This document shows, piece after piece, positions 1-48,277 of a stretch of DNA of 48,277 nt. Numbering within the stretch: the first letter of the stretch is position 1; each line of letters opens with the position of its first letter. The stretch lies in assembly GCA_964645795.1 (NCBI GenBank), contig CAZYCL010000005.1, forward strand, positions 124,771 through 173,047, read 5' to 3'. A program made the position numbers and the translations under genes. Below the pieces are notes generated by a model. That model did no database searches and had not been told where the DNA came from. It saw only the letters and a list, made by a program, of their open reading frames with translations. Source of the stretch: an uncultured Planctomycetales bacterium (GTDB lineage: Bacteria; Omnitrophota; Gorgyraeia; Gygaellales; Profunditerraquicolaceae).

Positions 1-22
1 CGGGAGAACCGGCCGAGTTTAA

Positions 23-97
23 TGTCCCCAACCGGATTTGAACCGGTGTCGAGAGCTTGAAAAGCTCTTGTCCTAGACCAGGCTAGACGATGGGGAC
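23..97 (-). tRNA. tRNA-Glu (anticodon TTC), CCA not encoded
   Basis: Reverse complement GTCCCCATCGTCTAGCCTGGTCTAGGACAAGAGCTTTTCAAGCTCTCGACACCGGTTCAAATCCGGTTGGGGACA folds as a cloverleaf: acceptor GTCCCCA/TGGGGAC, anticodon stem AGAGC/GCTCT with loop TTTTCAA, T-loop TTCAAAT. Confidence 0.95.
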
Positions 98-336
98 TGT
101 CTTTCAATCAAACCTATCAAATAACCCTTGTCTTTACGACGCTTAATTTCGTTTTCTCGTTTGCGCTCTTCGGTTCGGGTTTTAAACTCTTCTTTGTAAA
201 TAACCTTGAGCGGTCCTTTATGCTTTGTGGATCTAACGCTATTCTGATTGTGCCTTTTTAGTCTTGCCTCTAAATCTTCGCAGCTGCCCGTATAATGCCA
301 GCCGTCTTGATTTGCCAAAACATATACGTAATACAT
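73..336 (-). CDS. Small GIY-YIG nuclease family protein (UPF0213-like), 87 aa; last 8 codons overlap the tRNA-Glu 5' end
   Basis: YYVYVL...WHYTGSCEDLEARLKRHN...RSTK...EEF...KRENEIK matches the GIY-YIG pattern (two Tyr-containing strands, conserved Arg, His-Asn and Glu). Confidence 0.85.
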   Translation of the reverse strand: MYYVYVLANQDGWHYTGSCEDLEARLKRHNQNSVRSTKHKGPLKVIYKEEFKTRTEERKRENEIKRRKDKGYLIGLIERQSPSSSLV

Positions 337-352
337 TTATGTCGAGAGCTTG

Positions 353-421
353 TCCCGGCACCCTAGTTTTTTTATTCTAGGGCCGGGATCCCGCCGCCTG
401 AACCGATCTGGGGCTGCGGGA
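353..421. repeat. Tandem pair of TCCCG...CGGGA mini inverted-repeat elements (36 and 33 bp)
   Basis: 353-388 tcccggcaccctag-T-rich-ctagggccggga and 389-421 tcccgccgcc...ggggctgcggga, inserted in the anticodon loop of the tRNA copy. Confidence 0.9.
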
Positions 422-446
422 AAAAGCTCTTGTCCTAGACCAGGCT

Positions 447-506
447 TCCCGCCAGGCCATCATATAGAGGGCGGGATCCCGCTCGCTATCCAATAGCCTA
501 GCGGGA
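447..506. repeat. Tandem pair of TCCCG...CGGGA mini inverted-repeat elements (30 and 30 bp)
   Basis: 447-476 tcccgcc...ggcggga and 477-506 tcccgct...agcggga, inserted between tRNA nt 13 and 14. Confidence 0.9.
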
Positions 507-526
507 AGACGATGGGGACTATATAT

Positions 527-2959
527 TTACTCTTCCTCTTCGGCGATCACATGCGCCACACAGGAAACCCTATCTTTATCAGCTATCTTGATCAGGCGCA
601 CTCCCTGGGCAGAACGTCCGGTTTCCCGTATATCCTTTACCGCACACCTCAAGAACATGCCATTCTGGGTGATCACCATCAACTCGTCATTATCGGTGAC
701 GGGCTTAAGATTTACTGCCTCACCGTTTTTGTCGGTCACTTTGATATTAATAATGCCTTTGCCGCCGCGGCTGGTCAGGCGATACTCTTGGGCGAGCGTG
801 CGCTTGGCAAATCCGCGCTCCGTAACCGTTAAGATCGATGAGTCTTTGCTTACAAGGATCATGTCGATAACCTGGTCTTTTTTTGCCAAAGAAATGCCCC
901 TTACGCCTCCTGCCCCCCTGCCCATATCCCGGACTTTGACTTCGGAAAACCTGACGGCTTTTCCTTGACGGGTAGCAATCAAGAGCTCCTGCTTGCCGTC
1001 GGTAAGTTCGACTCCGACCAGGGCATCGTCCTTGTCCAGGCTTATTCCGATGATCCCGCCTTTGCGAGGATTGCCGTAGGCGTCCAGCTTGGTCTTTTTG
1101 ATCTTGCCGGTGCGGGTGACCATGACCAGGAACTTGTCCGGGGAAAACTCTTTTACCGGAATAGTGGAGCTGATTTTTGCCCCGGCTTCCATATGAACGA
1201 GGTTTACGATAGCCTTACCCTTGGAGGCGCGACCGGCCTGAGGGATCTCATAGACCTTAAGCCAATGCACCTGCCCCTTATCGGTAAATATCAACAGGTG
1301 ATCCTTGGTGGAGGCAACGAAGAGGTGCTCGACGAAATCCTCCTCCTTCACTTCCGCCCCTGTCACGCCTTTTCCGCCGCGCTTCTGTTTGCGGTAAGAC
1401 GACACCGGCAGACGCTTTATGTAGCCGCCGTGGCTGATGGTGACAACCACGTCTTCTTCGGCGATCAGGTCTTCCACTTCCAGCTCCGCGACCTCTCCTA
1501 CTATATCGGTGCGGCGCTCATCCCCATACTTCTTCTTCAGGTTTTCCAGCTCATCCTTAATAATGGCTTCTATCTTCTTCTCGGAGGCCAGTATCGCCCG
1601 GCACAGTTCTATTTTTTTCAAAAGCTCTGCGTATTCGGCGTCGATCTTGTCCCGCTCAAGCGCGGTAAGCCGCTGAAGCTGCATCTCCAGTATCGCCTGG
1701 GCCTGGATCTCCGAAAGATCGAACTCCTTAACAAGGTTTTTACGCGCGTCGTCCGTGCTCTTGGACGTCTTAATGGTCTTGATGATCTTATCTATGAACT
1801 TAAGGGCTATCTTTAGCCCTTCCAGGATGTGAGCCCGTTTTAGCGCCTTATCCAGCTCAAACTGCGTCCTGCGCCTGATGATGACCTTGCGGTGCTCAAC
1901 ATAAGCCTGCAGCATCTGGTGCAGATTGAGTACTTTGGGCCGGTTGTCAACGAGCGCCAGCATTATGACTCCGAAGGTTGTTTCCAGTTGTGTGTGCTTA
2001 AAAAGAAGGTTGAGTACTATCTGCGGCTCGGTGTCGCGTTTAAGCTCAACTACAATGCGCAGGCCGTCTTTGTCAGACTCGTCGCGTATATCGGATATTC
2101 CTTCCAGTTTTTTATCGTCGACCAGCTCGGCTATCGCTTCGATGATCGAGGCCTTTTGCACCTGATAGGGTATCTCGGAGATGACTATCAGGTCTTTGCC
2201 GTTCTTCTGGTGCTCTATCGTGGCCTTGGCCCTTACCGTAAGCTTTCCTCTGCCCGTGGTATAAGCATCCTTGATCCCTCCTTTGCCGCAGATAATGCCG
2301 CCGGTGGGGAAATCCGGCCCCTTAACGTGGCGCATCAGATCCTTTATTGGTGCTTCGGGATTATCCAAGAGGTAAATAGTGGCGTCGGCTACCTCATTTA
2401 AATTGTGCGGAGGGATATTGGTGGCCATGCCTACGGCTATGCCGCTTGAGCCGTTGACCAGCAGGTTAGGCAGGGCCGCGGGCAATAGCAGCGGCTCCTT
2501 CAAAGAGGCATCAAAGTTCGGCCCGAAGTTGACGGTTTCTTTATCGATATCCTCCAGCATCGCCTCGGAGATCGCTGCCAGTCGCGCTTCCGTATAGCGC
2601 ATCGCCGCTGCCGTGTCGCCGTCGATCGAACCGAAGTTACCCTGACCGTCAACCAAGGGATAGCGCAAAGAGAAATCCTGGGCCATCCTTACCAAAGTAT
2701 CGTATACCGCCACATCGCCGTGGGGATGATATTTGCCCAGGACCTCGCCGACGATACGGGCGCACTTCTTAAAAGGTTTGGAGTGGTCCAGGTTTAACTC
2801 CTGCATGGCGTAAAGGATCCTGCGGTGCACGGGCTTCAAGCCATCGCGCACATCCGGAAGCGCCCTGCCTACGATTACGCTCATGGCGTAATTAAGATAG
2901 GAGTCCTTGACCTCCTCTTCGATATAAACCGGGATTATCTTTTCGTTTCGCGTATACAT
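527..2959 (-). CDS. gyrA: DNA gyrase subunit A
   Basis: [30 protein letters not shown] (catalytic Tyr), GyrA-box QKRGGKG and C-terminal beta-pinwheel repeats; start placed at ATG 2959 (MYTRNEK) because the ORF-track extension runs into a repeat. Confidence 0.98.
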
Positions 2960-2961
2960 TG

Positions 2962-3039
2962 AATGAGGCCGCAACGCTTTGCTAAACCCAGCAAGGCGTT
3001 GTATGGCCTAATTAATCCCGCCGAGGCTACGAGGCGGGA
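2962..3039. repeat. Composite palindromic element: 52-bp AATGAGGCC...GGCCNAATT hairpin plus a 24-bp TCCCG...CGGGA hairpin
   Basis: Ungapped 37/52 match to 15229-15280 with compensatory stem changes; both copies are followed 2 nt later by TCCCG...CGGGA (here 3016-3039). Confidence 0.8.
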
Positions 3040-3046
3040 TGTGCCC

Positions 3047-5786
<2,740 letters not shown>

Positions 5787-5795
5787 TTCATCCGT

Positions 5796-6887
5796 TTAAT
5801 TCAGGCGCATAGGAAGAACTATATAAATATAGCCGTTGGTCCGGATTACGCCTGGCTTTTCACCGTCCGTTACTTCGACTTCGACGCTTTCGTCTTTCAG
5901 GCTCTTGAGAACATCCATGAGGTAGTTGGGGTTAAACCCGATTACCATCTCTTTGCCCTGATAATCTACCTCAACCTCTTCGCGAGACTCCCCGATATCC
6001 GGCGTGGATTTAGAGACTACCAGCTTGTTTTTAAAAATCTCCAGCCTTACAGCCTGATAGTCGGGGGTAGACAAAAGGGCCGCTCTTTTTATGGTAAGCA
6101 AAAGCTGGCTTCTGTTGGTGCGGATCCTGTTCTCCGAGGCCGCCGGGATCACCTGTTTATAATCCGGGAATTCACCCTCGATCAGGCGGGAGATTATTAC
6201 CACCTGGCCGAGGTCAAAGAGTATCTGGTTGTGACCTAAAACCAGCGAGAGCTCCCCTTCTTCTTTTAGATTCCGATTTAACTCATGAATAGTTTTAATG
6301 GGAACGATTAAAAGAAGGTCTTTGTCGGTGTCCTGTTTTAGTTTTTTTTCTGAAATAGCCAGCCTTTTCCCATCGGTAGCAACGAGCGTTATTGTATTTT
6401 TACTGATCTTAAATAATATTCCGCTTAAAATATAGCGGGTTTCGTCGATAGATACCGCGAAAGACGTAAGCTCCAACATTTGTTTAAGCAGGCCTTGATC
6501 GATCTTAATGACCTCTTTATCTTTAAACTCCGGCACCTTGGGAAACTCTTCTGAGCTCAACCCCATAATCTTGAATTGGCAGGCCTCGGTTTCAATTATC
6601 ACCGAATTGTTCTTTTTGGTCGATATCTCAATCTTGTCCGCGGGTAACTCTTTGACAATATCACTAAACCGTTTGGCGGGAACCGTAATTGCACCCTGCT
6701 CCTGGATATCAACGGGTATTACACAGGTTATACCTATATCGAGATCGGTTGCAGTAAGTTTTAAATTGCTTTTATAGGTTTCAATTAATATATTAGAAAG
6801 AATAGGTAAGGAAGATTTGGATGTAATGATGTTATAGACGGTTTGTATTCCTCCAAGGATGTCTTGTTTATCCACAGTTATTTTCAT
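5796..6887 (-). CDS. dnaN: DNA polymerase III beta sliding clamp
   Basis: LPILSNILI, ATDLDI, VATDGKRLA, SRLIEGEFPDY, IGFNPNYL, C-terminal VLPMRL; follows dnaA. Confidence 0.97.
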   Translation of the reverse strand: MKITVDKQDILGGIQTVYNIITSKSSLPILSNILIETYKSNLKLTATDLDIGITCVIPVDIQEQGAITVPAKRFSDIVKELPADKIEISTKKNNSVIIETEACQFKIMGLSSEEFPKVPEFKDKEVIKIDQGLLKQMLELTSFAVSIDETRYILSGILFKISKNTITLVATDGKRLAISEKKLKQDTDKDLLLIVPIKTIHELNRNLKEEGELSLVLGHNQILFDLGQVVIISRLIEGEFPDYKQVIPAASENRIRTNRSQLLLTIKRAALLSTPDYQAVRLEIFKNKLVVSKSTPDIGESREEVEVDYQGKEMVIGFNPNYLMDVLKSLKDESVEVEVTDGEKPGVIRTNGYIYIVLPMRLN

Positions 6888-7020
6888 GCCTATCTCCTTC
6901 TATTAATTAATTTAATAAAAATCGTGGTAGAAGTAATGATTAAAATTATATCTAATAAGCCCCGATCTTATTTATACAAAAGCACTTAGTTAAATATATG
7001 CTTGTTAACATCCGGTTATT
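6868..7020. other. oriC: Predicted oriC unwinding region (dnaA-dnaN intergenic)
   Basis: Very AT-rich; perfect DnaA box TTATCCACA at 6868-6876, near box TTATACAAA at 6972-6980, DnaA-trio-like tract TGGTAGAAGTAATGAT at 6925-6940; gene orientation diverges around this locus. Confidence 0.75.
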
Positions 7021-8352
7021 TCACTGTTTGATTATCTGAATTACCCTTTCCACCCTTTCATTCAGACCGGGGTTGGTTTTTATGTCTTCCTTGATTTTGT
7101 TATAAGAATGCAGAACGGTAGTATGGTCTTTGCCACCGAAGTATTTTCCAATCTCTGGCAGGGAAAGGTCGGTCAACTCCCGGCTTAGGTACATCGCTAT
7201 CTGTCTGGGCAAGACCACTGTTTTGTTGCGGCGCTTAGTCTTAAGCTCCGCCAAGCTTATAGCGAACTCTTCAACAACACATCGCTGAATAAAATCCACC
7301 GTAATAAGTTTTTTGGGTTCCCTCAACAGGTCCCGCAGGACTTCTTTGGTCAGGTCCAGGGTTATGGGTTTTTCCTCCAATAGAGAATAGGCTATAGTGC
7401 GTATAAGCGCGCCCTCCAATTCCCTGATGTTGGTCTTTATTAATTGCGCAATGAAGAATATTACATCGTCGGGCACCGAGACTGGTTCCCGCTCGATCTT
7501 TTTCTTTAAAATGGCTACGCGGGTTTCGAGGTCCGGAGGTTGAAGGTCGGTAGTAAGCCCCCAGCCGAATCGGGAAACCAGGCGCTCCTGCAGATTGGCG
7601 ATCTCTTTGGGAGGCCTGTCAGAAGAAAAGACTATCTGCTTATGCGCATCATAAAGAGTGTTAAAGGTGTGAAAGAACTCTTCTTGGGTCGACTCCTTGC
7701 CTGCGATGAAGTGTATATCGTCTATTACCAGAATATCGGCGTTTCTGTACTTCTGTCTGAAGGCGGCGGTGGAATGATGCTGTATGGCATCGATAAGCTC
7801 ATTGGTGAAACGCTCCGAAGATATATAGCAGATCTTCTGCAAAGGATTTTTCGCGCGCACATGATGGCATATGGCCTGAATAAGATGGGTTTTGCCCAGC
7901 CCCACCCCGCCATATATAAAAAGCGGGTTATAGGCCTTGGCAGGAGTATCGGCCACTGCCATAGAATAGGCAAACGCGTGCCTGTTCGAGGAGCCGATCA
8001 CAAAATTTTCGAAAGTATACCGCGGATTGAGCGCCTGCGAGCCGATCGACTCGGTAGCCGTTAGCTTGGGTTCATATGGCACCGGGTTATTTAAAAGAAC
8101 CGGGTCCTTGCGGGAGGTGACTACAAAGCTTACCCCGGTGCTGGCCCCGCAGGCACGGGACAGGATCTCTTCTATGGGCTGGCGATAGTGCTTCTCTACC
8201 CAATCCTTGAAGAAGCTGTCAGGCGCTTCCAGGCCCAGGCAGCCATCTTTCGACTCAGCTCTTAAGGGCTGAATCCAGGTCTGATAGGCCATATCGCCAA
8301 GCTTATTCTTAAGGTCGCTTTTTGCCTGCTCCCAGGCAGCCAGAACATCCAT
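7021..8352 (-). CDS. dnaA: Chromosomal replication initiator DnaA
   Basis: LNPRYTFENFVIG, YNPLFIYGGVGLGKTHL, IDDIHF, QEEFFHTFN, NIRELEGAL, GGKDHTTVLH. Confidence 0.99.
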   Translation of the reverse strand: MDVLAAWEQAKSDLKNKLGDMAYQTWIQPLRAESKDGCLGLEAPDSFFKDWVEKHYRQPIEEILSRACGASTGVSFVVTSRKDPVLLNNPVPYEPKLTATESIGSQALNPRYTFENFVIGSSNRHAFAYSMAVADTPAKAYNPLFIYGGVGLGKTHLIQAICHHVRAKNPLQKICYISSERFTNELIDAIQHHSTAAFRQKYRNADILVIDDIHFIAGKESTQEEFFHTFNTLYDAHKQIVFSSDRPPKEIANLQERLVSRFGWGLTTDLQPPDLETRVAILKKKIEREPVSVPDDVIFFIAQLIKTNIRELEGALIRTIAYSLLEEKPITLDLTKEVLRDLLREPKKLITVDFIQRCVVEEFAISLAELKTKRRNKTVVLPRQIAMYLSRELTDLSLPEIGKYFGGKDHTTVLHSYNKIKEDIKTNPGLNERVERVIQIIKQ

Positions 8353-8363
8353 TCGCTAAAGCC

Positions 8364-8405
8364 CCATTAACAGATTATTAACAGAGTGAATAATACTGTG
8401 GAAAA
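8364..8405. promoter_or_regulatory. DnaA-box cluster in the dnaA leader
   Basis: TTATTAACA 8375-8383, AGTGAATAA 8385-8393 and TGTGGAAAA 8397-8405 (matches TTWTNCACA on the minus strand), plus a weak copy at 8364; spaced 10-12 bp apart. Confidence 0.75.
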
Positions 8406-8440
8406 CTATCGCCGTGAGTTTTTTCAAAAAGATGCCCACC

Positions 8441-8468
8441 ATTATAGCAAAGTCAAAAGGGTTTGCAA
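8441..8468 (-). promoter_or_regulatory. Sigma70-type promoter for dnaA
   Basis: Minus strand TTGCAA-16 nt-TATAAT with TGn extended -10. Confidence 0.6.
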
Positions 8469-8540
8469 GCAAAAAGATTTCTTCGCTGCGGCGCGTCTAA
8501 GGGCCGGGCCCGATCTCGGCGGCATTTATAATATTAAAGG

Positions 8541-8568
8541 TTGACTTGTAATGAAATTGTGTTATAAT
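8541..8568 (+). promoter_or_regulatory. Sigma70-type promoter for the rpmH-yidD-yidC operon
   Basis: TTGACT-16 nt-TATAAT with TGn extended -10. Confidence 0.65.
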
Positions 8569-8603
8569 TTCCAACATTCTACTAAAAGCAGAGGAGACCA
8601 GCC

Positions 8604-8741
8604 ATGAAAAAAAACATAAAAACCCCCACCCTGATCAAAGGCAAAAGGAGCCAGGGTTTCCGCAGCAGAATGGCTTCTGCGGGCGGGCGTAAGACCATTT
8701 CCCGTCGACGGAGAAAAGGTAGAAAGAAACTAAGCTTTTAA
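8604..8741 (+). CDS. rpmH: 50S ribosomal protein L34 (45 aa; absent from the ORF track)
   Basis: Hand translation [45 protein letters not shown]; GAGGAG RBS; divergent from dnaA. Confidence 0.93.
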
Positions 8742-8956
8742 TGCTAAAAAGGACGCTTATTGTCTTGATTTCGCTTTATCAGGGCTCAATCAGGCATTTA
8801 TTTCCCGCGGCCTGCCGCTTTGAGCCTAGCTGTTCCGAGTTTGCCAAACAAGCCATATTGAAGTACGGGGTTTTTAAGGGTGGGCTTAAAGCAGTTGTCC
8901 GTTTGTGCCGCTGTCACCCCTGGTCCGGATCTTCGGGTTATGACCCGCTAATTTAA
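8741..8956 (+). CDS. yidD: Membrane protein insertion efficiency factor YidD
   Basis: CRFEPSCSEFA...KYGVFKGG...RLCRCHPW...GYDP; TAATG coupling to rpmH. Confidence 0.95.
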   Translation: MLKRTLIVLISLYQGSIRHLFPAACRFEPSCSEFAKQAILKYGVFKGGLKAVVRLCRCHPWSGSSGYDPLI

Positions 8957-8966
8957 AAGGATGTTT

Positions 8967-10490
8967 ATGGAAAAAAGATTAATTCTCACTATTACCTTAT
9001 CATTGCTTGTCTTATTTTTTTGGTCCTCGTTTATATCAAAGTCATATCATGTTGAACAGCAGCAAGTTACAACTAAAATTGGTTTAATCAATGAGGCCAT
9101 AGTTATGCCCCCCTCCGCCCCTGTCAGGGCTCAGGATTTGGCTGCTGCCGCATGCAATCCTCTTGATTTCAAACTAAAGATGTTTGACCTGGTATTCAAC
9201 GAAGAAGAAGCCTCGATCAAGGAGGTGACCTTTAAAGAGCATAAAAATTATAGATTTGTGCTCGGACACAGCCTTCTTTTAAGCGACCTGCAGCCGGCCT
9301 TTAAAAAGCTCTCCGCGGACCCTCGAAACATCAGCTTCGTTTACTCTGACGGGCAAAAAAGGATCACCAAAAAGTTTTCTTTTTCCGGCGACGCCTTTGA
9401 CTTTTGGCTTAGCATTATCATTGAGAACACCAGCCCCTCTCCTCTTAAATTATCCCTTCCGCTGGAAGTAGGCGAGCTCGATTTTTCAGACCAGGCTCAC
9501 GCTCAATTCCTTGACATGGTAGTTAGCGAGGCTGATAAAGTAAAACATTTTAATGGCAGGAAGGAGATGCTTTTTAATAACGTATCCTTTGGCGGCATCA
9601 GGGATAAATATTATTGTGCTGTGGTGGATGTTCAAGGCGATATGTATGGCGGTCAAGTATTGAAGATTAATGGCAAAATGTCCAAACTGATCCTTAGATC
9701 ACAAGAAATGGTTATCCTCCCACAGGAGAGTCTTGAGAAAAAATACCATATTTATTTGGGGCCACAAGATTTACAGATATTAACCAAGATAAACCCCTAC
9801 TGGTCCGGCTTAGTAAATTATGGAACATTTGATGCTATTTCTCATATCTTACTGCAATTACTTGAATTTATACATAAATTCATTCCTAATTGGGGATGGT
9901 CAATAATCTTTTTGAGTGTTGCTGTTTATTTTTTACTTTATCCTTTGACTCTCAAGCAGATGCGTTCAATGAAAGAGATGCAGGCGCTCCAGCCGCGCAT
10001 CGAAGCCTTGAAGGCTCAATATAAAGATAATCCGCAAAAGCTAAACAAAGAGATTATGGAGCTTTACCGGGAGCATAAAGTTAACCCTCTCGGCGGGTGC
10101 CTTCCCCTTGTTTTACAAATGCCCATATTTTTTGCTTTGTATCAGACTTTAATGCGTTCTATTGTTTTAAAAGGCGCCGATTTCCTATGGATAAAAGATC
10201 TCTCTGAGCCTGACAGATTGTTCCTTTTGCCCAATTCCCTGCCTTTTATTGGTAACGAGATTAATTTGCTGCCCGTTGTGATGGCAGGCGGGATGTTCTT
10301 TCAACAAAAAATCTCCATGAGCAGCGCTGCCGTCGGCACTGCCGCTGAACAGCAAAAACTGATGACCGTGCTGTTCCCTGTCTTATTTTGTGCTATTTTT
10401 TACCACATGCCATCCGGCTTGGTTCTTTACTGGTTGATTAACAGCATTCTCAGCATCAGTTTTCAAATTAAAACGAACAGGTCAAAATGA
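8967..10490 (+). CDS. yidC: Membrane protein insertase YidC
   Basis: N-terminal TM, periplasmic domain, NWGWSII, PLTLKQMRSM, NPLGGCLP, PSGLVLYW; alternative start at 8961. Confidence 0.96.
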   Translation: MEKRLILTITLSLLVLFFWSSFISKSYHVEQQQVTTKIGLINEAIVMPPSAPVRAQDLAAAACNPLDFKLKMFDLVFNEEEASIKEVTFKEHKNYRFVLGHSLLLSDLQPAFKKLSADPRNISFVYSDGQKRITKKFSFSGDAFDFWLSIIIENTSPSPLKLSLPLEVGELDFSDQAHAQFLDMVVSEADKVKHFNGRKEMLFNNVSFGGIRDKYYCAVVDVQGDMYGGQVLKINGKMSKLILRSQEMVILPQESLEKKYHIYLGPQDLQILTKINPYWSGLVNYGTFDAISHILLQLLEFIHKFIPNWGWSIIFLSVAVYFLLYPLTLKQMRSMKEMQALQPRIEALKAQYKDNPQKLNKEIMELYREHKVNPLGGCLPLVLQMPIFFALYQTLMRSIVLKGADFLWIKDLSEPDRLFLLPNSLPFIGNEINLLPVVMAGGMFFQQKISMSSAAVGTAAEQQKLMTVLFPVLFCAIFYHMPSGLVLYWLINSILSISFQIKTNRSK

Positions 10491-10678
10491 GCAAACAGTT
10501 TAGCGTAGAAGTTGAAGGCAAGACCGTAGAAGACGCTGTTAAAAAAGCTTTAAAGGAACTAAAGCTTCCTCGGAATAAAGTTAGAATTGAGATCCTGTCT
10601 GAAGAAGAAAAAGGTTTATTCGGCATGTCTGGCGCAAAGCCAGCCAAAGTCAGAGTTTCCTCAATTGACAACATTTAA
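10487..10678 (+). CDS. Stand-alone Jag/EloR N-terminal domain protein (63 aa)
   Basis: VEGKTVEDAVKKALKEL...IEILSEEEKGLFGMSGAKPAKVRV is the Jag_N pattern; stop codon comes before any KH or R3H domain. Confidence 0.85.
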   Translation: MSKQFSVEVEGKTVEDAVKKALKELKLPRNKVRIEILSEEEKGLFGMSGAKPAKVRVSSIDNI

Positions 10679-10683
10679 AAGGC

Positions 10684-10712
10684 TTGACAATTTCATAATG
10701 AACTTATAAAAT
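10684..10712 (+). promoter_or_regulatory. Sigma70-type promoter for parAB
   Basis: TTGACA-17 nt-TAAAAT. Confidence 0.7.
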
Positions 10713-10728
10713 ATGAGTAAATTCATGG

Positions 10729-10744
10729 ATTTCCACGTGGAACA
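10729..10744. promoter_or_regulatory. parS: parS-like centromere site
   Basis: ATTTCCACGTGGAACA versus consensus TGTTNCACGTGNAACA (2 terminal mismatches), 12-bp perfect palindromic core, immediately upstream of parA. Confidence 0.7.
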
Positions 10745-10766
10745 ATCCATAACTGTATAAGAATCA

Positions 10767-11555
10767 ATGGGTAAAATAATAGCCATTTGTAATCAGAAGG
10801 GCGGGACCGGCAAAACAACCTCTTCAATCAATATCGCTGCCTTTTTAGCCATGGCCGGCAAAAGGGCCTTATTGATCGATCTTGATCCTCAAGCTAACGC
10901 AACCAGCGGAGTAGGGATAAACAAGCACGACATTCAAAAAAGCACCTACCATGTTCTGCTCGAGGAGACGGAGATTAATGAAATTATCCAGAAGACCGCC
11001 ATTGAAAACTTATGGCTGGCACCCTCCAATCTGGATCTTACCGGAGCAGAAGTTGAGTTAGTCGGAGAGCTGGGTAGGGAGAACAGGCTAAAGAAAGCCC
11101 TGCAAAAAGAACGGGACAGCTTTGACTTTTTTATCATCGATTCACCGCCTTCATTAGGCCTGCTTACTATTAATGGGCTTTGTGCTGCCGATTCAGTGTT
11201 GATTCCTGTCCAATGTGAATATTATGCCCTTGAAGGATTAACGCAACTAACTAATACCATTAGACTTATAAAGGAAAATCTTAATCCTGATTTGCTTATA
11301 GAGGGCGTTCTTTTGACGATGGCTGACTTCCGGACCAACCTTACAAAAGAGGTAATTCAAGAAGCGCGGAATTTTTTTAAGGAAAAAGTCTACGCCACAG
11401 TTATTCCCAGAAATATCAGGCTTAGCGAGGCGCCCAGTTATGGCAAGCCCGTAGTTTTATACGACAAGGAGTCCTTGGGATCGCAGAAATACGAAGAGTT
11501 GGTAAGAGAGATGCTCGGTTTACCGCTTAAAGAAAACCAGGCAGCAGCCTCATAA
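10767..11555 (+). CDS. parA: Chromosome partitioning ATPase ParA/Soj
   Basis: NQKGGTGKTT, DLDPQAN, IDSPPSLG, PVQCEYYALEG, IPRNIRLSEAPSYG. Confidence 0.97.
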   Translation: MGKIIAICNQKGGTGKTTSSINIAAFLAMAGKRALLIDLDPQANATSGVGINKHDIQKSTYHVLLEETEINEIIQKTAIENLWLAPSNLDLTGAEVELVGELGRENRLKKALQKERDSFDFFIIDSPPSLGLLTINGLCAADSVLIPVQCEYYALEGLTQLTNTIRLIKENLNPDLLIEGVLLTMADFRTNLTKEVIQEARNFFKEKVYATVIPRNIRLSEAPSYGKPVVLYDKESLGSQKYEELVREMLGLPLKENQAAAS

Positions 11556-11566
11556 TGGGAGAAAAG

Positions 11567-12439
11567 ATGGAAAGAAGGGCATTGGGTAAAGGAATTGGGG
11601 CATTGATCCCTGAGCGTACGGATGTTTTCATTAAGCAGTCCGTTAATAAGCAAGAAGGGATTGTTTATGTCCAATCTGATAAGATCCGGCCTAACCCATA
11701 TCAACCCCGCGAGGAGTTTAAGCAGGAGAGCATTGAAGAGCTCGCGCAGTCGATAAGGGAAAAGGGGATCATTCAGCCCTTGCTTGTCAGGAGAAGGGGT
11801 GAGCATTATGAACTGATAGCCGGTGAGAGAAGATTCCGTGCCGCAAGCCTCCTTGGTTTAAAGGAGTTGCCCATAATCGTAAAAGATGCAAGCGATCAGG
11901 ATTCGCTGGAGCTGGCTTTGATAGAAAACATCCAGAGAGAGGAGTTGAATCCCATCGAAGAAGCGCACGCCTATCAATATCTTATCGATAAATTCAATCT
12001 CACTCAAGAGAAAATAAGCAACGCCACAGGCAAGGCCCGGACCACAATTGCCAACTGCTTGCGCATATTGAATTTACCCAGAGAGATAATCGAAGAGATA
12101 AAGAAGGACCGGTTATCTTTCGGACACGGCCGGGCGCTTCTCGAGATCGAAGACGAAAACCTTCAAAGAAGGCTGGCCCAGGAGGCGATCTCTAAAGGGC
12201 TTTCCGTCAGAGAATTGGAGAATCTCGTAAAGACCCGGCGCAGAAGGTTCACAAAAAGAAAAATAGGCCAGGGGATCCGAGAGCCGCTGGTTGCTGCCTT
12301 AGAGGAGGAGCTTCAACAGGTTTTGGCCACAAAAGTAAGGATATCTAAAAGAAAGAAGCGCGGCCACATCCTGATAGAGTTTTATTCGCAAGAAGACCTA
12401 GAACGCATCATCGGCATCTGCAGAGGAGGGAAGACTTGA
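11567..12439 (+). CDS. parB: Chromosome partitioning protein ParB/Spo0J
   Basis: RALGKGIGALI, NPYQPR, IAGERRFRA, ENIQREELNPIEEA; start at 11567 has a GGAG RBS (alternative 11555). Confidence 0.97.
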   Translation: MERRALGKGIGALIPERTDVFIKQSVNKQEGIVYVQSDKIRPNPYQPREEFKQESIEELAQSIREKGIIQPLLVRRRGEHYELIAGERRFRAASLLGLKELPIIVKDASDQDSLELALIENIQREELNPIEEAHAYQYLIDKFNLTQEKISNATGKARTTIANCLRILNLPREIIEEIKKDRLSFGHGRALLEIEDENLQRRLAQEAISKGLSVRELENLVKTRRRRFTKRKIGQGIREPLVAALEEELQQVLATKVRISKRKKRGHILIEFYSQEDLERIIGICRGGKT

Positions 12440-12951
12440 TGGTCCAGAACCAGGCAGCGCTTATATTGATCAAGCCCGACGGGCTGAAAAAATCCTTGAC
12501 CGGCAATATTCTTACCCGTCTTTCCGAGACAAAACTTGAGATTGTCGCGGCAAGGATGGTGAGGGTCACTCAGGTCCTGGCCGAAGAGCATTACAAACAC
12601 CTCAAGGAAAAGCCGTTTTTTGGCGACCTGATAAAATATATACGGGGAGAATTCCATGACCGGCGCAAAGTCATGGCCCTGGTCTATTGGGGCCCGCAAG
12701 CCATAACCAAATGCCGGGAGTTGGCCGGGGCGACCAATCCGGAGGAGGCCGAGTCCACGTCTATCCGCGGGTCTTACGGCAGGATAACCACCTCCGGGGT
12801 TTACGAAAACGTGATACATGTCTCTTCTAACGAATCCGAGGCGGAGAGGGAGATAAAATTATGGTTCAACCCCGATGAAATAATCGTGGATCTATATGGG
12901 ACCGAAGAGGTGACGGAAAAGGAGCTCAAGAGGAAGGTGTGGGCAAGATGA
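12439..12951 (+). CDS. ndk: Nucleoside diphosphate kinase
   Basis: ILIKPDG, GATNPEEA...SIRGSYG, ENVIHVS (phospho-His), EAEREIKLWF; TGATG overlap with parB. Confidence 0.9.
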   Translation: MVQNQAALILIKPDGLKKSLTGNILTRLSETKLEIVAARMVRVTQVLAEEHYKHLKEKPFFGDLIKYIRGEFHDRRKVMALVYWGPQAITKCRELAGATNPEEAESTSIRGSYGRITTSGVYENVIHVSSNESEAEREIKLWFNPDEIIVDLYGTEEVTEKELKRKVWAR

Positions 12952-13775
12952 CGCAGAGCATGACCGGGTTTGGCGCTTCGGTGAAGGAGTTCGCCGGTAC
13001 AGGCAAGATTGCGGTGGAGATCAGAAGCATAAACCACAAATTTTTAGAGACGGTTTTCCGCCTGCCGGAAGGATTCGTATTTTTGGAGGACAGGATCAAG
13101 AAAGAGATCGAATCCAAGATCAAGAGGGGGCGGGTCAGCTGCAGCGTCAGCCTCTTTGGGGCAAGATCCGGCAAGGTCTACATAAACCGGACGCTGCTTT
13201 CCGATTATCTGGCGGCCTTTAAGAAGATAAAAGAGCAGTTTCATGTATCAGAAGGCATCAGCCTGGATACGCTGGTAAAGCTTCCGGGAGTAATATCTTT
13301 AGAGGAGGGGGTTAGCGTCAAAGAATCAATCTGGCCGCGCCTGAGACCTTTGCTAAGACAGGCTATCCGCGAACTGGTAAAGACCAGGGCAAAAGAAGGC
13401 CGGGCCCTCCAGGTTTTTCTTAAGAAGCGGGCGGATAAGCTTATGGTAGACCTGGCAGCAATAAAAAAAAGGTTCAAGACCGCAGTGGAGACCGAGCTAG
13501 GCAATATCCAAACCGATGAGGCCAGGGCCGGGTTCCTAAGGGACTCCGATATCACCGAAGAGCTGGAAAGACTGGAGTTTCATGTGGGAAACTTCAGGCA
13601 GAAGCTGGAGGCAGCCGGTCCCGTAGGCAAAGAGCTGGATTTTATCGCTCAGGAGATGCAGCGTGAGGCTAACACCATGGGAGCCAAGTCATTTGATGTG
13701 CAGGTATCCGCGCGCGTCGTCCAGATAAAAAGCCAGATCGAAAAGATTCGGGAGCAGGCACAGAACATAGAGTGA
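12948..13775 (+). CDS. yicC: YicC/YloC family endoribonuclease
   Basis: SMTGFG, EIRSINHKFLE, DITEELERL, GKELDFIAQEMQREANTMGAKS, EKIREQAQNIE; precedes gmk. Confidence 0.93.
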   Translation: MTQSMTGFGASVKEFAGTGKIAVEIRSINHKFLETVFRLPEGFVFLEDRIKKEIESKIKRGRVSCSVSLFGARSGKVYINRTLLSDYLAAFKKIKEQFHVSEGISLDTLVKLPGVISLEEGVSVKESIWPRLRPLLRQAIRELVKTRAKEGRALQVFLKKRADKLMVDLAAIKKRFKTAVETELGNIQTDEARAGFLRDSDITEELERLEFHVGNFRQKLEAAGPVGKELDFIAQEMQREANTMGAKSFDVQVSARVVQIKSQIEKIREQAQNIE

Positions 13776-14371
13776 GCGGCGCCAAAACCAAAGGATTGAT
13801 ATTCGTCGTTTCCGGCCCCTCCGGGTCCGGCAAGACCACGCTGGTCAACAGGCTGTTAAAGGACCGGGACCTTAAAGGCAAGCTGAGGAGGTCCGTTTCT
13901 TTTACGACGCGGCCAAGGAGGCTGATAGAGAAAGAGGGCAGGGATTATTTTTTCATAAATAAGAGCGAATTCAGGCGCAATCTTAAGGCGAAAAAAATCC
14001 TTGAATGGACCAGGTATTTAGGCTATTATTACGCCACGCCCAGGGATTTTGTCGATAAACAGCTAAGCCTGGGCAAGAGCATTATCCTGTGCCTGGATAC
14101 TGTCGGCGCACGCAGGATCAAAGAGTTTTACCCCCGCGACTCACGGACGATTTTTATTAAACCCCCATCTTTAAACAGATTAAAACAGAGAATTGAGGGC
14201 CGCAGGGAAAAGAGCGGCGAGCGCGGTATCGGTAAAAGGCTGGGTTTGGCCAGGTCAGAGCTTTTGTTGTCAAAAAAATACGACTATTGTTTGGTAAACG
14301 ATGTTTTGGCGAAAGCCTCGGCCAGGCTGAAAGATGTCATTAAGAGCGAAATAAACAAGAGGATGAGGTAG
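13772..14371 (+). CDS. gmk: Guanylate kinase
   Basis: VVSGPSGSGKTT, SFTTRPRR...EGRDYFF, YYATP. Confidence 0.95.
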   Translation: MSGAKTKGLIFVVSGPSGSGKTTLVNRLLKDRDLKGKLRRSVSFTTRPRRLIEKEGRDYFFINKSEFRRNLKAKKILEWTRYLGYYYATPRDFVDKQLSLGKSIILCLDTVGARRIKEFYPRDSRTIFIKPPSLNRLKQRIEGRREKSGERGIGKRLGLARSELLLSKKYDYCLVNDVLAKASARLKDVIKSEINKRMR

Positions 14372-14373
14372 CT

Positions 14374-14583
14374 ATGGAATATGTGGTCACCGGGCAGTTG
14401 CTGGACAAGAGTTGCGACTCCGTTTACAAGCTGGTTATTCTGGCTTCAAAAAGGGCCTTGGAGATAGCCGAAGGCCAGCCGAAGTTGGTGCAGATGAGCT
14501 CTTCGGCCAAGCCCTCGACTATTGCCCTGCAGGAGGTCTCGCAAGGCAAGGTCTTTTGCAAGAAGGCAAAGCCCAAGGATTGA
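14374..14583 (+). CDS. rpoZ: RNA polymerase omega subunit
   Basis: SVYKLVILASKRALEI...KPSTIALQEV; gmk-rpoZ-coa synteny. Confidence 0.9.
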   Translation: MEYVVTGQLLDKSCDSVYKLVILASKRALEIAEGQPKLVQMSSSAKPSTIALQEVSQGKVFCKKAKPKD

Positions 14584-14609
14584 CCGATTTTAGGTCAGGG
14601 AGGGTTAGG

Positions 14610-15152
14610 GTGACGAGGGAGAAGAATGTTGTTTTGGGGGTCACGGCGAGCATAGCCATTTACAAGGCCTGTGAGATTGTGCGCCGGTTAAGAGAAAATG
14701 GGTTCTGCGTCAGGGTGGTCATGACCGAAGAAGCCTGCCAGCTTATCCGCCCGGTGGTCTTCCAAAGCCTTTCCGCAAACAAAGTTTACTGCGGGATGTT
14801 CGAGGAGCCGGGAAGCTGGGAGGTAGAACATATATCTTTGGCTGATAAGGCCGAGCTTGTTTTGATCGCGCCGGCAACCGCAAATATCATCGGGAAGCTT
14901 GCGGGCGGCATCTGCGATGACCTTTTGACTTGCGCTGTATGTGCGACCAGGGCCCAGGTGCTTATCTGTCCGGCGATGAACGAGAACATGTATAAGAATG
15001 ATATCGTCCAGGAGAACATCGCAAGGCTAAAGAAGCACGGTTACAGGTTTGTCGAGCCGAAGGTAGGAAATCTTGCATGCGGCAGGCGCGGGCCAGGGTG
15101 CCTGGCGGAAGTAGATACCATAGTAAAAGAAGCGCTAAGGCTCTTGAAATAA
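14610..15152 (+). CDS. coaC: Phosphopantothenoylcysteine decarboxylase (CoaC flavoprotein domain only)
   Basis: VLGVTASIAIYKA, HISLAD, APATANIIGK, DDLLTC, PAMNENM, LACGRRGPG; GTG start with GGGAGG RBS; no CoaB domain. Confidence 0.9.
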   Translation: MTREKNVVLGVTASIAIYKACEIVRRLRENGFCVRVVMTEEACQLIRPVVFQSLSANKVYCGMFEEPGSWEVEHISLADKAELVLIAPATANIIGKLAGGICDDLLTCAVCATRAQVLICPAMNENMYKNDIVQENIARLKKHGYRFVEPKVGNLACGRRGPGCLAEVDTIVKEALRLLK

Positions 15153-15154
15153 TT

Positions 15155-15226
15155 GGCGACGTAGCCAAGTGGTAAGGCAGCTCTCTGCAAAAGAGCTATT
15201 CAGCGGTTCAAGTCCGCTCGTCGCCT
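15155..15226 (+). tRNA. tRNA-Cys (GCA), CCA not encoded
   Basis: GGCGACG/CGTCGCC acceptor, anticodon stem GCTCT/AGAGC with loop CTGCAAA, T-loop TTCAAGT. Confidence 0.95.
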
Positions 15227-15228
15227 TA

Positions 15229-15334
15229 AATGAGGCCATAATACTTTGCCGGGCCCGGCAAAGTATTGTTGGGCCGAATTTCTCCCGAGCTTGCACTGAA
15301 CCGCCAACAGCGGTCAATGCGTATAAGCTCGGGA
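15229..15334. repeat. Second copy of the composite palindromic element (52-bp hairpin plus 52-bp TCCCG...CGGGA hairpin)
   Basis: Contains the perfect palindrome AATACTTTGCCGGGCCCGGCAAAGTATT; TCCCGAGCTT...AAGCTCGGGA at 15283-15334; homologous to 2962-3039. Confidence 0.8.
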
Positions 15335-15351
15335 CTCAATACTTAAATTCC

Positions 15352-15587
15352 GGGCGGTTAGTTCAATTTAAATTTTCCGACAAGGAAAATTTAAATTGAT
15401 CCTTTTCGAACGTCGTTTTGCGACAAGCAAAACAGTGAGAAAAGGATCTAATTGTTGGATAGCACAGAGGATTTCGGGCGGTTAGTTCAGCCCCTGCAGA
15501 AAGCGCAGGGGCTCCCGCGGATGCAAAAAGCGCATCCTTGGTCGTTGGTAAAAGGTGTTCACTACCCGCCAGCGACTAAAAGATTTC
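15352..15587 (+). pseudogene. Two aborted 5' copies of tRNA-Val, each followed by paired hairpins
   Basis: GGGCGGTTAGTTCA at 15352-15365 and GATTTCGGGCGGTTAGTTCAG at 15470-15490, the latter identical to 15582-15602 (leader plus nt 1-15 of tRNA-Val). Confidence 0.8.
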
Positions 15588-15664
15588 GGGCGGTTAGTTC
15601 AGTTGGTTAGAACGCCACATTGACATTGTGGAGGTCACAGGTTCGAGTCCTGTATCGCCCACCA
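15588..15664 (+). tRNA. tRNA-Val (GAC), CCA encoded
   Basis: Cloverleaf with anticodon stem CCACA/TGTGG, loop TTGACAT, T-loop TTCGAGT, 3' ACCA. Confidence 0.96.
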
Positions 15665-15688
15665 TAACAGCTCGTAAAGCGTTAGTCG

Positions 15689-15743
15689 GTTGCGTAGCGC
15701 GAAACGTAAGGCGTCTTGCGCTAAACGTTACGCGCTACGCAAC
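15689..15743. repeat. Long inverted repeat between tRNA-Val and tRNA-Leu
   Basis: 13-bp perfect arms GTTGCGTAGCGCG/CGCGCTACGCAAC, extended by AACGT/ACGTT after one mismatch. Confidence 0.75.
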
Positions 15744-15766
15744 GGATAAACGTAGCACGATAATCA

Positions 15767-15849
15767 GGGCAAGTGGTGGAATGGCATACACGACAGACTT
15801 AAAATCTGTTGATCGCAAGGTCTTGAGGGTTCGACTCCCTCCTTGCCCA
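15767..15849 (+). tRNA. tRNA-Leu (TAA), CCA not encoded
   Basis: GGGCAAG/CTTGCCC acceptor, anticodon stem ACAGA/TCTGT with loop CTTAAAA, long variable arm, T-loop TTCGACT. Confidence 0.95.
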
Positions 15850-15863
15850 ATGCTCTAAAAATT

Positions 15864-16613
15864 ATGATAAAAATATTTATATTAATGGTTTCTACCATTG
15901 TTTTATATACGTGCGTCTCTTTTGCCGAGACGGTTTATTTAAAAAACGGTAAGGCCATAAACGGCAGAATTCTCGAAACAACCGATAAATACGTCCGGAT
16001 CGAATTCGAGGGCGTGCCGCTCACTTATTATTTCAACGAGATCGAAAAGATAGAAGGCCTGAATGCCGCTTTGGTCCCGATGGCGCCGAGTGCCTCCGGA
16101 AAGCTTTATCGGGACAAGGAATACGGGTTTGAGCTCCGGGCGCCAAGAGGGTGGCATATTAGCAAGATTGCCCCCGGCACAGAAGGGACAAAGTTGGGAG
16201 GGGTCAAATTCACGAAAAACCCGGCAGACGAAGCGAACCCTTTTCCGATAATAGGGATAACCGTGGACGCCGTCGGGACCTCACCATACAATACCGGAAT
16301 CAACAGCGCCCTCGATTTTGCGAGGAAGATTTTTGAAGGCCAAAGAAGAATGGCCGCCAGCAAGGGCGGAAAATTTCAGGCGATAGAGGAGCCTCGCGAG
16401 ATAGAGATAGGCGGACAAAGGGCCGCGAGGTTCATCACTAAACTGATCTCCTCCAGCGGCAAAGCTATGTGCGTGGCAGCGTACAAGTTTAAACAGGCCG
16501 ATATAATAATCTCGGTTGCCGGGGTAGATGTGCCAGATACCTTTCAAGGCAGCCTAAGGGATTTTGAAGAGACGGCCAACAGTTTCAAGTTTACCGGGCC
16601 GGCAGGCAACTAG
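15864..16613 (+). CDS. Hypothetical exported protein (signal peptide, small beta-rich N-domain, possible PsbP-like C-domain)
   Basis: Hydrophobic N-terminus ending SFA-ETVYLKNG; YRDKEYGFELRAPRGW...FEETANSFKF pattern; the ORF-track start at 15843 overlaps tRNA-Leu. Confidence 0.7.
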   Translation: MIKIFILMVSTIVLYTCVSFAETVYLKNGKAINGRILETTDKYVRIEFEGVPLTYYFNEIEKIEGLNAALVPMAPSASGKLYRDKEYGFELRAPRGWHISKIAPGTEGTKLGGVKFTKNPADEANPFPIIGITVDAVGTSPYNTGINSALDFARKIFEGQRRMAASKGGKFQAIEEPREIEIGGQRAARFITKLISSSGKAMCVAAYKFKQADIIISVAGVDVPDTFQGSLRDFEETANSFKFTGPAGN

Positions 16614-16626
16614 GAAATAACCGACT

Positions 16627-18348
16627 ATGGACCTGGATACATTAAGACATTCCTGTTCGCACGTGATGGCTGAGGCGGTCAAGGAGCTCTGGCCCGAGAC
16701 CAAAGTGGCCATCGGTCCGTCCATCGAAGACGGCTTTTACTACGATTTCGATAAAAAAGAGCCTTTTACCGAAGAAGACCTGGCGGCGATCGAGAAAAAG
16801 ATGCGCGAGGTCATTGCCAAGGACGAAAAGTTTGTGCGCGAGGAGCTCTCGTCGGAGGATGCGATCAAGCTCTTTGCCAGGCTCAACGAAACATACAAGA
16901 TAGAACTGATAAACAACCTGGGGCAGAAGAAGGTTTCCGTTTACCGGACGGGAAAGAACTTTGTAGACCTCTGCAAGGGCCCGCACATCGATTCTACAGG
17001 CCAGATCAAGGCCTTTAAGCTTTTATCGGTAGCCGGCGCTTACTGGCATGGTATCGAGACCAACCCCATGTTGCAGCGCATATACGGCACGTGTTTTGAG
17101 TCTAAGGAGGAGCTCGATGCCTATTTAAAGAATCTGGAAGAGGCTAAAACCCGGGACCATCGCAAGCTCGGACCGTCCCTGGAGCTCTTTGACATATTTC
17201 ATGAAGAAGCCGGGGCAGGAGTAGTTTTTTACCCTCCTAAGGGCGCGCTGTTGCGCACGATAATCGAGAATTACGAAAAGCAGGAGCATTTGAAACGCGG
17301 CTATCAACTGGTGATAACCCCCCACCTGATGGACGCCTCTTTATGGAAGGCATCCGGACACTACGAGTATTACAAAGAGAACATGTTTATTGTCCAGTCG
17401 CCGGATAAAGAGCTGGTGCTTAAGCCCATGAACTGCCCGGGGCATATCCTGATATATAAATCCAAAAGCAGAAGTTACCGGGAGCTGCCTATACGCTACT
17501 TCGAGTTGGGTACGGTATATCGCAATGAAAAGGCCGGGGTGCTGCATGGGCTGCTTCGGGTGCGCGGTTTCACCCAGGATGACGCCCACATCTTCTGTCT
17601 TGCTGAGCAGCTGACGAACGAGATAAAGGCAATAATCGATTTTGTCTTCGATACCATGAAGGTATTCGGTTTTAATGACGTGGGCATTGAGTTAAGCACG
17701 CGGCCGGAAAAGTTTATCGGCAGCGAAGATGACTGGGAAAAGGCAACGGCCGCCCTGGAAGGGGCCTTAAAAGAAAAAGGGCTAAAGTACGATATCAACG
17801 AAGGCGACGGCGCCTTCTACGGCCCCAAGATCGATATCAAGCTAAAGGACGCCCTGAAAAGGTCATGGCAGTGCGCGACCATCCAGTGCGATTTTGCCCT
17901 TCCCAAAAGGTTTGATTTGTCATATATTGATGCTGAAGGGAAACAGCAGCGGCCGATCATGCTGCACCGGGTGCTCCTGGGCAGCATAGAGCGCTTCATC
18001 GGCGCGCTCATCGAGCATTATAAAGGAGACCTCCCGGTGTGGCTGGCTCCGGTGCAGGCCCTGGTTTTACCCGTAAAAGAGTCCGTCTGCGGATACGCTT
18101 CTAACATCAGGAAGTTCCTGGAAGATAACAATGTGCGTTGCGATACGGATTGCCGCAACGAAACGCTGGACAAGCGCATACGGGCAGCAGAACTGGCCAA
18201 GATACCGTACTCTATTATAGTAGGAGAAAGGGAATCCAAGCAGGGAGCGGTTTCCGTGCGCAGGCGCCTTAAGGGAGATCTCGGGGTGATGCCGGCCGAG
18301 TCGCTTTTAAAGCTTATCAAGGAAGAGATAGATAACAAAACCGTTTAA
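16627..18348 (+). CDS. thrS: Threonyl-tRNA synthetase (no N-terminal TGS domain)
   Basis: LRHSCSHVMA, DLCKGPH, RDHRKLG, KPMNCPGH, RGFTQDDAH, GAFYGPK, MLHRVLLGSIERF. Confidence 0.98.
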   Translation: MDLDTLRHSCSHVMAEAVKELWPETKVAIGPSIEDGFYYDFDKKEPFTEEDLAAIEKKMREVIAKDEKFVREELSSEDAIKLFARLNETYKIELINNLGQKKVSVYRTGKNFVDLCKGPHIDSTGQIKAFKLLSVAGAYWHGIETNPMLQRIYGTCFESKEELDAYLKNLEEAKTRDHRKLGPSLELFDIFHEEAGAGVVFYPPKGALLRTIIENYEKQEHLKRGYQLVITPHLMDASLWKASGHYEYYKENMFIVQSPDKELVLKPMNCPGHILIYKSKSRSYRELPIRYFELGTVYRNEKAGVLHGLLRVRGFTQDDAHIFCLAEQLTNEIKAIIDFVFDTMKVFGFNDVGIELSTRPEKFIGSEDDWEKATAALEGALKEKGLKYDINEGDGAFYGPKIDIKLKDALKRSWQCATIQCDFALPKRFDLSYIDAEGKQQRPIMLHRVLLGSIERFIGALIEHYKGDLPVWLAPVQALVLPVKESVCGYASNIRKFLEDNNVRCDTDCRNETLDKRIRAAELAKIPYSIIVGERESKQGAVSVRRRLKGDLGVMPAESLLKLIKEEIDNKTV

Positions 18349-18368
18349 CCAAAAAGGAGGTGGTTGCT

Positions 18369-18875
18369 ATAAAAAAGTTCTTCAGGGTAAACGATAAGAT
18401 CCGGGTTTCTCAGGTCCGCCTGATCGGTCCTGAGGGCAGTCAGCTGGGCATCGTTTCGATCCAAAAGGCGCTGGAGATGGCAAATCAATACGAACTGGAC
18501 TTGGTTGAGGTGGCCTCATCCGCGACTCCGCCGGTCTGCCGCATCATCGATTTTAGCAAATTCAAATATGACCAGGAGAAAAAGGAGCGCGAGGCCAAGA
18601 AGCACCAGAAGCAGACGCATTTAAAAGAGATAAGGGTCAAGCCCAACATAAACCAGCACGATTACCAGACCAAGCTCAAGCAGACAATCACCTTTCTGAA
18701 GAAGAAAGATAAAGTCAAGATCAACCTTTTCTTCCGGGGCAGGCAGATGGAGCATCAGGACCTGGGCAGGAAGGTTTTGGATAAATTCATGATCGATACT
18801 CAGAACGACGGACAGGTGGAAAAGGAGCCGATGCTCGAAGGCAGGATCATGTCACTTGTCCTTTCTCCGAAATAG
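18369..18875 (+). CDS. infC: Translation initiation factor IF-3, probable non-canonical ATA start
   Basis: VNDKIR...VRLIG, LDLVEVA, PPVCRIIDFSKFKY, KEIRVKPNI, FRGRQM; AAGGAGGT lies 7 nt before an in-frame ATA at 18369, while the track GTG at 18360 lies inside the RBS. Confidence 0.95.
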   Translation: MKKFFRVNDKIRVSQVRLIGPEGSQLGIVSIQKALEMANQYELDLVEVASSATPPVCRIIDFSKFKYDQEKKEREAKKHQKQTHLKEIRVKPNINQHDYQTKLKQTITFLKKKDKVKINLFFRGRQMEHQDLGRKVLDKFMIDTQNDGQVEKEPMLEGRIMSLVLSPK

Positions 18876-18907
18876 AAAACGGCGCACGGAAAGGAAAACG
18901 CTAAAAA

Positions 18908-19108
18908 ATGGGCAAATTAAAGACAAAAAAAGGCGTAGCCAAGAGGTTCAGGCTCACCAAAAAGGGCAGGATAAAGTATACTTGCGGAGGCAAGAGCCAT
19001 CTGGCCACGCATAAGAAACCAAAAAGAGTAAGGAAGTTAAGAAGGGCGCAGACGATCGATCTGAAAAAACACAGCAACTTCTTAAAAAGCATGCTTCCTT
19101 ACGGCTAG
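18908..19108 (+). CDS. rpmI: 50S ribosomal protein L35
   Basis: KLKTKKGVAKRFRLT...SHLATHK...LPYG; infC-rpmI-rplT synteny. Confidence 0.96.
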   Translation: MGKLKTKKGVAKRFRLTKKGRIKYTCGGKSHLATHKKPKRVRKLRRAQTIDLKKHSNFLKSMLPYG

Positions 19109-19140
19109 AGCATGTTTAAGAGCAAAGGAGTGTATTTAAA

Positions 19141-19488
19141 ATGTCAAAAGTAAAACACAGCGCGGCAACGCGTAGAAGAAAGAAGCGGGTTTTGAAGCAG
19201 GCTAAAGGCTTCTGGGGTGACCGCAGCAAACAGTTCCAACAAGCCAGGCGCGCCCTGATGCACGCGATGGTATACGCCTACCGGGACAGAAAAGTCAAGA
19301 AGCGGGATTTCCGCGCCCTTTGGATCGCCCGGGTCAACGCCGCCTGCCGGGCCGAAGGCATCACTTACAGCAAGTTCATCTGCGGGCTTAAAAAAGCCAA
19401 GGTCGGGCTGGACAGGAAGATCCTGGCAGACCTGGCGGTAAGGGACGAGGCCGTATTTAAAAAGCTTATCCAGATAGCAAAGGCTTAA
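19141..19488 (+). CDS. rplT: 50S ribosomal protein L20
   Basis: [40 protein letters not shown]. Confidence 0.97.
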
Positions 19489-19509
19489 TCAAACCGGAAG
19501 CGAGGGTGC

Positions 19510-20160
19510 ATGTACGTCATAATCGTAGGTTGCGGAAGAGTGGGTTCGGAGCTGGCCAAGATCCTCTCTAACGAAGGCCATAACGTGGTGATTATCGACA
19601 AGAACCCCGCGTCGTTCGACCGCCTGGGCGCCACATTTAACGGCCTTACCGTCGCCGGCGGCGGATTCGACCTTTCCGTGTTAAAGCAAGTGGGGATAGA
19701 AAAGGCCGATGCCTTCTGCGCCGTTACCAACGGGGACAACACCAACCTTATCGCAGCTCAGGTTGCCAAGAAGATATTCAAGGTGCCCAAGGTCATCGCC
19801 CGGATCTATGACCCGCAGCGGGCGCATATCTACGCGGCGCTGGGCCTGGATATCATAAGCGGGACCATACTTTTCGCCTCGATGCTCAGAGACAAGATAA
19901 TCGAAAGCCGCTTCTCCAGTTATCTTATCGAAACCAAGGACCTGGGCGTACTTGAGATCGAGGTCAAGGATAATCTTGCAGGCAAGACCATAAAAGATAT
20001 AAACATCCCCAAGGAGTTTATGGTAGTAGCTATCCGCAGGATGGATGGCATCAATATCCCGGAGTCCGGCACGGTCTTGAAGGAAAAAGACATGTTGATG
20101 GCGGTGGTAAAAGTCGCCAGCCTCGACAAGGTCAGGGAAAAGTTCCATCTTAAAAGCTAA
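19510..20160 (+). CDS. trkA: Trk/Ktr potassium uptake regulatory subunit (RCK_N plus RCK_C), copy 1
   Basis: IIVGCGRVG Rossmann motif, TNGDNTN, VIARIYDP, C-terminal TrkA_C domain. Confidence 0.92.
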   Translation: MYVIIVGCGRVGSELAKILSNEGHNVVIIDKNPASFDRLGATFNGLTVAGGGFDLSVLKQVGIEKADAFCAVTNGDNTNLIAAQVAKKIFKVPKVIARIYDPQRAHIYAALGLDIISGTILFASMLRDKIIESRFSSYLIETKDLGVLEIEVKDNLAGKTIKDINIPKEFMVVAIRRMDGINIPESGTVLKEKDMLMAVVKVASLDKVREKFHLKS

Positions 20161-20172
20161 AGAGGGCGCGAT

Positions 20173-20835
20173 ATGTATATTATAGTCGTCGGCGCAGGCA
20201 AGATCGGTTATTTCTTGGCCCGCAGGCTCTGTCAGGGAAAACATACCGTTAGCATCGTGGAAAAGGACCGCAGCATCTGCGACGAAGTGGTAAAAGAGCT
20301 GGACGCCCTGGTCATCAACGGCGACGGCTGCGAACCGAGGATCCTGGAAGAGGCCGGGATAAACCGCGCCGACGTCCTGGCCGCGGTCACCGGAGACGAC
20401 GAAGACAACCTTATCATCTGCCAGTTGGCCAAAGAAAGGTTTAACCTGCGCAGGACCGTGGCCCGGGTCAACAATCCCGATAACGAACACACCTTCACGG
20501 AGCTGGGCATTGATGTGCCGATAAACTCCACCAACATCATCGCCAAGATAGTGGAAGAAGAAGTCTCTTTCTCCGACTTTGTCAACCTTATGAGTTTTAA
20601 GCGCGGGAAGCTTGCGATAATCCGCGTAGACCTGCCCGCCGACTCGCCCGTAATCAATAAGGAGGTAAAGGACGTTGAGCTGCCTACGGATTCCGTCCTG
20701 GTCTCCATTGTCAGGGGGGAAGAGGTTATCGTGCCCAAAGGTAACACCGTTTTTAAGCCGGGGGATGATGTCATTGCGCTTACCCTTGTAGGCAACGAGC
20801 CGCAGATGCTTAATCTTTTAGCCGGGAAGCTCTGA
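20173..20835 (+). CDS. trkA: Trk/Ktr potassium uptake regulatory subunit, copy 2
   Basis: IVVGAGKIG, NGDGCEP, VTGDDEDN, VARVNNP, IVPKGNT. Confidence 0.92.
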   Translation: MYIIVVGAGKIGYFLARRLCQGKHTVSIVEKDRSICDEVVKELDALVINGDGCEPRILEEAGINRADVLAAVTGDDEDNLIICQLAKERFNLRRTVARVNNPDNEHTFTELGIDVPINSTNIIAKIVEEEVSFSDFVNLMSFKRGKLAIIRVDLPADSPVINKEVKDVELPTDSVLVSIVRGEEVIVPKGNTVFKPGDDVIALTLVGNEPQMLNLLAGKL

Positions 20836-20951
20836 TGAAGGCGCAATCTATTAGGAATGTCATTTTTGGAGTGGCGGTAGAAATATTATACGCCCTGGCG
20901 ATACTGTCCGCTTCGTTTCTCATCTGCCTCCTGTTCTCTTTTAAAAAATGA
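20835..20951 (+). CDS. Small single-pass membrane protein, 38 aa (absent from the ORF track)
   Basis: MKAQSIRNVIFGVAVEILYALAILSASFLICLLFSFKK; TGATG overlap with trkA copy 2 and ATGA overlap with trkH. Confidence 0.7.
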   Translation: MKAQSIRNVIFGVAVEILYALAILSASFLICLLFSFKK

Positions 20952-22453
20952 TCCTTAAGCCTCGCCTCCAAGACGTCAAGACCATAGGTTATTATCTGGG
21001 AAAGATCATCTTCGGGCTTTCCCTGACCGCGGTCATGCCGCTGGCGGTAGCGGCCGTATTCCGGGAAGCCGGCCCTTTCCTGGATTTTTTGATTTTTTCC
21101 GGCATATCCATGATTTCCGGCCTTGTTCTGATCTGGGCGTGCAAGGGGGCAAAAGACCCCAGCTGGATGGACGGCATGATAGTAGTTTCGCTTTCGTGGC
21201 TGGCGGCGATGTTCCTGGGCGCTATCCCCATGCACTTAAGCGGGCACTGGGCTTCCTACCTGGATTCCTGTTTTGACTCGATGTCCGGTTTTGCCACGAC
21301 AGGGCTTACCCTGGTGCAGGACCTGGACCACCTTTCCCGCGCCCATAACTTCTGGCGGCATTTTATCATGTTCCTCGGTGGCCAGGGCATCGTGATCATT
21401 GCCCTGTCTTTTTTCGTCAAAAGCGCTCCCGGGGCTTTCAGGATGTATGTGGGAGAGGCGCGAGACGAGAGGATACTGCCGAATGTCATACATACCAGCA
21501 GGTTCATTTGGCTGGTGGGCTTTGTGTATATGGTCTTAGGCACTACCGCTTTGGGCGTAGCCGGCATCATGAACGGCATGAATCCCGTAAACGCCCTTTT
21601 TCACGGCGCCTGCATATTTATGGCGGCCTTTGATACGGGCGGCTTCGCCCCTCAATCGCAGAATATCCTCTACTATCACAGCTTCTCCTTTGAGATTATA
21701 ACCGCCGTACTCATGATCCTGGGTGCGATAAACTTCAAGCTGCACTATCATATTTGGGCAGGGCACCGCCGGGAGATCTTCAAAAATATAGAGACGATCA
21801 CCATGTTCCTTACCGTTGCGTTCACCCTTATCATCGTGTTAAGCGGCTTGGTCCAGGCAGGGGCATATCAGGGCACGGCCCTTATATTTAGAAAAGGCTT
21901 TTATCAGCTCATATCCGCTCACACGGGCACGGGATTTCAGACCATCTATGCCCAGAAGCTTGGCGCGGACTGGAACGATTTGTCCCTGGTGGGCCTTTTC
22001 TGCGCGATGGCCCTGGGAGGCGCGGTCTGCTCCACCACCGGCGCCATCAAGATGCTGCGCTTAGGGATAATCTTTAAAGGCCTGGCCGAGGATTTGAAGA
22101 AAATAATCCTTCCGGAGAAAGCGGTGATCGCGCAGAAGTTCCATCATATAAAAGAGATTTTTCTGGATGACAAACAGGCGCGCAGCGCCTTGTTTATAAG
22201 CCTCTGTTACATACTTCTCTACTTTGGCGGTGCGCTGGCGGGCATGTATTACGGCCATCCGTTTTTGCGCGCCTTGTTTGAATCGACCTCCGCGGCAGCC
22301 AACGTAGGCCTGTCTTGCGGGATAACCTCTCCGGGAATGCCCAACGCGTTAAAAGTGGTTTATATCATCCAGATGTGGGCTGGCAGGTTGGAGTTCATGG
22401 CAGTCTTTACTTTGCTGGGATTTTTTGTGGCTATCTTTAAAGGGAAAAAATGA
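20948..22453 (+). CDS. trkH: Trk potassium uptake membrane subunit
   Basis: SMSGFATTG, FLGGQG, AFDTGGF, HTGTGF, STTGAIK, AAANVGLS, MWAGRLE pore-loop motifs. Confidence 0.93.
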   Translation: MILKPRLQDVKTIGYYLGKIIFGLSLTAVMPLAVAAVFREAGPFLDFLIFSGISMISGLVLIWACKGAKDPSWMDGMIVVSLSWLAAMFLGAIPMHLSGHWASYLDSCFDSMSGFATTGLTLVQDLDHLSRAHNFWRHFIMFLGGQGIVIIALSFFVKSAPGAFRMYVGEARDERILPNVIHTSRFIWLVGFVYMVLGTTALGVAGIMNGMNPVNALFHGACIFMAAFDTGGFAPQSQNILYYHSFSFEIITAVLMILGAINFKLHYHIWAGHRREIFKNIETITMFLTVAFTLIIVLSGLVQAGAYQGTALIFRKGFYQLISAHTGTGFQTIYAQKLGADWNDLSLVGLFCAMALGGAVCSTTGAIKMLRLGIIFKGLAEDLKKIILPEKAVIAQKFHHIKEIFLDDKQARSALFISLCYILLYFGGALAGMYYGHPFLRALFESTSAAANVGLSCGITSPGMPNALKVVYIIQMWAGRLEFMAVFTLLGFFVAIFKGKK

Positions 22454-22941
22454 ACGCCAGGGTTTTGCTCAAAACATGTTTATTGGCAGCCTGTTTTATT
22501 TATCTTCCGCAATCGTACCTCAATGCGGATGTCGTGACAGGCTCGCAGCTGATAAACAAGGCCAAAGATTACGACGCCGGGACCGTCGTATTTCAAGGCG
22601 AAGTTGTAGGAGATATCATGCGCCGGGGCAGCTACTCATGGCTTAATGTTTATGACGGAAATGTCGCGGTGGGCGTGTGGGCAGAGAACTCCCTTTTATC
22701 CGGCTTGAGCCTAAGCGGAAGCTATAAACAACGGGGGGACCGCATCGAGATAGAAGGCGTTTTTAACCGCATCTGCAAGGAGCATGGCGGGGACATGGAT
22801 ATTCACGCCCGCAAAATACGAAAGATCGAGGCCGGCGCGCCTACGCCGGAAAAGATAGATAGCCGAAAGAAAACAGCAGTCATTTTGATATTAGGGGCGT
22901 TGTTTCTAATATGGATATTGAAGCGATTAAGAATCAGGTAG
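22450..22941 (+). CDS. Conserved hypothetical OB-fold-like protein with N-terminal signal and C-terminal TM
   Basis: VVFQGEVVGDIM...WLNVYDG...GSYKQRGDRIEIEGVFNRICKEHGGDMDIHA; ATGA coupling to trkH. Confidence 0.75.
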   Translation: MNARVLLKTCLLAACFIYLPQSYLNADVVTGSQLINKAKDYDAGTVVFQGEVVGDIMRRGSYSWLNVYDGNVAVGVWAENSLLSGLSLSGSYKQRGDRIEIEGVFNRICKEHGGDMDIHARKIRKIEAGAPTPEKIDSRKKTAVILILGALFLIWILKRLRIR

Positions 22942-23927
22942 AAGCGGAGGCTTCAGGGATCGGCTCTACAGTTACCCTTGAAGATTTCAGAAACAAGTAT
23001 CTCGGGAGAAAAGGGGTTATTGCCCAGCTGACCGCTTTCATCCCTTCGCTGCCCAAAGAGGAGCGCGCCGCTTTCGGCCAGAAGGTGAACTCCCTGAAGG
23101 CTTTTATTAGCTCCTGTATCAGCGCAAAAGAAAAAGAGCGTTGCGGGTCGTCCTGTGCGCAGGAGAGCTTTGGTTCATTTGATATCAGTATGCCCGGGGT
23201 CGCGCAGCCTGCCGGTAAACTCCACCCTATTACTCAGGTGATCGATGAAATATGCGGTATCTTTATCCGAATGGGCTTTCTTGTCATCGAAGGCCCGGAG
23301 GTGGAGACCGAAGATAATAACTTTACGGGCTTGAATATACCCCTGGATCATCCCTCCAGGGACGCCTTCGACACCTTTTATTTAAAATCAGCCGACAAGC
23401 TGTTGCTGCGCAGCCACACCTCGCCCGTGCAGGTAAGGATAATGAAGTCGAGAAAACCGCCGTTGGCCGTGGTCGTGCCGGGCAGGGTTTATCGTCCGGA
23501 TGCGGTGGATGCGTCGCACGCGTTCATGTTTCATCAGATCGAAGGCCTGGTTGTAGATAAGGGCATCAGCTTCTCTGACCTTAAAGGGACGCTTGAGTTT
23601 TTTGCCAAAGAAGTATTCGGAAGCCGGATAAAAATGCGCATGCGCCCGCACTTCTTCCCTTTTACCGAACCATCGGCGGAGATGGACATCTCCTGTATCA
23701 TCTGTAAAGGAAAAGGCTGTTCCGTCTGCGGCAAAAAAGGATGGCTGGAGGTCTTAGGCGCCGGCATGGTGCATCCCAACGTGTTCAAGGGCGTCGGATA
23801 TGACCCCGGTAAGTTTACCGGTTTTGCCTTTGGCATGGGCATCGAAAGGATAGCCATGCTCAAATACGGGATAGATGACATAAGGCTGTTCTGCGAAAAC
23901 GACATAAGGTTCCTGAGGCAATTTTAA
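22911..23927 (+). CDS. pheS: Phenylalanyl-tRNA synthetase alpha subunit
   Basis: LHPITQ, HPSRDAFDTFY, LRSHTSPVQ, PGRVYR, FPFTEPS, GFAFGMGIERIAMLKYGI. Confidence 0.98.
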   Translation: MDIEAIKNQVEAEASGIGSTVTLEDFRNKYLGRKGVIAQLTAFIPSLPKEERAAFGQKVNSLKAFISSCISAKEKERCGSSCAQESFGSFDISMPGVAQPAGKLHPITQVIDEICGIFIRMGFLVIEGPEVETEDNNFTGLNIPLDHPSRDAFDTFYLKSADKLLLRSHTSPVQVRIMKSRKPPLAVVVPGRVYRPDAVDASHAFMFHQIEGLVVDKGISFSDLKGTLEFFAKEVFGSRIKMRMRPHFFPFTEPSAEMDISCIICKGKGCSVCGKKGWLEVLGAGMVHPNVFKGVGYDPGKFTGFAFGMGIERIAMLKYGIDDIRLFCENDIRFLRQF

Positions 23928-25988
23928 ATGAAGTTCACTTATAACTGGATAAGAGAATTCCTGGATCTGCGCATTCCAGCCGAAGAGCTCGCGGATAAGC
24001 TTACCATGGTCGGCCTTGAGGTCAAGTCTACGGTCAAGCACGGGTCAGATTATGTTTTTGAAGTGGAGATCACCTCAAACCGTCCGGACTGGCTAAGCGT
24101 CATCGGTATTGCCAGGGAAATAGCCGCTATTACAGGTAAAAGACTCCGCAGTTCTCCAGTCAGCCAGTCAGCCAGTTCTAGAACCGCTAAGCCCATACGA
24201 AGTAAAACCGGCCAACCGAAAATACACATCGAAAACAAAAAAGACTGCCCTCTTTACAGCGCCACGCTCATCAAGGGAGTAAAGGTTGCCGCTTCTCCGG
24301 CCTGGTTAAAGGAAAGGCTGGAATCTATCGGCTGCCGCAGCGTAAACAACGTAGTCGACATCACTAATTACTGTATGTATACCTGGGGCCAGCCTTTGCA
24401 CGCCTTTGATCTGGATGCCCTGGCTTCAATGGATATCGGAGTGCGCAGGGCCAAGCCGGCAGAAAAGCTTCTGACCATAGACGGACAGGAAAGGACCCTG
24501 GATGGCGAGATCCTCGTGATCGCGGATAAGGATAAAGCTGTTGCCCTGGCAGGCATAATGGGCGCTAAAACCACAGAGGTAAGCCAGGAAACGGCCAATA
24601 TCCTGCTAGAAGCAGCAATTTTTGATCCTGTTGTAGTGCGCAGGGGCAGAAGAAGGCTCGGGATTCAAAGCGACGCCTCTTACCGTTTTGAGAGGGTCGT
24701 GGATATATGCTCTACGGAGAGGATCGCCGCTTATGCAGCCGGGTTAATACAGAAGATCGCAGGCGCATCCATCGTCGCTGCCAAAAGCTCATCGCATCCG
24801 GCAGCGTCAAGAAAAAAGATTATTCTCGATGTTGACCGCGCCAACAGGATTTTGGGTGTCGGTGACATTTCTGCCGTCCTGGCGCAGAAGAGCTTAAGCG
24901 CTCTGGGTTTTCCGGTTAAGAAGAAAGCGAAAAGCCTGCTTCAGATAGATGTCCCGTCTTTCAGGCCGGACATCCGCCTGGAAGAAGACCTGATAGAAGA
25001 GATAGCCAGGATCTATGGTTATGAAAAAATCCCCGCCAGCCTTGCTAAGATCATTCCGCAGCAAAAATCCGGTTTAGATAAAAGGGGCCTGGTTGCCAGG
25101 ATAAAACAGGCGCTCATAGGCGTTGGCCTGCAGGAAGCGATTACCTACAGCTTGATCTCAAGGGAGCTGCTTAAGGGCATAATTGACAGTGACGAAGGGA
25201 TAGAGGTTGCCAACCCCTTAAGCAAAGAACAGGAGCTTTTGCGCCCGACGCTTATCCCCAGCCTCATCAGATGCACTGCCGTCAACCTCAATCAAAAAAT
25301 AGGATACGTGGCCCTTTTCGAAATAGCGGATTGCTTTAAAAAGGAATCCGGTAATGCGGGCGTGCAGGAGAACCTGTCTTTGGGGATTGTCTTGTGCGGG
25401 GAGAGGTCTCTATGGTCTTCTTGCGGCCGCCAGTTGGATAGGGTCGGCTTTGCACATCTAAAAGGGGCTGCAGAAGCGGTATTTGCCGGCCTTGGCATAG
25501 ACGCATACGGTTTTTCTCCTTCCGGTAAAGCCGGCCGGTTCGATATATCCGCTTGCAAAGAAATTGTCGGCAGTTTGTTTGAAATAGCCCCCTGCGTCCT
25601 GGATAATTTCGCTATAAAGAACAAAGAGCTTTTTGCCCTTGAGATGAACCTCGATAAGCTCCTGCCTCAAGCCGCCAGCGCCAAAAAATTCCGCCCGCTT
25701 GCCAAGTTTCCTTTTATCCAAAGGGATATAAGCATGGTGGTCAGGGCGCAGCTAAGCTTAGAGGAGATTTACGGTGTTATTATCGATAGCAGCCAGGGAT
25801 TCCTTCAGGAGGCTCCCGCGGTGGTTGACTTTTATGAGGGCAAGCAGATCGAAGACGGCTTTAAGGGTTTGACCATAACCTGCCGCTATGCGTCCGAAGA
25901 CCGCACGCTTACGGAAGCAGAAGTGAATCCGGTGCACAACAACGTTCTATCCGCCCTGACAGAAAGACTGCAGGTAAGGTTACGCTAA
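23928..25988 (+). CDS. pheT: Phenylalanyl-tRNA synthetase beta subunit (short form lacking the B2 OB-fold)
   Basis: ITSNRPDWLSVIGIARE, NNVVDITNY, GQPLHAFD, SYRFER, RPDIRLEEDLIEEIARIYGY, C-terminal FDX-ACB; 686 aa. Confidence 0.96.
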   Translation: MKFTYNWIREFLDLRIPAEELADKLTMVGLEVKSTVKHGSDYVFEVEITSNRPDWLSVIGIAREIAAITGKRLRSSPVSQSASSRTAKPIRSKTGQPKIHIENKKDCPLYSATLIKGVKVAASPAWLKERLESIGCRSVNNVVDITNYCMYTWGQPLHAFDLDALASMDIGVRRAKPAEKLLTIDGQERTLDGEILVIADKDKAVALAGIMGAKTTEVSQETANILLEAAIFDPVVVRRGRRRLGIQSDASYRFERVVDICSTERIAAYAAGLIQKIAGASIVAAKSSSHPAASRKKIILDVDRANRILGVGDISAVLAQKSLSALGFPVKKKAKSLLQIDVPSFRPDIRLEEDLIEEIARIYGYEKIPASLAKIIPQQKSGLDKRGLVARIKQALIGVGLQEAITYSLISRELLKGIIDSDEGIEVANPLSKEQELLRPTLIPSLIRCTAVNLNQKIGYVALFEIADCFKKESGNAGVQENLSLGIVLCGERSLWSSCGRQLDRVGFAHLKGAAEAVFAGLGIDAYGFSPSGKAGRFDISACKEIVGSLFEIAPCVLDNFAIKNKELFALEMNLDKLLPQAASAKKFRPLAKFPFIQRDISMVVRAQLSLEEIYGVIIDSSQGFLQEAPAVVDFYEGKQIEDGFKGLTITCRYASEDRTLTEAEVNPVHNNVLSALTERLQVRLR
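24148..24179. repeat. In-frame octamer tandem repeat in pheT
   Basis: GCAGTTCT CCAGTCAG CCAGTCAG CCAGTTCT, encoding part of ...RSSPVSQSASSR... Confidence 0.65.
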
Positions 25989-26013
25989 CGGGGCTGCCGC
26001 GGGGCGGGATTAT

Positions 26014-26042
26014 TTGATTTTGCGCGGCTATTGTGTTATATT
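26014..26042 (+). promoter_or_regulatory. Sigma70-type promoter for 6S RNA
   Basis: TTGATT-17 nt-TATATT with TGn extension, just upstream of the predicted RNA. Confidence 0.55.
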
Positions 26043-26058
26043 AGTGCTAGAAGATAAG

Positions 26059-26212
26059 ATTCCCTGCGGTGCGCGTTGGAACATTGATAATTGTTGAGCC
26101 AACACCAACAATCAGGGGCCCAAAAGTTCCCGGCGCCTAAGGCTACGGGACAGGGTACCCACCTGAAACCAAATGGTTCAGACTATCACTCTGACGGCAC
26201 AATGCGGGGATT
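26059..26212 (+). ncRNA. ssrS: 6S RNA
   Basis: Ends pair as a rod (TCCCTGCGGTGC with GCACAATGCGGGGA); 3' internal hairpin CTGAAACCAAATGGTTCAG resembles the conserved 6S motif; typical position after pheT. Boundaries approximate. Confidence 0.8.
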
Positions 26213-26216
26213 GAAT

Positions 26217-26271
26217 ATCCGTCCCGCCGCTCTGGCCGGTGCAAAAACCGGATCCGGAATGCGGGACGGAT
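26217..26271. repeat. TCCCG...CGGGA-type hairpin downstream of 6S RNA (may double as terminator)
   Basis: 11-bp perfect arms ATCCGTCCCGC/GCGGGACGGAT with inner CCGGT/ACCGG hairpin; followed by a T-rich tract. Confidence 0.7.
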
Positions 26272-26349
26272 TTATTTTAGGCCCCCCTGTTTCTATTCCC
26301 AATCGCAAAAAATCTGATATAATAATATCCCTAAAGGCGATCGGATCAT

Positions 26350-27681
26350 ATGGCCACAAACTCCGTCGATCTATTCGAAGAACAGACAGTCTTGGCTCAA
26401 GAGCTGCCCCTTGCCTTGAGGATGCGTCCGCGCAGCCTCGAAGATCTGGTGGGCCAGGGACATCTTTTGGGAAAAGGCAAGCTTTTAAGGCGTTCGATTG
26501 AAGCCGATCGGTTAAGCTCCCTTATATTATACGGTCCGCCCGGCACAGGCAAAACATCGATTGCCAGCTGTATTGCCAGCGCCACCCGCTCGCAGTACAT
26601 CGCCATTAACGCCACTACCTCCAATGTCGATGAACTAAGAAAGATAATCGCCCGCGTAAAACAAACAAGGCAGGCCCGCGGCCAGAAGACCACCCTTTTT
26701 ATCGACGAGATCCACCGTTTCAACAAAGCGCAGCAGGACGTCCTGTTGCCGGACATAGAGGAAGGTAACCCCGTGTTGATCGGGGCCACGGTACATAACC
26801 CGTTTTTTTCCATAGTATCGGCTCTCCTGTCGCGGTCCCTGGTCTGCGAACTAAAAGCCCTGAAGAACGAAGAAATCATCGCCATATTGGACCGCGCACT
26901 AAAGGACAAAGACAGGGGCTTGGGCAGGATAAAAGTAAAGCTTGATAAAAAGGCCGCGCAGTTCCTGGCTAAGGCCAGTTCAGGGGATGCCCGCCGCGCC
27001 CTCAATGCCCTTGAGATAGGAGCGTTGACCACCGCTGCCGCTAAAGACGGCTGGGTGAATTTTGATCTGGCGGTCGCTGAGGAGTCCATTCAGAAGAAGG
27101 CCCTGCTTTACGACCGCGACGAGGACGAGCATTACGATACCGCCTCCGCATTCATAAAATCCATGCGCGGCTCCGATCCGGACGCGGCGATCTACTGGAT
27201 GGCTAAGATGCTCTATGCCGGAGAAGACCCGCGGTTCATCGCCCGCCGCCTTTGTATCCTGGCAGCCGAAGACGTGGGCAACGCCGATCCCCTGGGGCTG
27301 GTCCTGGCAAATGCCGCATTGCAGATCTCTGAATTTGTGGGTATGCCCGAGGCGCGCATCCCCCTTGCCCAGGCGGTGATATATCTGGCCTGCGCACCCA
27401 AATCCAACGCCAGCTACCTGGCGCTGGAGAAGGCCTACAAAAGCGTAGAGGAACAGAGGACCCAGGAAGTCCCCGGGCATTTAAAAGACGCCTCTTACGC
27501 CGGGGCAGAAAAGCTGGGCCGGGGCAAGGGTTACAAATACGCACACGATTACCCCGGGCATTACGTAAAGCAGGAGTATGCGCCGAAGAAAACCAGGTTT
27601 TATCAGCCTACCGAGATCGGCTACGAAGCCAAGATAAAGCAACGCATGGAAAAGCTCAATTCATCTGAAAAAAGGAGATAA
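26350..27681 (+). CDS. rarA: Replication-associated recombination protein A (MgsA/RarA AAA+ ATPase)
   Basis: PLALRMRP, YGPPGTGKT, FIDEIHRFNKAQQD, GDARRALN, SAFIKSMRGSDPDAA, YKYAHDY. Confidence 0.96.
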   Translation: MATNSVDLFEEQTVLAQELPLALRMRPRSLEDLVGQGHLLGKGKLLRRSIEADRLSSLILYGPPGTGKTSIASCIASATRSQYIAINATTSNVDELRKIIARVKQTRQARGQKTTLFIDEIHRFNKAQQDVLLPDIEEGNPVLIGATVHNPFFSIVSALLSRSLVCELKALKNEEIIAILDRALKDKDRGLGRIKVKLDKKAAQFLAKASSGDARRALNALEIGALTTAAAKDGWVNFDLAVAEESIQKKALLYDRDEDEHYDTASAFIKSMRGSDPDAAIYWMAKMLYAGEDPRFIARRLCILAAEDVGNADPLGLVLANAALQISEFVGMPEARIPLAQAVIYLACAPKSNASYLALEKAYKSVEEQRTQEVPGHLKDASYAGAEKLGRGKGYKYAHDYPGHYVKQEYAPKKTRFYQPTEIGYEAKIKQRMEKLNSSEKRR

Positions 27682-27683
27682 GA

Positions 27684-28145
27684 ATGAAAAAGCCGATATC
27701 GTTGACGGCAGTCATTGTGATGATCGTTTTGTCTGCGGGCTGCCAGAATACCCAAAACCGCACGGGGGAAGGCGCGGTTATTGGCGGCCTGCTGGGTGCG
27801 GCAGCAGGAGGCATAATCGGACACCAGGATGGCCACGGAGGCGAAGGGGCGGCGATAGGCGCAGCAGCCGGGGCCCTGACCGGAGCGCTGGTAGGCAGTC
27901 AGGTAAAAAAACAGCCGCAGCCTTCATCCAGACAGCCAGCCCAGTCCGTTCAGGCGGCAAACCCTAATCAGATGCCCCTGCAGCAGATAGTCAGCTTAAC
28001 TAAGCAAGGCGTGAACGAGGACGTTATCATAGACAAGGTACGCCTTACCAGCTCAAGGTACAGCCTTAGCCAGGCCGATATAGATTACCTTAAAAACGAA
28101 GGCGTTTCGCAAAAGGTGATAAGCGCCATGCAGGCCCAGCAATGA
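27684..28145 (+). CDS. Glycine-zipper lipoprotein
   Basis: Lipobox [22 protein letters not shown]...[13 protein letters not shown] glycine zipper, short helical C-domain ([14 protein letters not shown]). Confidence 0.8.
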
Positions 28146-31100
28146 CCCCGTTCAGCCTTATAATTGTAATTTTAGGCGCAGCGCTGCTTTTTTACGGTCT
28201 AATCGGGCTGCTCTTGCCGGTTTCCGGAGCGGATAAAGAGAAAAAGAAGCCGCCGGTTCCGCCATTTCCCGCCAGGCCCGGCGAGCCTTTAAGGTCGGAC
28301 AAAAACCAGAAACAACAGCAGTTTGTGCTCATCCAGGAAGAGCTGGAGAGGTTAAAAAACGAACGGGCCGAGATTGAATCCAAGCTCAAGGCGGCCCTCG
28401 ATAGCCAGACGCAGCTTAAGGCCGAGCTTGAACGCCGCAACGACTGGGTAGGGAAATCCGAGGCCGCATTAAACAAGGTCAAGGAAGAGAACAACGACCT
28501 TAAAAAAAGTTTTCTGGCCAAGGAAACGGAATCTCAGGATCTGTTTACCAAGAACGTAAACCTCACTAAGGAGATCAAAGAGCAGGTTGAGAAGTTCGCC
28601 GGGCTTGAGAAGGACATCAGGGATAAGTCAGAGCAGATCGAGATTCAAAAACACCAGATCGAAAAGCTCAATAACGACATCAAAGGGTTTAAAGAGAAGG
28701 TCTCGGAGTATCAGAAAAGAGAGTCAAACAGCGAATGGGTCCCCAAGCAGGAGTTTGGCAAGCTCAACGAAGAGTTTACGCAGCTTGAAAAAGAGCTGGA
28801 AGAAAAAGATGAGAAGCTCAGGATCGCCTGCGAAGAGATAGTGCAGTTAAAGGCCCAGCTGAACTCAAGGGCGGATTTTGAGGTAACGCCGGCTGAACCG
28901 ACCGAACCCCCCACAACTAAAGCCCCGGAAGCCGTTGTGCCTCAAGAATCGGCCGCCGACAAAGAGGCCGTTGCCGAAGAAAAGATCGAAGGCCAGACCG
29001 TAGATCAGCCTGCAGCCGCCCCTCCCGTCGAGGAACCCCCTCCTCCAGAGGCAGCAGCACCAGACCAAACCCCTTCTCCTGAACCAGAAGCCCCTCCTGT
29101 AGAGGCGCAGGCCGCACAAGAAAGCACCAAGGCTTTGCCGGAAGAAAAAGCCGAAGAAGAAAAATCCGAAGCTCCGGCAGAAAAGGCCGCGCGCACGGTA
29201 GAGGCAGACCTTAGCAAGGTCAGGAACATCGGGATAATGGCGCATATTGATGCCGGCAAAACCACGCTTTCCGAAAGAATACTTTATTACACCGGCAAGT
29301 CACACAAGATCGGGGAAGTGCACGACGGACATGCCACCATGGACTGGATGAAACAGGAGCAGGAGAGAGGGATTACCATAACGGCGGCCGCTACGACTTG
29401 TTTCTGGAAGGACCATCGGATCAATTTAATCGATACGCCAGGCCACGTGGATTTTACCGTTGAGGTAGAACGCAGCTTGCGCGTTCTTGACGGCGCAGTG
29501 GCGGTATTCTGTGCGGTAGGAGGGGTGGAGCCGCAGTCTGAGACGGTCTGGCATCAGTCCGACAAGTATAACGTCCCGAAACTTGCCTTTGTCAATAAAA
29601 TGGACCGCGTAGGAGCAAACTTCTTTGCCGTTGTAAAAGGCATCGAGCAGGAGCTTGGGGCCAATCCCGTCTGCGTCAATATACCGTTAGGAGCGGAAGC
29701 CGATTTTAAGGGGATCATCGATCTTATCGAGATGAAGGCCCATTTTTTTGATGAAACTTCGCAGGGCAAAGAGTATAAGAAGGAAGACATCCCCCAGGAT
29801 TATGCCGAGCAGGCCGGTGAATACCGCCATATTCTCGTAGAGAAGGTCGCTACCTTCGATGAGGCGCTTACTAAAAAGTATCTTGAGTCCGAGGCTTCGA
29901 TCACCAATGATGAGCTTATAAAGGTTATCCGCCAGGCTACCATCGCCAACAAGATGGTCCCGGTATTCTGCGGCTCGGCATTTAAGAATAAAGGCGTGCA
30001 GCAACTCCTGGACGGAGTTAGCGCGTTCCTGCCGTCCCCTGTTGACCTGCCCCCGGTAAAAGGCCACGATATCGACGACGAAAACAGGCCCATCGAAAGA
30101 AAGCCGGATACCAAAGAGCCGTTTTCAGGGCTGGCATTTAAGGTTCAGACAGATCCCCATATGGGCAAGCTCGTATATGTGCGCGTCTACTCAGGGGTGC
30201 TTGAGACCGGCACATACGTGCTTAACTCCACCAAGAACAAGAAGGAGCGCGTGGGCCGCATCGTCCAGATGCACGCCAACCAAAGGCACAACGTTGAGTA
30301 CGCCGCTGCCGGAGATATCGTAGCCGTGGTGGGCCTTTCCAACACCATAACCGGGGATACGCTTTGTTATCCCGAGAATAAGCTGATCTTTGAAGCGATC
30401 AAATTCCCCGCCCCGGTAGTCTCGATGAGCATCACCCCCAAGAGCCGCTCGGATCAGGACAAGCTCGGTAAGGGGCTGGCAAAGCTTACCGAGGAAGACC
30501 CGACATTCGTCGTCCAGACCGACGAGGAGACAAAAGAGACGCTGCTTACCGGGATGGGCGAGCTGCACCTGGAGATCATCGTCGACAGATTAAAAGAGGA
30601 GTTTGGGGTCGAGACCATCGTCGGCCAGCCGCGCGTAGCCTACCGGGAGACGATTACCAAATCCGGCGGCGCGGAAGGAAAGTATATCAGGCAGACCGGC
30701 GGGAGAGGCCAGTACGGCCACGTTGTCCTTGAGATAGCCCCCCAGGAGTCGGGAAAGGGTTTTGAGTTCGTTGATGCGATAAAGGGAGGCGCCATCCCGC
30801 GCTCGTTCATCCCTTCCGTTGAAAAGGGGGTTATCGAGGCGATGGGCAAGGGCGTATATGCCGGCTATCCGGTAGTCGACGTCAAAGTAACCCTTGTGGA
30901 CGGCTCGTTCCACGAAGTGGACTCTTCGGAGTTGGCCTTTAAGATGGCGTCCAGCATCGGATTTAAAGAGGCGTTTATGAAGTCAGAGCCTGTTTTACTG
31001 GAGCCCTGCATGTCGCTGGAAGTCACTACCCCCGAAGAGTACTTGAACAGCCTTATCGGATATATCTGTTCGCGCCGGGGCAAGATCCTTAATACCGACG

Positions 31101-31297
31101 CCAAGGGAAAACAGAAGATTATATCGGCGCAGGTGCCGCTGGGAGAGATGTTCGGATATGCCACCAACATCAGGTCTTTAAGCAGCGGCCGGGCCTCTGC
31201 CTCCATGGAGTTCGACAAATATCTGCAGGCTCCCAACGAAATCGCCCAAAGGATAATCGCCGAGAAGAAAGAAAAGGAAGAGCAGCAAAGAAAGTGA
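28142..31297 (+). CDS. fusA: Elongation factor G paralog with N-terminal TM helix, coiled coil and Pro/Glu/Ala-rich linker (1051 aa)
   Basis: aa ~355-1051 carry [58 protein letters not shown] and MFGYAT; one continuous ORF from the ATGA overlap with the lipoprotein. Confidence 0.93.
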
Positions 31298-31305
31298 TTT
31301 TAGGC

Positions 31306-31333
31306 TTGCAATAGCCGCATCCCGGTATATAAT
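31306..31333 (+). promoter_or_regulatory. Sigma70-type promoter for the cyclophilin gene (probably leaderless)
   Basis: TTGCAA-16 nt-TATAAT; ATG 8 nt downstream of the -10. Confidence 0.55.
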
Positions 31334-31340
31334 GCAGAAA

Positions 31341-31892
31341 ATGAAAAAAACTCTTTGTGCAGCGGTTGCGTCGATTTTTATAGCGGGTTTTTTCACGAAA
31401 GGATACGCCGTGGACAATAAAATAGTGATACTGGAGACTGATCAGGGCAGGATCACCATCAAGCTCCTGCCGCATGTCGCGCCTAAAGCCTGCGAGAATT
31501 TCTTGGGGCTGGCCGCCAAAGGTTATTATGACGGTACGGCCTTTCACAGGGTAATAAAGGGCTTTATGATACAGGGGGGAGACCCTACGGGTACCGGAGC
31601 AGGGGGCAAGTCTATCTGGGGCAGGTCGTTTGAGGATGAGACCAGCGATGAGGTAAGCTTCGATATGCCGGGCCTGGTGGCTATGGCCAACGCCGGCCCC
31701 AATACTAACGGCAGCCAGTTTTTTATCACTACCGCCAGGACCCCGTGGCTGGATTCCAAGCACACCATATTCGGTGAAGTCATAGACGGTTACGATGTCG
31801 TCCAGAAGATCGAGAACACGCCTACGGACTCCTCTGACAGGCCGCTTGCGCCCCAGAAGATCGTCCGCGCCTATTCCGAGGACACTCCCTAG
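31341..31892 (+). CDS. ppiA: Cyclophilin-type peptidyl-prolyl cis-trans isomerase with signal peptide
   Basis: FHRVIKGFMIQGGDP, AMANAGPNTNGSQFFIT, WLDSKHTIFG; MKK-hydrophobic signal; the track start at 31332 overlaps the -10 box. Confidence 0.93.
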   Translation: MKKTLCAAVASIFIAGFFTKGYAVDNKIVILETDQGRITIKLLPHVAPKACENFLGLAAKGYYDGTAFHRVIKGFMIQGGDPTGTGAGGKSIWGRSFEDETSDEVSFDMPGLVAMANAGPNTNGSQFFITTARTPWLDSKHTIFGEVIDGYDVVQKIENTPTDSSDRPLAPQKIVRAYSEDTP

Positions 31893-31906
31893 GGCCGGCT
31901 TCTAAC

Positions 31907-31936
31907 AAAAAAGGCCCTTATTTTAAGGGCCCTTTT
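31907..31936. terminator. Possible bidirectional intrinsic terminator after ppiA
   Basis: A-run, GGCCCTTA-TTT-TAAGGGCC hairpin, then CTTTT. Confidence 0.5.
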
Positions 31937-32074
31937 CGGAGGAGATAATCCTCGATGGCTTGCGCTATCCCCCATCCTCCTTCGGTTGACAAACAAAATG
32001 AGCATTACAATAATGCCATAATTTCTGGCTGGGACAAGGCCCCGGGAGGCTTTTATTGAAAACGCTTACCAAAG

Positions 32075-34129
32075 ATGCATAAGAATGCCGGTCGCATCGA
32101 TTATGAGAAGGAGTTAAACCCTGCCCAACTGGAAGCGGTAATGTCCGTGCATGGGCCTCATTTGGTCATCGCCGGGGCCGGAAGCGGCAAGACCAGGGTC
32201 CTGGTATACCGCGTAGCGCATTTGGTAGAAAAGGGCGTGCGGCCGCAAGACATACTGCTTCTTACTTTCACGCGCCGGGCGGCCAAGGAGATGCTCTTGC
32301 GGGCCGAACGGCTCCTGGATGAGCGTTGCAGCCGCGTCAGCGGCGGGACATTCCACTCCTTTGCCAATTCGGTGCTCAGAAAATACGCTTCACTCTGCCG
32401 CATATCAGCTGACTTTACCATCTTGGACCAGAGCGATGCCGAGGACACCATAAATCTGGTGCGTACGCAGCTCGGGTTCCACAAACAGGATAAGCGCTTT
32501 CCGCGCAAAAGCACCATCCTCGAGGTGATCTCCAAAAGCACCAATAAGTCCCAGAAGATAGAAGAAGTTCTTTTCGATGAATATCCGCATTTCCTGGAGT
32601 GGGAAGACCAGATAAAGAGGATCCGCCGGGAATACGAGAAATACAAAAGAGACAAGTCGCTGCTGGATTATGACGACCTGCTGGTCTTTTTTAAAAACCT
32701 CCTTAGCGATAATCCGCAGGCAAGGAGCGCGCTTTCAAAAAAATACGGCTACATCATGGTCGACGAGTACCAGGATACCAATAAGCTGCAGGCGCATATC
32801 GCCTGCCTTCTGGCAAGCGAACACCGCAATATCATGGTAGTAGGGGACGACGCGCAGAGCATTTACTCTTTCCGCGGGGCGAACTTCAAGAACATCATTG
32901 ACTTCCCGAAGATATTCAAGGACACGCGCGTAATCACTTTAGAGGAGAATTACCGCTCCACCCAGCCCATACTGGACCTGACCAACGAGATCATCAGCCG
33001 CGCCTCGGACAAGTTCGATAAGAATCTTTATACCCGCAATAAAGGGGGCAAGCTGCCTGTCTTTATCGACGCACGGGACGAGCACGCCCAGTCCAAATAT
33101 ATCGCTGATAAGATCCTGGAGTTACGCGAAGAAGGGGCCGAGCTTAAGGACATCGCGGTGCTATTCCGCTCAGGCTGGCACTCCAATGACCTGGAAGTGG
33201 AGCTGGCCGGCCGCGGCCTGCCGTTTGTTAAATACGGCGGGCAGAAGTTCGTCGAGGCCTCACACATAAAGGACGTCATTTCCTATCTGAGGGTAATAAA
33301 TAATGGCAGCGATGAAGTCAGCTGGCTGAGGATCCTGCTATTGATGCCGGGGATAGGGCCTCGCACCGCAGAGCGTTTTATCAATAAATTCATCCTGAAA
33401 AAAGGGGATGAAAAGATAGATGATTCTTTTGTCGCCAGACACGAATACCTGGGCAAACTTTTTACTTTGCTCAAAGACATCCCCCCGGGATTAAGCCCGC
33501 AGGGCTTAATCCAGTCCTGCATCGAACATTATAAGCCTCTCTTAAAGGAGAATTACGACGATTTTGATAAGCGCCTGCATGACCTGGATTCCTTGATCCG
33601 GATAGCTTCGCGCTATAGATCGACGGAAAGCTTCCTGACCGATATGGCGCTGGAGCCTCCGGAAAGAAGCCTGGTGGAGAAAGGCCTCAAAGACGCAGAT
33701 GACTCCTCTCTGGTGCTTTCTACGATACACTCCGCAAAAGGCCTTGAATGGCAGACGGTGTTTTTGATCTATGTGGCCGAAGGGCACCTGCCTTCTTACC
33801 TCTCATTTGAGAACAAGGATGCCATGGAAGAAGAACGCCGGCTTTTCTATGTGGCAGCGACCCGCGCCAAAGAAAACCTTTATTTGCTCAAGCCTCATCT
33901 GGACCGCTCCCCGCGCTCAGGCCTTGATGAAGGGGGGATGGTTTTTACCCAGCCCTCCAGGTTCATTGAGGAGGGCTCCATCCTCCATAACCTTGTCAGG
34001 GTCGAGGCATCTGCCCGCATAGGAGATCCTTTTGAGAGCCTTGATCCCGGCGACATTGCGGATTTTGTACCGGAAGACAAAAGGCGCCTTTTTGAGGCTA
34101 TCGAAGAGTTTTTTCCGGATAATGAATGA
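32075..34129 (+). CDS. UvrD/PcrA-family SF1 ATP-dependent DNA helicase
   Basis: LNPAQ, IAGAGSGKT, LTFTRRAA, VDEYQDTN, VGDDAQSIYSFRGA, LEENYRST, STIHSAKGLEW, EERRLFYVAATRAK. Confidence 0.95.
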   Translation: MHKNAGRIDYEKELNPAQLEAVMSVHGPHLVIAGAGSGKTRVLVYRVAHLVEKGVRPQDILLLTFTRRAAKEMLLRAERLLDERCSRVSGGTFHSFANSVLRKYASLCRISADFTILDQSDAEDTINLVRTQLGFHKQDKRFPRKSTILEVISKSTNKSQKIEEVLFDEYPHFLEWEDQIKRIRREYEKYKRDKSLLDYDDLLVFFKNLLSDNPQARSALSKKYGYIMVDEYQDTNKLQAHIACLLASEHRNIMVVGDDAQSIYSFRGANFKNIIDFPKIFKDTRVITLEENYRSTQPILDLTNEIISRASDKFDKNLYTRNKGGKLPVFIDARDEHAQSKYIADKILELREEGAELKDIAVLFRSGWHSNDLEVELAGRGLPFVKYGGQKFVEASHIKDVISYLRVINNGSDEVSWLRILLLMPGIGPRTAERFINKFILKKGDEKIDDSFVARHEYLGKLFTLLKDIPPGLSPQGLIQSCIEHYKPLLKENYDDFDKRLHDLDSLIRIASRYRSTESFLTDMALEPPERSLVEKGLKDADDSSLVLSTIHSAKGLEWQTVFLIYVAEGHLPSYLSFENKDAMEEERRLFYVAATRAKENLYLLKPHLDRSPRSGLDEGGMVFTQPSRFIEEGSILHNLVRVEASARIGDPFESLDPGDIADFVPEDKRRLFEAIEEFFPDNE

Positions 34130-34173
34130 CCTTTTGTCTTGAGGGCCGTGTTGAATTATGCTAAAATATTTCT

Positions 34174-34824
34174 ATGATAATTACCGAAAAGAAACCGTCT
34201 GAAGAGCTCAAAGAGAGCCTAAAAGGTTATAAGCGCATATTTTTGATTGGCTGCGGCGAGTGCGCTACTGCCTGCAAGACCGGGGGGGCTGCCGAGATAC
34301 TGGAGGCACAGAAGGCCCTGGAAGAGATGGGCAAGTTCATAACCGGCACCTGTATCCCGCAGGCGCCCTGCCTGGCCTCCCAGGTAAAAGCGGAGCTGGC
34401 TAAGCACTCCGCGGCGCTCAGGGAATCTGATGCGGTGCTGATCTTTGCCTGCGGCCTTGGCGTGCAGTCGGTAAAAGACAACAGCAGGCTGGATTTGACT
34501 GTTATCCCGGCGTTGGACTCCGTGTGCGGGGCGGTTATGGACGCAAAGGGGAGCTTTATCGAGAAGTGTTCTACTTGTGGGGAATGTTCCTTGGCGCAAA
34601 CCGCAGGTATCTGCGCGGTTACGCTCTGCCCTAAAGGATTGGCCAACGGCCCCTGCGGCGGCGTCAACAAGGGGAAATGCGAATTGGACCCGGACAAGGA
34701 CTGCGCCTGGGTGCTTATTTACAATGAACTGGCCAGAAAAAACAGGACCAAAGATATGATGAGCATACGTAAGGCCAGGGATTTCAAGAAATCAGTCAAG
34801 CCCCATGTAGTCAGGCCAGGATAA
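34174..34824 (+). CDS. Methylenetetrahydrofolate reductase C-terminal-domain (MetV-like, Cys-rich) protein
   Basis: IGCGECATACKTGG, ACGLGVQ, CSTCGEC...GICAVTLCPKGLANGPCGG...CELDPDKDCAW. Confidence 0.85.
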   Translation: MIITEKKPSEELKESLKGYKRIFLIGCGECATACKTGGAAEILEAQKALEEMGKFITGTCIPQAPCLASQVKAELAKHSAALRESDAVLIFACGLGVQSVKDNSRLDLTVIPALDSVCGAVMDAKGSFIEKCSTCGECSLAQTAGICAVTLCPKGLANGPCGGVNKGKCELDPDKDCAWVLIYNELARKNRTKDMMSIRKARDFKKSVKPHVVRPG

Positions 34825-35243
34825 TGGATAGTCAGCAGTATTCCGATATGGTGATGGATCATTTTATGCGCCCCCGCAACGTAGGCGAGATCCCGGATGC
34901 CGACGGAGTAGGCAAGGTCGGCAACCCTATCTGCGGCGACATAATGAAGATGTATCTTAAGATCAAAGACGGCCTGATCACCGACGCCAAGTTTAAGACC
35001 TTCGGATGCGGGGCGGCCATCGCTACCAGCTCTATGGTCACAGAGATGGTCAAAGGCAAAAGCATCGATGAAGCGCTTAAAATATCCAACCAGGCGGTAG
35101 CCGAAGCCCTGGGAGGTCTGCCTTCGGCCAAGATGCACTGCTCGGTACTGGCAGAAGAAGCTTTACGGGGGGCCCTGAACGACTACTATCAAAGGCAGGG
35201 AAAACCCGTCCCTTTTAAGGCCGGAAAGAATCCTCATTGTTGA
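34824..35243 (+). CDS. nifU: Fe-S cluster scaffold NifU/IscU
   Basis: VMDHFMRPRNVG, GNPICGDIM, KTFGCGAAIATSS, KMHCSVLAEEAL. Confidence 0.94.
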   Translation: MDSQQYSDMVMDHFMRPRNVGEIPDADGVGKVGNPICGDIMKMYLKIKDGLITDAKFKTFGCGAAIATSSMVTEMVKGKSIDEALKISNQAVAEALGGLPSAKMHCSVLAEEALRGALNDYYQRQGKPVPFKAGKNPHC

Positions 35244-35263
35244 CAAGAAGTTAAGGCAAAAAG

Positions 35264-35821
35264 ATGTCATCGCTTAGGTTGACAAAACCCCAAATCCGTA
35301 GTAAAATTCTTTTAAAGTTAAAATTACAGAAGGAGGCAGATCGAAACCGAAAGAGCAGGAGAATCAAGGAAAAGCTTCTTAAGGCAGCAGTCTTTAAGAA
35401 AGCCAAAAAAGTGATGTTTTATGTCGCGTTCGGTGGCGAGGTCGAAACAACAGAGATGATTAAGGAAGCCCGGAAATCAGGTAAAATAATAGCAGTGCCA
35501 GTGTGCATGGCAAACCGGATAAGTATCCGCCCATGTATCTTAAACTATAACGCGGGGCTGATAAAAGGCCCTTACGGGGTATTGGAGCCGGCGGTCAAAA
35601 GGTACCTCTCTCTAGATGAGCTGGACCTTGTGATCGTCCCCGGCGTTGCCTTTGATAAAAAAGGCAACCGTCTTGGCCGCGGTAAAGGCTGTTACGATTC
35701 TTTTCTAAAGAAGATACCCCGGGATACGCCTTCAATAGGCCTGGCATTCGACTTCCAGATATTACCTTCCTTACCCACCGAAGCCCACGACGTAGGCGTC
35801 CAGCAAGTCTTATTTTCCTAA
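35264..35821 (+). CDS. ygfA: 5-formyltetrahydrofolate cyclo-ligase
   Basis: [42 protein letters not shown]; alternative TTG start at 35279. Confidence 0.93.
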
Positions 35822-35838
35822 ACTCTTTATCTTTTCTC

Positions 35839-35887
35839 TAAGCGGCGATAAAGGCGCGACTGTTGAACGGCCGTCTGCCGCCGCTTA
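35839..35887. repeat. Inverted repeat between ygfA and rny
   Basis: 9-bp perfect arms TAAGCGGCG/CGCCGCTTA around a 31-nt loop. Confidence 0.55.
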
Positions 35888-35915
35888 TGATTATAACAGG
35901 AGGAGGCTGTTTACC

Positions 35916-37469
35916 ATGATCAATGCGGTAATTTATCTGGCAATAGCCGCGTCGGCGGTCCTTATCGGCTATTTTTTTAGAAAGCATCAGGCCGAAAAGA
36001 GGATCAAGAACGCGGAGTTAGAGGCGCAGCACATCCTGGACCAGGCTAAAAAAGAGGCTCAGGACAGGCGCCGCGAAGTGGAACTCGAGGCCAAGGATCT
36101 TCTATATAGGATGCGTCAGGATTTCGAACGCGAGACCAAAGAAAGACGGCAGGAGCTGGGGGAGCTGGAGAAGCGCCTGACACAGAAAGAGGAGAACATC
36201 GACCGCAGGCTCGATCTTCTGGAAAAGAAGGAAAAAGAGATCGAACAGCGTCAGGATAACGCCAAGAAGCAGGAAGAAGCGATAAAGGCAAAAGATAACC
36301 AGTTGCATCTGCTTATCGCCGAAGAGAAGGAAAGATTGCAAAAGATCGCCTCGCTTTCGGCGGAAGAAGCCAAGCACATTCTGCTCAACCGCCTCAATGA
36401 AGAGCTTAATAACGAAAAGGCGGTGCTGATTAAAAGGCAGGAGGAAGAGGCCAGGGTCTGCGCCGATAAGAAATCCAGGGAGATCATGAGCCTGGCTATT
36501 CAGCGCTGCGCTGCCGAGCATACCGTTGAATCAACGGTCAGCGTCGTAACTCTACCTAATGATGAGATGAAAGGCCGCGTCATAGGCAGGGAAGGCAGGA
36601 ACATCCGGGCCCTGGAGATGGCCACAGGCGTCGACGTGATCATCGATGATACTCCGGAAGCGGTAACACTTTCCGCATTTGATACTGTGCGCAGGGAGAT
36701 TGCGCGCTTAAGCCTCGAGAAGCTCATCTCCGATGGCAGGATCCACCCGGGAAGGATCGAAGAGATCGTTGAAAAGACCAAAAAGGAGATGGATGATAAG
36801 ATCCGCGAAGAAGGAGAAAGGGTGGTCTTTGAGGCCGGGATCAGCAGCCTGCATCCGGAGATAGTCAGGCTGCTTGGCCGCCTCAAATACAGGACCAGCT
36901 TCGGCCAGAATGCCCTGCAGCACTCCAAAGAGGTGTCTTTTCTTCTGGGCGTGATGGCTTCGGAGCTGGGGCTTGATTTCAAGCTCGGGCGCAGGATCGG
37001 CCTTTTGCATGATATCGGCAAGGCCGTGGACCATCAGATCGAAGGCACGCATGCCAAGATCGGCGCGGACCTGGCCAAGAAATACAACGAATCACCCGAT
37101 GTCGTAGCCGCGATCGAGGCCCATCATGAGGAGACGCAGCCCCAGAGCCTGTATGCGGTTTTAGCGGTCGCAGCGGACGCCATAAGCGCCGCACGGCCCG
37201 GAGCCCGGCGTGAGACGCTGGAGACTTATATCAAACGCCTGGATAAGCTGGAGTCTATCGCCAACGTATTTAAAGGCGTAGAGAAGTCTTTTGCCATACA
37301 GGCCGGACGCGAGATACGGGTGATCGTGCAGCCGGAGAAGATCTCAGATGCGGATTCCGTAAACATGGCGCGCGACATCCGCAAGAAGATCGAAGAGGGA
37401 ATGGAGTATCCGGGGCAGATCAAGGTGACGGTCATACGGGAAACTCGAGCTATAGAGTACGCTAAATAA
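35916..37469 (+). CDS. rny: Ribonuclease Y
   Basis: N-terminal TM, coiled coil, KH ([14 protein letters not shown]), HD domain (LLHDIGK), [11 protein letters not shown]. Confidence 0.97.
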
Positions 37470-37474
37470 TCAGT

Positions 37475-37537
37475 GTCACCCGGCAAGCAAAATTGAACCG
37501 GTCACCAAGTCACCGGTGACCTGATGGCCCGGTGACG
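37475..37537. repeat. Head-to-head arrays of GTCACC(A/G)G-type octamers
   Basis: CCGGTCAC CAAGTCAC then inverted CGGTGACC TGATGGCC CGGTGACG around the palindrome GTCACCGGTGAC (37509-37520); extra GTCACCCGG at 37475. Confidence 0.65.
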
Positions 37538-37552
37538 AGAAACCAAATATCT

Positions 37553-38332
37553 ATGAAAATATTATTTATTGGCGATATAGTCGGCTCGCCGGGCCGGGAG
37601 GCGGTAAAATCCCTGCTTCCCGCTTTGGTCAAGGGTCATGACCTTGAGTTTGTCGTCGCCAACGCTGAAAACGCTGCCGGCGGCTCAGGCATAACCTCAA
37701 AGGTAGCCGAGGAGCTTTTTGCTTCAGGGGTAGATGTATTGACCTCCGGCGACCATATATGGAAAAAAAGCGAAATATTCGAGCTTATGGCAAGGGAAAA
37801 ACGGATATTGAGGCCGAGTAATTACCCCTGCGGTGCCCCTGGCAGCGGATACGGGGTTTTTTTAACCAAAACCAAAAAGAACGTCGGCGTAGTAAATCTG
37901 GTCGGCAGGGTCTTTATGGAGCCGCTGGAGTGTCCCTTCAAAGGAGCGCTTATTGCGCGCGACGAACTGATTAAAGCAACCAAGGTGATCATCGTAGATA
38001 TGCACGCCGAAGCCACCTCTGAGAAGATTGCTATGGGCTGGTTCCTGGACGGCAAAGTCTCGGCGGTCTTGGGAACGCACACTCATGTCCAGACGGCAGA
38101 CGAGAAGATACTCCCCGCCGGCACCGCCTATATTACCGATGCGGGGATGGTCGGCCCGTACGACTCCGTAATCGGCAGGAAAAAAGAAGCGGTACTTTCC
38201 CGGTTTTTAAACTCGCTCCCGGCCAGGTTTGAGGTAGCCGAAGCGGATGTTCAGCTGCACGGCGTTGTGCTGGATATCGATGAGCAGACGGGCAAGGCTG
38301 TATCCATTTTAAGGGTTCAAGCAAAGGCTTAG
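37553..38332 (+). CDS. ymdB: YmdB / TIGR00282 family metallophosphoesterase
   Basis: MKILFIGDIVG, NAENAAGG, SGDHIW, DMHAEATSEK, GTHTHVQTAD, TDAGMVGP; follows rny as in many bacteria. Confidence 0.94.
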   Translation: MKILFIGDIVGSPGREAVKSLLPALVKGHDLEFVVANAENAAGGSGITSKVAEELFASGVDVLTSGDHIWKKSEIFELMAREKRILRPSNYPCGAPGSGYGVFLTKTKKNVGVVNLVGRVFMEPLECPFKGALIARDELIKATKVIIVDMHAEATSEKIAMGWFLDGKVSAVLGTHTHVQTADEKILPAGTAYITDAGMVGPYDSVIGRKKEAVLSRFLNSLPARFEVAEADVQLHGVVLDIDEQTGKAVSILRVQAKA

Positions 38333-38340
38333 AGCATAAA

Positions 38341-40287
38341 ATGAAGCATCCAAGACCATATTCGATCATTACTGTCGCCCTGGCGGTCCTAGCAAACTTT
38401 ATATTCTTTTCGCCCTCCCCTGCGCAGCCGCAGGATGAGCTGGAGCTGGTAATAGACCTGGCCCAACCCACAACCCCCCTTCCCAAGATATTCAAGCCCA
38501 ATATCGACCTTAGCGGCCGGGGCTTTCACCGCGACCCTGCATGGCCTCAGGAGCTGGCTGCTTCCGAACCGCTCAAACAGTGGCAGAACGATATCAAATT
38601 TTCCGGGCTTTACCGTATCCAGCTTAATCTCTGGGACATAAGCCAGTTTTCCCGTAACCCTTTTCTGCAAAAGCGCCTGATGGATAATTACGAATCCGTG
38701 ATCCGCGCCATCAGCCAGGACGGCGCAACGGTAGTGCTTAATATCTTCGGGACCCCCGCGGGCATGGGCAAGATCCTTGATAAAAAAAGCGCGCCAGTGG
38801 AGCTCAGGGAGTTCAAGGCCCTGATAAAAGACACCATGCGTTATTTCAGCTGCGAAAAGAAGTACAACGTATGGTATGAGGTATGGACCGCTCCTGACCT
38901 GGATGATTTTTTTCTGGGCAGGAAACAGGATTACCTGGCCATGTACAGGGTGATAGGTGAAGCGGTAAAGGAGCTGGAAAAAGAAACCAAGGTGTCTATT
39001 CCGCTGGGGGGTCCGGGAGCGAGCTGGTGGTTTCAGAGCTTCGAAGGCAACAATACGCTTAATCCCGAAGACAGCTTTCTTTACGAGTTTGTAAAATTTT
39101 GCCACCGCTACCGGCTGCCTTTGGATTTTCTTAGCTGGCACAGCTATTCATCGTCCGTTGCGGTTGACAAGGAGGATACTATTTACCGCAAGACTGCCGT
39201 CAAGCTCATCCGCGACTGGCTGAGCTACTTCGGGTTTTCAGGCAAGACCCAGATGGTCATAAGCGAATGGAACTATGACCGCAGCGCCAACCTTCTGCCC
39301 GAAAGAAAAGAGAAGGCCTCTATCGCCGCCAGCTACATACCAGCCAGGATAAAAAGCATGTATGAGGCTGGTATCGACAACCAGATCTATTATTGCCTGG
39401 AGGATTTTCAGGCCAACAAGGAAGGCGTTGTCCGCAACGTCGGGATTTTTTCTTTTGACCCGGAGTACACCGATTACAGGGGTTGGCCCAAGTCCATCTA
39501 TAACGTTTTTAAGATGCTCTCGCTTTTGGAGGGCAAGCTTATACCGGTAAAGCTTGATAACGATTTCGTCGGAGTGATAGCTACCAGGGATACGGATAAA
39601 TACGCCCTGATTGTTTTCAATTATATAGATCCCGATATCGTCATGAATTATCTCTCCAGGGGTATCGCCACGCTTGCCGGTTCGGAAAGAAGGATGCTGT
39701 TACGCTTGATAAAATCCGATAATCTGGAAAAGCTTCTGTTAAAACAGCTCGACGTCAATCGTCTTCACGCCACGCTCAGGGTAAAGAACCTGCTTAGGAA
39801 AGCGATCGAGCTCAACGATAAGGCCGCACACTGGGCGGCAAACAGCCGGATGTTAAAGCTTGGGCTGGGAGGCATCAAGGAAAAATACTCCTGGGTTCGT
39901 TATGGACTGGATTTAAGCTGCAGCGCCGGCTGCAAATTCCAGCCTCTGGAGGAAAAGGAGATCGATTTCAGCCAGCCGTTCAAGGAGCCTCTGGAGCTTA
40001 AGCCTTACTCGGTACAGTTGATCATCCTGAAAAAGAAGCCCAAGACCGAAGAGCCCGTTGTTGAGCAGGTTGCAGCGGCCCCCGAAAAGAAAGATGAAAC
40101 CGTTGCGGAAAAGAAGGCGGAGCCCGCGGTCGAAAAAAAGCCTGAGCCTGCCGAGGAAAATAAGGCCGAGCCTTCCAAGAGCGTAACTGCGGTCAAAGAG
40201 CCTGAGCCGGATTTGGCATCCAAGGATAAGGTTCAGGAAGCCCCCAAAGAGGAAAAGGCCAAGAACGGCGCTGACCAGAAAAAGTAA
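38341..40287 (+). CDS. Exported GH39-like (clan GH-A) glycoside-hydrolase-fold protein with Lys/Glu/Pro-rich tail
   Basis: Signal peptide; WYEVWTAPD in the position of the usual WNEP motif, LGGPG, DFLSWHSY, VISEWN nucleophile motif. Confidence 0.65.
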   Translation: MKHPRPYSIITVALAVLANFIFFSPSPAQPQDELELVIDLAQPTTPLPKIFKPNIDLSGRGFHRDPAWPQELAASEPLKQWQNDIKFSGLYRIQLNLWDISQFSRNPFLQKRLMDNYESVIRAISQDGATVVLNIFGTPAGMGKILDKKSAPVELREFKALIKDTMRYFSCEKKYNVWYEVWTAPDLDDFFLGRKQDYLAMYRVIGEAVKELEKETKVSIPLGGPGASWWFQSFEGNNTLNPEDSFLYEFVKFCHRYRLPLDFLSWHSYSSSVAVDKEDTIYRKTAVKLIRDWLSYFGFSGKTQMVISEWNYDRSANLLPERKEKASIAASYIPARIKSMYEAGIDNQIYYCLEDFQANKEGVVRNVGIFSFDPEYTDYRGWPKSIYNVFKMLSLLEGKLIPVKLDNDFVGVIATRDTDKYALIVFNYIDPDIVMNYLSRGIATLAGSERRMLLRLIKSDNLEKLLLKQLDVNRLHATLRVKNLLRKAIELNDKAAHWAANSRMLKLGLGGIKEKYSWVRYGLDLSCSAGCKFQPLEEKEIDFSQPFKEPLELKPYSVQLIILKKKPKTEEPVVEQVAAAPEKKDETVAEKKAEPAVEKKPEPAEENKAEPSKSVTAVKEPEPDLASKDKVQEAPKEEKAKNGADQKK

Positions 40288-40288
40288 T

Positions 40289-41611
40289 ATGATGAACGAG
40301 GCGATAGAAAAAACCCGGCAGCAGCGGCAGATCCTTAGCGTATCCGAAGTAACGCAGGACATTAAGCTGCTCTTGGATAATACCTTTACCGACGTCTGGG
40401 TCGAGGGGGAGATATCTAATTTTCGGCCGCATGCCTCCGGCCACCTGTACTTTTCCCTGAAGGACCAGAAAGCCGTGCTTCTGGCGGTGGTCTTCAGCCG
40501 CGCCGCCAAAGACATAAAATTCAGGCTTGAGGACGGACTGCAGGTGGTCTGCCGGGGCAGCATAGAGGTGTATCCGCCGCACGGCAAATACCAGCTGATA
40601 GTGGAGTCCATCGAGCCCAAGGGTATCGGCAGCCTGCAGCTGGCATTGGAGCAGCTCAAGGAAAGGCTCCAGAAGGAAGGGCTTTTTAAAGAAGAGCGCA
40701 AGCGCCCGGTGCCGTATCTTCCTTCGAAGATAGGAGTGGTTACTTCTTCAAGCGGGGCGGCGATAAACGACATTTTGAAAGTGCTTGACCGCCGGTTCTC
40801 CGAAGCCCATATAATATTCAGGCCTGCCCAGGTCCAGGGCAGAGATGCCAAAGACGATATCGCCCGGGCCATAAAGGATCTCAATGATTTTAACCGCTCG
40901 CTTTCTGCGCAGGAAAAGATCGAGGTAATAATCGTGGGCCGTGGCGGGGGAAGCGTTGAGGACCTTTGGGCTTTCAATGAAGAAGTGGTTGCCAGGGCAA
41001 TATACGCTTCTTCGATCCCGGTGATATCGGCGGTAGGACATGAGCGGGACTGGACGGTCTCTGACCTTGTGGCCGATGTGCGCGCAGCCACACCATCCCA
41101 GGCTGCGGAGCTTGTGCTTCCAGAGAAAAAAGAGTTATTGGGAAGGATAACGGAGAATAAAGAGTCCCTGACCAGGGCGGTAGAGGAAAAAATATATGAT
41201 TTTAAGGAGGGCCTGGCCGAGCTTGGCCGCAGGTCTTGCCTGGGTGTAGAGAATATTTTGAGATTTTACGGCTCTGAATTTGAGGCGGCTGCAAAGAAGC
41301 TCAAGCTTCTTAATCCTGCCTCCCGGATCATCGACCACCGCCAGAGGCTTGATGATTTTGTCAGGCAGATTTATGTCAGGACCGAGCATTTGCTGGCGCT
41401 TAAAAGCTCAAGGTTTTCAAGCCTGGCCGGCAAGCTTTCAAGCTTGAGCCCCTTGAACATCCTGGGCCGGGGATACAGCATCACTTTTAAGATGCCGCAG
41501 GAAACGGTAGCCAAAGACTCAAGGCTATTGCAGGAGGGAGACCTGATCAGGACCAGGCTCCATAAAGGAGAGCTCTTAAGCAGGGTAACGGAGGTCAAAG
41601 TCAATGGCTGA
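40289..41611 (+). CDS. xseA: Exodeoxyribonuclease VII large subunit
   Basis: VWVEGEISNF, SGHLYFSLKD, IGVVTSSSGAA, GRGGGSVEDLWAFN, SAVGHERD, AATPSQAA, LSPLNILGRGYSI. Confidence 0.96.
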   Translation: MMNEAIEKTRQQRQILSVSEVTQDIKLLLDNTFTDVWVEGEISNFRPHASGHLYFSLKDQKAVLLAVVFSRAAKDIKFRLEDGLQVVCRGSIEVYPPHGKYQLIVESIEPKGIGSLQLALEQLKERLQKEGLFKEERKRPVPYLPSKIGVVTSSSGAAINDILKVLDRRFSEAHIIFRPAQVQGRDAKDDIARAIKDLNDFNRSLSAQEKIEVIIVGRGGGSVEDLWAFNEEVVARAIYASSIPVISAVGHERDWTVSDLVADVRAATPSQAAELVLPEKKELLGRITENKESLTRAVEEKIYDFKEGLAELGRRSCLGVENILRFYGSEFEAAAKKLKLLNPASRIIDHRQRLDDFVRQIYVRTEHLLALKSSRFSSLAGKLSSLSPLNILGRGYSITFKMPQETVAKDSRLLQEGDLIRTRLHKGELLSRVTEVKVNG

Positions 41612-41837
41612 GATAAAGTTTGAGGAGGCATTAAAGAAGCTGGAAAAGATAGTCGAGGAGCTGGAGAAGGGGGATCTGACGCTCGACGATGCGCTTAAGA
41701 AGTACCAGGACGGCGTAGAGTTGGCGCGGATGTGTTCACAGAGGCTTGATAACGCCAAAAAAAAGATCGATATCCTGATGAAGAATAAAAAAGGCGATTT
41801 TGAGCTCAAAAACTGCGAAGGCCCAGAGGAAGGATAA
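41604..41837 (+). CDS. xseB: Exodeoxyribonuclease VII small subunit
   Basis: FEEALKKLEKIVEELEKGDLTLDDALKKYQDG. Confidence 0.95.
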   Translation: MAEIKFEEALKKLEKIVEELEKGDLTLDDALKKYQDGVELARMCSQRLDNAKKKIDILMKNKKGDFELKNCEGPEEG

Positions 41838-43702
41838 TGCTGCTGGAGAAGATTGATTCGCCGCAGGATTTAAGGAAGCTTTCCGTTGAAGAGCTGCCGG
41901 CCTTGGCCGAAGAGCTGCGCAGGAGGATGATAGAGGTCGTCTCCTGTTCGGGGGGGCATCTTGCATCCAGTCTTGGGGCGGTGGAGTTGATCATCGCCCT
42001 GCACTACTGTTTGAATACTCCCGTTGACAAGATAATCTTTGATGTCGGCCACCAGGCCTACGCCCACAAGCTTATTACCGGAAGGAACAAAGATTTCGCT
42101 ACCTTGCGCCAATACGGGGGATTAAGCGGCTTTCCCAGCAGGAATGAGTCGGAGCACGACGTTTTTACCACCGGCCACAGCTCTAATGCCGTTTCCCTTG
42201 CCACGGGCCTGGTCTGCGCCAGGGATTATATATCGGGCGACCAAAAGCCATTTAAAGTGGTAGTGGTGATAGGCGACGGATCATTGAGCGGCGGCATGTG
42301 CTTCGAAGGCTTGAATAACGCCGGCCACCTAAAAAAAGATCTCACGGTAGTTCTTAATACCAACGAGCTAAGCATCTCTCCTAACGTCGGGGCGTTGAGC
42401 AATTACCTTAATAAGTTGATCTCCCTGCCCATTTATAACCGTTTTAAGGATCAGCTGGAGGGGTTCGTGCAATCCCGCATGCCCAACCGGGGCAGCCGCA
42501 TTATAAAGTTAGCCAACAAATTCGAAGAGGGCTTAAAAGGCCTGTTTGTTCCGGGCATATTCTTTGAAGAGCTGGGTTTTCGTTACTTCGGGCCTTTTGA
42601 CGGACATGACCCAAAGCTCCTGGTCGAGTCCTTTAGAAAGATCATCCCCATAAGAGGGCCGCGCATTATCCATGTAGTGACAAAAAAGGGCAAAGGCTAT
42701 CCTCCGGCGGAAAAAGAGCCGGTCAGGCTCCACGGCACCGGCCCTTTTGATATAGAAACGGGGTGCGGTTTGTGTGAACCCGGAAAAGAGCCGGCACAGA
42801 CATATACCTCGGTATTTAGCTCCAAGCTCACAGAGCTTGCCTGCCGCGACGATAAAATTGTCGCCATTACCGCGGCCATGCCCGAAGGCACAGGCCTGGA
42901 TAAGTTCCGCGACGCCTACCCCGAAAGGTTCTTTGATGTGGGTATCGCCGAGGCCCACGCGGTGGCGTTTTCTGCGGGGCTGGCGCGGCAAGGGTTAAAG
43001 CCCGTAGTTGCGATTTACTCGACTTTCCTTCAGCGCGCCTACGATCAGATAATTGAAGATGTGGCCCTGCAGAACCTGGGAGTGGTATTCGCGATTGACC
43101 GTGCCGGCATCGTCGGTGAAGACGGGGCCACCCACCAGGGGATATTCGATATCTCCTACTTGAGGGGCATCCCGAATCTGATCATCATGGCACCGAAGGA
43201 CGATAAGGAGCTTGCGGCAATGATGGAGTTCGGCATCCAGGCCGCTCGCCCCACCGCCATACGTTACCCGCGCGCCTGTTGTCCGGCCGCCGATAAAGAG
43301 CCGGCAAGGATAGAGCTGGGCAGATCAGAGATTATCAGGCAAGGCAAGGATTTCTGTGTCATCAGCGCGGGAAGCATGGTCATTTCTGCCCTGGAGGCAG
43401 CGCAGGAGCTGTCCCGCGGAGGGCTTGAAGGGACAGTGGTTAACGCCAGGTTCATCAAGCCGCTGGACGAACCCCTATTAAGCCAGCTTGGACATAGACA
43501 CAAGCATATTATTACCGTGGAAGAAGGAGTTGTAGCCGGGGGATTTGGTAGTGCGGTAGCAGAAATGATAAACAGGCCCGTGTGCAAGCTTGGGCTTCCG
43601 GATGCGTTTATCCCACACGGAAAGAGAGGCCTCCTTCTGGAGAAGTACGGTCTTACTCCCTCAAAGATCGCCGAAGAAGTCAGGAAGATATGCCAAAAGT
43701 AA
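41837..43702 (+). CDS. dxs: 1-deoxy-D-xylulose-5-phosphate synthase
   Basis: GGHLASSLG, FDVGHQAY, VIGDGSLSGG, HVVTKKGKGY, FDVGIAE, YSTFLQRAYDQ, DRAGIVGEDGATHQG. Confidence 0.97.
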   Translation: MLLEKIDSPQDLRKLSVEELPALAEELRRRMIEVVSCSGGHLASSLGAVELIIALHYCLNTPVDKIIFDVGHQAYAHKLITGRNKDFATLRQYGGLSGFPSRNESEHDVFTTGHSSNAVSLATGLVCARDYISGDQKPFKVVVVIGDGSLSGGMCFEGLNNAGHLKKDLTVVLNTNELSISPNVGALSNYLNKLISLPIYNRFKDQLEGFVQSRMPNRGSRIIKLANKFEEGLKGLFVPGIFFEELGFRYFGPFDGHDPKLLVESFRKIIPIRGPRIIHVVTKKGKGYPPAEKEPVRLHGTGPFDIETGCGLCEPGKEPAQTYTSVFSSKLTELACRDDKIVAITAAMPEGTGLDKFRDAYPERFFDVGIAEAHAVAFSAGLARQGLKPVVAIYSTFLQRAYDQIIEDVALQNLGVVFAIDRAGIVGEDGATHQGIFDISYLRGIPNLIIMAPKDDKELAAMMEFGIQAARPTAIRYPRACCPAADKEPARIELGRSEIIRQGKDFCVISAGSMVISALEAAQELSRGGLEGTVVNARFIKPLDEPLLSQLGHRHKHIITVEEGVVAGGFGSAVAEMINRPVCKLGLPDAFIPHGKRGLLLEKYGLTPSKIAEEVRKICQK

Positions 43703-43893
43703 TCATAGAACAGCAGAAGTGTAAAGGCTGTCTTCTGTGTGTTTCTGCCTGCCCCAAAGGGCTGATCAAGGAATCTGGCAGCGTAAACAAACAGGGATTG
43801 CATTTTGCGGTCTTTGAAGGCGAAAGTTCCTGCAGCGGCTGTGCCATGTGCGCGCTGATGTGCCCGGATTGCTGCATAGAAATATGCAAATGA
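43690..43893 (+). CDS. 2x[4Fe-4S] ferredoxin, delta subunit of a 2-oxoacid:ferredoxin oxidoreductase
   Basis: CKGCLLCVSACP and CSGCAMCALMCPD; true start MPKVII at 43690. Confidence 0.93.
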   Translation: MPKVIIEQQKCKGCLLCVSACPKGLIKESGSVNKQGLHFAVFEGESSCSGCAMCALMCPDCCIEICK

Positions 43894-44942
43894 CCAAACG
43901 AATACTCATGAGCGGCAACGAAGCAATTGCCCAGGGGGCGATTGATGCCGGCTGCAATTTTTATGCCGGCTATCCCATCACCCCGCAGAACGAGCTTATT
44001 GCCTACATGGCTAAACATCTTCCTGAGGCAGGAGGGGTTTTTATCCAGTCAGAATCGGAGATATCGGCAATAAATATGCTCTACGGCGCCTCTGCAGCCG
44101 GTGCACAGGCAATGACCTCGTCTTCCAGCCCCGGGGTAAGCCTCAAGCAGGAAGGCATCTCATACATTGCCGGCTCCCAGCTACCTGCGGTCATCGTCAA
44201 TATTATGCGCGGCGGGCCGGGGTTAGGCAATATCGCTGCCGGCCAATCCGACTATTTTCAGGCTACGCGGGGCGGCGGTCACGGCGATTATCGCAGCATA
44301 GTGCTTGCGCCCTCCTCTGTTCAAGAAGCATACGACATGATGGCTAAGGCTTTTGCGCTTGCCAGGAAATACCGTAATCCGGTGATTGTCTTGGGCGACG
44401 GATTATTGGGGCAGATGATGGAGCCGGTTTTGTTAGGTCACCAGGTCACCAGGTTACCAGGTCACCAGGTCGAAAAGACATGGACTCTGACAGGGTGCGC
44501 GGGGAGAAAGCCGAATGTCATAAAATCGTTTTTTCTAAGAGAGGGCGAGCTTGAGCAGTTTAACGCCGTACTCCAGAAGAAATACAAAGGGATCCGGCAG
44601 AAGGAACAGCGCTGCGACGGCCTGTTCCTTGACGACGCCAGGCTTATCATCGTTGCCTACGGCACGATGGCGCGTATTGTCAGGGGTGTCGTGGTTGAGT
44701 TAAGGAAGAAAAAGCGCAAGGTCGGGCTGTTGCGGCCGGTTACGCTCTGGCCTTTCCCGGAAAAGGCGTTTCAGAAGTTAAGCAGGCGCAAGTTTTTGAC
44801 TGTTGAAATGTCCGCCGGCCAGATGCTTGAGGATGTAAAGCTGGCTGTTGCGGGAAGGGCTGACGTAGATTTCCTTGGACGCATGGGCGGCGGAGTGCCG
44901 ACGCAGGCAGAGATTATTCGCAAGATAAGGAACATGCTTTAA
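43890..44942 (+). CDS. vorB: 2-oxoacid:ferredoxin oxidoreductase alpha subunit (VorB-like)
   Basis: MSGNEAIA, YAGYPITPQNE, QSESEISA, TSSSSPG, RGGPGLG, QATRGGGHG, LRPVTLWPFP, VEMSAGQM. Confidence 0.92.
   Translation: MTKRILMSGNEAIAQGAIDAGCNFYAGYPITPQNELIAYMAKHLPEAGGVFIQSESEISAINMLYGASAAGAQAMTSSSSPGVSLKQEGISYIAGSQLPAVIVNIMRGGPGLGNIAAGQSDYFQATRGGGHGDYRSIVLAPSSVQEAYDMMAKAFALARKYRNPVIVLGDGLLGQMMEPVLLGHQVTRLPGHQVEKTWTLTGCAGRKPNVIKSFFLREGELEQFNAVLQKKYKGIRQKEQRCDGLFLDDARLIIVAYGTMARIVRGVVVELRKKKRKVGLLRPVTLWPFPEKAFQKLSRRKFLTVEMSAGQMLEDVKLAVAGRADVDFLGRMGGGVPTQAEIIRKIRNML
44435..44471. repeat. In-frame octamer tandem repeat in vorB
   Basis: AGGTCACC AGGTCACC AGGTTACC AGGTCACC AGGTC (4.6 units), encoding GHQVTRLPGHQV. 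Confidence 0.85.
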
Positions 44943-45670
44943 TGGAATACATTTACCAACACCCAAAATCCCTTCGCCATACAATTACCCACTACTGTCC
45001 CGGATGCGGCCACGGCATAGCCCATCGCATCGTTGCAGAAGTCATAGATGAGCTGGGGATAAGAGAGAAGGTTATAGCCGTGGCACCCGTAGGATGTGCG
45101 GTAGTAGCTTATGATTATTGGGATTTCGATTGTTCCGAGTCCGCGCATGGCCGGGCCTTGGCAGTAGCCACGGCCATCAAACGCGTAAGACCCCAGAACA
45201 TCGTCTTTACCTATCAGGGCGACGGAGACCTTGCCGCCATAGGCACTAATGAGACGATACACGCGGCTAACCGCGGAGAAAACCTTACCGTGATCTTCAT
45301 TAATAATGCCGTCTACGGCATGACCGGAGGCCAGATGGCCCCTACGACAATTATCGGGCAGAAGACCGCCACTACCCCTCTGGGGCGCAATCCCGCTGAG
45401 CACGGCAATCCTTTAAAAATATCTGAGATGCTCGCGGGCCTGGCGCAGGTCAAATACGCAGAGAGGGTCTCTTTTTCTTCTCCAGCACAAGTAAGAAAGG
45501 CGCGTTCAGCCATAAAGCAGGCGTTTGGCAACCAGATCGATAACGTCGGATTTTCACTGGTAGAAATACTTTCCCCCTGCCCGACATACTGGGGCATGAA
45601 GCCGGGGAAAGCGCTGGAATGGATAAGGGATGTTTTGGAAAAAGAGTTTCCTTTGGGACGCTTCAAATAG
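44942..45670 (+). CDS. vorA: 2-oxoacid:ferredoxin oxidoreductase beta (TPP-binding) subunit
   Basis: HYCPGCGHG, VGCAV, HGRALAVATA, YQGDGDLAAIG, NNAVYGMTGGQMAPT, LSPCPTYW. Confidence 0.92.
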   Translation: MEYIYQHPKSLRHTITHYCPGCGHGIAHRIVAEVIDELGIREKVIAVAPVGCAVVAYDYWDFDCSESAHGRALAVATAIKRVRPQNIVFTYQGDGDLAAIGTNETIHAANRGENLTVIFINNAVYGMTGGQMAPTTIIGQKTATTPLGRNPAEHGNPLKISEMLAGLAQVKYAERVSFSSPAQVRKARSAIKQAFGNQIDNVGFSLVEILSPCPTYWGMKPGKALEWIRDVLEKEFPLGRFK

Positions 45671-45683
45671 CTTTGGTTAAACT

Positions 45684-46214
45684 ATGACCGAGAAGATCAT
45701 TATTGCCGGAGCGGGAGGTCAGGGGATCATGCTGGCGGGAAAGGTCCTGGCCGAGTCGGCTATGCGCCAGGATAAGCGCGTAACGTGGCTGCCGGCCTAC
45801 GGGGCAGAGGTACGCGGAGGTGCGGCTTACTGCATGGTAGTAATATCTGATGAAGAGATCGGCTCCCCTTTTATCGAAAAAGCGGATACGTTGATCGTCA
45901 TGAACGAGCCGTCATTACGTAAATTCCAGGCCAGGGTGCAAACTGGCGGCTTGGCGATCATTAACAGCTCCCTGGCCGAGGCCAACGCCTGCCGCCTGCG
46001 TCGCACACTCAAGCACCCTTTTACGGAGATTGCGGTGGAGCTGGGTAATATCAAGGTAGCCAATATGGTGGCTCTCGGCTGTTATCTGGGGGTAAGAAAG
46101 AATATAAGCCCGGAGACGGTCATCGCGGTTATGCGGGATTACGCCCCCAAGGACAAGCCCGAGGTCTTTGCGGCCAACAGGGCCGCGTTGTTGAAAGGGA
46201 AAGAGTTGTCATGA
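45684..46214 (+). CDS. 2-oxoacid:ferredoxin oxidoreductase gamma subunit
   Basis: AGAGGQGIM, PAYGAEVRGGAA, NMVALG. Confidence 0.92.
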   Translation: MTEKIIIAGAGGQGIMLAGKVLAESAMRQDKRVTWLPAYGAEVRGGAAYCMVVISDEEIGSPFIEKADTLIVMNEPSLRKFQARVQTGGLAIINSSLAEANACRLRRTLKHPFTEIAVELGNIKVANMVALGCYLGVRKNISPETVIAVMRDYAPKDKPEVFAANRAALLKGKELS

Positions 46215-47506
46215 TAAGGGTAAGATTTGCCCCCAGCCCGACAGGCAACTTGCACATCGGCGGCGCAAGGACCGCGCTTTTTAACTGGCTGTATGCCAGG
46301 TCAAGAAAGGGAGAGTTTGTTTTAAGGATCGAAGATACCGATGCCAAGCGCTCCAGGCAGGAGTATGTCGACGAAATACTCTATAGCCTTGGATGGCTGG
46401 GTTTTAACTGGGACAAAATCTATTATCAGAGCCAGAGGCTTGAGGTTTATCTTGATTCTGCCCGCAGGCTCCTTAAACAGGGTCTGGCCTATACCGAGAA
46501 GTCTGCCGACGGAAACGGCGAGGCGATAATATTCAAAGTCCGGCCTCAGGAGGTCGTGGTTAACGACCTTATCCGCGGCCGGATCTCCTTCGACTCCGAG
46601 AATATTAAAGACCAGGTGCTTATCAAATCCGACGGCACCCCTACTTATAATTTTGCCTGCGTAGTAGACGACGCGGAAATGGGCATATCCCATATCATCC
46701 GCGGTGACGACCACATCTCCAATACGCCCAAGCAGGTCCTTTTATATCAGTCCCTGGGATTAAGACTTCCGGAGTTCGCGCACCTGCCTTTGATCATGGG
46801 CTCCGACGGCAGGCTCTCCAAGAGGACCGGGGCCACAGCTATAAGCGATTACCGTAAGTTAGGGTATCTGGCCGAGGCGCTGGTCAACTACCTTTTGCTG
46901 CTTTCCTGGTCTCCCGGAGACAACCGCGAGGTCATAGATATAAAAGAAGCGGCAAAGATATTCGATATAAAGCAGGTTAACAAGACTGCGGCCGCCTTTG
47001 ATCTGAATAAGCTCAGTTGGATGAACAACCAGTATATAAAAAGCTACGACACCCAAAAGCTCGCCGACCTACTTGTCCCGGAGCTCGCCGAAAGAGGGCT
47101 GATAGACGGCAATAATTTTGATAGAAATTACCTCAATTCTTTAGTAAAATTATTCCAAGACCGGATGAACACCCTGCTGGAGTTTGCCGAGCGCGCAGAC
47201 TTCTTTTTCTGCGAAGACCCGGCCATGGACCAGAAGGCCAAGGAGAAGTATCTTTCTAGGGATCTTTCCAGGGAGTTCAGGATGTTCAGCCAGAGATTAA
47301 GCAGCCTGCCTGTCTTTGATACCGCTTCCATCGAGATCTCTTTTCGCCAAATGGTGGCAGAGCTTGGAATAGAAAGCAAGGCCCTTATCCATCCCGTAAG
47401 GGTAGCCCTGACAGGCAAGACCGTAGGGCCGGGGCTTTTTGATGTCATATATCATCTTGGGTTGGATAGGACCAAAGAGCGGCTGGCAAAATTCATAAAG
47501 GAGTAG
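46211..47506 (+). CDS. gltX: Glutamyl-tRNA synthetase
   Basis: RFAPSPTGNLHIGG, RIEDTD, YNFACVVDD, RGDDH, LSKR, GPGLF. Confidence 0.97.
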   Translation: MIRVRFAPSPTGNLHIGGARTALFNWLYARSRKGEFVLRIEDTDAKRSRQEYVDEILYSLGWLGFNWDKIYYQSQRLEVYLDSARRLLKQGLAYTEKSADGNGEAIIFKVRPQEVVVNDLIRGRISFDSENIKDQVLIKSDGTPTYNFACVVDDAEMGISHIIRGDDHISNTPKQVLLYQSLGLRLPEFAHLPLIMGSDGRLSKRTGATAISDYRKLGYLAEALVNYLLLLSWSPGDNREVIDIKEAAKIFDIKQVNKTAAAFDLNKLSWMNNQYIKSYDTQKLADLLVPELAERGLIDGNNFDRNYLNSLVKLFQDRMNTLLEFAERADFFFCEDPAMDQKAKEKYLSRDLSREFRMFSQRLSSLPVFDTASIEISFRQMVAELGIESKALIHPVRVALTGKTVGPGLFDVIYHLGLDRTKERLAKFIKE

Positions 47507-47509
47507 ATT

Positions 47510-47713
47510 ATGGGTAAAAATAGCGGTATCTGGGTGATGGTTTTGGTCTTAGTGGCAAGCTTCTTGCTTTGCGGCTGTGAAACGATAAGAGGCGCCGGAG
47601 AAGGCCTGGCTTATACCGTTAACAGCGCTGGCCAGGGTTTGGCTAAAGACACCAAGAAAAGCTGGAATTTCATCCAAGATGCCGACGAATGGATGAAGGC
47701 TAATCTCTGGTAG
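47510..47713 (+). CDS. Small entericidin-like lipoprotein
   Basis: Lipobox LCGC followed by the amphipathic ETIRGAGEG...GQGLAKD. Confidence 0.7.
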   Translation: MGKNSGIWVMVLVLVASFLLCGCETIRGAGEGLAYTVNSAGQGLAKDTKKSWNFIQDADEWMKANLW

Positions 47714-47734
47714 CCCCCACAGGAAGGCCATATT

Positions 47735-48142
47735 ATGCAGGATGAAAACAATATGAACAACAGGCGTCTTTCAAACCGGGTGCGCGTAAGCCTTACCGTC
47801 TTCTACCGCGTGCATAAGCCCCTTACGGTTCAGATGATAATCGGGGGCAAGCTTATCGAGGCCAGGATGTCGGACTTAAGCGAAAGCGGGATGGCGATAC
47901 TTACCGAACATAACGTACCTACTTCTTCCGAGATGCTCATCAGGTTCACCCTCTTTAAATCCGACGAACAGGATGTCGGCTTCTACGGTCCGGTAGAGAT
48001 AGTCGGCCAGGTCTGTTACAACAACCGTCTTTCGGAGAACGAATACAGGCTGGGCGTCAACTTCATCAAGATGGAGGAGAGGGATAAAAAGGAGATCAGG
48101 GATTTTGTCAGGAGCGTAGGCAATCTTTTGGGGGAGCAGTAA
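47735..48142 (+). CDS. Stand-alone PilZ-domain c-di-GMP receptor
   Basis: RxxxR (RLSNR) and DxSxxG (DLSESG) motifs, ending LGVNF. Confidence 0.88.
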   Translation: MQDENNMNNRRLSNRVRVSLTVFYRVHKPLTVQMIIGGKLIEARMSDLSESGMAILTEHNVPTSSEMLIRFTLFKSDEQDVGFYGPVEIVGQVCYNNRLSENEYRLGVNFIKMEERDKKEIRDFVRSVGNLLGEQ

Positions 48143-48157
48143 TCCCGCCGAGCATTT

Positions 48158-48231
48158 TGCCCTCTAGTGCAATGGTAGCACGACTGGCTCTGGACCAGTT
48201 AGTTGAGGTTCGAATCCTCAGGGGGCAGCCA
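48158..48231 (+). tRNA. tRNA-Gln (CTG), CCA encoded
   Basis: TGCCCTC/GGGGGCA acceptor, D-stem GTGC/GCAC, anticodon stem ACTGG/CCAGT with loop CTCTGGA, T-loop TTCGAAT. Confidence 0.95.
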
Positions 48232-48277
48232 TTGTTGACAACTATCCGAAACTTCGGGTAGCGATACAGTGGATGCA

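Follow-up and report, generated by a model that had tools for sequence, protein, structure and literature searches.

Free-standing GIY-YIG homing endonuclease genes of phages, such as that of T4 SegB, lie among tRNA genes outside any intron or intein, are inherited with their flanking DNA, show presence/absence polymorphism and are subject to local segmental amplification (PMC2330249, PMC13096335). As general background, I-TevI and the Seg proteins use a separate DNA-binding domain for a long recognition site, and SegB, with its separate DNA-binding part, is larger than the protein described here; its target is a defined site on phage DNA, cleaved in co-infected cells. In fungal mitochondria, endonuclease ORFs are inserted in essential protein-coding genes together with a replacement gene end, and the displaced end persists as a remnant; in the atp6 case (Paquin 1994), a mobile endonuclease ORF is said to have duplicated the end of the gene that it displaced. 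Integrase-type tRNA-targeting elements, bounded by attL and attR, insert in a tRNA gene, restore an intact gene and leave a partial duplicate, whereas archaeal non-canonical tRNA introns and split tRNAs have insertions in the D-, anticodon- and T-loops or tRNA pieces encoded apart. In synthetic 'cleave and rescue' drives, the resident copy of an essential gene is destroyed, and a functional copy travels in tight linkage with the nuclease. Prokaryotic Slx1-like proteins are uncharacterised and thought to be mainly vertically inherited, and the study in question describes no link to tRNA genes or hairpins (Dunin-Horkawicz et al. 2006, PMC1564403). Allomyces mtDNA contains short, G+C-rich, seemingly mobile elements of two consecutive stem-loops, dispersed over intergenic and rRNA variable regions, as far as the account of Paquin et al. 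2000 cited in PMC3787672 goes.

Here we analysed a window of 48,277 nt, the whole stretch of DNA under study, from an uncultured bacterium of the Omnitrophota. The element at its start probably belongs to a family of selfish, homing-like cassettes of small size that are nested in bacterial tRNA genes and built on a minimal putative nuclease of the Slx1/UPF0213 type. Like free-standing homing endonuclease genes, the cassette ORF is located outside any intron or intein, between gyrA and tRNA-Glu, with clean boundaries between filled and empty alleles, and as with segB tandem units occur (in the related loci L021, L088 and L130). Unlike SegB, the protein is only a 70-80-aa catalytic core from the Slx1/UPF0213 branch, and the cassette resides in bacterial chromosomes, splits the tRNA gene itself and brings a replacement tRNA and conserved hairpins. 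The fungal ORFs are organellar and sit in protein-coding genes, and the cassette ORF belongs to a different GIY-YIG branch. Integrase-type elements measure kilobases and duplicate the 3' end of the tRNA, whereas the cassette measures 0.3 kb, lacks an integrase and duplicates the 5' part or both parts. In contrast to archaeal tRNA introns, the host is bacterial, an uninterrupted gene is adjacent and the interrupted copies are incomplete; the archaeal splicing endonuclease is not known from bacteria, and inspection by eye showed no pairing of the inserts with the tRNA segments. The inserts in the window resemble the Allomyces elements as short G+C-rich units folding into two consecutive stem-loops, but the cassette hairpins occur at just three loop positions, always in displaced tRNA copies. 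Compared with synthetic 'cleave and rescue', the cassette is natural, its rescue copy is not recoded and its mechanism is a proposal. No description of tRNA-nested stand-alone GIY-YIG cassettes was found in the literature searched.

Table 1. Features of the cassette locus; positions count from the first letter of the window, and tRNA nucleotides are numbered along tRNA-Glu.
Feature	Position	Strand	Basis or detail
TCCCG, first 5 nt of the T-loop hairpin that follows nt 56 in the 3' remnant	1-5	-	window edge cuts the hairpin
Remnant B (3'), CCGGTTC, nt 50-56 of the displaced tRNA-Glu	6-12	-	sequence
Spacer ttaaactcgg, 10 nt, after the intact tRNA; 3' end of the probable inserted block	13-22	-	sequence
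Intact tRNA-Glu(UUC), without encoded CCA	23-97	-	ARAGORN; Rfam tRNA 61.2 bits
GIY-YIG ORF, 87 aa	73-336	-	Pfam PF01541; stand-alone catalytic domain, UPF0213/Slx1-like type
Junction TAA, 3 nt, between remnant A and the ATG of the ORF	337-339	-	sequence
Remnant A segment 3, tRNA-Glu nt 36-49 (CAAGCTCTCGACA)	340-352	-	13/13 identical to 47-59
Hairpin pair at the anticodon, between nt 35 and 36	353-421		hairpins 353-388 and 389-421
Remnant A segment 2, tRNA-Glu nt 14-35	422-446	-	25/25 identical to 60-84
Hairpin pair at the D-loop start, between nt 13 and 14	447-506		hairpins 447-476 and 477-506
Remnant A segment 1, tRNA-Glu nt -1 to 13	507-520	-	identical to 85-98
gyrA, 815 aa, conserved upstream neighbour	527-2974	-	gene table

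The order of these features on the minus strand (gyrA, a 5' copy of tRNA-Glu, the GIY-YIG ORF, an intact tRNA-Glu) had been proposed from the letters of the window alone. This sequence-only reading was correct in its coordinates, in placing the ATG of the ORF 4 nt past the end of the partial copy A, and in equating copy A with the intact gene once the inserts are removed (52/52 over the three segments). Remnant A begins 7 nt past the gyrA stop, where empty alleles have an intact tRNA, covers tRNA-Glu nt -1 to 49 and is interrupted by two inserts of 69 and 60 nt, each consisting of two tandem hairpins. Every hairpin has the form TCCCG...CGGGA. The D-loop pair also forms a joint palindrome with 35-nt arms of 80% complementarity. 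The 181-nt copy A folds at -48.3 kcal/mol compared to -30.0 +/- 3.7 for shuffled sequences; because of this z score of -4.9 and the recurrence of the same architecture in dozens of independent assemblies, the structure is not due to chance. ARAGORN and Rfam agree on a single intact tRNA-Glu(UUC), which is the functional copy and is linked to the nuclease gene. The ORF extends 25 nt into this tRNA, so that its last 8 codons (SPSSSLV*) are tRNA nt 1-25. A promoter/terminator scan of positions 1-700 returned nothing.

The 87-aa product matches the Pfam GIY-YIG family at 52.1 bits (cut-off 22.6) over residues 1-70. Residues Y5, Y15, R25, H29 and E61 are invariant across 24 homologs; we take them to be equivalent to Y6, Y17, R27, H31 and E75 of I-TevI. 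Structure prediction gave a confident GIY-YIG fold (pLDDT 83), with the last 6 residues forming a disordered, tRNA-encoded tail. The best PDB sequence matches were the UPF0213 proteins 1zg2 (BH0048; E = 8e-13) and 1ywl (EF2693; E = 2e-7), both deposited as hypothetical or uncharacterised proteins, and the same two took Foldseek ranks 1-2, followed by Slx1 and the I-TevI catalytic domain. Like these UPF0213/Slx1-like proteins, which are minimal GIY-YIG domains without auxiliary domains, the cassette protein consists of the catalytic core alone, and neither Pfam nor the predicted structure revealed a separate DNA-binding or auxiliary domain. A profile search for stand-alone UPF0213/Slx1-like GIY-YIG proteins returned 14,238 cluster representatives. 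All ORFs examined were intact (12/12) and dN/dS was 0.08-0.20 among unsaturated homolog pairs; judged from these substitution ratios, the ORF is under purifying selection.

The sequence-only reading had expected homologs to be associated with tRNA genes. Every close homolog of the ORF adjoins tRNA-Glu, and 70 of 80 more distant, metagenomic relatives adjoin a tRNA gene on the same strand. The ORF precedes the tRNA in 41 of these 70 loci, mostly with a 5' partial copy upstream, and follows it in the other 29, mostly with a 3' partial copy downstream. Eleven tRNA identities are occupied (Glu, Ser, Met, Asn, Pro, Gly, Gln, His, Leu, Asp and Ala), and the design was confirmed in the cultured Bacteroidota Mucilaginibacter aquaedulcis and Pedobacter xixiisoli. 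In all, at least eleven types of tRNA, spread over several bacterial phyla, host this design. Phage records contained no relatives, and viral contigs gave five weak hits, none with a tRNA nearby.

Within the Omnitrophota, gyrA was used as an anchor to locate filled and empty alleles in 80 related species. Nine were filled, 63 had a tRNA-Glu without the GIY-YIG ORF (within 30 nt of the gyrA stop in 47) and eight were cut off. The empty alleles that the earlier reading had predicted among relatives are therefore the majority, and the cassette, found only at the gyrA-tRNA-Glu locus in this phylum, is present in 9/72 scorable species. On the gyrA tree, filled alleles are scattered among empty ones. 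The filled locus L013 and the empty locus L016 are collinear at 88% identity and differ by one clean indel of ~324 bp flanked by the tRNA 5' repeat. B fragments were observed in 6/9 filled loci compared to 5/57 unfilled ones. Among filled loci, L002, L039, L055 and L092 lack a 3' remnant. Fragment extent is variable: A ends at about nt 22, at nt 26-30 or at nt 44-49, and B is present or absent. Stages of decay were also found, with the ORF deleted but remnant and hairpins retained (L019), a premature stop in the ORF (L098) and a truncation (L118).

Remnant and intact tRNA have separate histories in some loci, and the cassette as a whole may differ in history from its flanks. In L021, L090 and L088, one functional acceptor/T-stem haplotype is common to remnants A and B, and the intact tRNA has another. 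Pairwise identities of the GIY-YIG ORF and gyrA were uncorrelated (rho 0.07), but synonymous sites are saturated between most copies, which may account for the low value, and we set it aside as evidence of transfer. In its place, the pair with the lowest divergence, L092 and L093, was compared at the third positions of conserved codons. Identity was 53/64 for the ORF and 57/97 for the adjacent gyrA (p = 0.0017), and the noncoding remnant and hairpins were identical at 92/97 positions. By this measure the cassette in this one pair is younger than the flanking gyrA.

An alternative is that the locus is old, vertically inherited and domesticated, that the GIY-YIG protein has a host role at the gyrBA-tRNA-Glu operon (processing, repair or regulation, for example), and that the empty alleles arose secondarily, when direct tRNA repeats recombined and the ORF was lost. 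The repeats flanking the ORF make precise loss mechanistically easy, and the purifying selection, the saturated synonymous sites, the single Omnitrophota locus and the failure to find phage or viral copies all fit such a history, as does the mostly vertical descent inferred for prokaryotic Slx1-like proteins (Dunin-Horkawicz et al. 2006, PMC1564403). Because the Omnitrophota cassette was found at a single locus and its synonymous sites are saturated between most copies, much of the patchiness is accounted for by vertical inheritance over a long time and repeated losses. As an account of the whole, however, domestication is unlikely: the few filled alleles are interleaved with empty ones, there are degenerate copies and tandem arrays, the functional haplotype of the remnant differs from that of the intact tRNA, the L092/L093 cassette is younger than its flank, and the split-tRNA design surrounds many unrelated tRNAs in many neighbourhoods.

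The sequence-only reading had named the hairpins of copy A simply as inserts. In the wider comparison they are no incidental decay but a conserved component with three fixed positions in the loops, almost exclusive to loci that have or once had the nuclease gene. Across 494 kb of loci, all hairpin pairs lie in tRNA-Glu fragments, at nt 13/14, 35/36 and 56/57, and in the 48-kb window they are likewise confined to tRNA-Glu fragments. Hairpins were present in 7/9 filled compared to 1/63 unfilled loci (p = 2e-7). The 35/36 site is also occupied in L001-L003, L025, L085-L097 and L107, and the 13/14 site in L013, L021, L039, L042, L055, L090 and L107; complete homologues of the T-loop hairpin cut by the window edge are present in L001, L088, L090 and L107. 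L090 has an identical 35-nt hairpin at two different sites. In Bacteroidota, TCCCGA...TCGGGA hairpins stand in place of partial-copy arms, in the tRNA-Ser lineages the hairpins are of a CCGCC type and not TCCCG, and one filled locus (L050) lacks typical hairpins. Two proposals on their origin were discarded. Each pair could be an inverted duplication of one hairpin, which holds for the D-loop pair of the window but not generally; derivation from the local tRNA acceptor stem (CGGGA/TCCCG in tRNA-Pro) is at odds with the occurrence of the same motif beside tRNAs with other acceptor stems.

The hairpin-bearing pieces could instead be functional RNAs that form one module with the ORF, for example in a defence or regulatory system. 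They might be a tRNA-like scaffold for the nuclease or its partner RNA, act as a decoy in regulation, or represent a split or intron-containing tRNA that undergoes processing. Conservation of the motif across phyla alongside the protein family, the 52/52 identity of the window remnant, the strong predicted structure and the retention of an anticodon-like loop by the arm-replacing hairpin in some lineages (tRNA-Met, tRNA-Leu) would agree with such a role. Against this, fragment extent varies widely, the remnant haplotype is often unable to pair with the neighbouring pieces (L003, L085) and an intact tRNA always lies beside the remnants. Mismatches gave no wobble-pair strand asymmetry indicative of RNA structure, the counts of G.T and A.C (2 vs 0 in 129 distinct hairpins) being uninformative as to RNA or DNA structure. 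In the window locus and nine related loci, Rfam at E <= 1 returned no group I intron, ribozyme or known sRNA, nor any other family beyond tRNA. A group I intron in the anticodon loop was discarded on this result and on the size of the inserts (60-69 nt). We consider a functional RNA quite unlikely.

The resident tRNA-Glu beside gyrA is split at nt 49|50 and survives as the 5' remnant (340-520) and a 3' remnant (1-12). The 3' remnant begins at nt 50, exactly contiguous with the end of remnant A, which confirms the break at the variable-loop/T-stem junction put forward in the sequence-only reading. That reading had proposed a ~290-bp cassette supplying a new tRNA 5' half. The small cassette stands, but its size is ~327 bp (13-339) and it most likely supplies the whole tRNA-Glu and a 10-nt spacer; because the 3' remnant starts with nt 50 at the window edge, the inserted block is probably the ORF plus the entire tRNA. 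Similar short spacers were found in L001, L025 and L088. The insert contains the ORF and the tRNA only, without the integrase or transposase whose absence had been pointed out before, and no recombinase or integrase was found in the gene tables or flanks of the loci examined. It is established that tRNA genes are classic integration sites and that integration duplicates part of the tRNA, and relatives have further small insertions at the junction of gyrA and tRNA-Glu; the tRNA pieces could accordingly be leftover attachment sites of integrase-driven, tRNA-targeting elements, with the GIY-YIG gene as surviving cargo. This is very unlikely given the missing integrase, an entire insert of ~330 bp, a duplication that involves the 5' end of the tRNA or both of its ends, the constant attachment of the ORF to tRNA nt 1, and the recurrence of the minimal ORF-tRNA unit in > 80 loci. 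Mis-joining of tRNA repeats in metagenome assembly, although many MAG contigs end within the gyrA-tRNA-Glu locus, has a negligible probability, because the same ordered architecture recurs with lineage-specific sequence differences in dozens of independent assemblies, in a 1.55-Mb contig and in the genomes of cultured Bacteroidota.

If the element is a selfish, homing-like cassette, it would spread between genomes through recombination, with the tRNA sequence and neighbours such as gyrA providing homology and nuclease-made breaks in tRNA genes stimulating the exchange. The homing-type cleavage of empty alleles is a step that we infer from the sequence comparisons. Target choice cannot stem from a DNA-binding domain of the protein, because the 87-aa protein lacks one; it would come mainly from the tRNA homology borne by the cassette, and perhaps also from recognition of stem-loop structure. 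The hairpins would be a working part of the element, perhaps as sites where the nuclease binds or cuts. In addition, they would break the homology of the direct repeats (into segments of 14, 25 and 13 nt here), which may hinder precise deletion of the cassette and make the linked tRNA indispensable to the host. Because the intact tRNA is identical to the remnant (52/52), cleavage directed at the tRNA gene should affect the filled allele as well, and selection is the sole explanation at hand for immunity of the filled allele to the putative nuclease.

A more far-reaching proposal, possible but doubtful, is that the cassettes are a natural 'cleave-and-rescue' drive and an unrecognised class of bacterial mobile element. 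The minimal structure-specific GIY-YIG nuclease would attack tRNA genes at the three cloverleaf loops, TCCCG...CGGGA hairpins would be installed at the break sites, and the resident gene would be permanently disabled. The tightly linked intact tRNA would rescue the host and create dependence on the cassette. Specificity would come from tRNA homology and not from the protein, so that one protein family could colonise at least eleven tRNAs in several phyla.

A selfish cassette of this kind would give the stand-alone UPF0213/Slx1-like GIY-YIG proteins a biological role and would mean that a selfish element can occupy essential, conserved RNA genes by bringing a spare gene, with neither an intron ribozyme nor an integrase. 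It poses two testable puzzles, how an 87-aa nuclease finds tRNA genes and how conserved hairpins come to lie at exact loop positions, and the cultured carriers Mucilaginibacter and Pedobacter make experiments feasible. The element might also be of use as a compact nuclease guided by structure or homology, or as a natural model for drive designs. The cassette would also account for the breaks of Omnitrophota assemblies at gyrA-tRNA-Glu, and it serves as a warning that tRNA-gene haplotypes at such loci may be exchanged between lineages. The other small insertions at the gyrA-tRNA-Glu junction in relatives comprise 130-nt cassettes (no Rfam family at E <= 1, tRNA being the sole match in the loci), an IVP gene and a HEPN/NTase pair.

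At the edge of the window, a minimal nuclease gene is fused to a tRNA-Glu gene and lies inside a hairpin-marked, displaced copy of the same tRNA (see table). The order gyrA stop, partial tRNA-Glu copy (remnant A), GIY-YIG ORF and complete tRNA-Glu had been described at these coordinates by the sequence-only reading and was correct, as was its statement that remnant A without its inserts equals window 47-98 (52/52 positions). ARAGORN and Rfam detected no tRNA at the locus (window 1-560) besides the intact gene, and the ORF scored 52.1 bits as a GIY-YIG domain (cut-off 22.6). One insert is placed precisely where the D loop starts (tRNA nt 13|14), the other within the anticodon (35|36). Both consist of two tandem hairpins, and all four hairpins begin with TCCCG and finish with CGGGA, a pattern with 8 matches in the window where 2.1 would be expected. 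The 181-nt remnant A stretch is predicted to fold much more strongly than shuffled controls (z = -4.9). The intact tRNA has the same sequence as the remnant and is hairpin-free, which selection may account for. Beyond the intact tRNA on the minus strand, the window closes with a spacer (ttaaactcgg), tRNA nt 50-56 (CCGGTTC) and the start of a T-loop hairpin (TCCCG). The last tRNA position in remnant A is nt 49 and the first in B, the 3' remnant, is nt 50; the DNA separating them (window 13-339) is the ORF, the complete tRNA and 10 nt. The stop codon of the ORF lies within the tRNA sequence; RNase P would cut the tRNA off an mRNA of this kind.

Features of the gyrA-tRNA-Glu locus, in minus-strand order
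Feature	Window position	Strand	Remark
gyrA stop codon	527-529	-	followed by 7-base spacer before remnant A
Remnant A segment, tRNA-Glu nt -1 to 13	520-507	-	
First insert	506-447		60 nt
Remnant A segment, tRNA nt 14-35	446-422	-	
Second insert	421-353		69 nt
Remnant A segment, tRNA nt 36-49	352-340	-	followed by triplet TAA
ORF	336-73	-	ATG start, 87 codons
Intact tRNA-Glu(UUC)	97-23	-	ARAGORN and Rfam

With the gyrA C-terminus serving as anchor, the locus was retrieved for 80 species representatives of the Omnitrophota. The ORF was present in nine species loci, and 63 had tRNA-Glu without it, the tRNA starting no more than 30 nt from the gyrA stop in 47 of these; eight loci were unscorable because their contigs end too early. 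The check for filled and empty alleles (with and without the ORF) proposed by the sequence-only reading thus found both. On the gyrA tree, filled alleles are dispersed among empty ones within one large clade, with locus L001 outside it, and the most distant clade had no filled allele among the species representatives in the tree. Filled L013 and empty L016 are collinear at 88% identity save for a ~324-bp indel bordered by the tRNA 5' repeat. Decay was also seen: L019 retains the remnant and hairpins with the ORF shrunk to 'atgacgtatatta', the L098 ORF has a premature stop, and L118 holds a truncated copy. ORF homologs are annotated as Candidatus Omnitrophota, and exact protein look-up found the order gyrB-gyrA-ORF-tRNA-Glu in all three contexts. 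The C-termini of most of the 31 homologs read SPSSSLV/A or (D/V)PIV, the two reading frames of GTCCCCATCGTCTAG, the tRNA-Glu 5' end; because these tails are read from that end, the ORF adjoins tRNA-Glu across the whole family. The ORF was intact in 12 of 12 cases examined, with dN/dS of 0.08-0.20 for unsaturated pairs. The cassette is a recurrent, presence-polymorphic unit whose protein is under purifying selection. Many MAG contigs (L005, L006, L008, L014, L018 and others) stop within ~100 nt past gyrA, probably because the repeated tRNA pieces broke the assembly.

All filled loci run from gyrA through a 5' remnant and the ORF to an intact tRNA. The ORF always joins this tRNA at nt 1, and the remnant-ORF junction varies, falling at ~nt 22 (L021, L039), ~nt 26-30 (L013, L042, L050, L055) or ~nt 44-49 (window, L001-L003, L025, L057). 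Hairpin pairs are limited to 13|14, 35|36 and, in 3' remnants, 56|57, and none lay at any other place in the 494 kb that the related loci span. Such pairs occur in 7/9 filled loci versus 1/63 loci without the ORF (p = 2e-7), and 3' remnants in 6/9 filled versus 5/57 unfilled loci (p = 3e-4). Unfilled loci with B (L010 and L030 are examples) have the appearance of former carriers whose ORF was lost through recombination between the 5' repeats. In L107, L090 and L088 the pattern is full: A and B add up to a tRNA-Glu whose three loops each hold a hairpin pair and which is interrupted by the ORF and intact tRNA. Some arrangements suggest that hairpins are copied as units: in L090 an identical 35-nt hairpin is found in A (anticodon site) and in B (T-loop site), in L001 one hairpin is nested in another's loop, and in B of L021 a single pair links the flank of the anticodon site to that of the T site. 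Covariation was seen at stem positions 6-8 in a set of 129 distinct hairpins.

The tRNA-Glu haplotypes in the clade are few and discrete, differing by compensated acceptor- and T-stem pairs (L005-L084). They are scattered over the gyrA tree instead of tracking it, suggesting that lineages have exchanged the tRNA gene. In L021, A and B are type II (GACCCTG...CAGGGTC), as in the closest empty alleles L051 and L018, with a type III intact tRNA. L090 has type I in A and B and type III in the intact tRNA; L088 has type I in A and distal B, and type II in the intact tRNA and proximal B. Given these differences, the remnants resemble the two halves of a single gene that once functioned, and the intact tRNA resembles another allele, brought in together with the ORF. 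In the least diverged pair, L092/L093, third-position identity at conserved codons was 53/64 for the ORF versus 57/97 for the neighbouring end of gyrA (p = 0.0017), and the noncoding remnant and hairpins were identical at 92/97 positions; judged by these identities in this single pair, the cassette is younger than its flank. Global GIY-YIG and gyrA identities were uncorrelated (rho 0.07), a value we discount since synonymous sites are saturated. Just before the 5' remnant, L092 (519-533) and L093 carry TGATAGATTCA, a copy of the ORF's last bases preceding the intact tRNA, so the source of the remnant in this lineage is a tandem cassette unit and not the resident gene.

Homologs share invariant Y5, Y15, G17, R25, H29, N30, E61 and K65. 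AlphaFold predicted a confident beta-beta-alpha-beta-alpha-alpha fold (pLDDT 83) with a disordered tRNA-encoded tail; no DNA-binding domain was found in the 87-aa protein. PDB sequence matches were only the uncharacterised UPF0213 proteins BH0048 (1zg2) and EF2693 (1ywl), which also led the fold ranking, with Slx1 and the I-TevI catalytic domain coming next. The sole NCBIfam match was a sub-threshold group I intron endonuclease. A profile search (E <= 1e-3) returned 14,238 cluster representatives, mostly of 80-130 aa. Two database proteins of 205-214 aa (P0032, P0033) have two GIY-YIG stretches each and are probably read-through calls over tandem cassettes like those in L086.

Scanning metagenomes with the family alignment yielded 80 loci, 70 of which had a same-strand tRNA adjoining the ORF. 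The ORF precedes the tRNA, as in the window, in 41 loci (23 tRNA-Glu, the rest Ser(GGA), Met, Asn, Pro, Gly, Gln and His), usually with an upstream 5' partial copy of the same tRNA. In 29 loci the ORF comes after an intact tRNA (Leu, Pro, Asp or Ala) and has a 3' partial copy downstream of it. These partial copies likewise bear GC-rich hairpins: CCGCC-type pairs between nt 35 and 36 in tRNA-Ser, pairs in the D loop in tRNA-Gly and tRNA-Ser, and, in the Leu, Pro, Asn, Asp, Gln and Met lineages, a single (T/C)CCCGA...TCGGG(A/G) hairpin instead of the anticodon or T arm. Loci L130 and L134 contain tandem arrays of ORF and pseudo-tRNA. The tRNA-Leu lineage is Bacteroidota, and its arrangement was confirmed in Mucilaginibacter aquaedulcis (GCA_030409325.1) and Pedobacter xixiisoli (GCA_005925365.1).

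We infer that the cassette is a selfish, homing-like element encoding a putative nuclease. An integrase element was rejected, as no integrase or recombinase occurs in the insert or the neighbouring gene tables examined; so was a group I intron, there being no Rfam match other than tRNA. An archaeal-type intron is unlikely, since an uninterrupted tRNA-Glu adjoins and the interrupted copies are incomplete. The homing-like nuclease would make breaks in tRNA genes, to be repaired off a cassette-bearing template, with homology provided by the tRNA together with its neighbours. The hairpins divide the direct repeat into 14-, 25- and 13-nt segments, and RecA-dependent precise deletion requires roughly 23-27 bp in E. 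coli; the interrupted repeat should thus impede such deletion of the cassette and would keep the host bound to the linked tRNA. Since the protein lacks a recognition domain, yet lineages differ in the occupied tRNA, targets are probably chosen through the carried tRNA homology and perhaps also through stem-loop structure. This would fit the protein's kinship to Slx1, which cleaves branched DNA (PMC6902002). The hairpin motif accompanies the protein family across phyla, which argues that hairpins may be recognised by or produced by the putative nuclease rather than arise by random decay.

In function the cassette appears closest to two systems. T4 segB is a free-standing GIY-YIG homing gene in a phage tRNA cluster (PMC2330249), and such genes can drive local amplification (PMC13096335). 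Fungal mitochondrial endonuclease ORFs are reported to bring a duplicate gene end and to be seen alongside double-hairpin elements (Paquin 2000, as cited in PMC3787672). Unlike both, the cassette encodes a protein from another branch (stand-alone Slx1/UPF0213) without a targeting domain, is located in bacterial chromosomes, splits the tRNA gene itself while providing a replacement, and has hairpins at fixed loop positions. A 2006 superfamily survey portrayed the Slx1-like proteins of prokaryotes as minimal and passed on mostly by vertical descent, and does not settle whether further members are parasites (PMC1564403). Our literature search found no description of a tRNA-nested stand-alone GIY-YIG cassette. 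We rate the cassette as belonging with homing-type selfish nuclease cassettes, and there is a real chance that a hairpin-based mechanism is something new.

Other insertions and footprints were observed around the gyrA-tRNA-Glu junction. L030 (4059-4229) has a truncated 23S-rRNA-IVS-protein gene (PF05635) and L040 (2219-2913) a HEPN and nucleotidyltransferase pair, both selfish-looking. In L003/L004 (1-3874), gyrB and gyrA contain inteins with HNH and LAGLIDADG endonucleases, respectively, so that this locus holds three kinds of selfish nuclease element; the window gyrA (815 aa) is intein-free. L037 (3333-3618, two tandem units) and L041 (3959-4102) carry a different, noncoding cassette of ~130 nt after duplicated tRNA-Glu nt 1-15, with a conserved core (AAATGAGCACATAATTTA...GATCCTCC...GGAGGA) and no Rfam match. 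In L010 (3991-4226), which has no ORF, a 55-nt unit occurs twice, each followed by tRNA-Glu nt 63-76, and the two units flank a T-arm fragment containing a hairpin pair; this looks like the footprint of earlier 3'-side events. In 3' tRNA-Glu copies of two different species (L030 4544-4602, L050 4284-4347), the entire anticodon arm is swapped for an identical mini-hairpin, ccccgccgtaggcgggg; the L050 copy has a weak, below-threshold tRNA-like score (mascRNA model).

Elsewhere in the window, solitary TCCCG...CGGGA hairpins occur in the gyrB-gyrA spacer (3016-3039, 7-bp stem) and between tRNA-Cys and the tRNA-Val repeats (15283-15334, 10-bp stem). Upstream of tRNA-Val(GAC) (15588-15664), the stretch made up of its 6-nt leader and nt 1-15 occurs in two extra copies (region 15346-15664), giving a 21-nt direct repeat three times at spacings of 124 and 112 nt. 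A double-hairpin spacer without an ORF follows each extra copy; the 5'-end duplication is of the same kind as at tRNA-Glu, minus the nuclease gene.

Follow-up and report, generated by a model that had tools for sequence, protein, structure and literature searches.

The window considered in the current analysis, which is the whole stretch of 48,277 nucleotides, belongs to a genome of Candidatus Omnitrophota and covers the dnaN-gyrB-gyrA section of the replication-origin gene cluster. Downstream of gyrA on the minus strand we have identified a complete tRNA-Glu(UUC) gene, a small ORF encoding a GIY-YIG nuclease and the pieces of a second tRNA-Glu that are interrupted by two pairs of hairpins (Table 1). 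The GIY-YIG gene and the complete tRNA-Glu form a cassette that lies inside a resident tRNA-Glu, and its junction in the old gene is a simple split at nt 51/52. The last 8 sense codons of the ORF and its stop codon (TAG, 75-73) are encoded within the intact tRNA gene, which is separated by a spacer of 10 nt from the T-arm piece CCGGTTC.

Table 1. Features at the start of the window, from the window edge to gyrA
Feature	Position	Strand	Remarks
CGGGA hairpin end, cut by the window edge	1..5	-	reads TCCCG on the minus strand; marks the T-loop (third) insertion site
T-arm piece CCGGTTC, tRNA-Glu nt 52-58	6..12	-	beyond the intact tRNA; here the old 3' remnant starts
Intact tRNA-Glu(UUC), working copy	23..97	-	ARAGORN; Rfam tRNA 61 bits; fused to the end of the GIY-YIG ORF
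87-aa single-domain GIY-YIG nuclease ORF	73..336	-	Pfam PF01541, E = 8e-14
Old tRNA-Glu nt 39-51	340..352	-	exact k-mer match; followed by TAA, then the ATG of the ORF
Anticodon-loop hairpin pair	353..421	.	tRNA order: 389-421, 353-388; between anticodon bases 2 and 3
Old tRNA-Glu nt 14-38	422..446	-	exact k-mer match
D-loop hairpin pair	447..506	.	tRNA order: 477-506, 447-476; at 13/14
Old tRNA-Glu nt 1-13	507..519	-	exact k-mer match; begins 7 nt past the gyrA stop
gyrA	527..2974	-	stop codon 529-527; conserved upstream neighbour, anchor for orthologous sites

The whole region is identical in an independent assembly from a different sample (L002) and the same layout occurs in dozens of independent assemblies, which rules out an artefact of assembly. 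Comparison of the region with Rfam has revealed no match besides tRNA, and none to an intron or ribozyme family, and no terminator-like or promoter-like sites were found at the locus.

The Pfam GIY-YIG domain fills residues 1-70 of the 87 residues of the nuclease. Its best relatives of solved structure are the UPF0213 proteins BH0048 and EF2693 (PDB 1zg2, 1ywl), and at least 23 of 24 relatives keep each of the residues Y5, Y15, R25, H29, N30 and E61. Purifying selection acts on the nuclease ORFs (pN 0.23 versus pS 0.85), with pN lower than pS in all 210 pairs compared. An exact-protein look-up in public assemblies gave no record of the window protein; its gene has probably never been called, since the ORF overlaps the tRNA.

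Hairpin pairs in the tRNA-Glu fragments

The two pairs are comprised of four units, 353-388 (36 nt), 389-421 (33 nt), 447-476 (30 nt) and 477-506 (30 nt), each of which starts with TCCCG and ends with CGGGA, and the two units of a pair abut at CGGGA/TCCCG. The original prediction of four such hairpins arranged as two tandem pairs is borne out by the sequence, in which each unit, taken singly, folds into a hairpin (RNA MFE between -13 and -18 kcal/mol, z between -2.3 and -3.9). The entire 187-nt stretch folded as single-stranded DNA has a z of -5.6 on either strand, and for the anticodon pair the predicted structure is a three-way junction that the anticodon stem closes. Removal of the inserts restores nt 1-51 of tRNA-Glu exactly, with no base lost and none duplicated, and alignment with the intact tRNA-Glu(UUC) places the inserts at 13/14 and inside the anticodon, after its second base (standard 35/36), the two sites that had been proposed.

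Across the window there are 8 matches to the motif TCCCG-N15-45-CGGGA as against 2.1 expected, a number reached in none of 100 shuffles, and the hairpin motif is found 42 times in 840 kb against 0.7 expected. The excess over chance that the original prediction called for is present on both scales. A typical unit has about 30-36 nt, with a conserved 7-bp stem of the TCCCGCC/GGCGGGA type and a free loop of about 16 nt, and the insert, that is the pair, measures 58-69 nt in the tRNA fragments. When the inserts are anchored on their tRNA flanks alone, 32 of 33 start with TCCCG and 29 of 33 end with CGGGA. Stem positions 6 and 7 covary, being Watson-Crick (C-G, A-T, T-A or G-C) in 67-68 of 72 distinct related hairpins.

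The loops show no real conserved motif; they are A/T-rich with a weak enrichment of TTAA/ATTA. The four window hairpins have nothing in common beyond their stems, so that the claim of unrelated interiors stands as far as they are compared with each other. They are not without relatives elsewhere, since a homologue of unit 477-506, the first of the D-loop hairpins, occupies the same site in the related locus L090. Lengths in multiples of three do not hold as a rule, with only 32 of the 72 distinct hairpins divisible by 3. Unrelated loops are what neutral drift predicts, because the synonymous sites of the nuclease ORFs are saturated at the pS given above. The stems have been retained at this saturated divergence and are therefore under constraint. 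Derivation of a pair by inverted duplication of one hairpin was also considered and rejected, the similarity of hairpin 1 to the reverse complement of hairpin 2 being weak and inconsistent.

All 15 pair occurrences in 866 kb lie inside tRNA-Glu fragments. When the metagenomic relatives of the nuclease are counted as well, the distinct pairs number 38; 20 are in the anticodon loop, 11 in the D loop at 13/14 and 7 in the T loop, and they are confined to these three positions, one per cloverleaf loop. The junctions of the 38 pairs are invariant (cgtct/../agcc, gctttt/../caagc and ggttc/../aaatc), and no target-site duplication was seen at any of the 38 junction sets, in keeping with the clean insertion that had been noted in the window. 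The seven T-loop pairs, all in relatives, have the junction GGTTC/TCCCG..CGGGA/AAATCC, and the TCCCG at the window edge corresponds to this site. Counts for the T site are taken from the strict pair search, as a loose T-loop anchor pattern gave mostly false matches in coding DNA. A 94-nt 'tRNA-Val' in L080 was rejected as a false positive within GC-rich coding sequence. The interrupted copies are truncated, spanning nt 1-51 or about nt 24-76.

Ancestral site, relatives and movement of the cassette

The gyrA locus was retrieved for 80 species-level genomes, of which 64 could be evaluated. The norm in Omnitrophota is an intact tRNA-Glu(UUC) that follows gyrA within about 10-20 nt; an intact tRNA-Glu starts within 30 nt of the gyrA end in 32 of the 64 species, and 25 of these are clean empty sites. 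The interrupted fragment of the window is the old 5' part of the resident tRNA-Glu, because it occupies the ancestral tRNA position after gyrA. The newcomers at the locus are the GIY-YIG ORF and the intact tRNA-Glu downstream of it.

The GIY-YIG gene is encoded in 8 of the 64 evaluable species, all of which have tRNA fragments and 7 of which also have hairpins. Hairpins together with fragments are carried by 3 of the 55 species that lack the gene and retain tRNA-Glu, and these look like relics. The hairpin pairs are closely associated with this GIY-YIG subfamily, and the link that had been suspected from the window alone is thereby established across species.

In all 18 metagenomic relatives of at least 55% identity the nuclease gene directly precedes tRNA-Glu, in most cases overlapping the 5' end of the tRNA, and is surrounded by TCCCG...CGGGA hairpins. 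A common architecture, found at 16 metagenomic loci, consists of tRNA nt 1-38, a pair, tRNA nt 39-51, the GIY-YIG gene, the intact tRNA and a 3' fragment with pairs. The gaps in this layout are 2-12 nt before the ORF (3 in the window) and about 10-20 nt after the intact tRNA-Glu. The 3' fragment begins near nt 24 and carries an anticodon pair and often a T-loop pair too. A second class of layout has a pair at 13/14 with the ORF junction 9-18 nt beyond it. Among more distant relatives (33-60% identity), 7 of 10 are situated beside tRNA-Met, -Pro, -Gly or -Gln, and GC-rich hairpins of the form ..CGCC..GGCG.. occur in, or replace, the arms of tRNA fragments at the tRNA-Pro, -Gln and -Met loci of distant GIY-YIG genes.

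Several loci bear on the mobility of the cassette. L085 and L086 have in common a stretch of about 620 nt, near-identical with few mismatches, between unrelated flanks; it begins at nt 14 of the left fragment, takes in the pair, the ORF and the intact tRNA, and includes the right-hand pair. In L086 this cassette sits within the tRNA of an older GIY-YIG copy, and the locus has three identical anticodon pairs and two nuclease proteins that differ at many positions. The halves of the resident tRNA in L022 carry the acceptor stem GACCCTG/CAGGGTC, and the sequence downstream of them is the usual one; with GACCCCA/TGGGGTC in its place, the working tRNA is therefore foreign. The identities of the nuclease and of gyrA are weakly correlated (Spearman rho = 0.29), and the nuclease nearest to that of the window is encoded in L087/L088, whose gyrA is among the most distant. 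The locus is polymorphic, with 8 occupied sites against the 25 clean empty ones. From these comparisons the cassette has evidently moved horizontally, carrying its own complete tRNA. In many relatives nt 24-51 and a pair are duplicated, which is compatible with integration of a circular element or with double-strand-break repair with crossover.

Proposed mechanism and rival explanations

The explanation that we favour, and consider rather probable, is that the region represents the scar and the working parts of a tRNA-Glu replacement cassette, the hairpins being recognition sites of the adjacent nuclease. By analogy with the Ssn nucleases and their NTS repeats, compared below, recognition would take place on single-stranded DNA, where the nuclease would bind the folded hairpin and cut a few nt away. 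A pair would then amount to two convergent sites, one per strand, in which each hairpin would supply the 3' TC(CCG) flank of its partner on the opposite strand. The GIY-YIG protein may act as mobiliser of the hairpins.

It is suggested that recombination or gene conversion, with the tRNA as shared homology, spreads the pairs and the cassette, and the precise, duplication-free junctions would follow from such homology. Identical pairs on both sides would be expected right after an insertion of this kind. The position of the pairs in loops could have as one possible cause the folding of tRNA genes into cloverleaves when single-stranded. It counts against this scheme that it gives no mechanistic reason for the placement of the pairs in loops, and that an enzyme dependent on hairpins cannot by itself account for the cutting of empty tRNA targets. 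The lack of strand asymmetry in the hairpins and the weak likeness between hairpin 1 and the reverse complement of hairpin 2 also speak against it.

The pairs would also have a consequence for the loss of the element. They would divide the remaining tRNA homology into stretches of 13, 25 and 13 nt, and any crossover with the working tRNA that falls to the right of the D-loop pair would yield a dead tRNA, so that the nuclease gene would be locked in. A working tRNA free of the nuclease could be rebuilt solely by a crossover within the first 13 nt, and elements with a D-loop pair would be hard to lose because the rescue crossover is confined to this short piece.

A broader reading is put forward tentatively, at clearly lower confidence. 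The locus may belong to an undescribed class of selfish element, a tRNA-gene replacement cassette with a hairpin-specific single-strand nuclease, homing pairs planted in loops and lethal recombinational loss. Such a cassette would destroy the resident tRNA and supply its own, with a small nuclease whose place in the GIY-YIG tree is on the UPF0213 side. The convergent pairs would be planted in the single-stranded loops of the cloverleaf formed by the tRNA gene as single-stranded DNA, and would home into any unprotected sequence resembling tRNA-Glu. The host would be trapped, recombinational loss of the nuclease gene being lethal, and the same logic might operate on tRNA-Pro, Gln, Met, Gly and Val in other phyla.

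The replacement cassette has to be weighed against the view of the original prediction, that the hairpins are non-autonomous micro-transposons, each moving alone and landing beside other copies with the GIY-YIG protein acting in trans. This we regard as unlikely, and four independent insertions in the window are not upheld; the hairpins are inherited with a cassette that also carries the replacement tRNA. Precise junctions free of target duplication would suit such elements, and some copying between sites has taken place, as is seen from one hairpin of L090 present at both the anticodon and the T-loop sites and from the three identical pairs of L086 beside two differing nuclease genes. About 9 solitary hairpins of the form TCCCGNN..NNCGGGA elsewhere in the 840 kb, against 0.7 expected, point the same way, one of them being at 3016-3039 of the window. 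The unit, however, is the pair: the hairpins are nearly always paired and restricted to three sites in a single tRNA species. A family of dispersed, near-identical copies is not seen within a genome stretch, and the window copies share stems only. Of 22 hairpins that are recognisably related, 12 agree in site, in place within the pair and in orientation, which points to descent with the cassette. GIY-YIG enzymes are moreover hydrolytic, and rejoining of DNA is not known for them.

Structures acting at the level of RNA, such as intron-like inserts, elements for the processing or stability of the nuclease mRNA leader or tRNA-like arms, are quite improbable. In favour of such a role, the inserts sit in loops and spare every stem of the cloverleaf, the anticodon pair has the predicted three-way junction on the anticodon stem, and the ORF is immediately preceded by the fragment, whose co-transcription with gyrA and the tRNA is probable; neither a promoter nor a terminator was found. 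Against a role in RNA, the 72 related hairpins show no excess of G.U over A.C mismatches (G.T and A.C counts being about equal), and sense and antisense strands fold with equal energies. The fragments lack the 3' half, so that neither an acceptor stem nor a mature tRNA could be formed, and pairs also occur in the 3' fragments past the tRNA, distant from the start of the ORF. The hairpins have no match in Rfam, and bacteria are not known to have a bulge-helix-bulge splicing system.

Least probable of all is that the hairpins are repair scars or neutral debris, function-free by-products of break repair at a tRNA gene cut by a nuclease, for although they occur solely in non-functional fragments and a pair lies 9-18 nt from the ORF junction in each cassette class, which recalls the cutting at a distance by GIY-YIG homing enzymes, one stem sequence recurs at three sites in dozens of species, the stems are conserved and covary where loops and synonymous sites of the ORF are saturated, and the hairpin sequence is not derived from the flanks.

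Comparison with known systems

The closest parallel to the replacement cassette is found in the Ssn proteins, single-domain GIY-YIG nucleases of about 94 aa that belong to cd10448 (Chenal et al. 2025, Nat Commun, PMC11893778). Their binding to a hairpin repeat requires the repeat to be single-stranded DNA, and the cut falls a few nt upstream (PMC11893778). The Neisseria repeat, NTS, is CGTCATTCCCGCGMAVGCGGGAATCYRG and contains dRS3; its counterparts in other bacteria are named SRM (PMC11893778). The core hairpin of NTS, TTCCCGCG...CGCGGGAA followed by TC, flanks genes of small GIY-YIG nucleases acting on single-stranded DNA, and binding by Ssn depends critically on the C that directly follows the palindrome (PMC11893778). 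Most ssn genes are flanked by their own hairpins on both sides, a layout called "identical to" that of an insertion sequence, and tRNA is not mentioned in the paper (PMC11893778). The likeness to Neisseria dRS3 pointed out in the original prediction is therefore real, dRS3/NTS hairpins being the targets of a small GIY-YIG nuclease (PMC11893778).

The window nuclease resembles Ssn as a single-domain GIY-YIG protein of about 90 aa with a similar spacing of Tyr, Tyr and Glu (Y6/Y17/E64 in SsnA, Y5/Y15/E61 in the window), and its gene is flanked on both sides by hairpins of 20-50 nt, four upstream and one starting downstream. Hairpins of the window type share with NTS the TCCCGC..GCGGGA core followed by TC. 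The CGTCT of the tRNA itself gives an NTS-like 5' flank at the D-loop site only, which counts against a link to Ssn. The loops here have about 16 nt as compared with about 3 nt in NTS, and the hairpins form abutting convergent pairs. NTS has hundreds of dispersed copies, whereas the pairs are placed at three exact loop positions of tRNA-Glu fragments, and the fusion of the nuclease gene with a whole tRNA gene sets the cassette apart from ssn.

The relationship was assessed with an SsnA orthologue of N. gonorrhoeae (L113, 1189-1473), recovered from a chromosome mislabelled as plasmid; it has 94 aa with Y6/Y17/E64, and 16 dRS3 copies are situated within 2.5 kb of its gene. Membership of the cd10448 clade was defined by a blastp E-value below 1e-10 to Neisseria SsnA, and BLASTP gave no alignment of the window protein with this orthologue. 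A profile of 24 proteins linked to tRNA-Glu scores 56 bits with BH0048 (UPF0213), 41 with EF2693, 38 with L111, a cd10448-like relative flanked by TCCCGGCG-AA-CGCCGGGA hairpins, and 30 with SsnA. The published SRM consensus, HGTCWYN(0-2)YYVSBRHN(0-5)WNVSBRGN(0-2)RNCYNB, has no match among the window hairpins, as it expects a loop of 0-5 nt and differs at stem position 6; relaxed to a 25-nt loop, it matches just 2 of the related hairpins linked to tRNA-Glu. Judged by these scores the window nuclease is not assignable to the Ssn clade and is placed nearer to UPF0213 than to SsnA. The system as a whole is similar to Ssn/NTS and probably works in a like manner.

The role of the nuclease-hairpin module outside Neisseria and the spread of its hairpins were left open in the Ssn paper (PMC11893778). 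The present analogy suggests that hairpin-guided cutting of single-stranded DNA may reach beyond cd10448 to the UPF0213-like proteins, a large family with solved structures (1zg2, 1ywl) and without assigned function. In the literature searched, on GIY-YIG proteins with tRNA fragments and on Omnitrophota, there is no prior description of a hairpin system linked to tRNA, nor of a nuclease-plus-hairpin module associated with tRNA genes and with a neighbouring GIY-YIG subfamily; its mechanism is one that we infer. The locus is a natural case of such a module, and its mobility is directly testable because the locus offers clean empty and filled alleles, exact junctions and one cassette in two contexts. 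It illustrates that an essential single-copy tRNA gene can be invaded without death of the cell when the invader brings a spare, and it accounts for the breaks that Omnitrophota assemblies often have right after gyrA. New combinations of hairpin and enzyme are also of practical interest as tools for cutting single-stranded DNA.

Free-standing GIY-YIG homing genes, such as SegB of T4 in a tRNA cluster (PMC2330249) and I-TevI, are likewise present or absent at a conserved site. SegB spreads with its flanking sequence and has a tRNA gene region as target (PMC2330249), and the incongruence between nuclease phylogeny and host, seen here in the rho value and in the cassette found in two contexts, is also a property of homing genes. 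The 87-aa window protein differs from them in having no DNA-binding domain for a long double-stranded target. The cassette restores its target by bringing a whole tRNA, and the leftover target halves carry conserved hairpin pairs, neither of which is the case in homing genes.

The REP/BIME-RAYT and IS200/IS605 systems are comparable in that short hairpins are recognised as single-stranded DNA, as would apply here, and in insertion without target duplication, and BIMEs also have their hairpins in inverted pairs. Their HUH/Y1 transposases, however, make covalent intermediates, whereas GIY-YIG enzymes hydrolyse, and REPs are dispersed, near-identical within a genome and without link to tRNA loops. 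The window hairpins differ from MITEs and other IS-derived elements in the absence of target-site duplications and of dispersed near-identical copies.

The split, permuted and multi-intron tRNAs of archaea also have interruptions at loop positions, 13/14 included, and halves that flank inserted DNA; through bulge-helix-bulge motifs they are spliced or joined to give functional tRNAs (PMC3293823), whereas the pieces here are truncated and a separate intact gene works. The pairs are likewise distinct from tRNA introns of the bulge-helix-bulge or group I type, since the copies that carry them are truncated and match no intron or ribozyme family of Rfam.

A probable relic at tRNA-Val, and hairpins at other tRNA genes

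In the current analysis, two extra 5' copies of tRNA-Val, comprising its first 14-15 nt, have been identified upstream of the real gene (see table). Each copy is followed by two hairpins whose sequence is quite different, and no GIY-YIG ORF is present in this region (window 15340-15587). The region appears to be what is left of an event of the kind seen at the tRNA-Glu locus, here at another tRNA. Small GIY-YIG genes that are more distantly related lie next to tRNA-Met, -Pro, -Gly and -Gln (L104-L110). Where the neighbour is tRNA-Pro, -Gln or -Met, GC-rich hairpins (for instance GTCGCC-GC-GGCGAC) interrupt the D or anticodon arm of tRNA fragments or take its place.

A strong hairpin lies between tRNA-Cys and the tRNA-Val relics, and part of its stem, GAGCTT/AAGCTC, is the sequence that forms the anticodon stem in tRNA-Glu. 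Solitary hairpins of the TCCCGCC type have also been identified outside the tRNA-Glu fragments, about nine against 0.7 expected in 840 kb.

Hairpins and tRNA-Val features of the window
Feature	Window position	Remarks
Solitary hairpin TCCCGCC-N10-GGCGGGA	3016-3039	gyrB-gyrA spacer
Strong 52-nt hairpin TCCCGAGCTT..AAGCTCGGGA	15283-15334	between tRNA-Cys and the tRNA-Val relics; z = -5.9
tRNA-Val 5' copies	15352-15365, 15476-15490	upstream of real gene
Hairpins after the 5' copies	15366-15396, 15398-15448, 15491-15511, 15519-15537	two per copy
tRNA-Val, real gene	15588-15664	

A stop codon borne by the tRNA

The nuclease ORF lacks a stop codon of its own and terminates at a TAG in the tRNA D arm (overlap of ORF end and tRNA, window 73-97). 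The same tRNA-borne stop is found in about 21 of 24 relatives, the protein ending in ..PSSSLV* or ..VPIV*. Because the stop sits inside the tRNA, processing of the latter by RNase P would yield a nuclease message without a stop codon.

The gyrA loci of Omnitrophota and the Neisseria-type repeat

Among the species-representative contigs (L005-L084), 13 of 80 end less than 300 nt past gyrA, an indication that assembly is frequently broken off here by repeats; the cassettes may therefore be under-counted. In two of these loci (L024 and L053), the 5' part of tRNA-Glu (nt 1-16) recurs downstream of gyrA, followed by a different filler of about 100 nt (..AAATGAGCAC..) in place of TCCCG hairpins. This is a further type of insertion at the same tRNA-Glu gene.

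The SsnA orthologue was taken from a N. gonorrhoeae record (L113, NZ_CP119140.1), wrongly labelled "plasmid" in PLSDB, which contains the whole 2.17-Mb chromosome. A canonical Neisseria-type NTS (CGTCATTCCCGCGCAAGCGGGAATCCAG), the hairpin repeat targeted by SsnA, is found together with a second hairpin in an Omnitrophota genome, in frame within the gyrA mini-intein (L051, 2358-2428).

Follow-up and report, generated by a model that had tools for sequence, protein, structure and literature searches.

The two palindromic elements found in the 48,277-nt stretch of DNA analysed here (the window) are best explained, with a probability of about 0.65, as old, diverged copies of a bipartite Omnitrophota repeat that is REP/REPIN- or MITE-like, non-autonomous, insertional and recognised through its hairpins. 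The family to which they belong is a real, large, structure-conserving repeat and not a product of chance. Comparison of its copies shows a non-coding insertional DNA element that lands in very short spacers in either orientation, often several times per operon, the copies then decaying. Omnitrophota are an uncultivated phylum of largely ultra-small cells with compact genomes, and no structured element that is conserved, present in many copies and placed where their genes meet has previously been described; a search of the literature on Omnitrophota/Omnitrophica repeats found no description of it. The GyrA homologues that are 84-88% identical to that of the window carry the names Candidatus Omnitrophica or Omnitrophota.

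Two paired hairpins in the window

The original prediction described a 52-bp palindrome present twice, and the plus-strand segments 2962-3013 (copy W1) and 15229-15280 (copy W2) do align without gaps at 37/52 identical positions. Extended into the flanks (2959-3020 and 15226-15287), the alignment reaches 44/62, and no other repeat pair in the window is as long. The predicted compensatory differences were also found, the inner stem having CG/CG in W1 and TA/TA in W2 and the closing pair changing from T-A to C-G. The TCCCG...CGGGA hairpin said to follow does begin 2 nt past the palindrome in both copies and proves to be part of the element, the arrangement of this hairpin (A) with the palindrome (B) being constant across the family. 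Both regions fold far above shuffled sequence (z -3.1 to -7.4). These observations stood, with a correction of the reading strand, as the family consensus runs on the minus strand of the window. The two copies lie on one strand; W1 is sense to gyrB-gyrA and W2 antisense to tRNA-Cys.

On the minus strand, hairpin B of W1 spans 2960..3015 (the core 2962-3013 plus two outer pairs), scores 46.9 bits (R1) and 36.2 bits (R2) and reads TT AATTAGGCC ATAC AACGCCTTGC tgggttta GCAAAGCGTT GC GGCCTCATT CA. Its hairpin A is a short form, ATCCCGCC tcgtagcc tc GGCGGGAT, at 3015..3040 (minus), 7 nt past the gyrB stop; the TCCCGCC..GGCGGGA stem at 3016-3039 has the position and the TCCC..GGGA base seen in the family alignment of hairpin A. 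Hairpin B of W2 occupies 15227..15282 (core 15229-15280, minus; 44.5 bits with R1, 36.7 bits with R2), and its AATACTTTGCC stem variant recurs at locus L120. The accompanying hairpin A (15283..15334, minus) is a long form of 52 nt, TCCCGAGC..GCTCGGGA, with a nested inner hairpin. W2 starts right after the last base of tRNA-Cys (15155..15226, plus), whose 3' end it thus abuts.

Covariance model R2, built from 115 metagenome copies with the window copies left out, recovered exactly W1 (36.2 bits, E 4e-8) and W2 (36.7 bits, E 3e-8) when the 48-kb window was scanned on both strands, with nothing further at E < 0.2. W1 and W2 are old members of the family, atypical and low-scoring, with an inner stem unlike the consensus. 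In the source metagenomes the only sequence at least 80% identical to W2 is the W2 locus itself, and since no other such copy is present in the source genome, the element may no longer be active there.

The window holds several further hairpins. One at 15361-15401 (GTTCAATTTAAATTTTCC..GGAAAATTTAAATTGATC) is a marginal match to the B model (15.5 bits, E 0.1) and resembles the B type without its GGCC clamp, and a long, near-perfect hairpin with a stem of ~30 bp (15675-15760) occupies the spacer between tRNA-Val and tRNA-Leu. A 6S RNA gene (26058-26214; Rfam RF00013, 54 bits) is followed at 26219-26275 by a nested TCCCGCC...GCGGGA hairpin and a T-run that look like the 6S terminator. The window has 9 matches to the pattern TCCCG-N(6-36)-CGGGA where 2.6 would be expected, a count reached in 0 of 100 shuffles.

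Size, structure and hosts of the family

A third member lies after tRNA-Glu in L007, sharing the flanks and architecture of the window copies and having a wholly different inner stem. A search pattern derived from these three sequences, AATTNGGCCNNACAAN{20,32}TTNNGGCCTNATT, specifies 22 bases and by estimate should match by chance ~1 time per 7x10^11 bases; in JGI metagenome contigs it picked out at least 120 stretches, with L114 and L147, among the matches listed, looking like chance matches. A covariance-model search of the 0.8 Mb of loci listed gave ~170 copies, with up to 5 per 7-8 kb locus. There were 0 matches in viral contigs. A comparison with Rfam 15, covering the window at gathering score and 20 element-bearing loci at E <= 1, returned only tRNAs, 6S RNA and noise. 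The claim of a repeated, structure-conserving element is therefore borne out by more than 120 further copies with strong covariation in both hairpins, and what the prediction had named as evidence against it, an absence of further copies or a match to a known repeat family, was not encountered, the latter as judged from Rfam. That only two copies occur in the window, and that palindromes halve the number of independent positions, had left room for a chance likeness of two unrelated hairpins; this is refuted by the E values of 3e-8 and 4e-8 from a model made without those copies, and by the more than 120 others of one architecture.

Hairpin B is 51-60 nt long and is built of AAT-TC-GGCC, a 2-nt bulge, a 10-bp stem, a loop of 8-20 nt and GGCC-TC-ATT, enclosed by two covarying outer pairs. 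Its core is AATTCGGCC-ACAACTTAYG...CRTAAGTTGT-GGCCTCATT, and its full consensus is GAT[T/A] AATTCGGCC A[A/G/T]AC AACTTAYG (loop, TTCRCT..YTCC) CRTAAGTT GT GGCCTCATT [T/A]AA. The GGCC clamps and the blocks ACAACTTA/TAAGTTGT are invariant, and the internal TC/TC mismatch is kept even where the search pattern imposed no base. Tandem GA/GA in a Y-GA-R context is a stable non-canonical motif; the TC/TC mismatch is just this on the opposite strand, and W1 folds better on the plus strand because tandem GA/GA there takes the place of TC/TC.

Covariation in hairpin B is extensive: 97.3% of the cells are paired, and both sides have changed in 170 cells versus 50 in shuffles, values that were reached in 0 of 500 shuffles. 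Pair 4-66 is AU 49, UA 46 and CG 11 times, and pair 24-48 is CG 51, UA 41 and GC 17 times. The outermost bases (two before AATT and two after CATT) pair completely with each other in 91 of the 119 copies listed, chiefly as TA/TA (44), TT/AA (33) and TC/GA (8). These data bear directly on the idea that the palindrome is bound by a protein as duplex DNA, for instance as a nucleoid-protein or gyrase site or a DNA-uptake signal. [quoted passage not shown] PMC2817692). However, the compensatory changes in both arms, within the family and within single genomes, point to pairing within one strand, as do the 8-20-nt loops and the covarying outermost pairs, and W1 and W2, whose inner stem is altogether different, still have the fold. 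Duplex binding is accordingly a very improbable account of the family.

Hairpin A is always 5' of B, at a gap of 0-2 nt among the copies listed, and measures 15-95 nt (most commonly 54-58 nt); its interior varies and often contains a nested hairpin. The consensus of A can be written ATCCC-TC-GCCTAAGCGCTTG-[AT-rich inner palindrome]-CTGCGCAGGC-TC-GGGAT; A covaries as well, and the architecture of its base resembles that of B. Among the copies listed, B'-A-B triples occur at ~8 loci, and most copies, W1 and W2 included, are A-B singles. The triples at L133:5045-5242 and L158:5000-5182, in which B' is the variant AATGAG-CAC..GTG-CGAATT, form a three-hairpin fold (z ~ -10 as DNA), are closed by AATGAG/CTCATT ends and resemble REPIN doublets. 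Four B copies in one orientation lie within 800 nt at L207:360-1180. Copy quality within one genome can span the range from near-consensus to degenerate, as in L129, where scores fall from 80 to 25 bits.

All four hosts named in the sources are Omnitrophota, of different genera. That B has nearly one consensus in all these genera is beyond what would be expected for a purely selfish, decaying repeat, and is a hint that the element has a conserved partner or serves the host.

Gene boundaries, tRNA genes and the question of mobility

The minus strand of the window carries dnaA-dnaN-dciA-like-gyrB-gyrA, and all later genes are on the plus strand. The sign of the GC skew switches at ~6-10 kb, and together with gene orientation this makes it likely that the replication origin lies between W1 and W2, which would then be on opposite replichores. 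A likely origin position is 6000-10000, where gene orientation flips between dnaA (7021-8352, minus) and the rpmH/yidC side; the 608-nt spacer at 8353-8960 in this region is partly AT-rich.

Between gyrB (3047-5500, minus; stop TAG 3047..3049) and gyrA (527-2959, minus; ATG 2959-2957), the 87-nt spacer 2960-3046 is wholly taken up by A+B. As had been pointed out, the gyrA ATG lies 2 nt past hairpin B and has no Shine-Dalgarno sequence. The exact 810-aa GyrA product is found on five public contigs, with the N-terminus MYTRNEKI as in relatives, and the gyrB-gyrA spacers of contigs from the same strain are identical and thus uninformative. Orthologous gyrB-gyrA spacers were looked for at the suggestion of the original prediction, and some do lack the element: in L086 and L088-L090 (GyrA 87%) the junction is simply TAA-T-ATG (TAATATG). 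A DnaA-based scan of GTDB genomes yielded two close relatives only, L006 and L007. In L007 (DnaA 71%) the gyrB-gyrA spacer comprises 71 nt of unrelated sequence, and its tRNA-Cys is followed by the next tRNA after 19 nt, with the element absent. From its absence at orthologous sites in relatives, the element is an insertion, with copies present in some lineages and missing in others; in this lineage one copy was inserted at the gyrB-gyrA junction and another directly after tRNA-Cys. The closest relative, L087 (GyrA 88%), has a 157-nt gyrB-gyrA spacer in which hairpin A is canonical and the B-like hairpin that follows is divergent (L087:9844-10000: ATCCCTCGCCTAAGCGCTTGAAGATTTC..GGCTCGGGAT, then AATT, ACAGTTTACG..CGTAAACTGT and the end CAATT-ATG). 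The site was thus occupied in that lineage too, and judging from this pair the gyrB-gyrA copy could be inherited rather than newly inserted.

Elsewhere the neighbours are housekeeping operons (bamA-skp-lpxD-lpxC/fabZ-lpxA-lpxI, gyrBA, pth, glmS and others) whose whole intergenic spacers are taken up by the copies. Several loci contain 2-5 copies, for example one in every spacer of a bamA-skp-lpxD-lpxC/fabZ-lpxA-lpxI operon. The family is orientation-independent: among the copies listed, 61 are sense and 57 antisense to the flanking genes. This ratio of ~1:1 supports the proposal, first made from the opposed relation of the two window copies to local transcription, of a DNA-level element rather than an orientation-specific RNA regulator.

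The main rival is nevertheless an RNA one, in which the hairpins are host-selected punctuation that directs endonucleolytic processing, protects 3' ends or sets up translation of the next gene, for example on leaderless or re-initiating mRNAs, many copies being kept for that function. Its appeal comes from the exact abutment of genes to the TCATT end of B, which among the copies listed lies 1-4 nt before a start codon without Shine-Dalgarno in ~18 cases, gyrA included, overlaps an opposite-strand stop codon in ~20, and in 9 is within 1-4 nt of the 3' end of a tRNA, as at tRNA-Cys. The strong conservation of pairing, the consensus kept across genera and the ending of the 6S RNA gene by an A-type hairpin and T-run fit as well. 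Against this, the balanced orientation would require two different RNAs to do one job, and tight abutment is expected anyway where spacers are 1-20 nt. G.U is no commoner than A.C on the transcribed strand, the G.T to A.C mismatch ratio showing no flip when stratified by orientation, in a sample with few mismatches. No U-tract follows the hairpins, copies degenerate within one genome, and relatives lack the element at orthologous sites. RNA punctuation is on balance an unlikely, though serious, explanation.

Eight of 109 copies sit in the loops of partial tRNA copies. The direct repeats on either side of them measure 12 to ~97 nt and correspond to parts of the adjacent tRNA gene, starting in a loop and running out of the gene. 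Insertion is in the T-loop (GGTTC|A-B|RAWTCC) in L007, L091, L138 and L192, in the anticodon loop in L128 and in the D-loop in L206 and L186. In all tRNA cases B abuts the fragment and the intact tRNA is on the A side, and at least six different tRNAs are involved. The same pattern, formed by other hairpins, is seen in the window at tRNA-Val and tRNA-Glu. GATTTCGGGCGGTTAGTTCAG, made up of the 6 nt upstream of tRNA-Val and the first 15 nt of the gene (5' 21 nt), has three copies, which start at 15346, 15470 and 15582, and the third belongs to the real tRNA-Val; the repeats are separated by hairpin-rich units of 124 and 112 nt.

Several other tRNA arrangements were noted. The three tRNAs of the tRNA-Val cluster are only 8-19 nt apart in L007. 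On the minus strand of the window, a tRNA-Glu 5' remnant of ~52 nt (337-520) lies between gyrA and a GIY-YIG nuclease gene (ORF 73-336, minus; Pfam PF01541, E 8e-14), and the intact tRNA-Glu (23-97, minus) comes after that gene. The remnant is split in the D arm and inside the anticodon by abutting TCCCGCC-N16/17-GGCGGGA hairpin pairs (353-388 and 389-421; 447-476 and 477-506; minus). L007 has a matching hairpin pair at the matching position of its tRNA-Glu remnant, with unrelated loops, and in L086 the intact tRNA-Glu comes directly past gyrA, without the GIY-YIG gene. At L186:7590-7760 a 12-nt 5' fragment of tRNA-Arg, a 23-nt spacer and a B hairpin are repeated in tandem two to three times. 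An association with the GIY-YIG gene was considered and rejected, the gene being found, besides the window, only in L007 and L106 among the copies listed. A tRNA-intron reading was dropped because the remnants are not complete tRNAs, and promoter, group II intron domain V/VI and integron attC readings were dropped on unfit spacing or consensus.

The tRNA cases raise the idea that A+B is a miniature derivative or scar, an end structure, of tRNA-targeting integrative elements spread by site-specific recombination. The tRNA-derived repeats around 8/109 copies, the constant polarity of B towards the fragment, the abutment of W2 to tRNA-Cys and the hairpin-rich partial duplications of tRNA-Val and tRNA-Glu in the window are all in line with it. 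Yet ~100 of the 109 copies lie between protein genes without any repeats, the range of tRNAs is more than one integrase core site can explain, A-B is placed inside the remnant loop and not between attL and attR, and the ORFs around copies include no integrase. Such an origin is improbable.

No transposase, RAYT or integrase was detected by ORF clustering and HUH/Y1 motifs among 689 ORFs in 0.67 Mb around copies, and the window likewise contains no RAYT gene flanked by inverted repeats. Flank matches follow the shuffled null, giving no sign of a short target-site duplication apart from the tRNA-linked cases, and no target motif flanks the copies. Since transposase gene, target duplication and target motif are all missing from these data, mobility is deduced only from the distribution of copies and their presence or absence at orthologous sites. 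In the preferred reading of a hairpin-recognised insertional element, copying would depend on an enzyme acting in trans, which would recognise the hairpins in their folded state and most likely in single-stranded DNA (cf. REP/REPIN-RAYT and IS200/IS605). Such recognition would explain the compensatory pairing, the lack of target duplication and the targeting of DNA that forms stem-loops, for example tRNA gene loops. Once inserted, the element would be co-transcribed and fold into two self-contained hairpins that draw the flanking gene ends together, which would make it tolerable at gene boundaries; the transcribed hairpins may change mRNA stability or the translational coupling of gyrA.

A more tentative view, to which we would give low odds, combines loop insertion, regeneration and punctuation and takes A-B for a mobile element of a new, structure-targeting kind, or for a substrate on which a conserved nuclease or recombinase of Omnitrophota acts. 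Insertion would then occur into single-stranded loops of DNA that forms stem-loops, tRNA genes with their T-, D- and anticodon loops being examples, the gene that was hit would be restored via long, variable duplications, and the transcribed hairpins would serve as operon punctuation, with gyrA-like genes translated without Shine-Dalgarno sequences.

For annotation, the element accounts for odd spacers, apparent genes without Shine-Dalgarno sequences and assembly breaks around tRNA clusters, and ORFs that run into or end in it can mislead start and stop calls. It is also an insertion/deletion marker between close lineages, and the gyrB-gyrA insertion and the links to tRNA fragments raise testable questions on translation re-initiation and the targeting of structured DNA.

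Comparison with known repeats

REP sequences are imperfect extragenic palindromes of 20-40 bp with high copy number and a GT(A/G)G or CGTC end tag (PMC2817692, PMC3733652), and the REP/BIME/REPIN sequences of Proteobacteria are mobilised by RAYT transposases (PMC2817692, PMC3116915, PMC3733652). The Omnitrophota element shares with them the short imperfect extragenic palindromes in many copies, the intra-operon spacers, both orientations, compensatory pairing, mosaics of hairpin types and lack of target duplication, and its B'-A-B triples are comparable to REPIN inverted doublets, in which two inverted REPs separated by a short spacer replicate as one unit. The 48-kb window has 2 copies, and other loci among those listed have as many as 5 in 7 kb. 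In contrast to REPs, B is longer (51-60 nt), has an internal TC/TC (GA/GA) loop and a bulge, and lacks a GT(A/G)G or CGTC head, its ends being (T)NAATTCGGCC and GGCCTCATTN(A) and those of A being ATCCC and GGGAT. Further differences from REP/REPIN are the obligate A+B pair, the consensus common to several genera, the occurrence in Omnitrophota and not Proteobacteria, the lack of a RAYT among the ORFs around copies, and the copies in tRNA gene loops with long direct repeats. The element thus offers a tractable case of palindromic-repeat mobility outside Proteobacteria.

Bacterial MITEs, among them Correia (Neisseria), ERIC/RU, BOX and RUP (reviewed in PMC3184786), are the other obvious comparison. 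Like these, the element is non-coding, 80-190 nt long, intergenic and co-transcribed, with long hairpins and presence or absence at orthologous sites. Unlike them, its ends ATCCC... and ...CTCATT are not mutual inverted repeats, only B alone being palindromic, and it has no target-site duplication such as TA. We know of no autonomous IS related to the A+B element. With the GTAG/CGTC test for REPs and the inverted-repeat and duplication tests for MITEs negative, and no RAYT found, the element is filed in neither class. Nor does it look like an intrinsic terminator, a G+C-rich hairpin with a U-tract behind it on the transcribed strand, as B is followed by A-rich (TAA/AAA) flanks and neither hairpin leads into a T-run, whichever way it is oriented; the separate A-type hairpin after the 6S RNA gene is the one case with a T-run.

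Among mobile elements, IS1634/IS1549-type elements are autonomous IS with transposase genes and long, variable direct repeats. Variable direct repeats of tens of bases are shared by the element in its tRNA contexts only, whereas most A+B copies are without any repeats. PATEs and the ends of IS200/IS605 carry subterminal hairpins that are recognised on single-stranded DNA, insert without duplication and have two-hairpin non-autonomous derivatives; in contrast to these, A+B has no conserved tetra- or pentanucleotide target, no orientation bias and no tnpA or tnpB seen. Small dispersed cyanobacterial repeats are said, in work by Elhai et al. from 2008, to insert into one another and into hairpin loops, RNA genes included. 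The Omnitrophota element resembles them in the very small size of its palindromic units, in the nesting of insertions and in the use of existing stem-loops, whose loops it enters; it differs in sequence and phylum and in that its unit joins a structured, conserved hairpin of 52 nt to another hairpin.

Follow-up and report, generated by a model that had tools for sequence, protein, structure and literature searches.

Tandem partial copies of the tRNA-Val(GAC) 5′ end in an Omnitrophota genome: a putative lineage-conserved leader module

Why does the beginning of tRNA-Val(GAC) stand three times in a row in the genome of an Omnitrophota bacterium, twice as a fragment and once as an intact gene? 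The window, by which we mean the whole stretch of DNA analysed, comprises 48,277 nt of the forward strand of contig CAZYCL010000005.1 (124,771-173,047; GCA_964645795.1), and the best ThrRS relatives are all Omnitrophota with identities of at most 75%. Large minus-strand ORFs at 527-8352 match gyrA, gyrB, dnaN, and dnaA in order and size, suggesting that the window adjoins the replication origin; the gyrB/gyrA synteny seen in relatives and a switch in GC skew support this. The cluster, with a flavoprotein gene and thrS at its flanks, lies on the plus strand, where tRNA-Cys(GCA) (15155-15226; ARAGORN; Rfam 67.5 bits) is followed by the two fragments, the intact tRNA-Val(GAC) (15588-15664; ARAGORN; Rfam 71.4 bits), a long imperfect hairpin of 28 bp in the Val-Leu spacer (15680-15752; inverted-repeat search), and tRNA-Leu(UAA) (15767-15849; ARAGORN). 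A promoter scan found no sigma-70-like promoter within the cluster, consistent with co-transcription, and an Rfam scan of the window at the gathering threshold returned five tRNAs and 6S RNA and nothing else. An earlier note had read the fragments as dead remains of repeated hairpin insertions, each followed by regeneration of an intact gene downstream. Our analysis leaves it evenly poised whether this "stutter" is instead two tandem copies of a lineage-conserved tRNA-Val(GAC) leader module, a putative folding or processing switch or insulator of the pre-tRNA, rather than fresh insertion debris.

The threefold 5′ end is a genuine repeat. The 14-mer GGGCGGTTAGTTCA occurs exactly at 15352, 15476, and 15588, as had been noted, always on the plus strand and nowhere else in the window, where only 0.37 matches with up to two mismatches are expected by chance. 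Including its leader the repeat spans 21 nt (GATTTCGGGCGGTTAGTTCAG twice, the first copy reading AATTCC...), with spacings of 124 and 112 nt. The upstream copies correspond to tRNA-Val nt 1-14/16, and neither ARAGORN nor the Rfam tRNA model finds a cloverleaf in them, calling only 15588-15664. Both are 5′ pieces of tRNA-Val in which a hairpin pair breaks into the D-loop (after nt 14/15), and an intact gene lies downstream of them, which agrees with the earlier description. The hairpins of the first copy, with perfect 16-bp arms at 15363-15378/15384-15399 and a second pair of arms at 15393-15407/15439-15453, and the paired cores of the second (TTTTCCGACAAGGAAAA/TTTTGCGACAAGCAAAA and TGCAGAAAGCGCA/TGCAAAAAGCGCA) were recovered as described, and the whole stretch folds much more strongly than its shuffles (z = -7.2). 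Each copy ends at nt 14/15 apart from a D-loop remnant. The remnant proposed for the first copy, GTTGGATAGCAC at 15454-15465 on the plus strand, does match 10 of the 12 positions of tRNA nt 15-26; taken alone the match is weak, with 2.4 expected per window, and it gains meaning from its position (a probability of about 1e-3 at that very spot) and from the TTGG motif that homologous units also contain; it is the counterpart of the TCGTTGG motif of their long form.

Misassembly is a next-to-negligible explanation for this arrangement. Logan assemblies from five different sequencing runs show 0 mismatches over 15153-15661 and are identical over both units, two of the five run through both fragments into tRNA-Val, and many other genomes have arrangements homologous to this one. 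Short-read contigs that carry the downstream ORF all end inside tRNA-Val, which might hint at an artefact; these contigs are uninformative. Given five identical assemblies, the arrangement is real and without polymorphism in those samples; the population heterogeneity that the note had proposed to look for did not appear, copy number being constant in the five assemblies of the species.

The second copy follows a definite plan. Unit 2 extends on the plus strand from 15476 to about 15585-15587, with a folded module of about 95 bases, and is preceded by a leader, AGAGGATTTC (15466-15475), that shares 8/12 positions with the leader of the real tRNA. Region 1 (15476-15490; repeat and alignment) is an exact copy of tRNA-Val nt 1-15, of which nt 2-11 form the 5′ strand of a closing helix, P1. 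It is followed by hairpin P2, GCCCCTGC-AGAAAGC-GCAGGGGC (15490-15512), in which 6/7 pairs covary across units, and by hairpin P3 (15514-15541; core GGATGC-AAAAAGC-GCATCC at 15519-15537 with outer pairs), in which 9/10 do. A conserved joiner, TCGTTGGTAAAAGGTGTTC (15542-15560), whose TCxTTGG and TC of GTTC do not vary among 10 seed units, leads to region 2, ACTACCCGCC (15561-15570; alignment), the 3′ strand of P1, hereafter the anti-strand; an A-rich leader delimited by spacer comparison (15571-15587) connects the unit to the tRNA. P2 and P3 thus occupy the would-be D-loop position, and the anti-strand closes a three-way junction through P1. A hammerhead reading was rejected by eye: the junction strands do not match the hammerhead core. 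The anti-strand ACTACCCGCC complements GGCGGTTAGT of region 1 at 9/10 positions and the 5′ end of the real tRNA equally. Its pairings with the mimic and with the downstream tRNA 5′ end are mutually exclusive, and in MFE folds these two pairings (1:2 and 2:3 in the order of the regions) are near iso-energetic, so that the MFEs alternate between both.

Homologues of unit 2 are found at the same place in other Omnitrophota. Among 80 species loci anchored on thrS, an exact-word scan detected tRNA-Val 5′ copies upstream of tRNA-Val in 13, besides the window, and no copies of the tRNA-Leu 5′ end. The unit family itself lies directly upstream of tRNA-Val(GAC), on the same strand, in 11/80 thrS loci and in at least four further distinct metagenome contigs. 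All share one plan: tRNA-Val nt 1-15 (GGGCTCATAGCTCAG), P2 (for example TCCCGCC-AAAAAGC-GGCGGGA), P3 (CCTCGGGATGC-AAAAGC-GCATCCCTCG), the joiner (TCGTTGGTAAAAGGTGTTC; pattern TCGTTGG..GGTGTTC in relatives), GCTATGAGC, which is the complement of nt 3-11, an A-rich leader of 10-25 nt, and the real tRNA. Copy 2 of the window follows this plan exactly with its own tRNA 5′ sequence, GGGCGGTTAGT, and the matching complement ACTACCCGCC. A covariance model of the unit (R1) gave 16 matches in 731 kb of Omnitrophota sequence, all immediately upstream of tRNA-Val and on its strand except the weakest (L043; 15.3 bits, E 0.84), which is probably chance. Across about 0.78 Mb of Omnitrophota sequence, neither R1 nor the model of the copy 1 hairpins described below (R2) revealed dispersed copies at unrelated sites, full-length R2 matches lying only 3′ of tRNAs apart from the window copy. 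The metagenome pattern TCAGN{40,70}GTCRTTGGN{9,11}TTCRCTA is loose, and most of the matches listed are chance; the true units among them, as R1 confirmed, are L140 (which is the L054 locus), L141, L158, L171 (two copies), and L202. None of 35 pattern matches in viral contigs was confirmed by R1, and we found no evidence of a phage-borne attP. Rfam 15 holds no family for the units, the copy 1 hairpins, or the tRNA-Glu modules discussed below (gathering and E-value scans; only weak chance matches in 15100-15900, L171, and L206), and the literature that we found covers partial tRNA fragments and SegB and offers no description of this element.

This distribution alters the reading of the fragments as debris. 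Copy 2 has homologues in the corresponding position in species with no more than about 70-75% ThrRS identity, which does not favour a recent origin by repeated insertion here. The alternative that the note itself had named, a conserved leader shared by distant relatives, comes close to what is observed, yet the element is patchy rather than fixed: its carriers are scattered on the ThrRS tree, and most relatives lack a unit and have compact Leu-Val spacers of 4-12 nt, so the unit is old yet dispensable. Copy number does vary between related genomes (0, 1, or 2), in agreement with the note's reading, with tandem pairs in L007, L040, L054, L171, and the window. Units may be duplicated, or precisely deleted, by slippage at the 15-nt direct repeats, which would account for 0, 1, or 2 copies and for the compact "empty" clusters.

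The unit 2 family behaves as a conserved structured motif, with a common fold and compensatory changes in several species according to the comparative alignment. The ten-unit seed alignment has 88% pairing, with 17 pairs changed on both sides. Over 17 units drawn from 14 loci, pairing reaches 88.5% of cells, compared with 32-41% (~35%) in a slid-partner control, in an alignment that is model-fitted so that the counts are somewhat inflated; double changes affect 18/27 pairs, and 0/500 shuffles reach these values. Covariation in P1 comes mainly from one lineage, that of the window, where three sequences have changed in concert: most relatives have GGGCTCATAGC with GCTATGAGC, whereas the window tRNA starts GGGCGGTTAGT, and both the mimic and the anti-strand ACTACCCGCC track the change. 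All three helices of copy 2 covary, and its first 15 nt equal the resident tRNA despite divergence of the leaders next to them, which speaks against a dead fragment; copy 2 is probably an undescribed structured leader.

The mimic seems to be kept in register with the tRNA that follows it. The copy begins exactly at nt 1, and identity to the own tRNA is at least 14/15 in 12 of the 17 long-form units; the 12 nt upstream of mimic and of tRNA are mostly unrelated. Short forms in L024, L026, L029, and L034 are deletion derivatives, having GAGGATTTCGCTATGAG in common with the long form of L016, and in two of them, L024 and L034, where P2 and P3 are deleted, the mimic is decaying. Unit 0 of L054 has a diverged mimic, and its anti-strand is still a perfect match to the next 5′ copy. 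Taken together, the identity, the decay of short forms, and L054 unit 0 speak for maintenance of the match among mimic, anti-strand, and tRNA 5′ end, because a purely self-pairing helix would drift from the tRNA sequence. A copying mechanism instead of selection could also maintain the identity between mimic and tRNA. The comparisons show a module inherited at a single fixed site, constrained in structure and co-varying with its resident tRNA.

A leader of this kind would be transcribed within the Cys/Leu/Val precursor. With the anti-strand on the mimic, the tRNA would be free to fold and RNase P could cut; with the anti-strand on the 5′ end of the real tRNA, the D and acceptor stems would be blocked, and the outcome may be a folding and processing switch, or an insulator, for pre-tRNA-Val. 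More elaborate, and in our judgement rather doubtful, is the reading in which the 5′ mimic and anti-strand with their three-way junction gate tRNA-Val folding and RNase P maturation on a signal, like a riboswitch, as part of a phylum-wide two-hairpin system at D-, anticodon-, and T-loop positions (Val, Glu, Cys), maybe a bacterial counterpart of mobile tRNA introns. The conserved three-way junction with its invariant joiner nucleotides, the boundaries at the tRNA +1 position, and the tandem copies, like those of other processed repeat RNAs, would also suit a stand-alone tRNA-derived small RNA that RNase P frees by cleaving at the following 5′ end and that works in trans, perhaps as a decoy for a tRNA-Val-binding factor. 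We regard this as improbable: pair 2-130 of P1 is formed in 6/17 units and G1 and G2 are usually unpaired, so that there is no obvious RNase P substrate, a CCA-like tail is absent, and a trans role leaves the match of the anti-strand to the tRNA unexplained. If the leader module does work as RNA, it would represent a new family of structured RNAs that Rfam lacks, and its tRNA gene would be a rare one equipped with both a mimic and an anti-strand of its 5′ end. Such a gene would point to tRNA maturation under regulation or quality control in this uncultured phylum.

Copy 1 is built from a different hairpin module, one that otherwise belongs to tRNA 3′ ends. In unit 1, also on the plus strand, region 1 (15352-15365; repeat search) is exact for tRNA-Val nt 1-14 and is followed by a hairpin pair, H1/H2 (15367-15448), a member of a "tRNA trailer" family that R2 scores at 80.6 bits (E 2.8e-18), a score that is partly circular and not independent, the window copy having been one of 11 seeds. 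Here H1 is ATTTAAATTTTCC-GACAA-GGAAAATTTAAAT and H2 is GATCCTTTTC..TTTTGC-GACAA-GCAAAA..GAAAAGGATC; in general H1 is an AT-rich perfect hairpin and H2 a long irregular one, in which GCGAGCG strands recur and a C-GACAA-G hairpin lies inside. The motif has 14 covarying pairs. R2, whose other seeds were trailers of tRNA-Cys, -Leu, and -Val, found 17 full-length matches in 781 kb, including six non-seed trailers. Of these matches 16 begin 0-3 nt 3′ of tRNA-Cys, -Leu, or -Val, and the 17th is the window copy at 15367-15448, after a 14-nt Val fragment; by these placements, copy 1 joins a 5′ fragment of Val to a tRNA-trailer module. The notion of an insertion specific to copy 1 therefore fails, the same module forming the 3′ trailer of tRNA genes elsewhere. 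A second class of trailer module in relatives (L021, L055, L064, L075, L077) resembles the hairpin pair 3′ of the window's tRNA-Cys (15240-15334, plus strand; inverted-repeat search), which consists of a perfect palindrome at 15240-15267 and of TCCCGAGCTT...AAGCTCGGGA at 15283-15334 with an inner CCGC-CAACA-GCGG.

Unit 1 would then be a rearranged version of the leader with H1/H2 in place of the usual hairpins. It has no joiner, R1 gave no match over 15352-15475, and its candidate anti-strand CTAATTGTT (15448-15456, plus strand; MFE fold, shuffle frequency ~0.7%) is weak and G.U-rich; its pairing with GGCGGTTAG, in region 1 or in region 1 of the next unit, would use four G.U pairs and is no more than suggestive. 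Nearly all of the 80 thrS-anchored loci have the order Cys-Leu-Val-thrS, with spacers of 3 to ~820 nt, and tRNA-Leu lies 5′ of Val in all relatives examined; only in the window does it lie 3′ of Val, giving Cys-Val-Leu, and there an additional ORF precedes thrS. Copy 1 probably arose with this rearrangement peculiar to the window genome. Possible routes are a deletion within a full copy of Val with its trailer, or an exchange of P2/P3 for H1/H2 when Leu and Val were rearranged, and neither is a unique path. The models R1 and R2 allow annotators to recognise both kinds of element and to avoid calling them tRNA pseudogenes or assembly noise.

Action at the RNA rather than the DNA level is favoured for the unit 2 family, though not firmly, since the Val units have no sense/antisense asymmetry in MFE (p = 0.48; the TCCCGC hairpins are likewise not significant). 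Such symmetry would suit a DNA-level site for recombination, replication, or cruciform formation, at which template switching in a quasi-palindrome keeps the three regions concerted; P2 and the modules of tRNA-Glu and tRNA-Cys all contain TCCCGCC/GGCGGGA inverted repeats whose interiors pair poorly, and H1 loops occur in both orientations, as GACAA and TTGTC. Against this, the unit is always oriented as its tRNA, within the pairs G.U is commoner than A.C (11 vs 4), the fold of H1/H2 is sense-biased (p = 0.01), and there is no associated recombinase. We therefore hold a DNA-level site to be very unlikely.

Each known system that we compared shares one aspect with the element and departs from it in at least one defining feature. 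The 178-bp repeats 3′ of Escherichia coli tyrT, the source of rtT RNA (RF00391), are tandem, each contains a terminal piece of the tRNA, and they are co-transcribed with and processed from the tRNA precursor. Like the Val units they adjoin a tRNA gene as tandem units with a short terminal tRNA piece; they are, however, 3′-sided and carry the tRNA 3′ end, they have no three-way junction or anti-strand, and RF00391 has no match to the window. Riboswitch and attenuator platforms offer multi-helix junctions, tandem copies, and a P1 3′ strand with an alternative downstream partner. In the Val leader, that partner is a tRNA 5′ end rather than a terminator or ribosome-binding site, and the P1 5′ strand copies the regulated RNA. 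Archaeal non-canonical tRNA introns and split tRNAs also place structured extra sequence at D-, anticodon-, and T-loop positions, whereas here the hosts are bacteria, a bulge-helix-bulge is not evident, and the interrupted copies are partial with an uninterrupted gene alongside. Palindromes of the REP/BIME, MITE, and IS200/IS605-derived types are likewise hairpins that lie in pairs between genes, conserved in their stem bases and variable inside; the Val units are not dispersed in the 731 kb searched, H1/H2 otherwise stands only at tRNA 3′ ends, and no transposase lies nearby. On a MITE reading, the 14-21-nt direct repeat might represent the target-site duplication, yet the "left inverted repeat" is the tRNA copy itself.

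Integrative elements, too, classically leave partial tRNA copies beside intact genes. Where an integrase targets a tRNA gene, direct repeats of partial tRNAs remain as att sites, for example in tycheposons and genomic islands (PMC9897764; bioRxiv 10.1101/2020.12.28.424599). A tRNA fragment repeated beside an intact functional gene, sometimes several in tandem, is common to both cases, and Omnitrophota loci also have 3′ partial copies, so att repeats left by an integrase-carrying element since deleted deserve mention. The Val repeat, in contrast, is 14-15 nt of the 5′ end and not a 3′ part, and merely 97-110 nt lie between repeats (spacing 112-124 nt), an interval of about 100 nt with no ORF or cargo that is conserved and covarying across species and contains a strand complementary to the repeat. 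With no integrase seen in the flanks and no counterpart found in the viral contigs scanned, an att origin is highly improbable.

A selfish or neutral origin is the leading rival. It holds that mobile two-hairpin elements enter loop positions of tRNA genes, that a broken 5′ copy is left and an intact gene regenerated, and that the copies persist as scars. The parallel with tRNA-Glu that the note had drawn is genuine: the window and four further Omnitrophota each have a partial 5′ copy of tRNA-Glu whose loops contain hairpin pairs, followed by a GIY-YIG gene and an intact tRNA. In the window (tRNA-Glu at 23-97, minus strand), an 87-aa GIY-YIG ORF (PF01541) terminates within the tRNA, and the partial copy preceding it has TCCCGC..GCGGGA hairpin pairs in the D- and anticodon loops. 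The same arrangement lies 3′ of gyrA in L203, L204, and L206 and, in a different neighbourhood, in L205; all partial copies have a hairpin pair at one anticodon-loop position, and they track lineage-specific substitutions of the tRNA. TCCCG..CGGGA hairpins were also considered as a high-copy dispersed repeat and rejected: nine occur in the window vs 2.4 expected, but four of them lie in the tRNA-Glu leader. Further 3′ partial copies of tRNA-Glu and tRNA-Cys, whose T- or anticodon loop contains hairpin pairs, stand downstream of intact genes in L203, L205, L206, L045, and L072. Hairpin-decorated partial tRNA copies are thus general in these genomes, which keeps a mobile or selfish origin alive. 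Scars would further suit the patchy distribution and decaying short forms of the Val units, the homing-endonuclease genes that crowd the clusters (GIY-YIG at tRNA-Glu, LAGLIDADG between Cys and Leu in L054), and the H1/H2 of copy 1, which elsewhere is a tRNA 3′ trailer; its occurrence in differing contexts indicates that modules do change place. They sit poorly with a Val unit confined to a single site and never dispersed, with covariation across species of saturated divergence, and with a mimic that still equals the tRNA where flanking leaders have diverged. Moreover, no enzyme gene adjoins the Val units, the five assemblies lack copy-number polymorphism, and the scan of viral contigs found no units. 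We consider scars possible though on balance unlikely, and the lineage-conserved leader remains the preferred reading. Even if selfish, loop-sited hairpin modules travelling with partial tRNAs near homing-endonuclease genes would amount to an unrecognised form of tRNA-locus remodelling. As a separate observation on the L054 cluster, Cys-Leu spacers of similar size (~670-820 nt) occur in about a dozen relatives, and that of L030, the only other one examined, contains a different ORF.

The module made up of H1, an AT-rich perfect hairpin, and H2, a long irregular hairpin, is an undescribed two-hairpin motif, present in many Omnitrophota, where it starts 0–3 nt past the 3′ end of genes for tRNA-Cys, -Leu or -Val. 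H1/H2 contains 14 covarying pairs, its fold energy is biased to the sense strand, and it has no match in Rfam. In the window (15367-15448), it forms the hairpins of the first of two units upstream of tRNA-Val; other copies occur in L171, a metagenome contig with two tRNA-Val leader units (236-319, 414-498 and 834-914), and at the thrS-anchored Omnitrophota loci L054 (3903-3986) and L005 (3582-3663), with further loci besides. In a simple scan for hairpins, 44 of 229 tRNAs had an AT-rich perfect hairpin ≤8 nt from the 3′ end, most of these hairpins abutting that end directly. A second class of H2 opens with (A/C)TCCGAGG or TCCCGAGC.

A two-hairpin module occupies the T-loop or anticodon loop of 3′ partial tRNA-Glu or tRNA-Cys copies, which lie downstream of the intact gene at five loci, including the tRNA-Glu loci L203 (about 3320-3420), L205 (two in tandem, about 3312-3500) and L206 (about 3325-3440), as well as L045 (3440-3550) and L072 (1455-1570). 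The flanks of the L072 module, T-arm-like on the left and resembling a tRNA-Cys anticodon loop on the right, look like a chimeric junction.

A 5′ partial tRNA-Glu, a GIY-YIG gene and an intact tRNA-Glu form an arrangement conserved between the window (23-521, minus strand) and L203, L204, L205 and L206 (about 2870-3450). The partial copy constitutes the 5′ UTR of the GIY-YIG gene, whose 84–88-aa product ends at a stop codon inside the intact tRNA-Glu, and lineage-specific tRNA changes are mirrored in this copy. Its anticodon loop holds a TCCCGC..GCGGGA hairpin pair; in the window and in L205, the D-loop of the partial copy holds one too. In four of the five (the window, L203, L204 and L206), the arrangement comes after gyrA; L205 has another neighbourhood. 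According to precomputed Pfam hits, gyrA of the relative L206 (1-2874) contains an intein that includes a LAGLIDADG domain, a further homing element in this neighbourhood.

The window cluster (15155-15849) has the order Cys-Val-Leu, whereas Cys-Leu-Val-thrS was the order in every relative where these tRNAs were found (L003-L082). An extra 256-aa ORF, without a Pfam match, precedes thrS in the window. The acceptor/D 5′ strand of the window tRNA-Val (15588-15601) is the unusual GGGCGGTTAGTT, also present in both upstream units, compared with GGGCTCATAGCT in most relatives and GGGCGGTTAGCT in L053. Simple hairpins lie upstream of tRNA-Val in L055 (about 3790-3830) and L057 (about 2753-2800); their 5′ arms (GGGCTCATGG.. 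and GGCTCATGGCTTATAG..) resemble the tRNA-Val 5′ end, and they may be additional degenerate relatives of the Val unit.

Between tRNA-Cys and tRNA-Leu, L054 carries a gene for a 219-aa double-motif LAGLIDADG homing endonuclease (PF14528; 2824-3483). Cys-Leu spacers of similar size (about 670–820 nt) occur in about a dozen other relatives (L011, L025, L030, L032, L036, L038, L039, L044, L050, L061, L062, L064 and L067); of the two spacers checked for content, those of L054 and L030, the latter holds a different ORF of 235 aa. The window Val-Leu spacer is filled by a 28-bp imperfect inverted repeat (15680-15752; 86% complementary), dissimilar to both H1/H2 and the Val units. A 6S RNA (RF00013, 54 bits) lies at 26058-26214, with TCCCG..CGGGA hairpins within it (26128-26150) and just past it (26222-26266).

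Follow-up and report, generated by a model that had tools for sequence, protein, structure and literature searches.

Hairpin-pair elements within partial tRNA gene copies of Candidatus Omnitrophota

Background

The systems described so far that most resemble the elements reported here are the REP/BIME/REPIN-RAYT systems of gamma-proteobacteria and other bacteria, which likewise comprise multicopy, inverted pairs of short imperfect palindromes in which the stem is kept rather than the loop, and in which one small nuclease-type gene is flanked by repeats. The hairpin-pair family that we call DH1 differs from them in several respects: the flanked gene encodes a GIY-YIG protein, with no RAYT (Y1 HUH) among the ORFs of the window (i.e. 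the whole stretch of 48,277 nt that was analysed), DH1 lacks the GTAG-type 5' motif of REPINs, and REPs are extragenic whereas 15 DH1 copies lie in frame in long ORFs and others in tRNA gene fragments. DH1 is palindromic, but unlike MITEs (cut-and-paste, DDE) it leaves no target-site duplication, the sequence CGTCT|AGCCTGG being uninterrupted in empty sites. The IS200/IS605-derived PATEs have a fixed target of 4-5 nt directly 5' of the left end, together with a TnpA; for DH1 the flanks are a loose TTN, and the window ORFs include no HUH transposase.

The Rickettsia palindromic elements (RPE) reportedly insert in frame into protein-coding genes, and DH1 palindromes are similarly tolerated in frame in protein genes, although RPE belong to another phylum, have another sequence and are twice the size of DH1. 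We know of no mobilising enzyme for RPE, and to our knowledge tRNA-loop targeting with partial tRNA duplication is not among their features. Double-hairpin elements and GC clusters are also said to occur in fungal mitochondria, together with an insertion of an endonuclease ORF at Allomyces atp6. The likeness here is one of design (mobile two-hairpin modules and, at Allomyces atp6, an endonuclease ORF that arrives with a replacement part of the target gene and leaves a displaced remnant with a hairpin at the junction), but the system is organellar and targets a protein gene instead of tRNA loops.

Free-standing GIY-YIG homing endonucleases (phage T4 seg, I-TevI family) share with the locus studied here the catalytic domain and an organisation as intergenic cassettes beside conserved genes, in our case at several tRNA genes and with flanking repeats. 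The window protein differs from these in having no separate DNA-binding domain and in being closest to UPF0213/COG2827; moreover, the intact target persists beside the GIY-YIG gene, and therefore the usual logic of self-immunity does not apply. Finally, the integrases of genomic islands reportedly generate att duplications in tRNA genes, with which our loci have in common partial tRNA repeats, breaks in the anticodon and T-loops and retention of the intact tRNA. The literature that was searched, including papers on Omnitrophota, contained no description of these hairpin elements, and their habit of residing in tRNA fragments of Omnitrophota is apparently new to description.

Results and discussion

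The tRNA-Glu locus

At the left end of the window an intact tRNA-Glu gene is accompanied by a partial copy that is interrupted by hairpin pairs. The features are, in order:

1-22, minus strand: start of a downstream (3'-type) tRNA-Glu fragment, consisting of spacer and the T-arm 5' strand GCCGGTTC (6-14)
23-97, minus strand: intact tRNA-Glu(UUC) (ARAGORN; Rfam tRNA, 61.2 bits)
73-336, minus strand: GIY-YIG nuclease ORF of 87 aa (Pfam PF01541, E=8e-14)
340-352, minus strand: nt 36-49 of the partial tRNA-Glu (identity with the intact gene 100%)
353-421, no strand: DH1 pair of 69 nt (TCCCGG..CCGGGA and TCCCGC..GCGGGA), at 35|36
422-446, minus strand: nt 14-35 of the partial tRNA-Glu (matched to the intact gene)
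447-506, no strand: DH1 pair of 60 nt, placed precisely between nt 13 and 14 of the copy
507-519, minus strand: nt 1-13 of the partial tRNA-Glu, immediately following the stop codon of gyrA

The preliminary description had placed a Glu insert exactly between nt 13 and 14, and the alignment of orthologous loci bears this out: the site is filled in the window and in L048 (loci carry L numbers) and empty in L001, L002, L004 and L068, and filled and empty sites have the same flanks (CGTCT|AGCCTGG). The 35|36 site is also filled in L001, L002, L004, L024, L068 and L116. This second insert and the GIY-YIG ORF, which sits between the partial fragment and the intact tRNA-Glu and the last 25 nt of which overlap tRNA nt 1-25, were left out of the earlier summary. 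Also absent from it was the T-loop fragment at the left edge, the third hairpin pair of the locus: the part of the fragment inside the window includes TCCCG, the first 5 nt of a T-loop DH1 pair that the window edge interrupts, and its layout matches that of L001 3327-3436 (ACGGTTC|DH1|GAATCCGG).

The tRNA-Val repeats

The second locus is a Cys-Val-Leu tRNA cluster with the following features:

15155-15226, plus strand: tRNA-Cys(GCA) (ARAGORN and Rfam)
15234-15337, no strand: two hairpins (15234-15275 and 15281-15337) 3' of tRNA-Cys (sequence, folding)
15352-15365, plus strand: tRNA-Val 5' copy 1, nt 1-14 (match to the intact gene)
15364-15447, no strand: DH2 hairpin pair with GACAA loops (A, 15364-15398; B, 15399-15447; folding)
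15452-15475, plus strand: putative degenerate remainder of the tRNA-Val D-loop (TTGTTGGATAGCAC) and spacer GATTTC (from sequence)
15476-15587, plus strand: complete Val unit, copy 2 (covariance model R1, 97.9 bits, E=2e-28)
15476-15490, plus strand: part of the Val unit, tRNA-Val nt 1-15
15489-15513: part of the Val unit, hairpin 1
15513-15541: part of the Val unit, hairpin 2
15542-15560: part of the Val unit, conserved block TCGTTGGTAAAAGGTGTTC
15561-15570: part of the Val unit, strand ACTACCCGCC, complementary to tRNA nt 2-11 and followed by an A-rich spacer
15588-15664, plus strand: intact tRNA-Val(GAC) (ARAGORN and Rfam)
15680-15752, no strand: single long hairpin with 28-nt arms between tRNA-Val and tRNA-Leu
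15767-15849, plus strand: tRNA-Leu(UAA) (ARAGORN)

The interval 15352-15587 consists of two tandem units, each made of the first 14-15 nt of tRNA-Val followed by a hairpin pair. The window contains the 14-mer GGGCGGTTAGTTCA three times and no more (15352-15365, 15476-15489 and, as part of the intact tRNA-Val, 15588-15601), where none is expected by chance; 14 nt of the tRNA-Val(GAC) 5' end are repeated at 15352 and 15 nt at 15476. The interval folds strongly (-101 kcal/mol, z = -8.5). The repeated tRNA-Val starts with hairpins that had been reported earlier are thus real, but the wording of their position was imprecise. Homology to the gene stops at 14|15 in copy 1 and at 15|16 in copy 2, not at the 13/14 break that had been deduced from hairpins beginning at nt 14; the hairpin stems take in bases of the tRNA, which gives the hairpins an apparent start at nt 12-14. 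For the most part the Val copies do not have the form of simple insertions; what follows the hairpins is no more than a putative degenerate trace of the D-loop. The spacer GATTTC after this trace also occurs in the spacer preceding the intact tRNA-Val.

Copy 1 was considered as a further Val unit and rejected: the Val-unit covariance model misses it and its hairpins are of the DH2 family. Modules homologous to this DH2 pair were found directly after tRNA-Leu (L141, L197) and tRNA-Cys (L168), and the second hairpin behind tRNA-Cys (15281-15337) is of the TCCCGAGCTT type that also follows tRNA-Val in L152. Rfam 15 at the gathering threshold matched only tRNA and 6S RNA in the whole window, and at E<=10 gave no credible family besides these in 15100-15900. 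The closest relative found has a ThrRS identity of 76%, the exact window ThrRS not being on record, and at the Val locus recent polymorphism was accordingly not observed.

Break positions in tRNA genes

Partial tRNA copies beside an intact gene recur in about 200 loci of Candidatus Omnitrophota (205 analysed), and the Val interval is best read as a local instance of this phylum-wide phenomenon. The loci were selected by the DH1 pattern or the thrS gene, so that the frequencies given here are biased. The breaks involve about 12 tRNA types, in at least 20 different pairings of type and site, and fall in three hot spots: the D-loop (12-16), the anticodon loop (35|36) and the T-loop (54-57). Of 136 DH1 copies 49 map to tRNA sequence, and their main junctions are 35/36 (14 times), 56/57 (10), 13/14 (9), 55/56 (5), 54/55 (3) and 12/13 (3). 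An independent census of 90 fragments, 38 of which begin at nt 1, gave ends that cluster at 12-16 (29) and 35 (10) and starts at 55-57. The histogram of positions proposed earlier is thus indeed far from uniform, but it has three hot spots and no lone peak at 13/14.

Fragments and intact copy always have the same orientation and the intact tRNA is always adjacent, with all 23 5'-type fragments upstream and all 21 3'-type fragments downstream of it; hairpins in tRNA genes are confined to the partial copies. Beyond the hairpin pair the tRNA sequence extends for about 4-25 nt toward the intact gene. Removal of the hairpin pair in silico restored a full tRNA in none of the 136 cases, and therefore the hairpins are not introns or the joints of split tRNAs. 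An origin from tRNA-derived RNA fragments was ruled out, as tRNA sequence continues past the hairpins.

These observations bear on the process suggested before, in which hairpins are made de novo at 13/14, guided by A14 or by way of RNA and reverse transcription, with archaeal-type tRNA introns and split tRNA genes as its kin. Fragment ends do fall at tRNA loop positions and 13|14 is truly recurrent, in fragments of Glu-UUC, Glu-CUC, Asp and Gln. The T-loop and anticodon sites are, however, at least as frequent, the Val breaks lie elsewhere, the tRNA sequence resumes beyond the pair, and the associated protein is a GIY-YIG protein, with no reverse transcriptase in the window. No observation speaks for RNA or reverse transcription. 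Together with the membership of the hairpins in families that also occur elsewhere (see below), the histogram largely refutes this model, to which we attach hardly any probability.

Integration and excision of genomic islands by an integrase would also leave tRNA fragments, as remnants of att sites. In line with this, the inserted DNA is bordered by partial tRNA repeats, and the anticodon loop and T-loop are reportedly the classic sublocations of integrase crossover. However, the inserts are tiny (60-300 nt), 5' and 3' fragments are equally common, the hairpin pair interrupts a repeat rather than lying between two repeats, and there is no integrase in the window. We therefore disfavour this reading and consider it very improbable.

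Hairpin families and their probable mobility

The three events at the Glu and Val copies involve three different hairpin families, in agreement with the preliminary description: DH1, DH2 (with GACAA loops) and the hairpins of the Val unit of about 110 nt. DH1 is a pair of TCCCGCC..GGCGGGA hairpins with a palindromic consensus of about 60 nt made from two 30-nt hairpins. A scan for the exact pattern in 185,579 species genomes located it in at least 120 loci, nearly all in Omnitrophota, with several copies per MAG (up to 5). The pattern had no match in viral contigs, and thus nothing points to phages as carriers. Hairpin modules occupy different contexts in different genomes, outside tRNA genes too, and empty and filled sites show that DH1 is gained or lost precisely and without target duplication. 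About 40-50% of DH1 copies (at least 49 of 136 mapped to tRNA sequence) are located within tRNA gene fragments. In all 15 copies within long ORFs the length is a multiple of 3 and the reading frame continues through the copy, with two recurrent frames in use; outside long ORFs the length is divisible by 3 in 48 of 107 copies. Contrary to the claim that the event itself produces the hairpins, the modules are members of pre-existing, conserved repeat families.

The insertion sites have a sequence preference as well. Overall the flanks tend to TTN|NAA, a loose TTN being present on 147 of 244 sides of DH1 without any fixed tetranucleotide. The 13|14 site (TCT|AGC) does not fit. The idea of structure-guided insertion holds up in so far as the loop sites are non-random, but much of the preference may simply reflect plain sequence rather than structure. 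As a general requirement a closing stem was rejected, the flank complementarity of DH1 copies outside tRNA genes being 2.93 compared to 2.91 for shuffled pairs.

GTTC or CTTG, the target tetranucleotides of IS91, stand beside 38 of 122 DH1 copies, where about one is expected per tetranucleotide. This enrichment could point to an unlinked HUH-type single-strand transposase (RAYT, IS200/IS605 TnpA or IS91-like) as the mover of the hairpin pairs, as is the case with REPINs and PATEs, the GIY-YIG gene then being a passenger or a separate homing element. The design of two inverted imperfect hairpins, as in REPIN/BIME, and the precise insertion are consistent with such an enzyme. The enrichment is real but nearly limited to tRNA loops (32 of 38), with a loose TTN elsewhere, a conserved GTAG-like 5' motif is lacking, and no integrase, transposase (including HUH/RAYT) or reverse transcriptase was found among the window ORFs. 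Targeting of the IS91 type is retained only as part of this weak rival, which we think distinctly improbable.

The GIY-YIG nuclease

The 87-aa protein encoded beside tRNA-Glu consists entirely of the catalytic domain. Homologues are 42-78% identical over the aligned part (63-69% for the best matches), and every named one is from Omnitrophota. The closest relatives with a solved structure are UPF0213 proteins of 96-107 aa (PDB 1zg2 and 1ywl), and the match to the group I intron endonuclease family TIGR01453 is weak and below the family cut-off.

The synteny of the window gene is the same in L001-L004. For 14 of the 19 GIY-YIG ORFs, many of the 14 being orthologous (gyrA-tRNA-Glu locus), DH1 is located immediately upstream in a displaced 5' fragment while the ORF overlaps the intact tRNA (Glu-UUC, Glu-CUC or Asp). 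Repeats flank the GIY-YIG genes at each of their positions, which are upstream of Glu-UUC, Glu-CUC or Asp, on the downstream side of Val, and in the interval from Cys to Leu; in L152 the ORF has on either side a direct repeat of about 105 nt (tRNA-Val nt 57-76 and two hairpins), and in L160 and L030 it is flanked by long inverted repeats. The proximity to DH1 could merely reflect that both lodge in tRNA flanks. LAGLIDADG endonuclease ORFs are present as well, in spacers of the same tRNA cluster.

Probable mobile palindromes in tRNA loops

Our best reading of these data, which we hold to be probable though well short of certain, is that mobile palindromic DNA strikes tRNA loops and persists where a partial duplication spares an intact tRNA. 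The hairpin pairs would be non-autonomous mobile DNA, comparable in kind to MITEs, REPINs or RPEs. A strike in a single-copy essential tRNA gene would be kept only if a tandem (partial) duplication or gene conversion preserves an intact tRNA, and the disrupted copy would then shed the part beside the intact gene, because recombination there would restore the dead tRNA. The stable end state would be short outer remnants (nt 1-13/15 or 56-76), which would explain the apparent common break point. A weaker part of this reading is that the 87-aa GIY-YIG nuclease might break or nick the DNA and so drive insertion, duplication and homogenisation, in parallel to a free-standing homing endonuclease or to RAYT with REPs. 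It is a candidate driver; this role, like the mechanism as a whole, we infer.

More tentatively, and in our view with odds against it, the loci may represent an undescribed class of selfish elements of Omnitrophota for which tRNA genes are landing pads. The predicted GIY-YIG nuclease together with hairpin pairs would break D, anticodon and T loops, likely as extruded hairpins or cruciforms, and the element would copy itself along with a replacement tRNA part. Lone hairpin pairs would then be non-autonomous derivatives that spread intergenically and in frame, and the Val unit may be a co-opted leader that competes with the tRNA 5' end.

If palindromes do home to the loops of essential single-copy tRNA genes and survive by partial gene duplication, this would be a new target logic for bacterial mobile DNA, in a phylum known almost solely from metagenomes. 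It would suggest a possible role for the very widespread, functionally obscure stand-alone GIY-YIG (UPF0213/COG2827) proteins, and would account for the tRNA flanks crowded with hairpins and tRNA fragments in these small genomes, flanks of a kind that can lead tRNA and gene annotation astray and interrupt assemblies. DH1 copies in frame would be a second, independent case of protein-coding palindromes like those of RPE.

The Val unit in related genomes

The Val unit was found in 16 of about 70 thrS-linked loci (about 24%), scattered over the ThrRS clustering and in one or two tandem copies. The block TCGTTGGTAAAAGGTGTTCGCTATGAGC and the architecture are kept in all 16, and conservation is far above that of neutral DNA at the ThrRS identities concerned (71-76%). 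Covariation is strong throughout the helices: 91.9% of the cells in the alignment are paired, compared to 79% in shuffles, and 17 pairs show double changes compared to 8.2 in shuffles. The window has three compensatory changes within the stem that tRNA nt 3-11 form, and in L149 as in the window the complementary strand goes with the type of tRNA 5' sequence.

Conservation and covariation fit a functional RNA or single-stranded DNA structure as well as they fit a selfish element. The tRNA precursor could contain a structured RNA with a function of its own, formed by the Val unit and perhaps by other hairpin-bearing tRNA pieces. This would be a three-helix leader that switches processing or folding or is a signal for RNase P or RNase III; its closing stem would consist of the copied tRNA 5' end and the complementary strand, for which the genuine tRNA 5' end would be an alternative partner. 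If the Val unit is such a switch, a new type would be added to the known tRNA leaders. We nevertheless judge this unlikely: the unit is patchy among related loci, in which the Leu-Val spacer ranges from 3 to 1288 nt and is often only 3-12 nt, the number of tandem copies varies, fragment and resident tRNA disagree in L180, L200 and L137, the stem is mismatched in L128, there is no match to an Rfam family, and the related DH1 family is found in frame within protein genes. tRNA-linked DH1 copies, which are not independent of each other, fold slightly better on the tRNA-sense strand (32 vs 13, p=0.005), in favour of an RNA; the folding energies of the Val units, by contrast, favour neither strand. 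The strand asymmetry does not decide between RNA and DNA.

The order of the tRNA genes themselves also differs, being Cys-Val-Leu in the window and Cys-Leu-Val in 70 related loci.

Partial tRNA copies in the window

The window spans a chromosomal region of housekeeping genes around the replication origin (dnaA, dnaN, gyrB, gyrA, yidC, parAB, gmk, thrS, infC, pheST and 6S RNA); it holds five tRNA genes, and its proteins match those of Candidatus Omnitrophota MAGs. Near the tRNA-Glu and tRNA-Val genes we found partial copies of the same tRNAs associated with pairs of hairpins.

Features of the tRNA-Glu and tRNA-Val loci
23-97: intact tRNA-Glu, overlapped by the last 25 nt of the GIY-YIG ORF
73-336, minus strand: GIY-YIG ORF (87 aa, Pfam E=8e-14), directly after the partial tRNA-Glu copy
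downstream of gyrA, minus strand: partial tRNA-Glu copy (nt 1-13, 60-nt insert, nt 14-35, 69-nt insert, nt 36-49)
window edge, downstream of the intact tRNA-Glu: T-arm fragment, beginning GCCGGTTC/TCCCG
15352-15365: tRNA-Val copy 1, then two GACAA-loop hairpins (15364-15447), then a degenerate trace of D-loop sequence
15476-15490: tRNA-Val copy 2 (15 nt), then two hairpins unlike those of copy 1, block TCGTTGGTAAAAGGTGTTC, strand ACTACCCGCC, an A-rich spacer and the intact tRNA-Val

The preliminary description proposed a shared break at tRNA position 13/14, caused by A14- or structure-guided insertion. The anatomy of the Val and Glu copies shows that the underlying observation is real: three copies of the 14-mer GGGCGGTTAGTTCA, which is nt 1-14 of tRNA-Val(GAC), lie in the window, one opening the intact gene at 15588 and the others at 15352 and 15476, where chance alone predicts none. 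The Val homology, however, ends at 14/15 and 15/16 and not at 13/14, and both the 35/36 insert of the tRNA-Glu copy and the nuclease gene had been missed.

Both tRNA-Glu inserts consist of two hairpins of the form TCCCGC..GCGGGA. Homologues of the GIY-YIG protein (42-78% identical in the aligned part; 63-69% for the top hits) are from Omnitrophota wherever the source is named, and all three that were traced to contigs lie in the order gyrB, gyrA, 5' tRNA-Glu fragment, GIY-YIG, intact tRNA-Glu, with a TCCCGC-type hairpin pair at 35/36 of the fragment. Among relatives of this locus the stem ends are conserved between genomes, while the interiors vary yet remain paired. The 13/14 pair is present in the window and in L048 and absent from L001, L002, L004 and L068 (L-numbers denote loci of other Omnitrophota genomes), with identical flanks (CGTCT/AGCCTGG) in either state, so that gain or loss was precise and without target duplication. 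Downstream of tRNA-Glu, a hairpin pair interrupts a 3' fragment at 35/36 in L002 (nt 22-76), and another interrupts a fragment in the T-loop, at 56/57, in L001 (nt 49-76).

A palindromic family clustered at three tRNA positions

The exact pattern TCCCGC-N-GCGGGATCCCGC-N-GCGGGA, searched in a single genome for each species of bacteria and archaea, identified at least 120 loci of a hairpin-pair family (DH1), besides a handful of GC-rich chance matches. Among the matches listed nearly all are from Omnitrophota (some labelled Planctomycetes or CPR), with up to five loci per MAG and including the complete genome of Ca. Velamenicoccus archaeovorus. The consensus is palindromic, about 60 nt long, and is built from a pair of imperfect 30-nt hairpins inverted relative to each other.

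By mapping their flanks to tRNA genes, we located 49 of 136 copies within tRNA sequence, and about 15 further copies were recognised by inspecting the flanks. The junctions were 35/36 (n=14), 56/57 (n=10), 13/14 (n=9) and 55/56 (n=5), with minor ones at 54/55 (n=3), 12/13 (n=3), 14/15 (n=2) and three singletons. The histogram over tRNA numbering that the preliminary description had proposed as a test is thus strongly non-uniform, but has three peaks. The copies represent at least 20 different pairings of a tRNA type with a site, spread over Glu-UUC, Glu-CUC, Asp, Gln, Gly, Pro, Ser, Val, Met, Leu, Arg and Thr. A tRNA-fragment census made without the DH1 pattern agreed: nt 1 is the start of 38 of the 90 fragments, other starts concentrate at 55-57 and 36, and the ends concentrate at 12-16 (29) and 35 (10).

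About half of the DH1 copies lie outside tRNA genes. Fifteen are inside long ORFs (L005, L015, L020/L072/L098/L101, L025, L028, L034, L038, L047, L074, L091, L093, L121); each of the 15 has a length divisible by three and is read through in one of two recurrent frames, giving SRQA..GGIPP..AGK or Y/FPA..RDPA..RD peptides, as are the Rickettsia palindromic elements. The flank is TTN on 147 of 244 sides, a preference matched by T-loops (GTTC/RAAT) and several anticodon loops, but not by the 13/14 site (TCT/AGC). The stem motif is also used singly, since lone TCCCGCC..GGCGGGA hairpins occur in the window at 3016-3039 (gyrB-gyrA spacer) and at 26222-26266, directly after 6S RNA, the latter followed by a T-run and terminator-like.

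The unit upstream of tRNA-Val

The hairpins of copy 1 belong to a second family (DH2, with GACAA loops), distinct from those of copy 2. A DH2 module directly follows tRNA-Leu in L141 and L197 and tRNA-Cys in L168, so that one module occupies several contexts. Copy 2 (97.9 bits) is a complete example of a unit of about 110 nt, found 5' of tRNA-Val in 16 of about 70 loci in a comparison set of 80 thrS loci (ThrRS identity 70-76%): tRNA-Val nt 1-15, hairpin 1, ACTCC, hairpin 2, TCGTTGGTAAAAGGTGTTC, GCTATGAGC (complementary to tRNA nt 3-11) and an A-rich spacer. L125, L159 and L200 have CCCCGAC/TCCCGAC-type hairpins in this unit, which are close to those of DH1 and are placed precisely at 15/16.

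The whole stretch of tRNA-Val copies folds with z = -8.5. The unit alignment shows strong covariation: paired cells make up 91.9% (79% in shuffles), double changes occur in 17 pairs (8.2 in shuffles) and the covariation score is 0.369 (0.152 shuffled), exceeded by none of 500 shuffles and falling to 0.04-0.07 in slid controls. In the window, where the tRNA-Val 5' sequence differs, strand ACTACCCGCC, complementary to tRNA nt 2-11, shows three compensating changes. The complementary strand follows the resident 5' sequence type (types II and III) in the window (15561-15570) and in the Leu-Val spacer of L149, there even though the upstream 5' fragment is absent.

Conservation and covariation leave room for a function of the unit as RNA, possibly acquired secondarily. 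We consider this unlikely. Several features speak against a fixed host function: members are scattered across the ThrRS clustering, the unit occurs once or twice in tandem, the Leu-Val spacer is 3-12 nt in many genomes, and the fragment, usually identical to the resident tRNA, differs from it in L180, L200 (distal unit) and L137.

The order Cys-Leu-Val-thrS is conserved among the 80 loci, the tRNAs standing directly 5' of thrS in all 70 relatives having the region. The order Cys-Val-Leu in the window (15155-15849) is a local rearrangement adjoining the repeat units. Here a 256-aa ORF without Pfam match precedes thrS, and tRNA-Val is separated from tRNA-Leu by a long near-perfect hairpin (28-nt arms, 15680-15752) outside all the hairpin-pair families.

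Nuclease genes and the arrangement of fragments

We found 19 GIY-YIG ORFs in all loci. For 14 of them, DH1 lies just upstream within a displaced 5' fragment, and the ORF extends into an intact tRNA (Glu-UUC, Glu-CUC or Asp). The protein is the catalytic domain alone, with UPF0213 proteins as nearest relatives. Since its stop codon in the window lies inside tRNA-Glu, tRNA processing by RNase P would strip the stop codon from the mRNA. The L152 ORF, located after tRNA-Val, has a direct repeat of about 105 nt (tRNA nt 57-76 plus two hairpins) on either side, and in L160 and L030 long inverted repeats enclose the ORF. In L030 (7300-7440) two 5' stubs also precede tRNA-Pro, with the ORF just upstream; one stub forms the palindrome TGTAACGGGGCGTGCCCCGTTACA, in which the tRNA 5' end is joined to an inverted copy of itself. 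A free-standing LAGLIDADG homing-endonuclease ORF of about 220 aa occupies the tRNA-Cys/tRNA-Leu spacer in seven loci (L133, L140, L173, L178, L180, L186 and L200; truncated in L182), with no tRNA duplication visible in the spacer ends inspected. Together these ORFs indicate that tRNA flanks are a general refuge for endonuclease genes in Omnitrophota.

The 5' fragments always lie upstream (23 cases) and the 3' fragments always downstream (21 cases) of an intact tRNA that shares their type and orientation. On the outer side the fragment reaches the tRNA end; past the hairpin pair, toward the intact gene, only 4-25 nt remain (median 8-10), roughly the remainder of that arm. In longer fragments the pair sits in the arm nearest the intact gene, the other loops being free. 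In-silico removal of the pair restored a complete tRNA in none of the 136 copies.

Probable mobile palindromic modules

Multiple copies, precise gain and loss, varied contexts and in-frame tolerance fit mobile palindromic modules acting at the DNA level. Three proposed conditions would account for the tRNA pattern. Loop-coding tRNA positions would be preferred as targets because of the TTN/NAA sequence, because the tRNA gene extrudes a hairpin or cruciform, or for both reasons. An element landing in an essential single-copy tRNA would persist only with a tandem duplication or copied replacement preserving an intact gene. The disrupted copy would then shed the segment adjoining the intact gene, since recombination at that point would bring back a nonfunctional tRNA, and deletion would remove long outer repeats, leaving short stubs (nt 1-13/15 upstream or 56-76 downstream) as the stable residue. 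Going one step further, the GIY-YIG nuclease, judging from its adjacency, could be the driver of the modules; less probably, an HUH transposase encoded elsewhere may mobilise the hairpin pairs.

Rfam contained no family matching the hairpin-pair or Val-unit elements, and the literature searched, including recent Omnitrophota papers, describes no such tRNA-loop elements. Parts resemble REPIN/BIME, RPE, mitochondrial double-hairpin elements with endonuclease ORFs and free-standing GIY-YIG genes; what appears to be new is the combination of tRNA-loop targeting, an obligatory partial tRNA gene copy and a minimal GIY-YIG partner.

GyrA of L002/L003 (1-2874) holds an intein with a LAGLIDADG domain (1270 aa, versus 815 aa in the window), and an EF-G-like ORF of the window (28142-31297, plus strand, 1051 aa) is extended at its N-terminus by about 350 aa without Pfam match.
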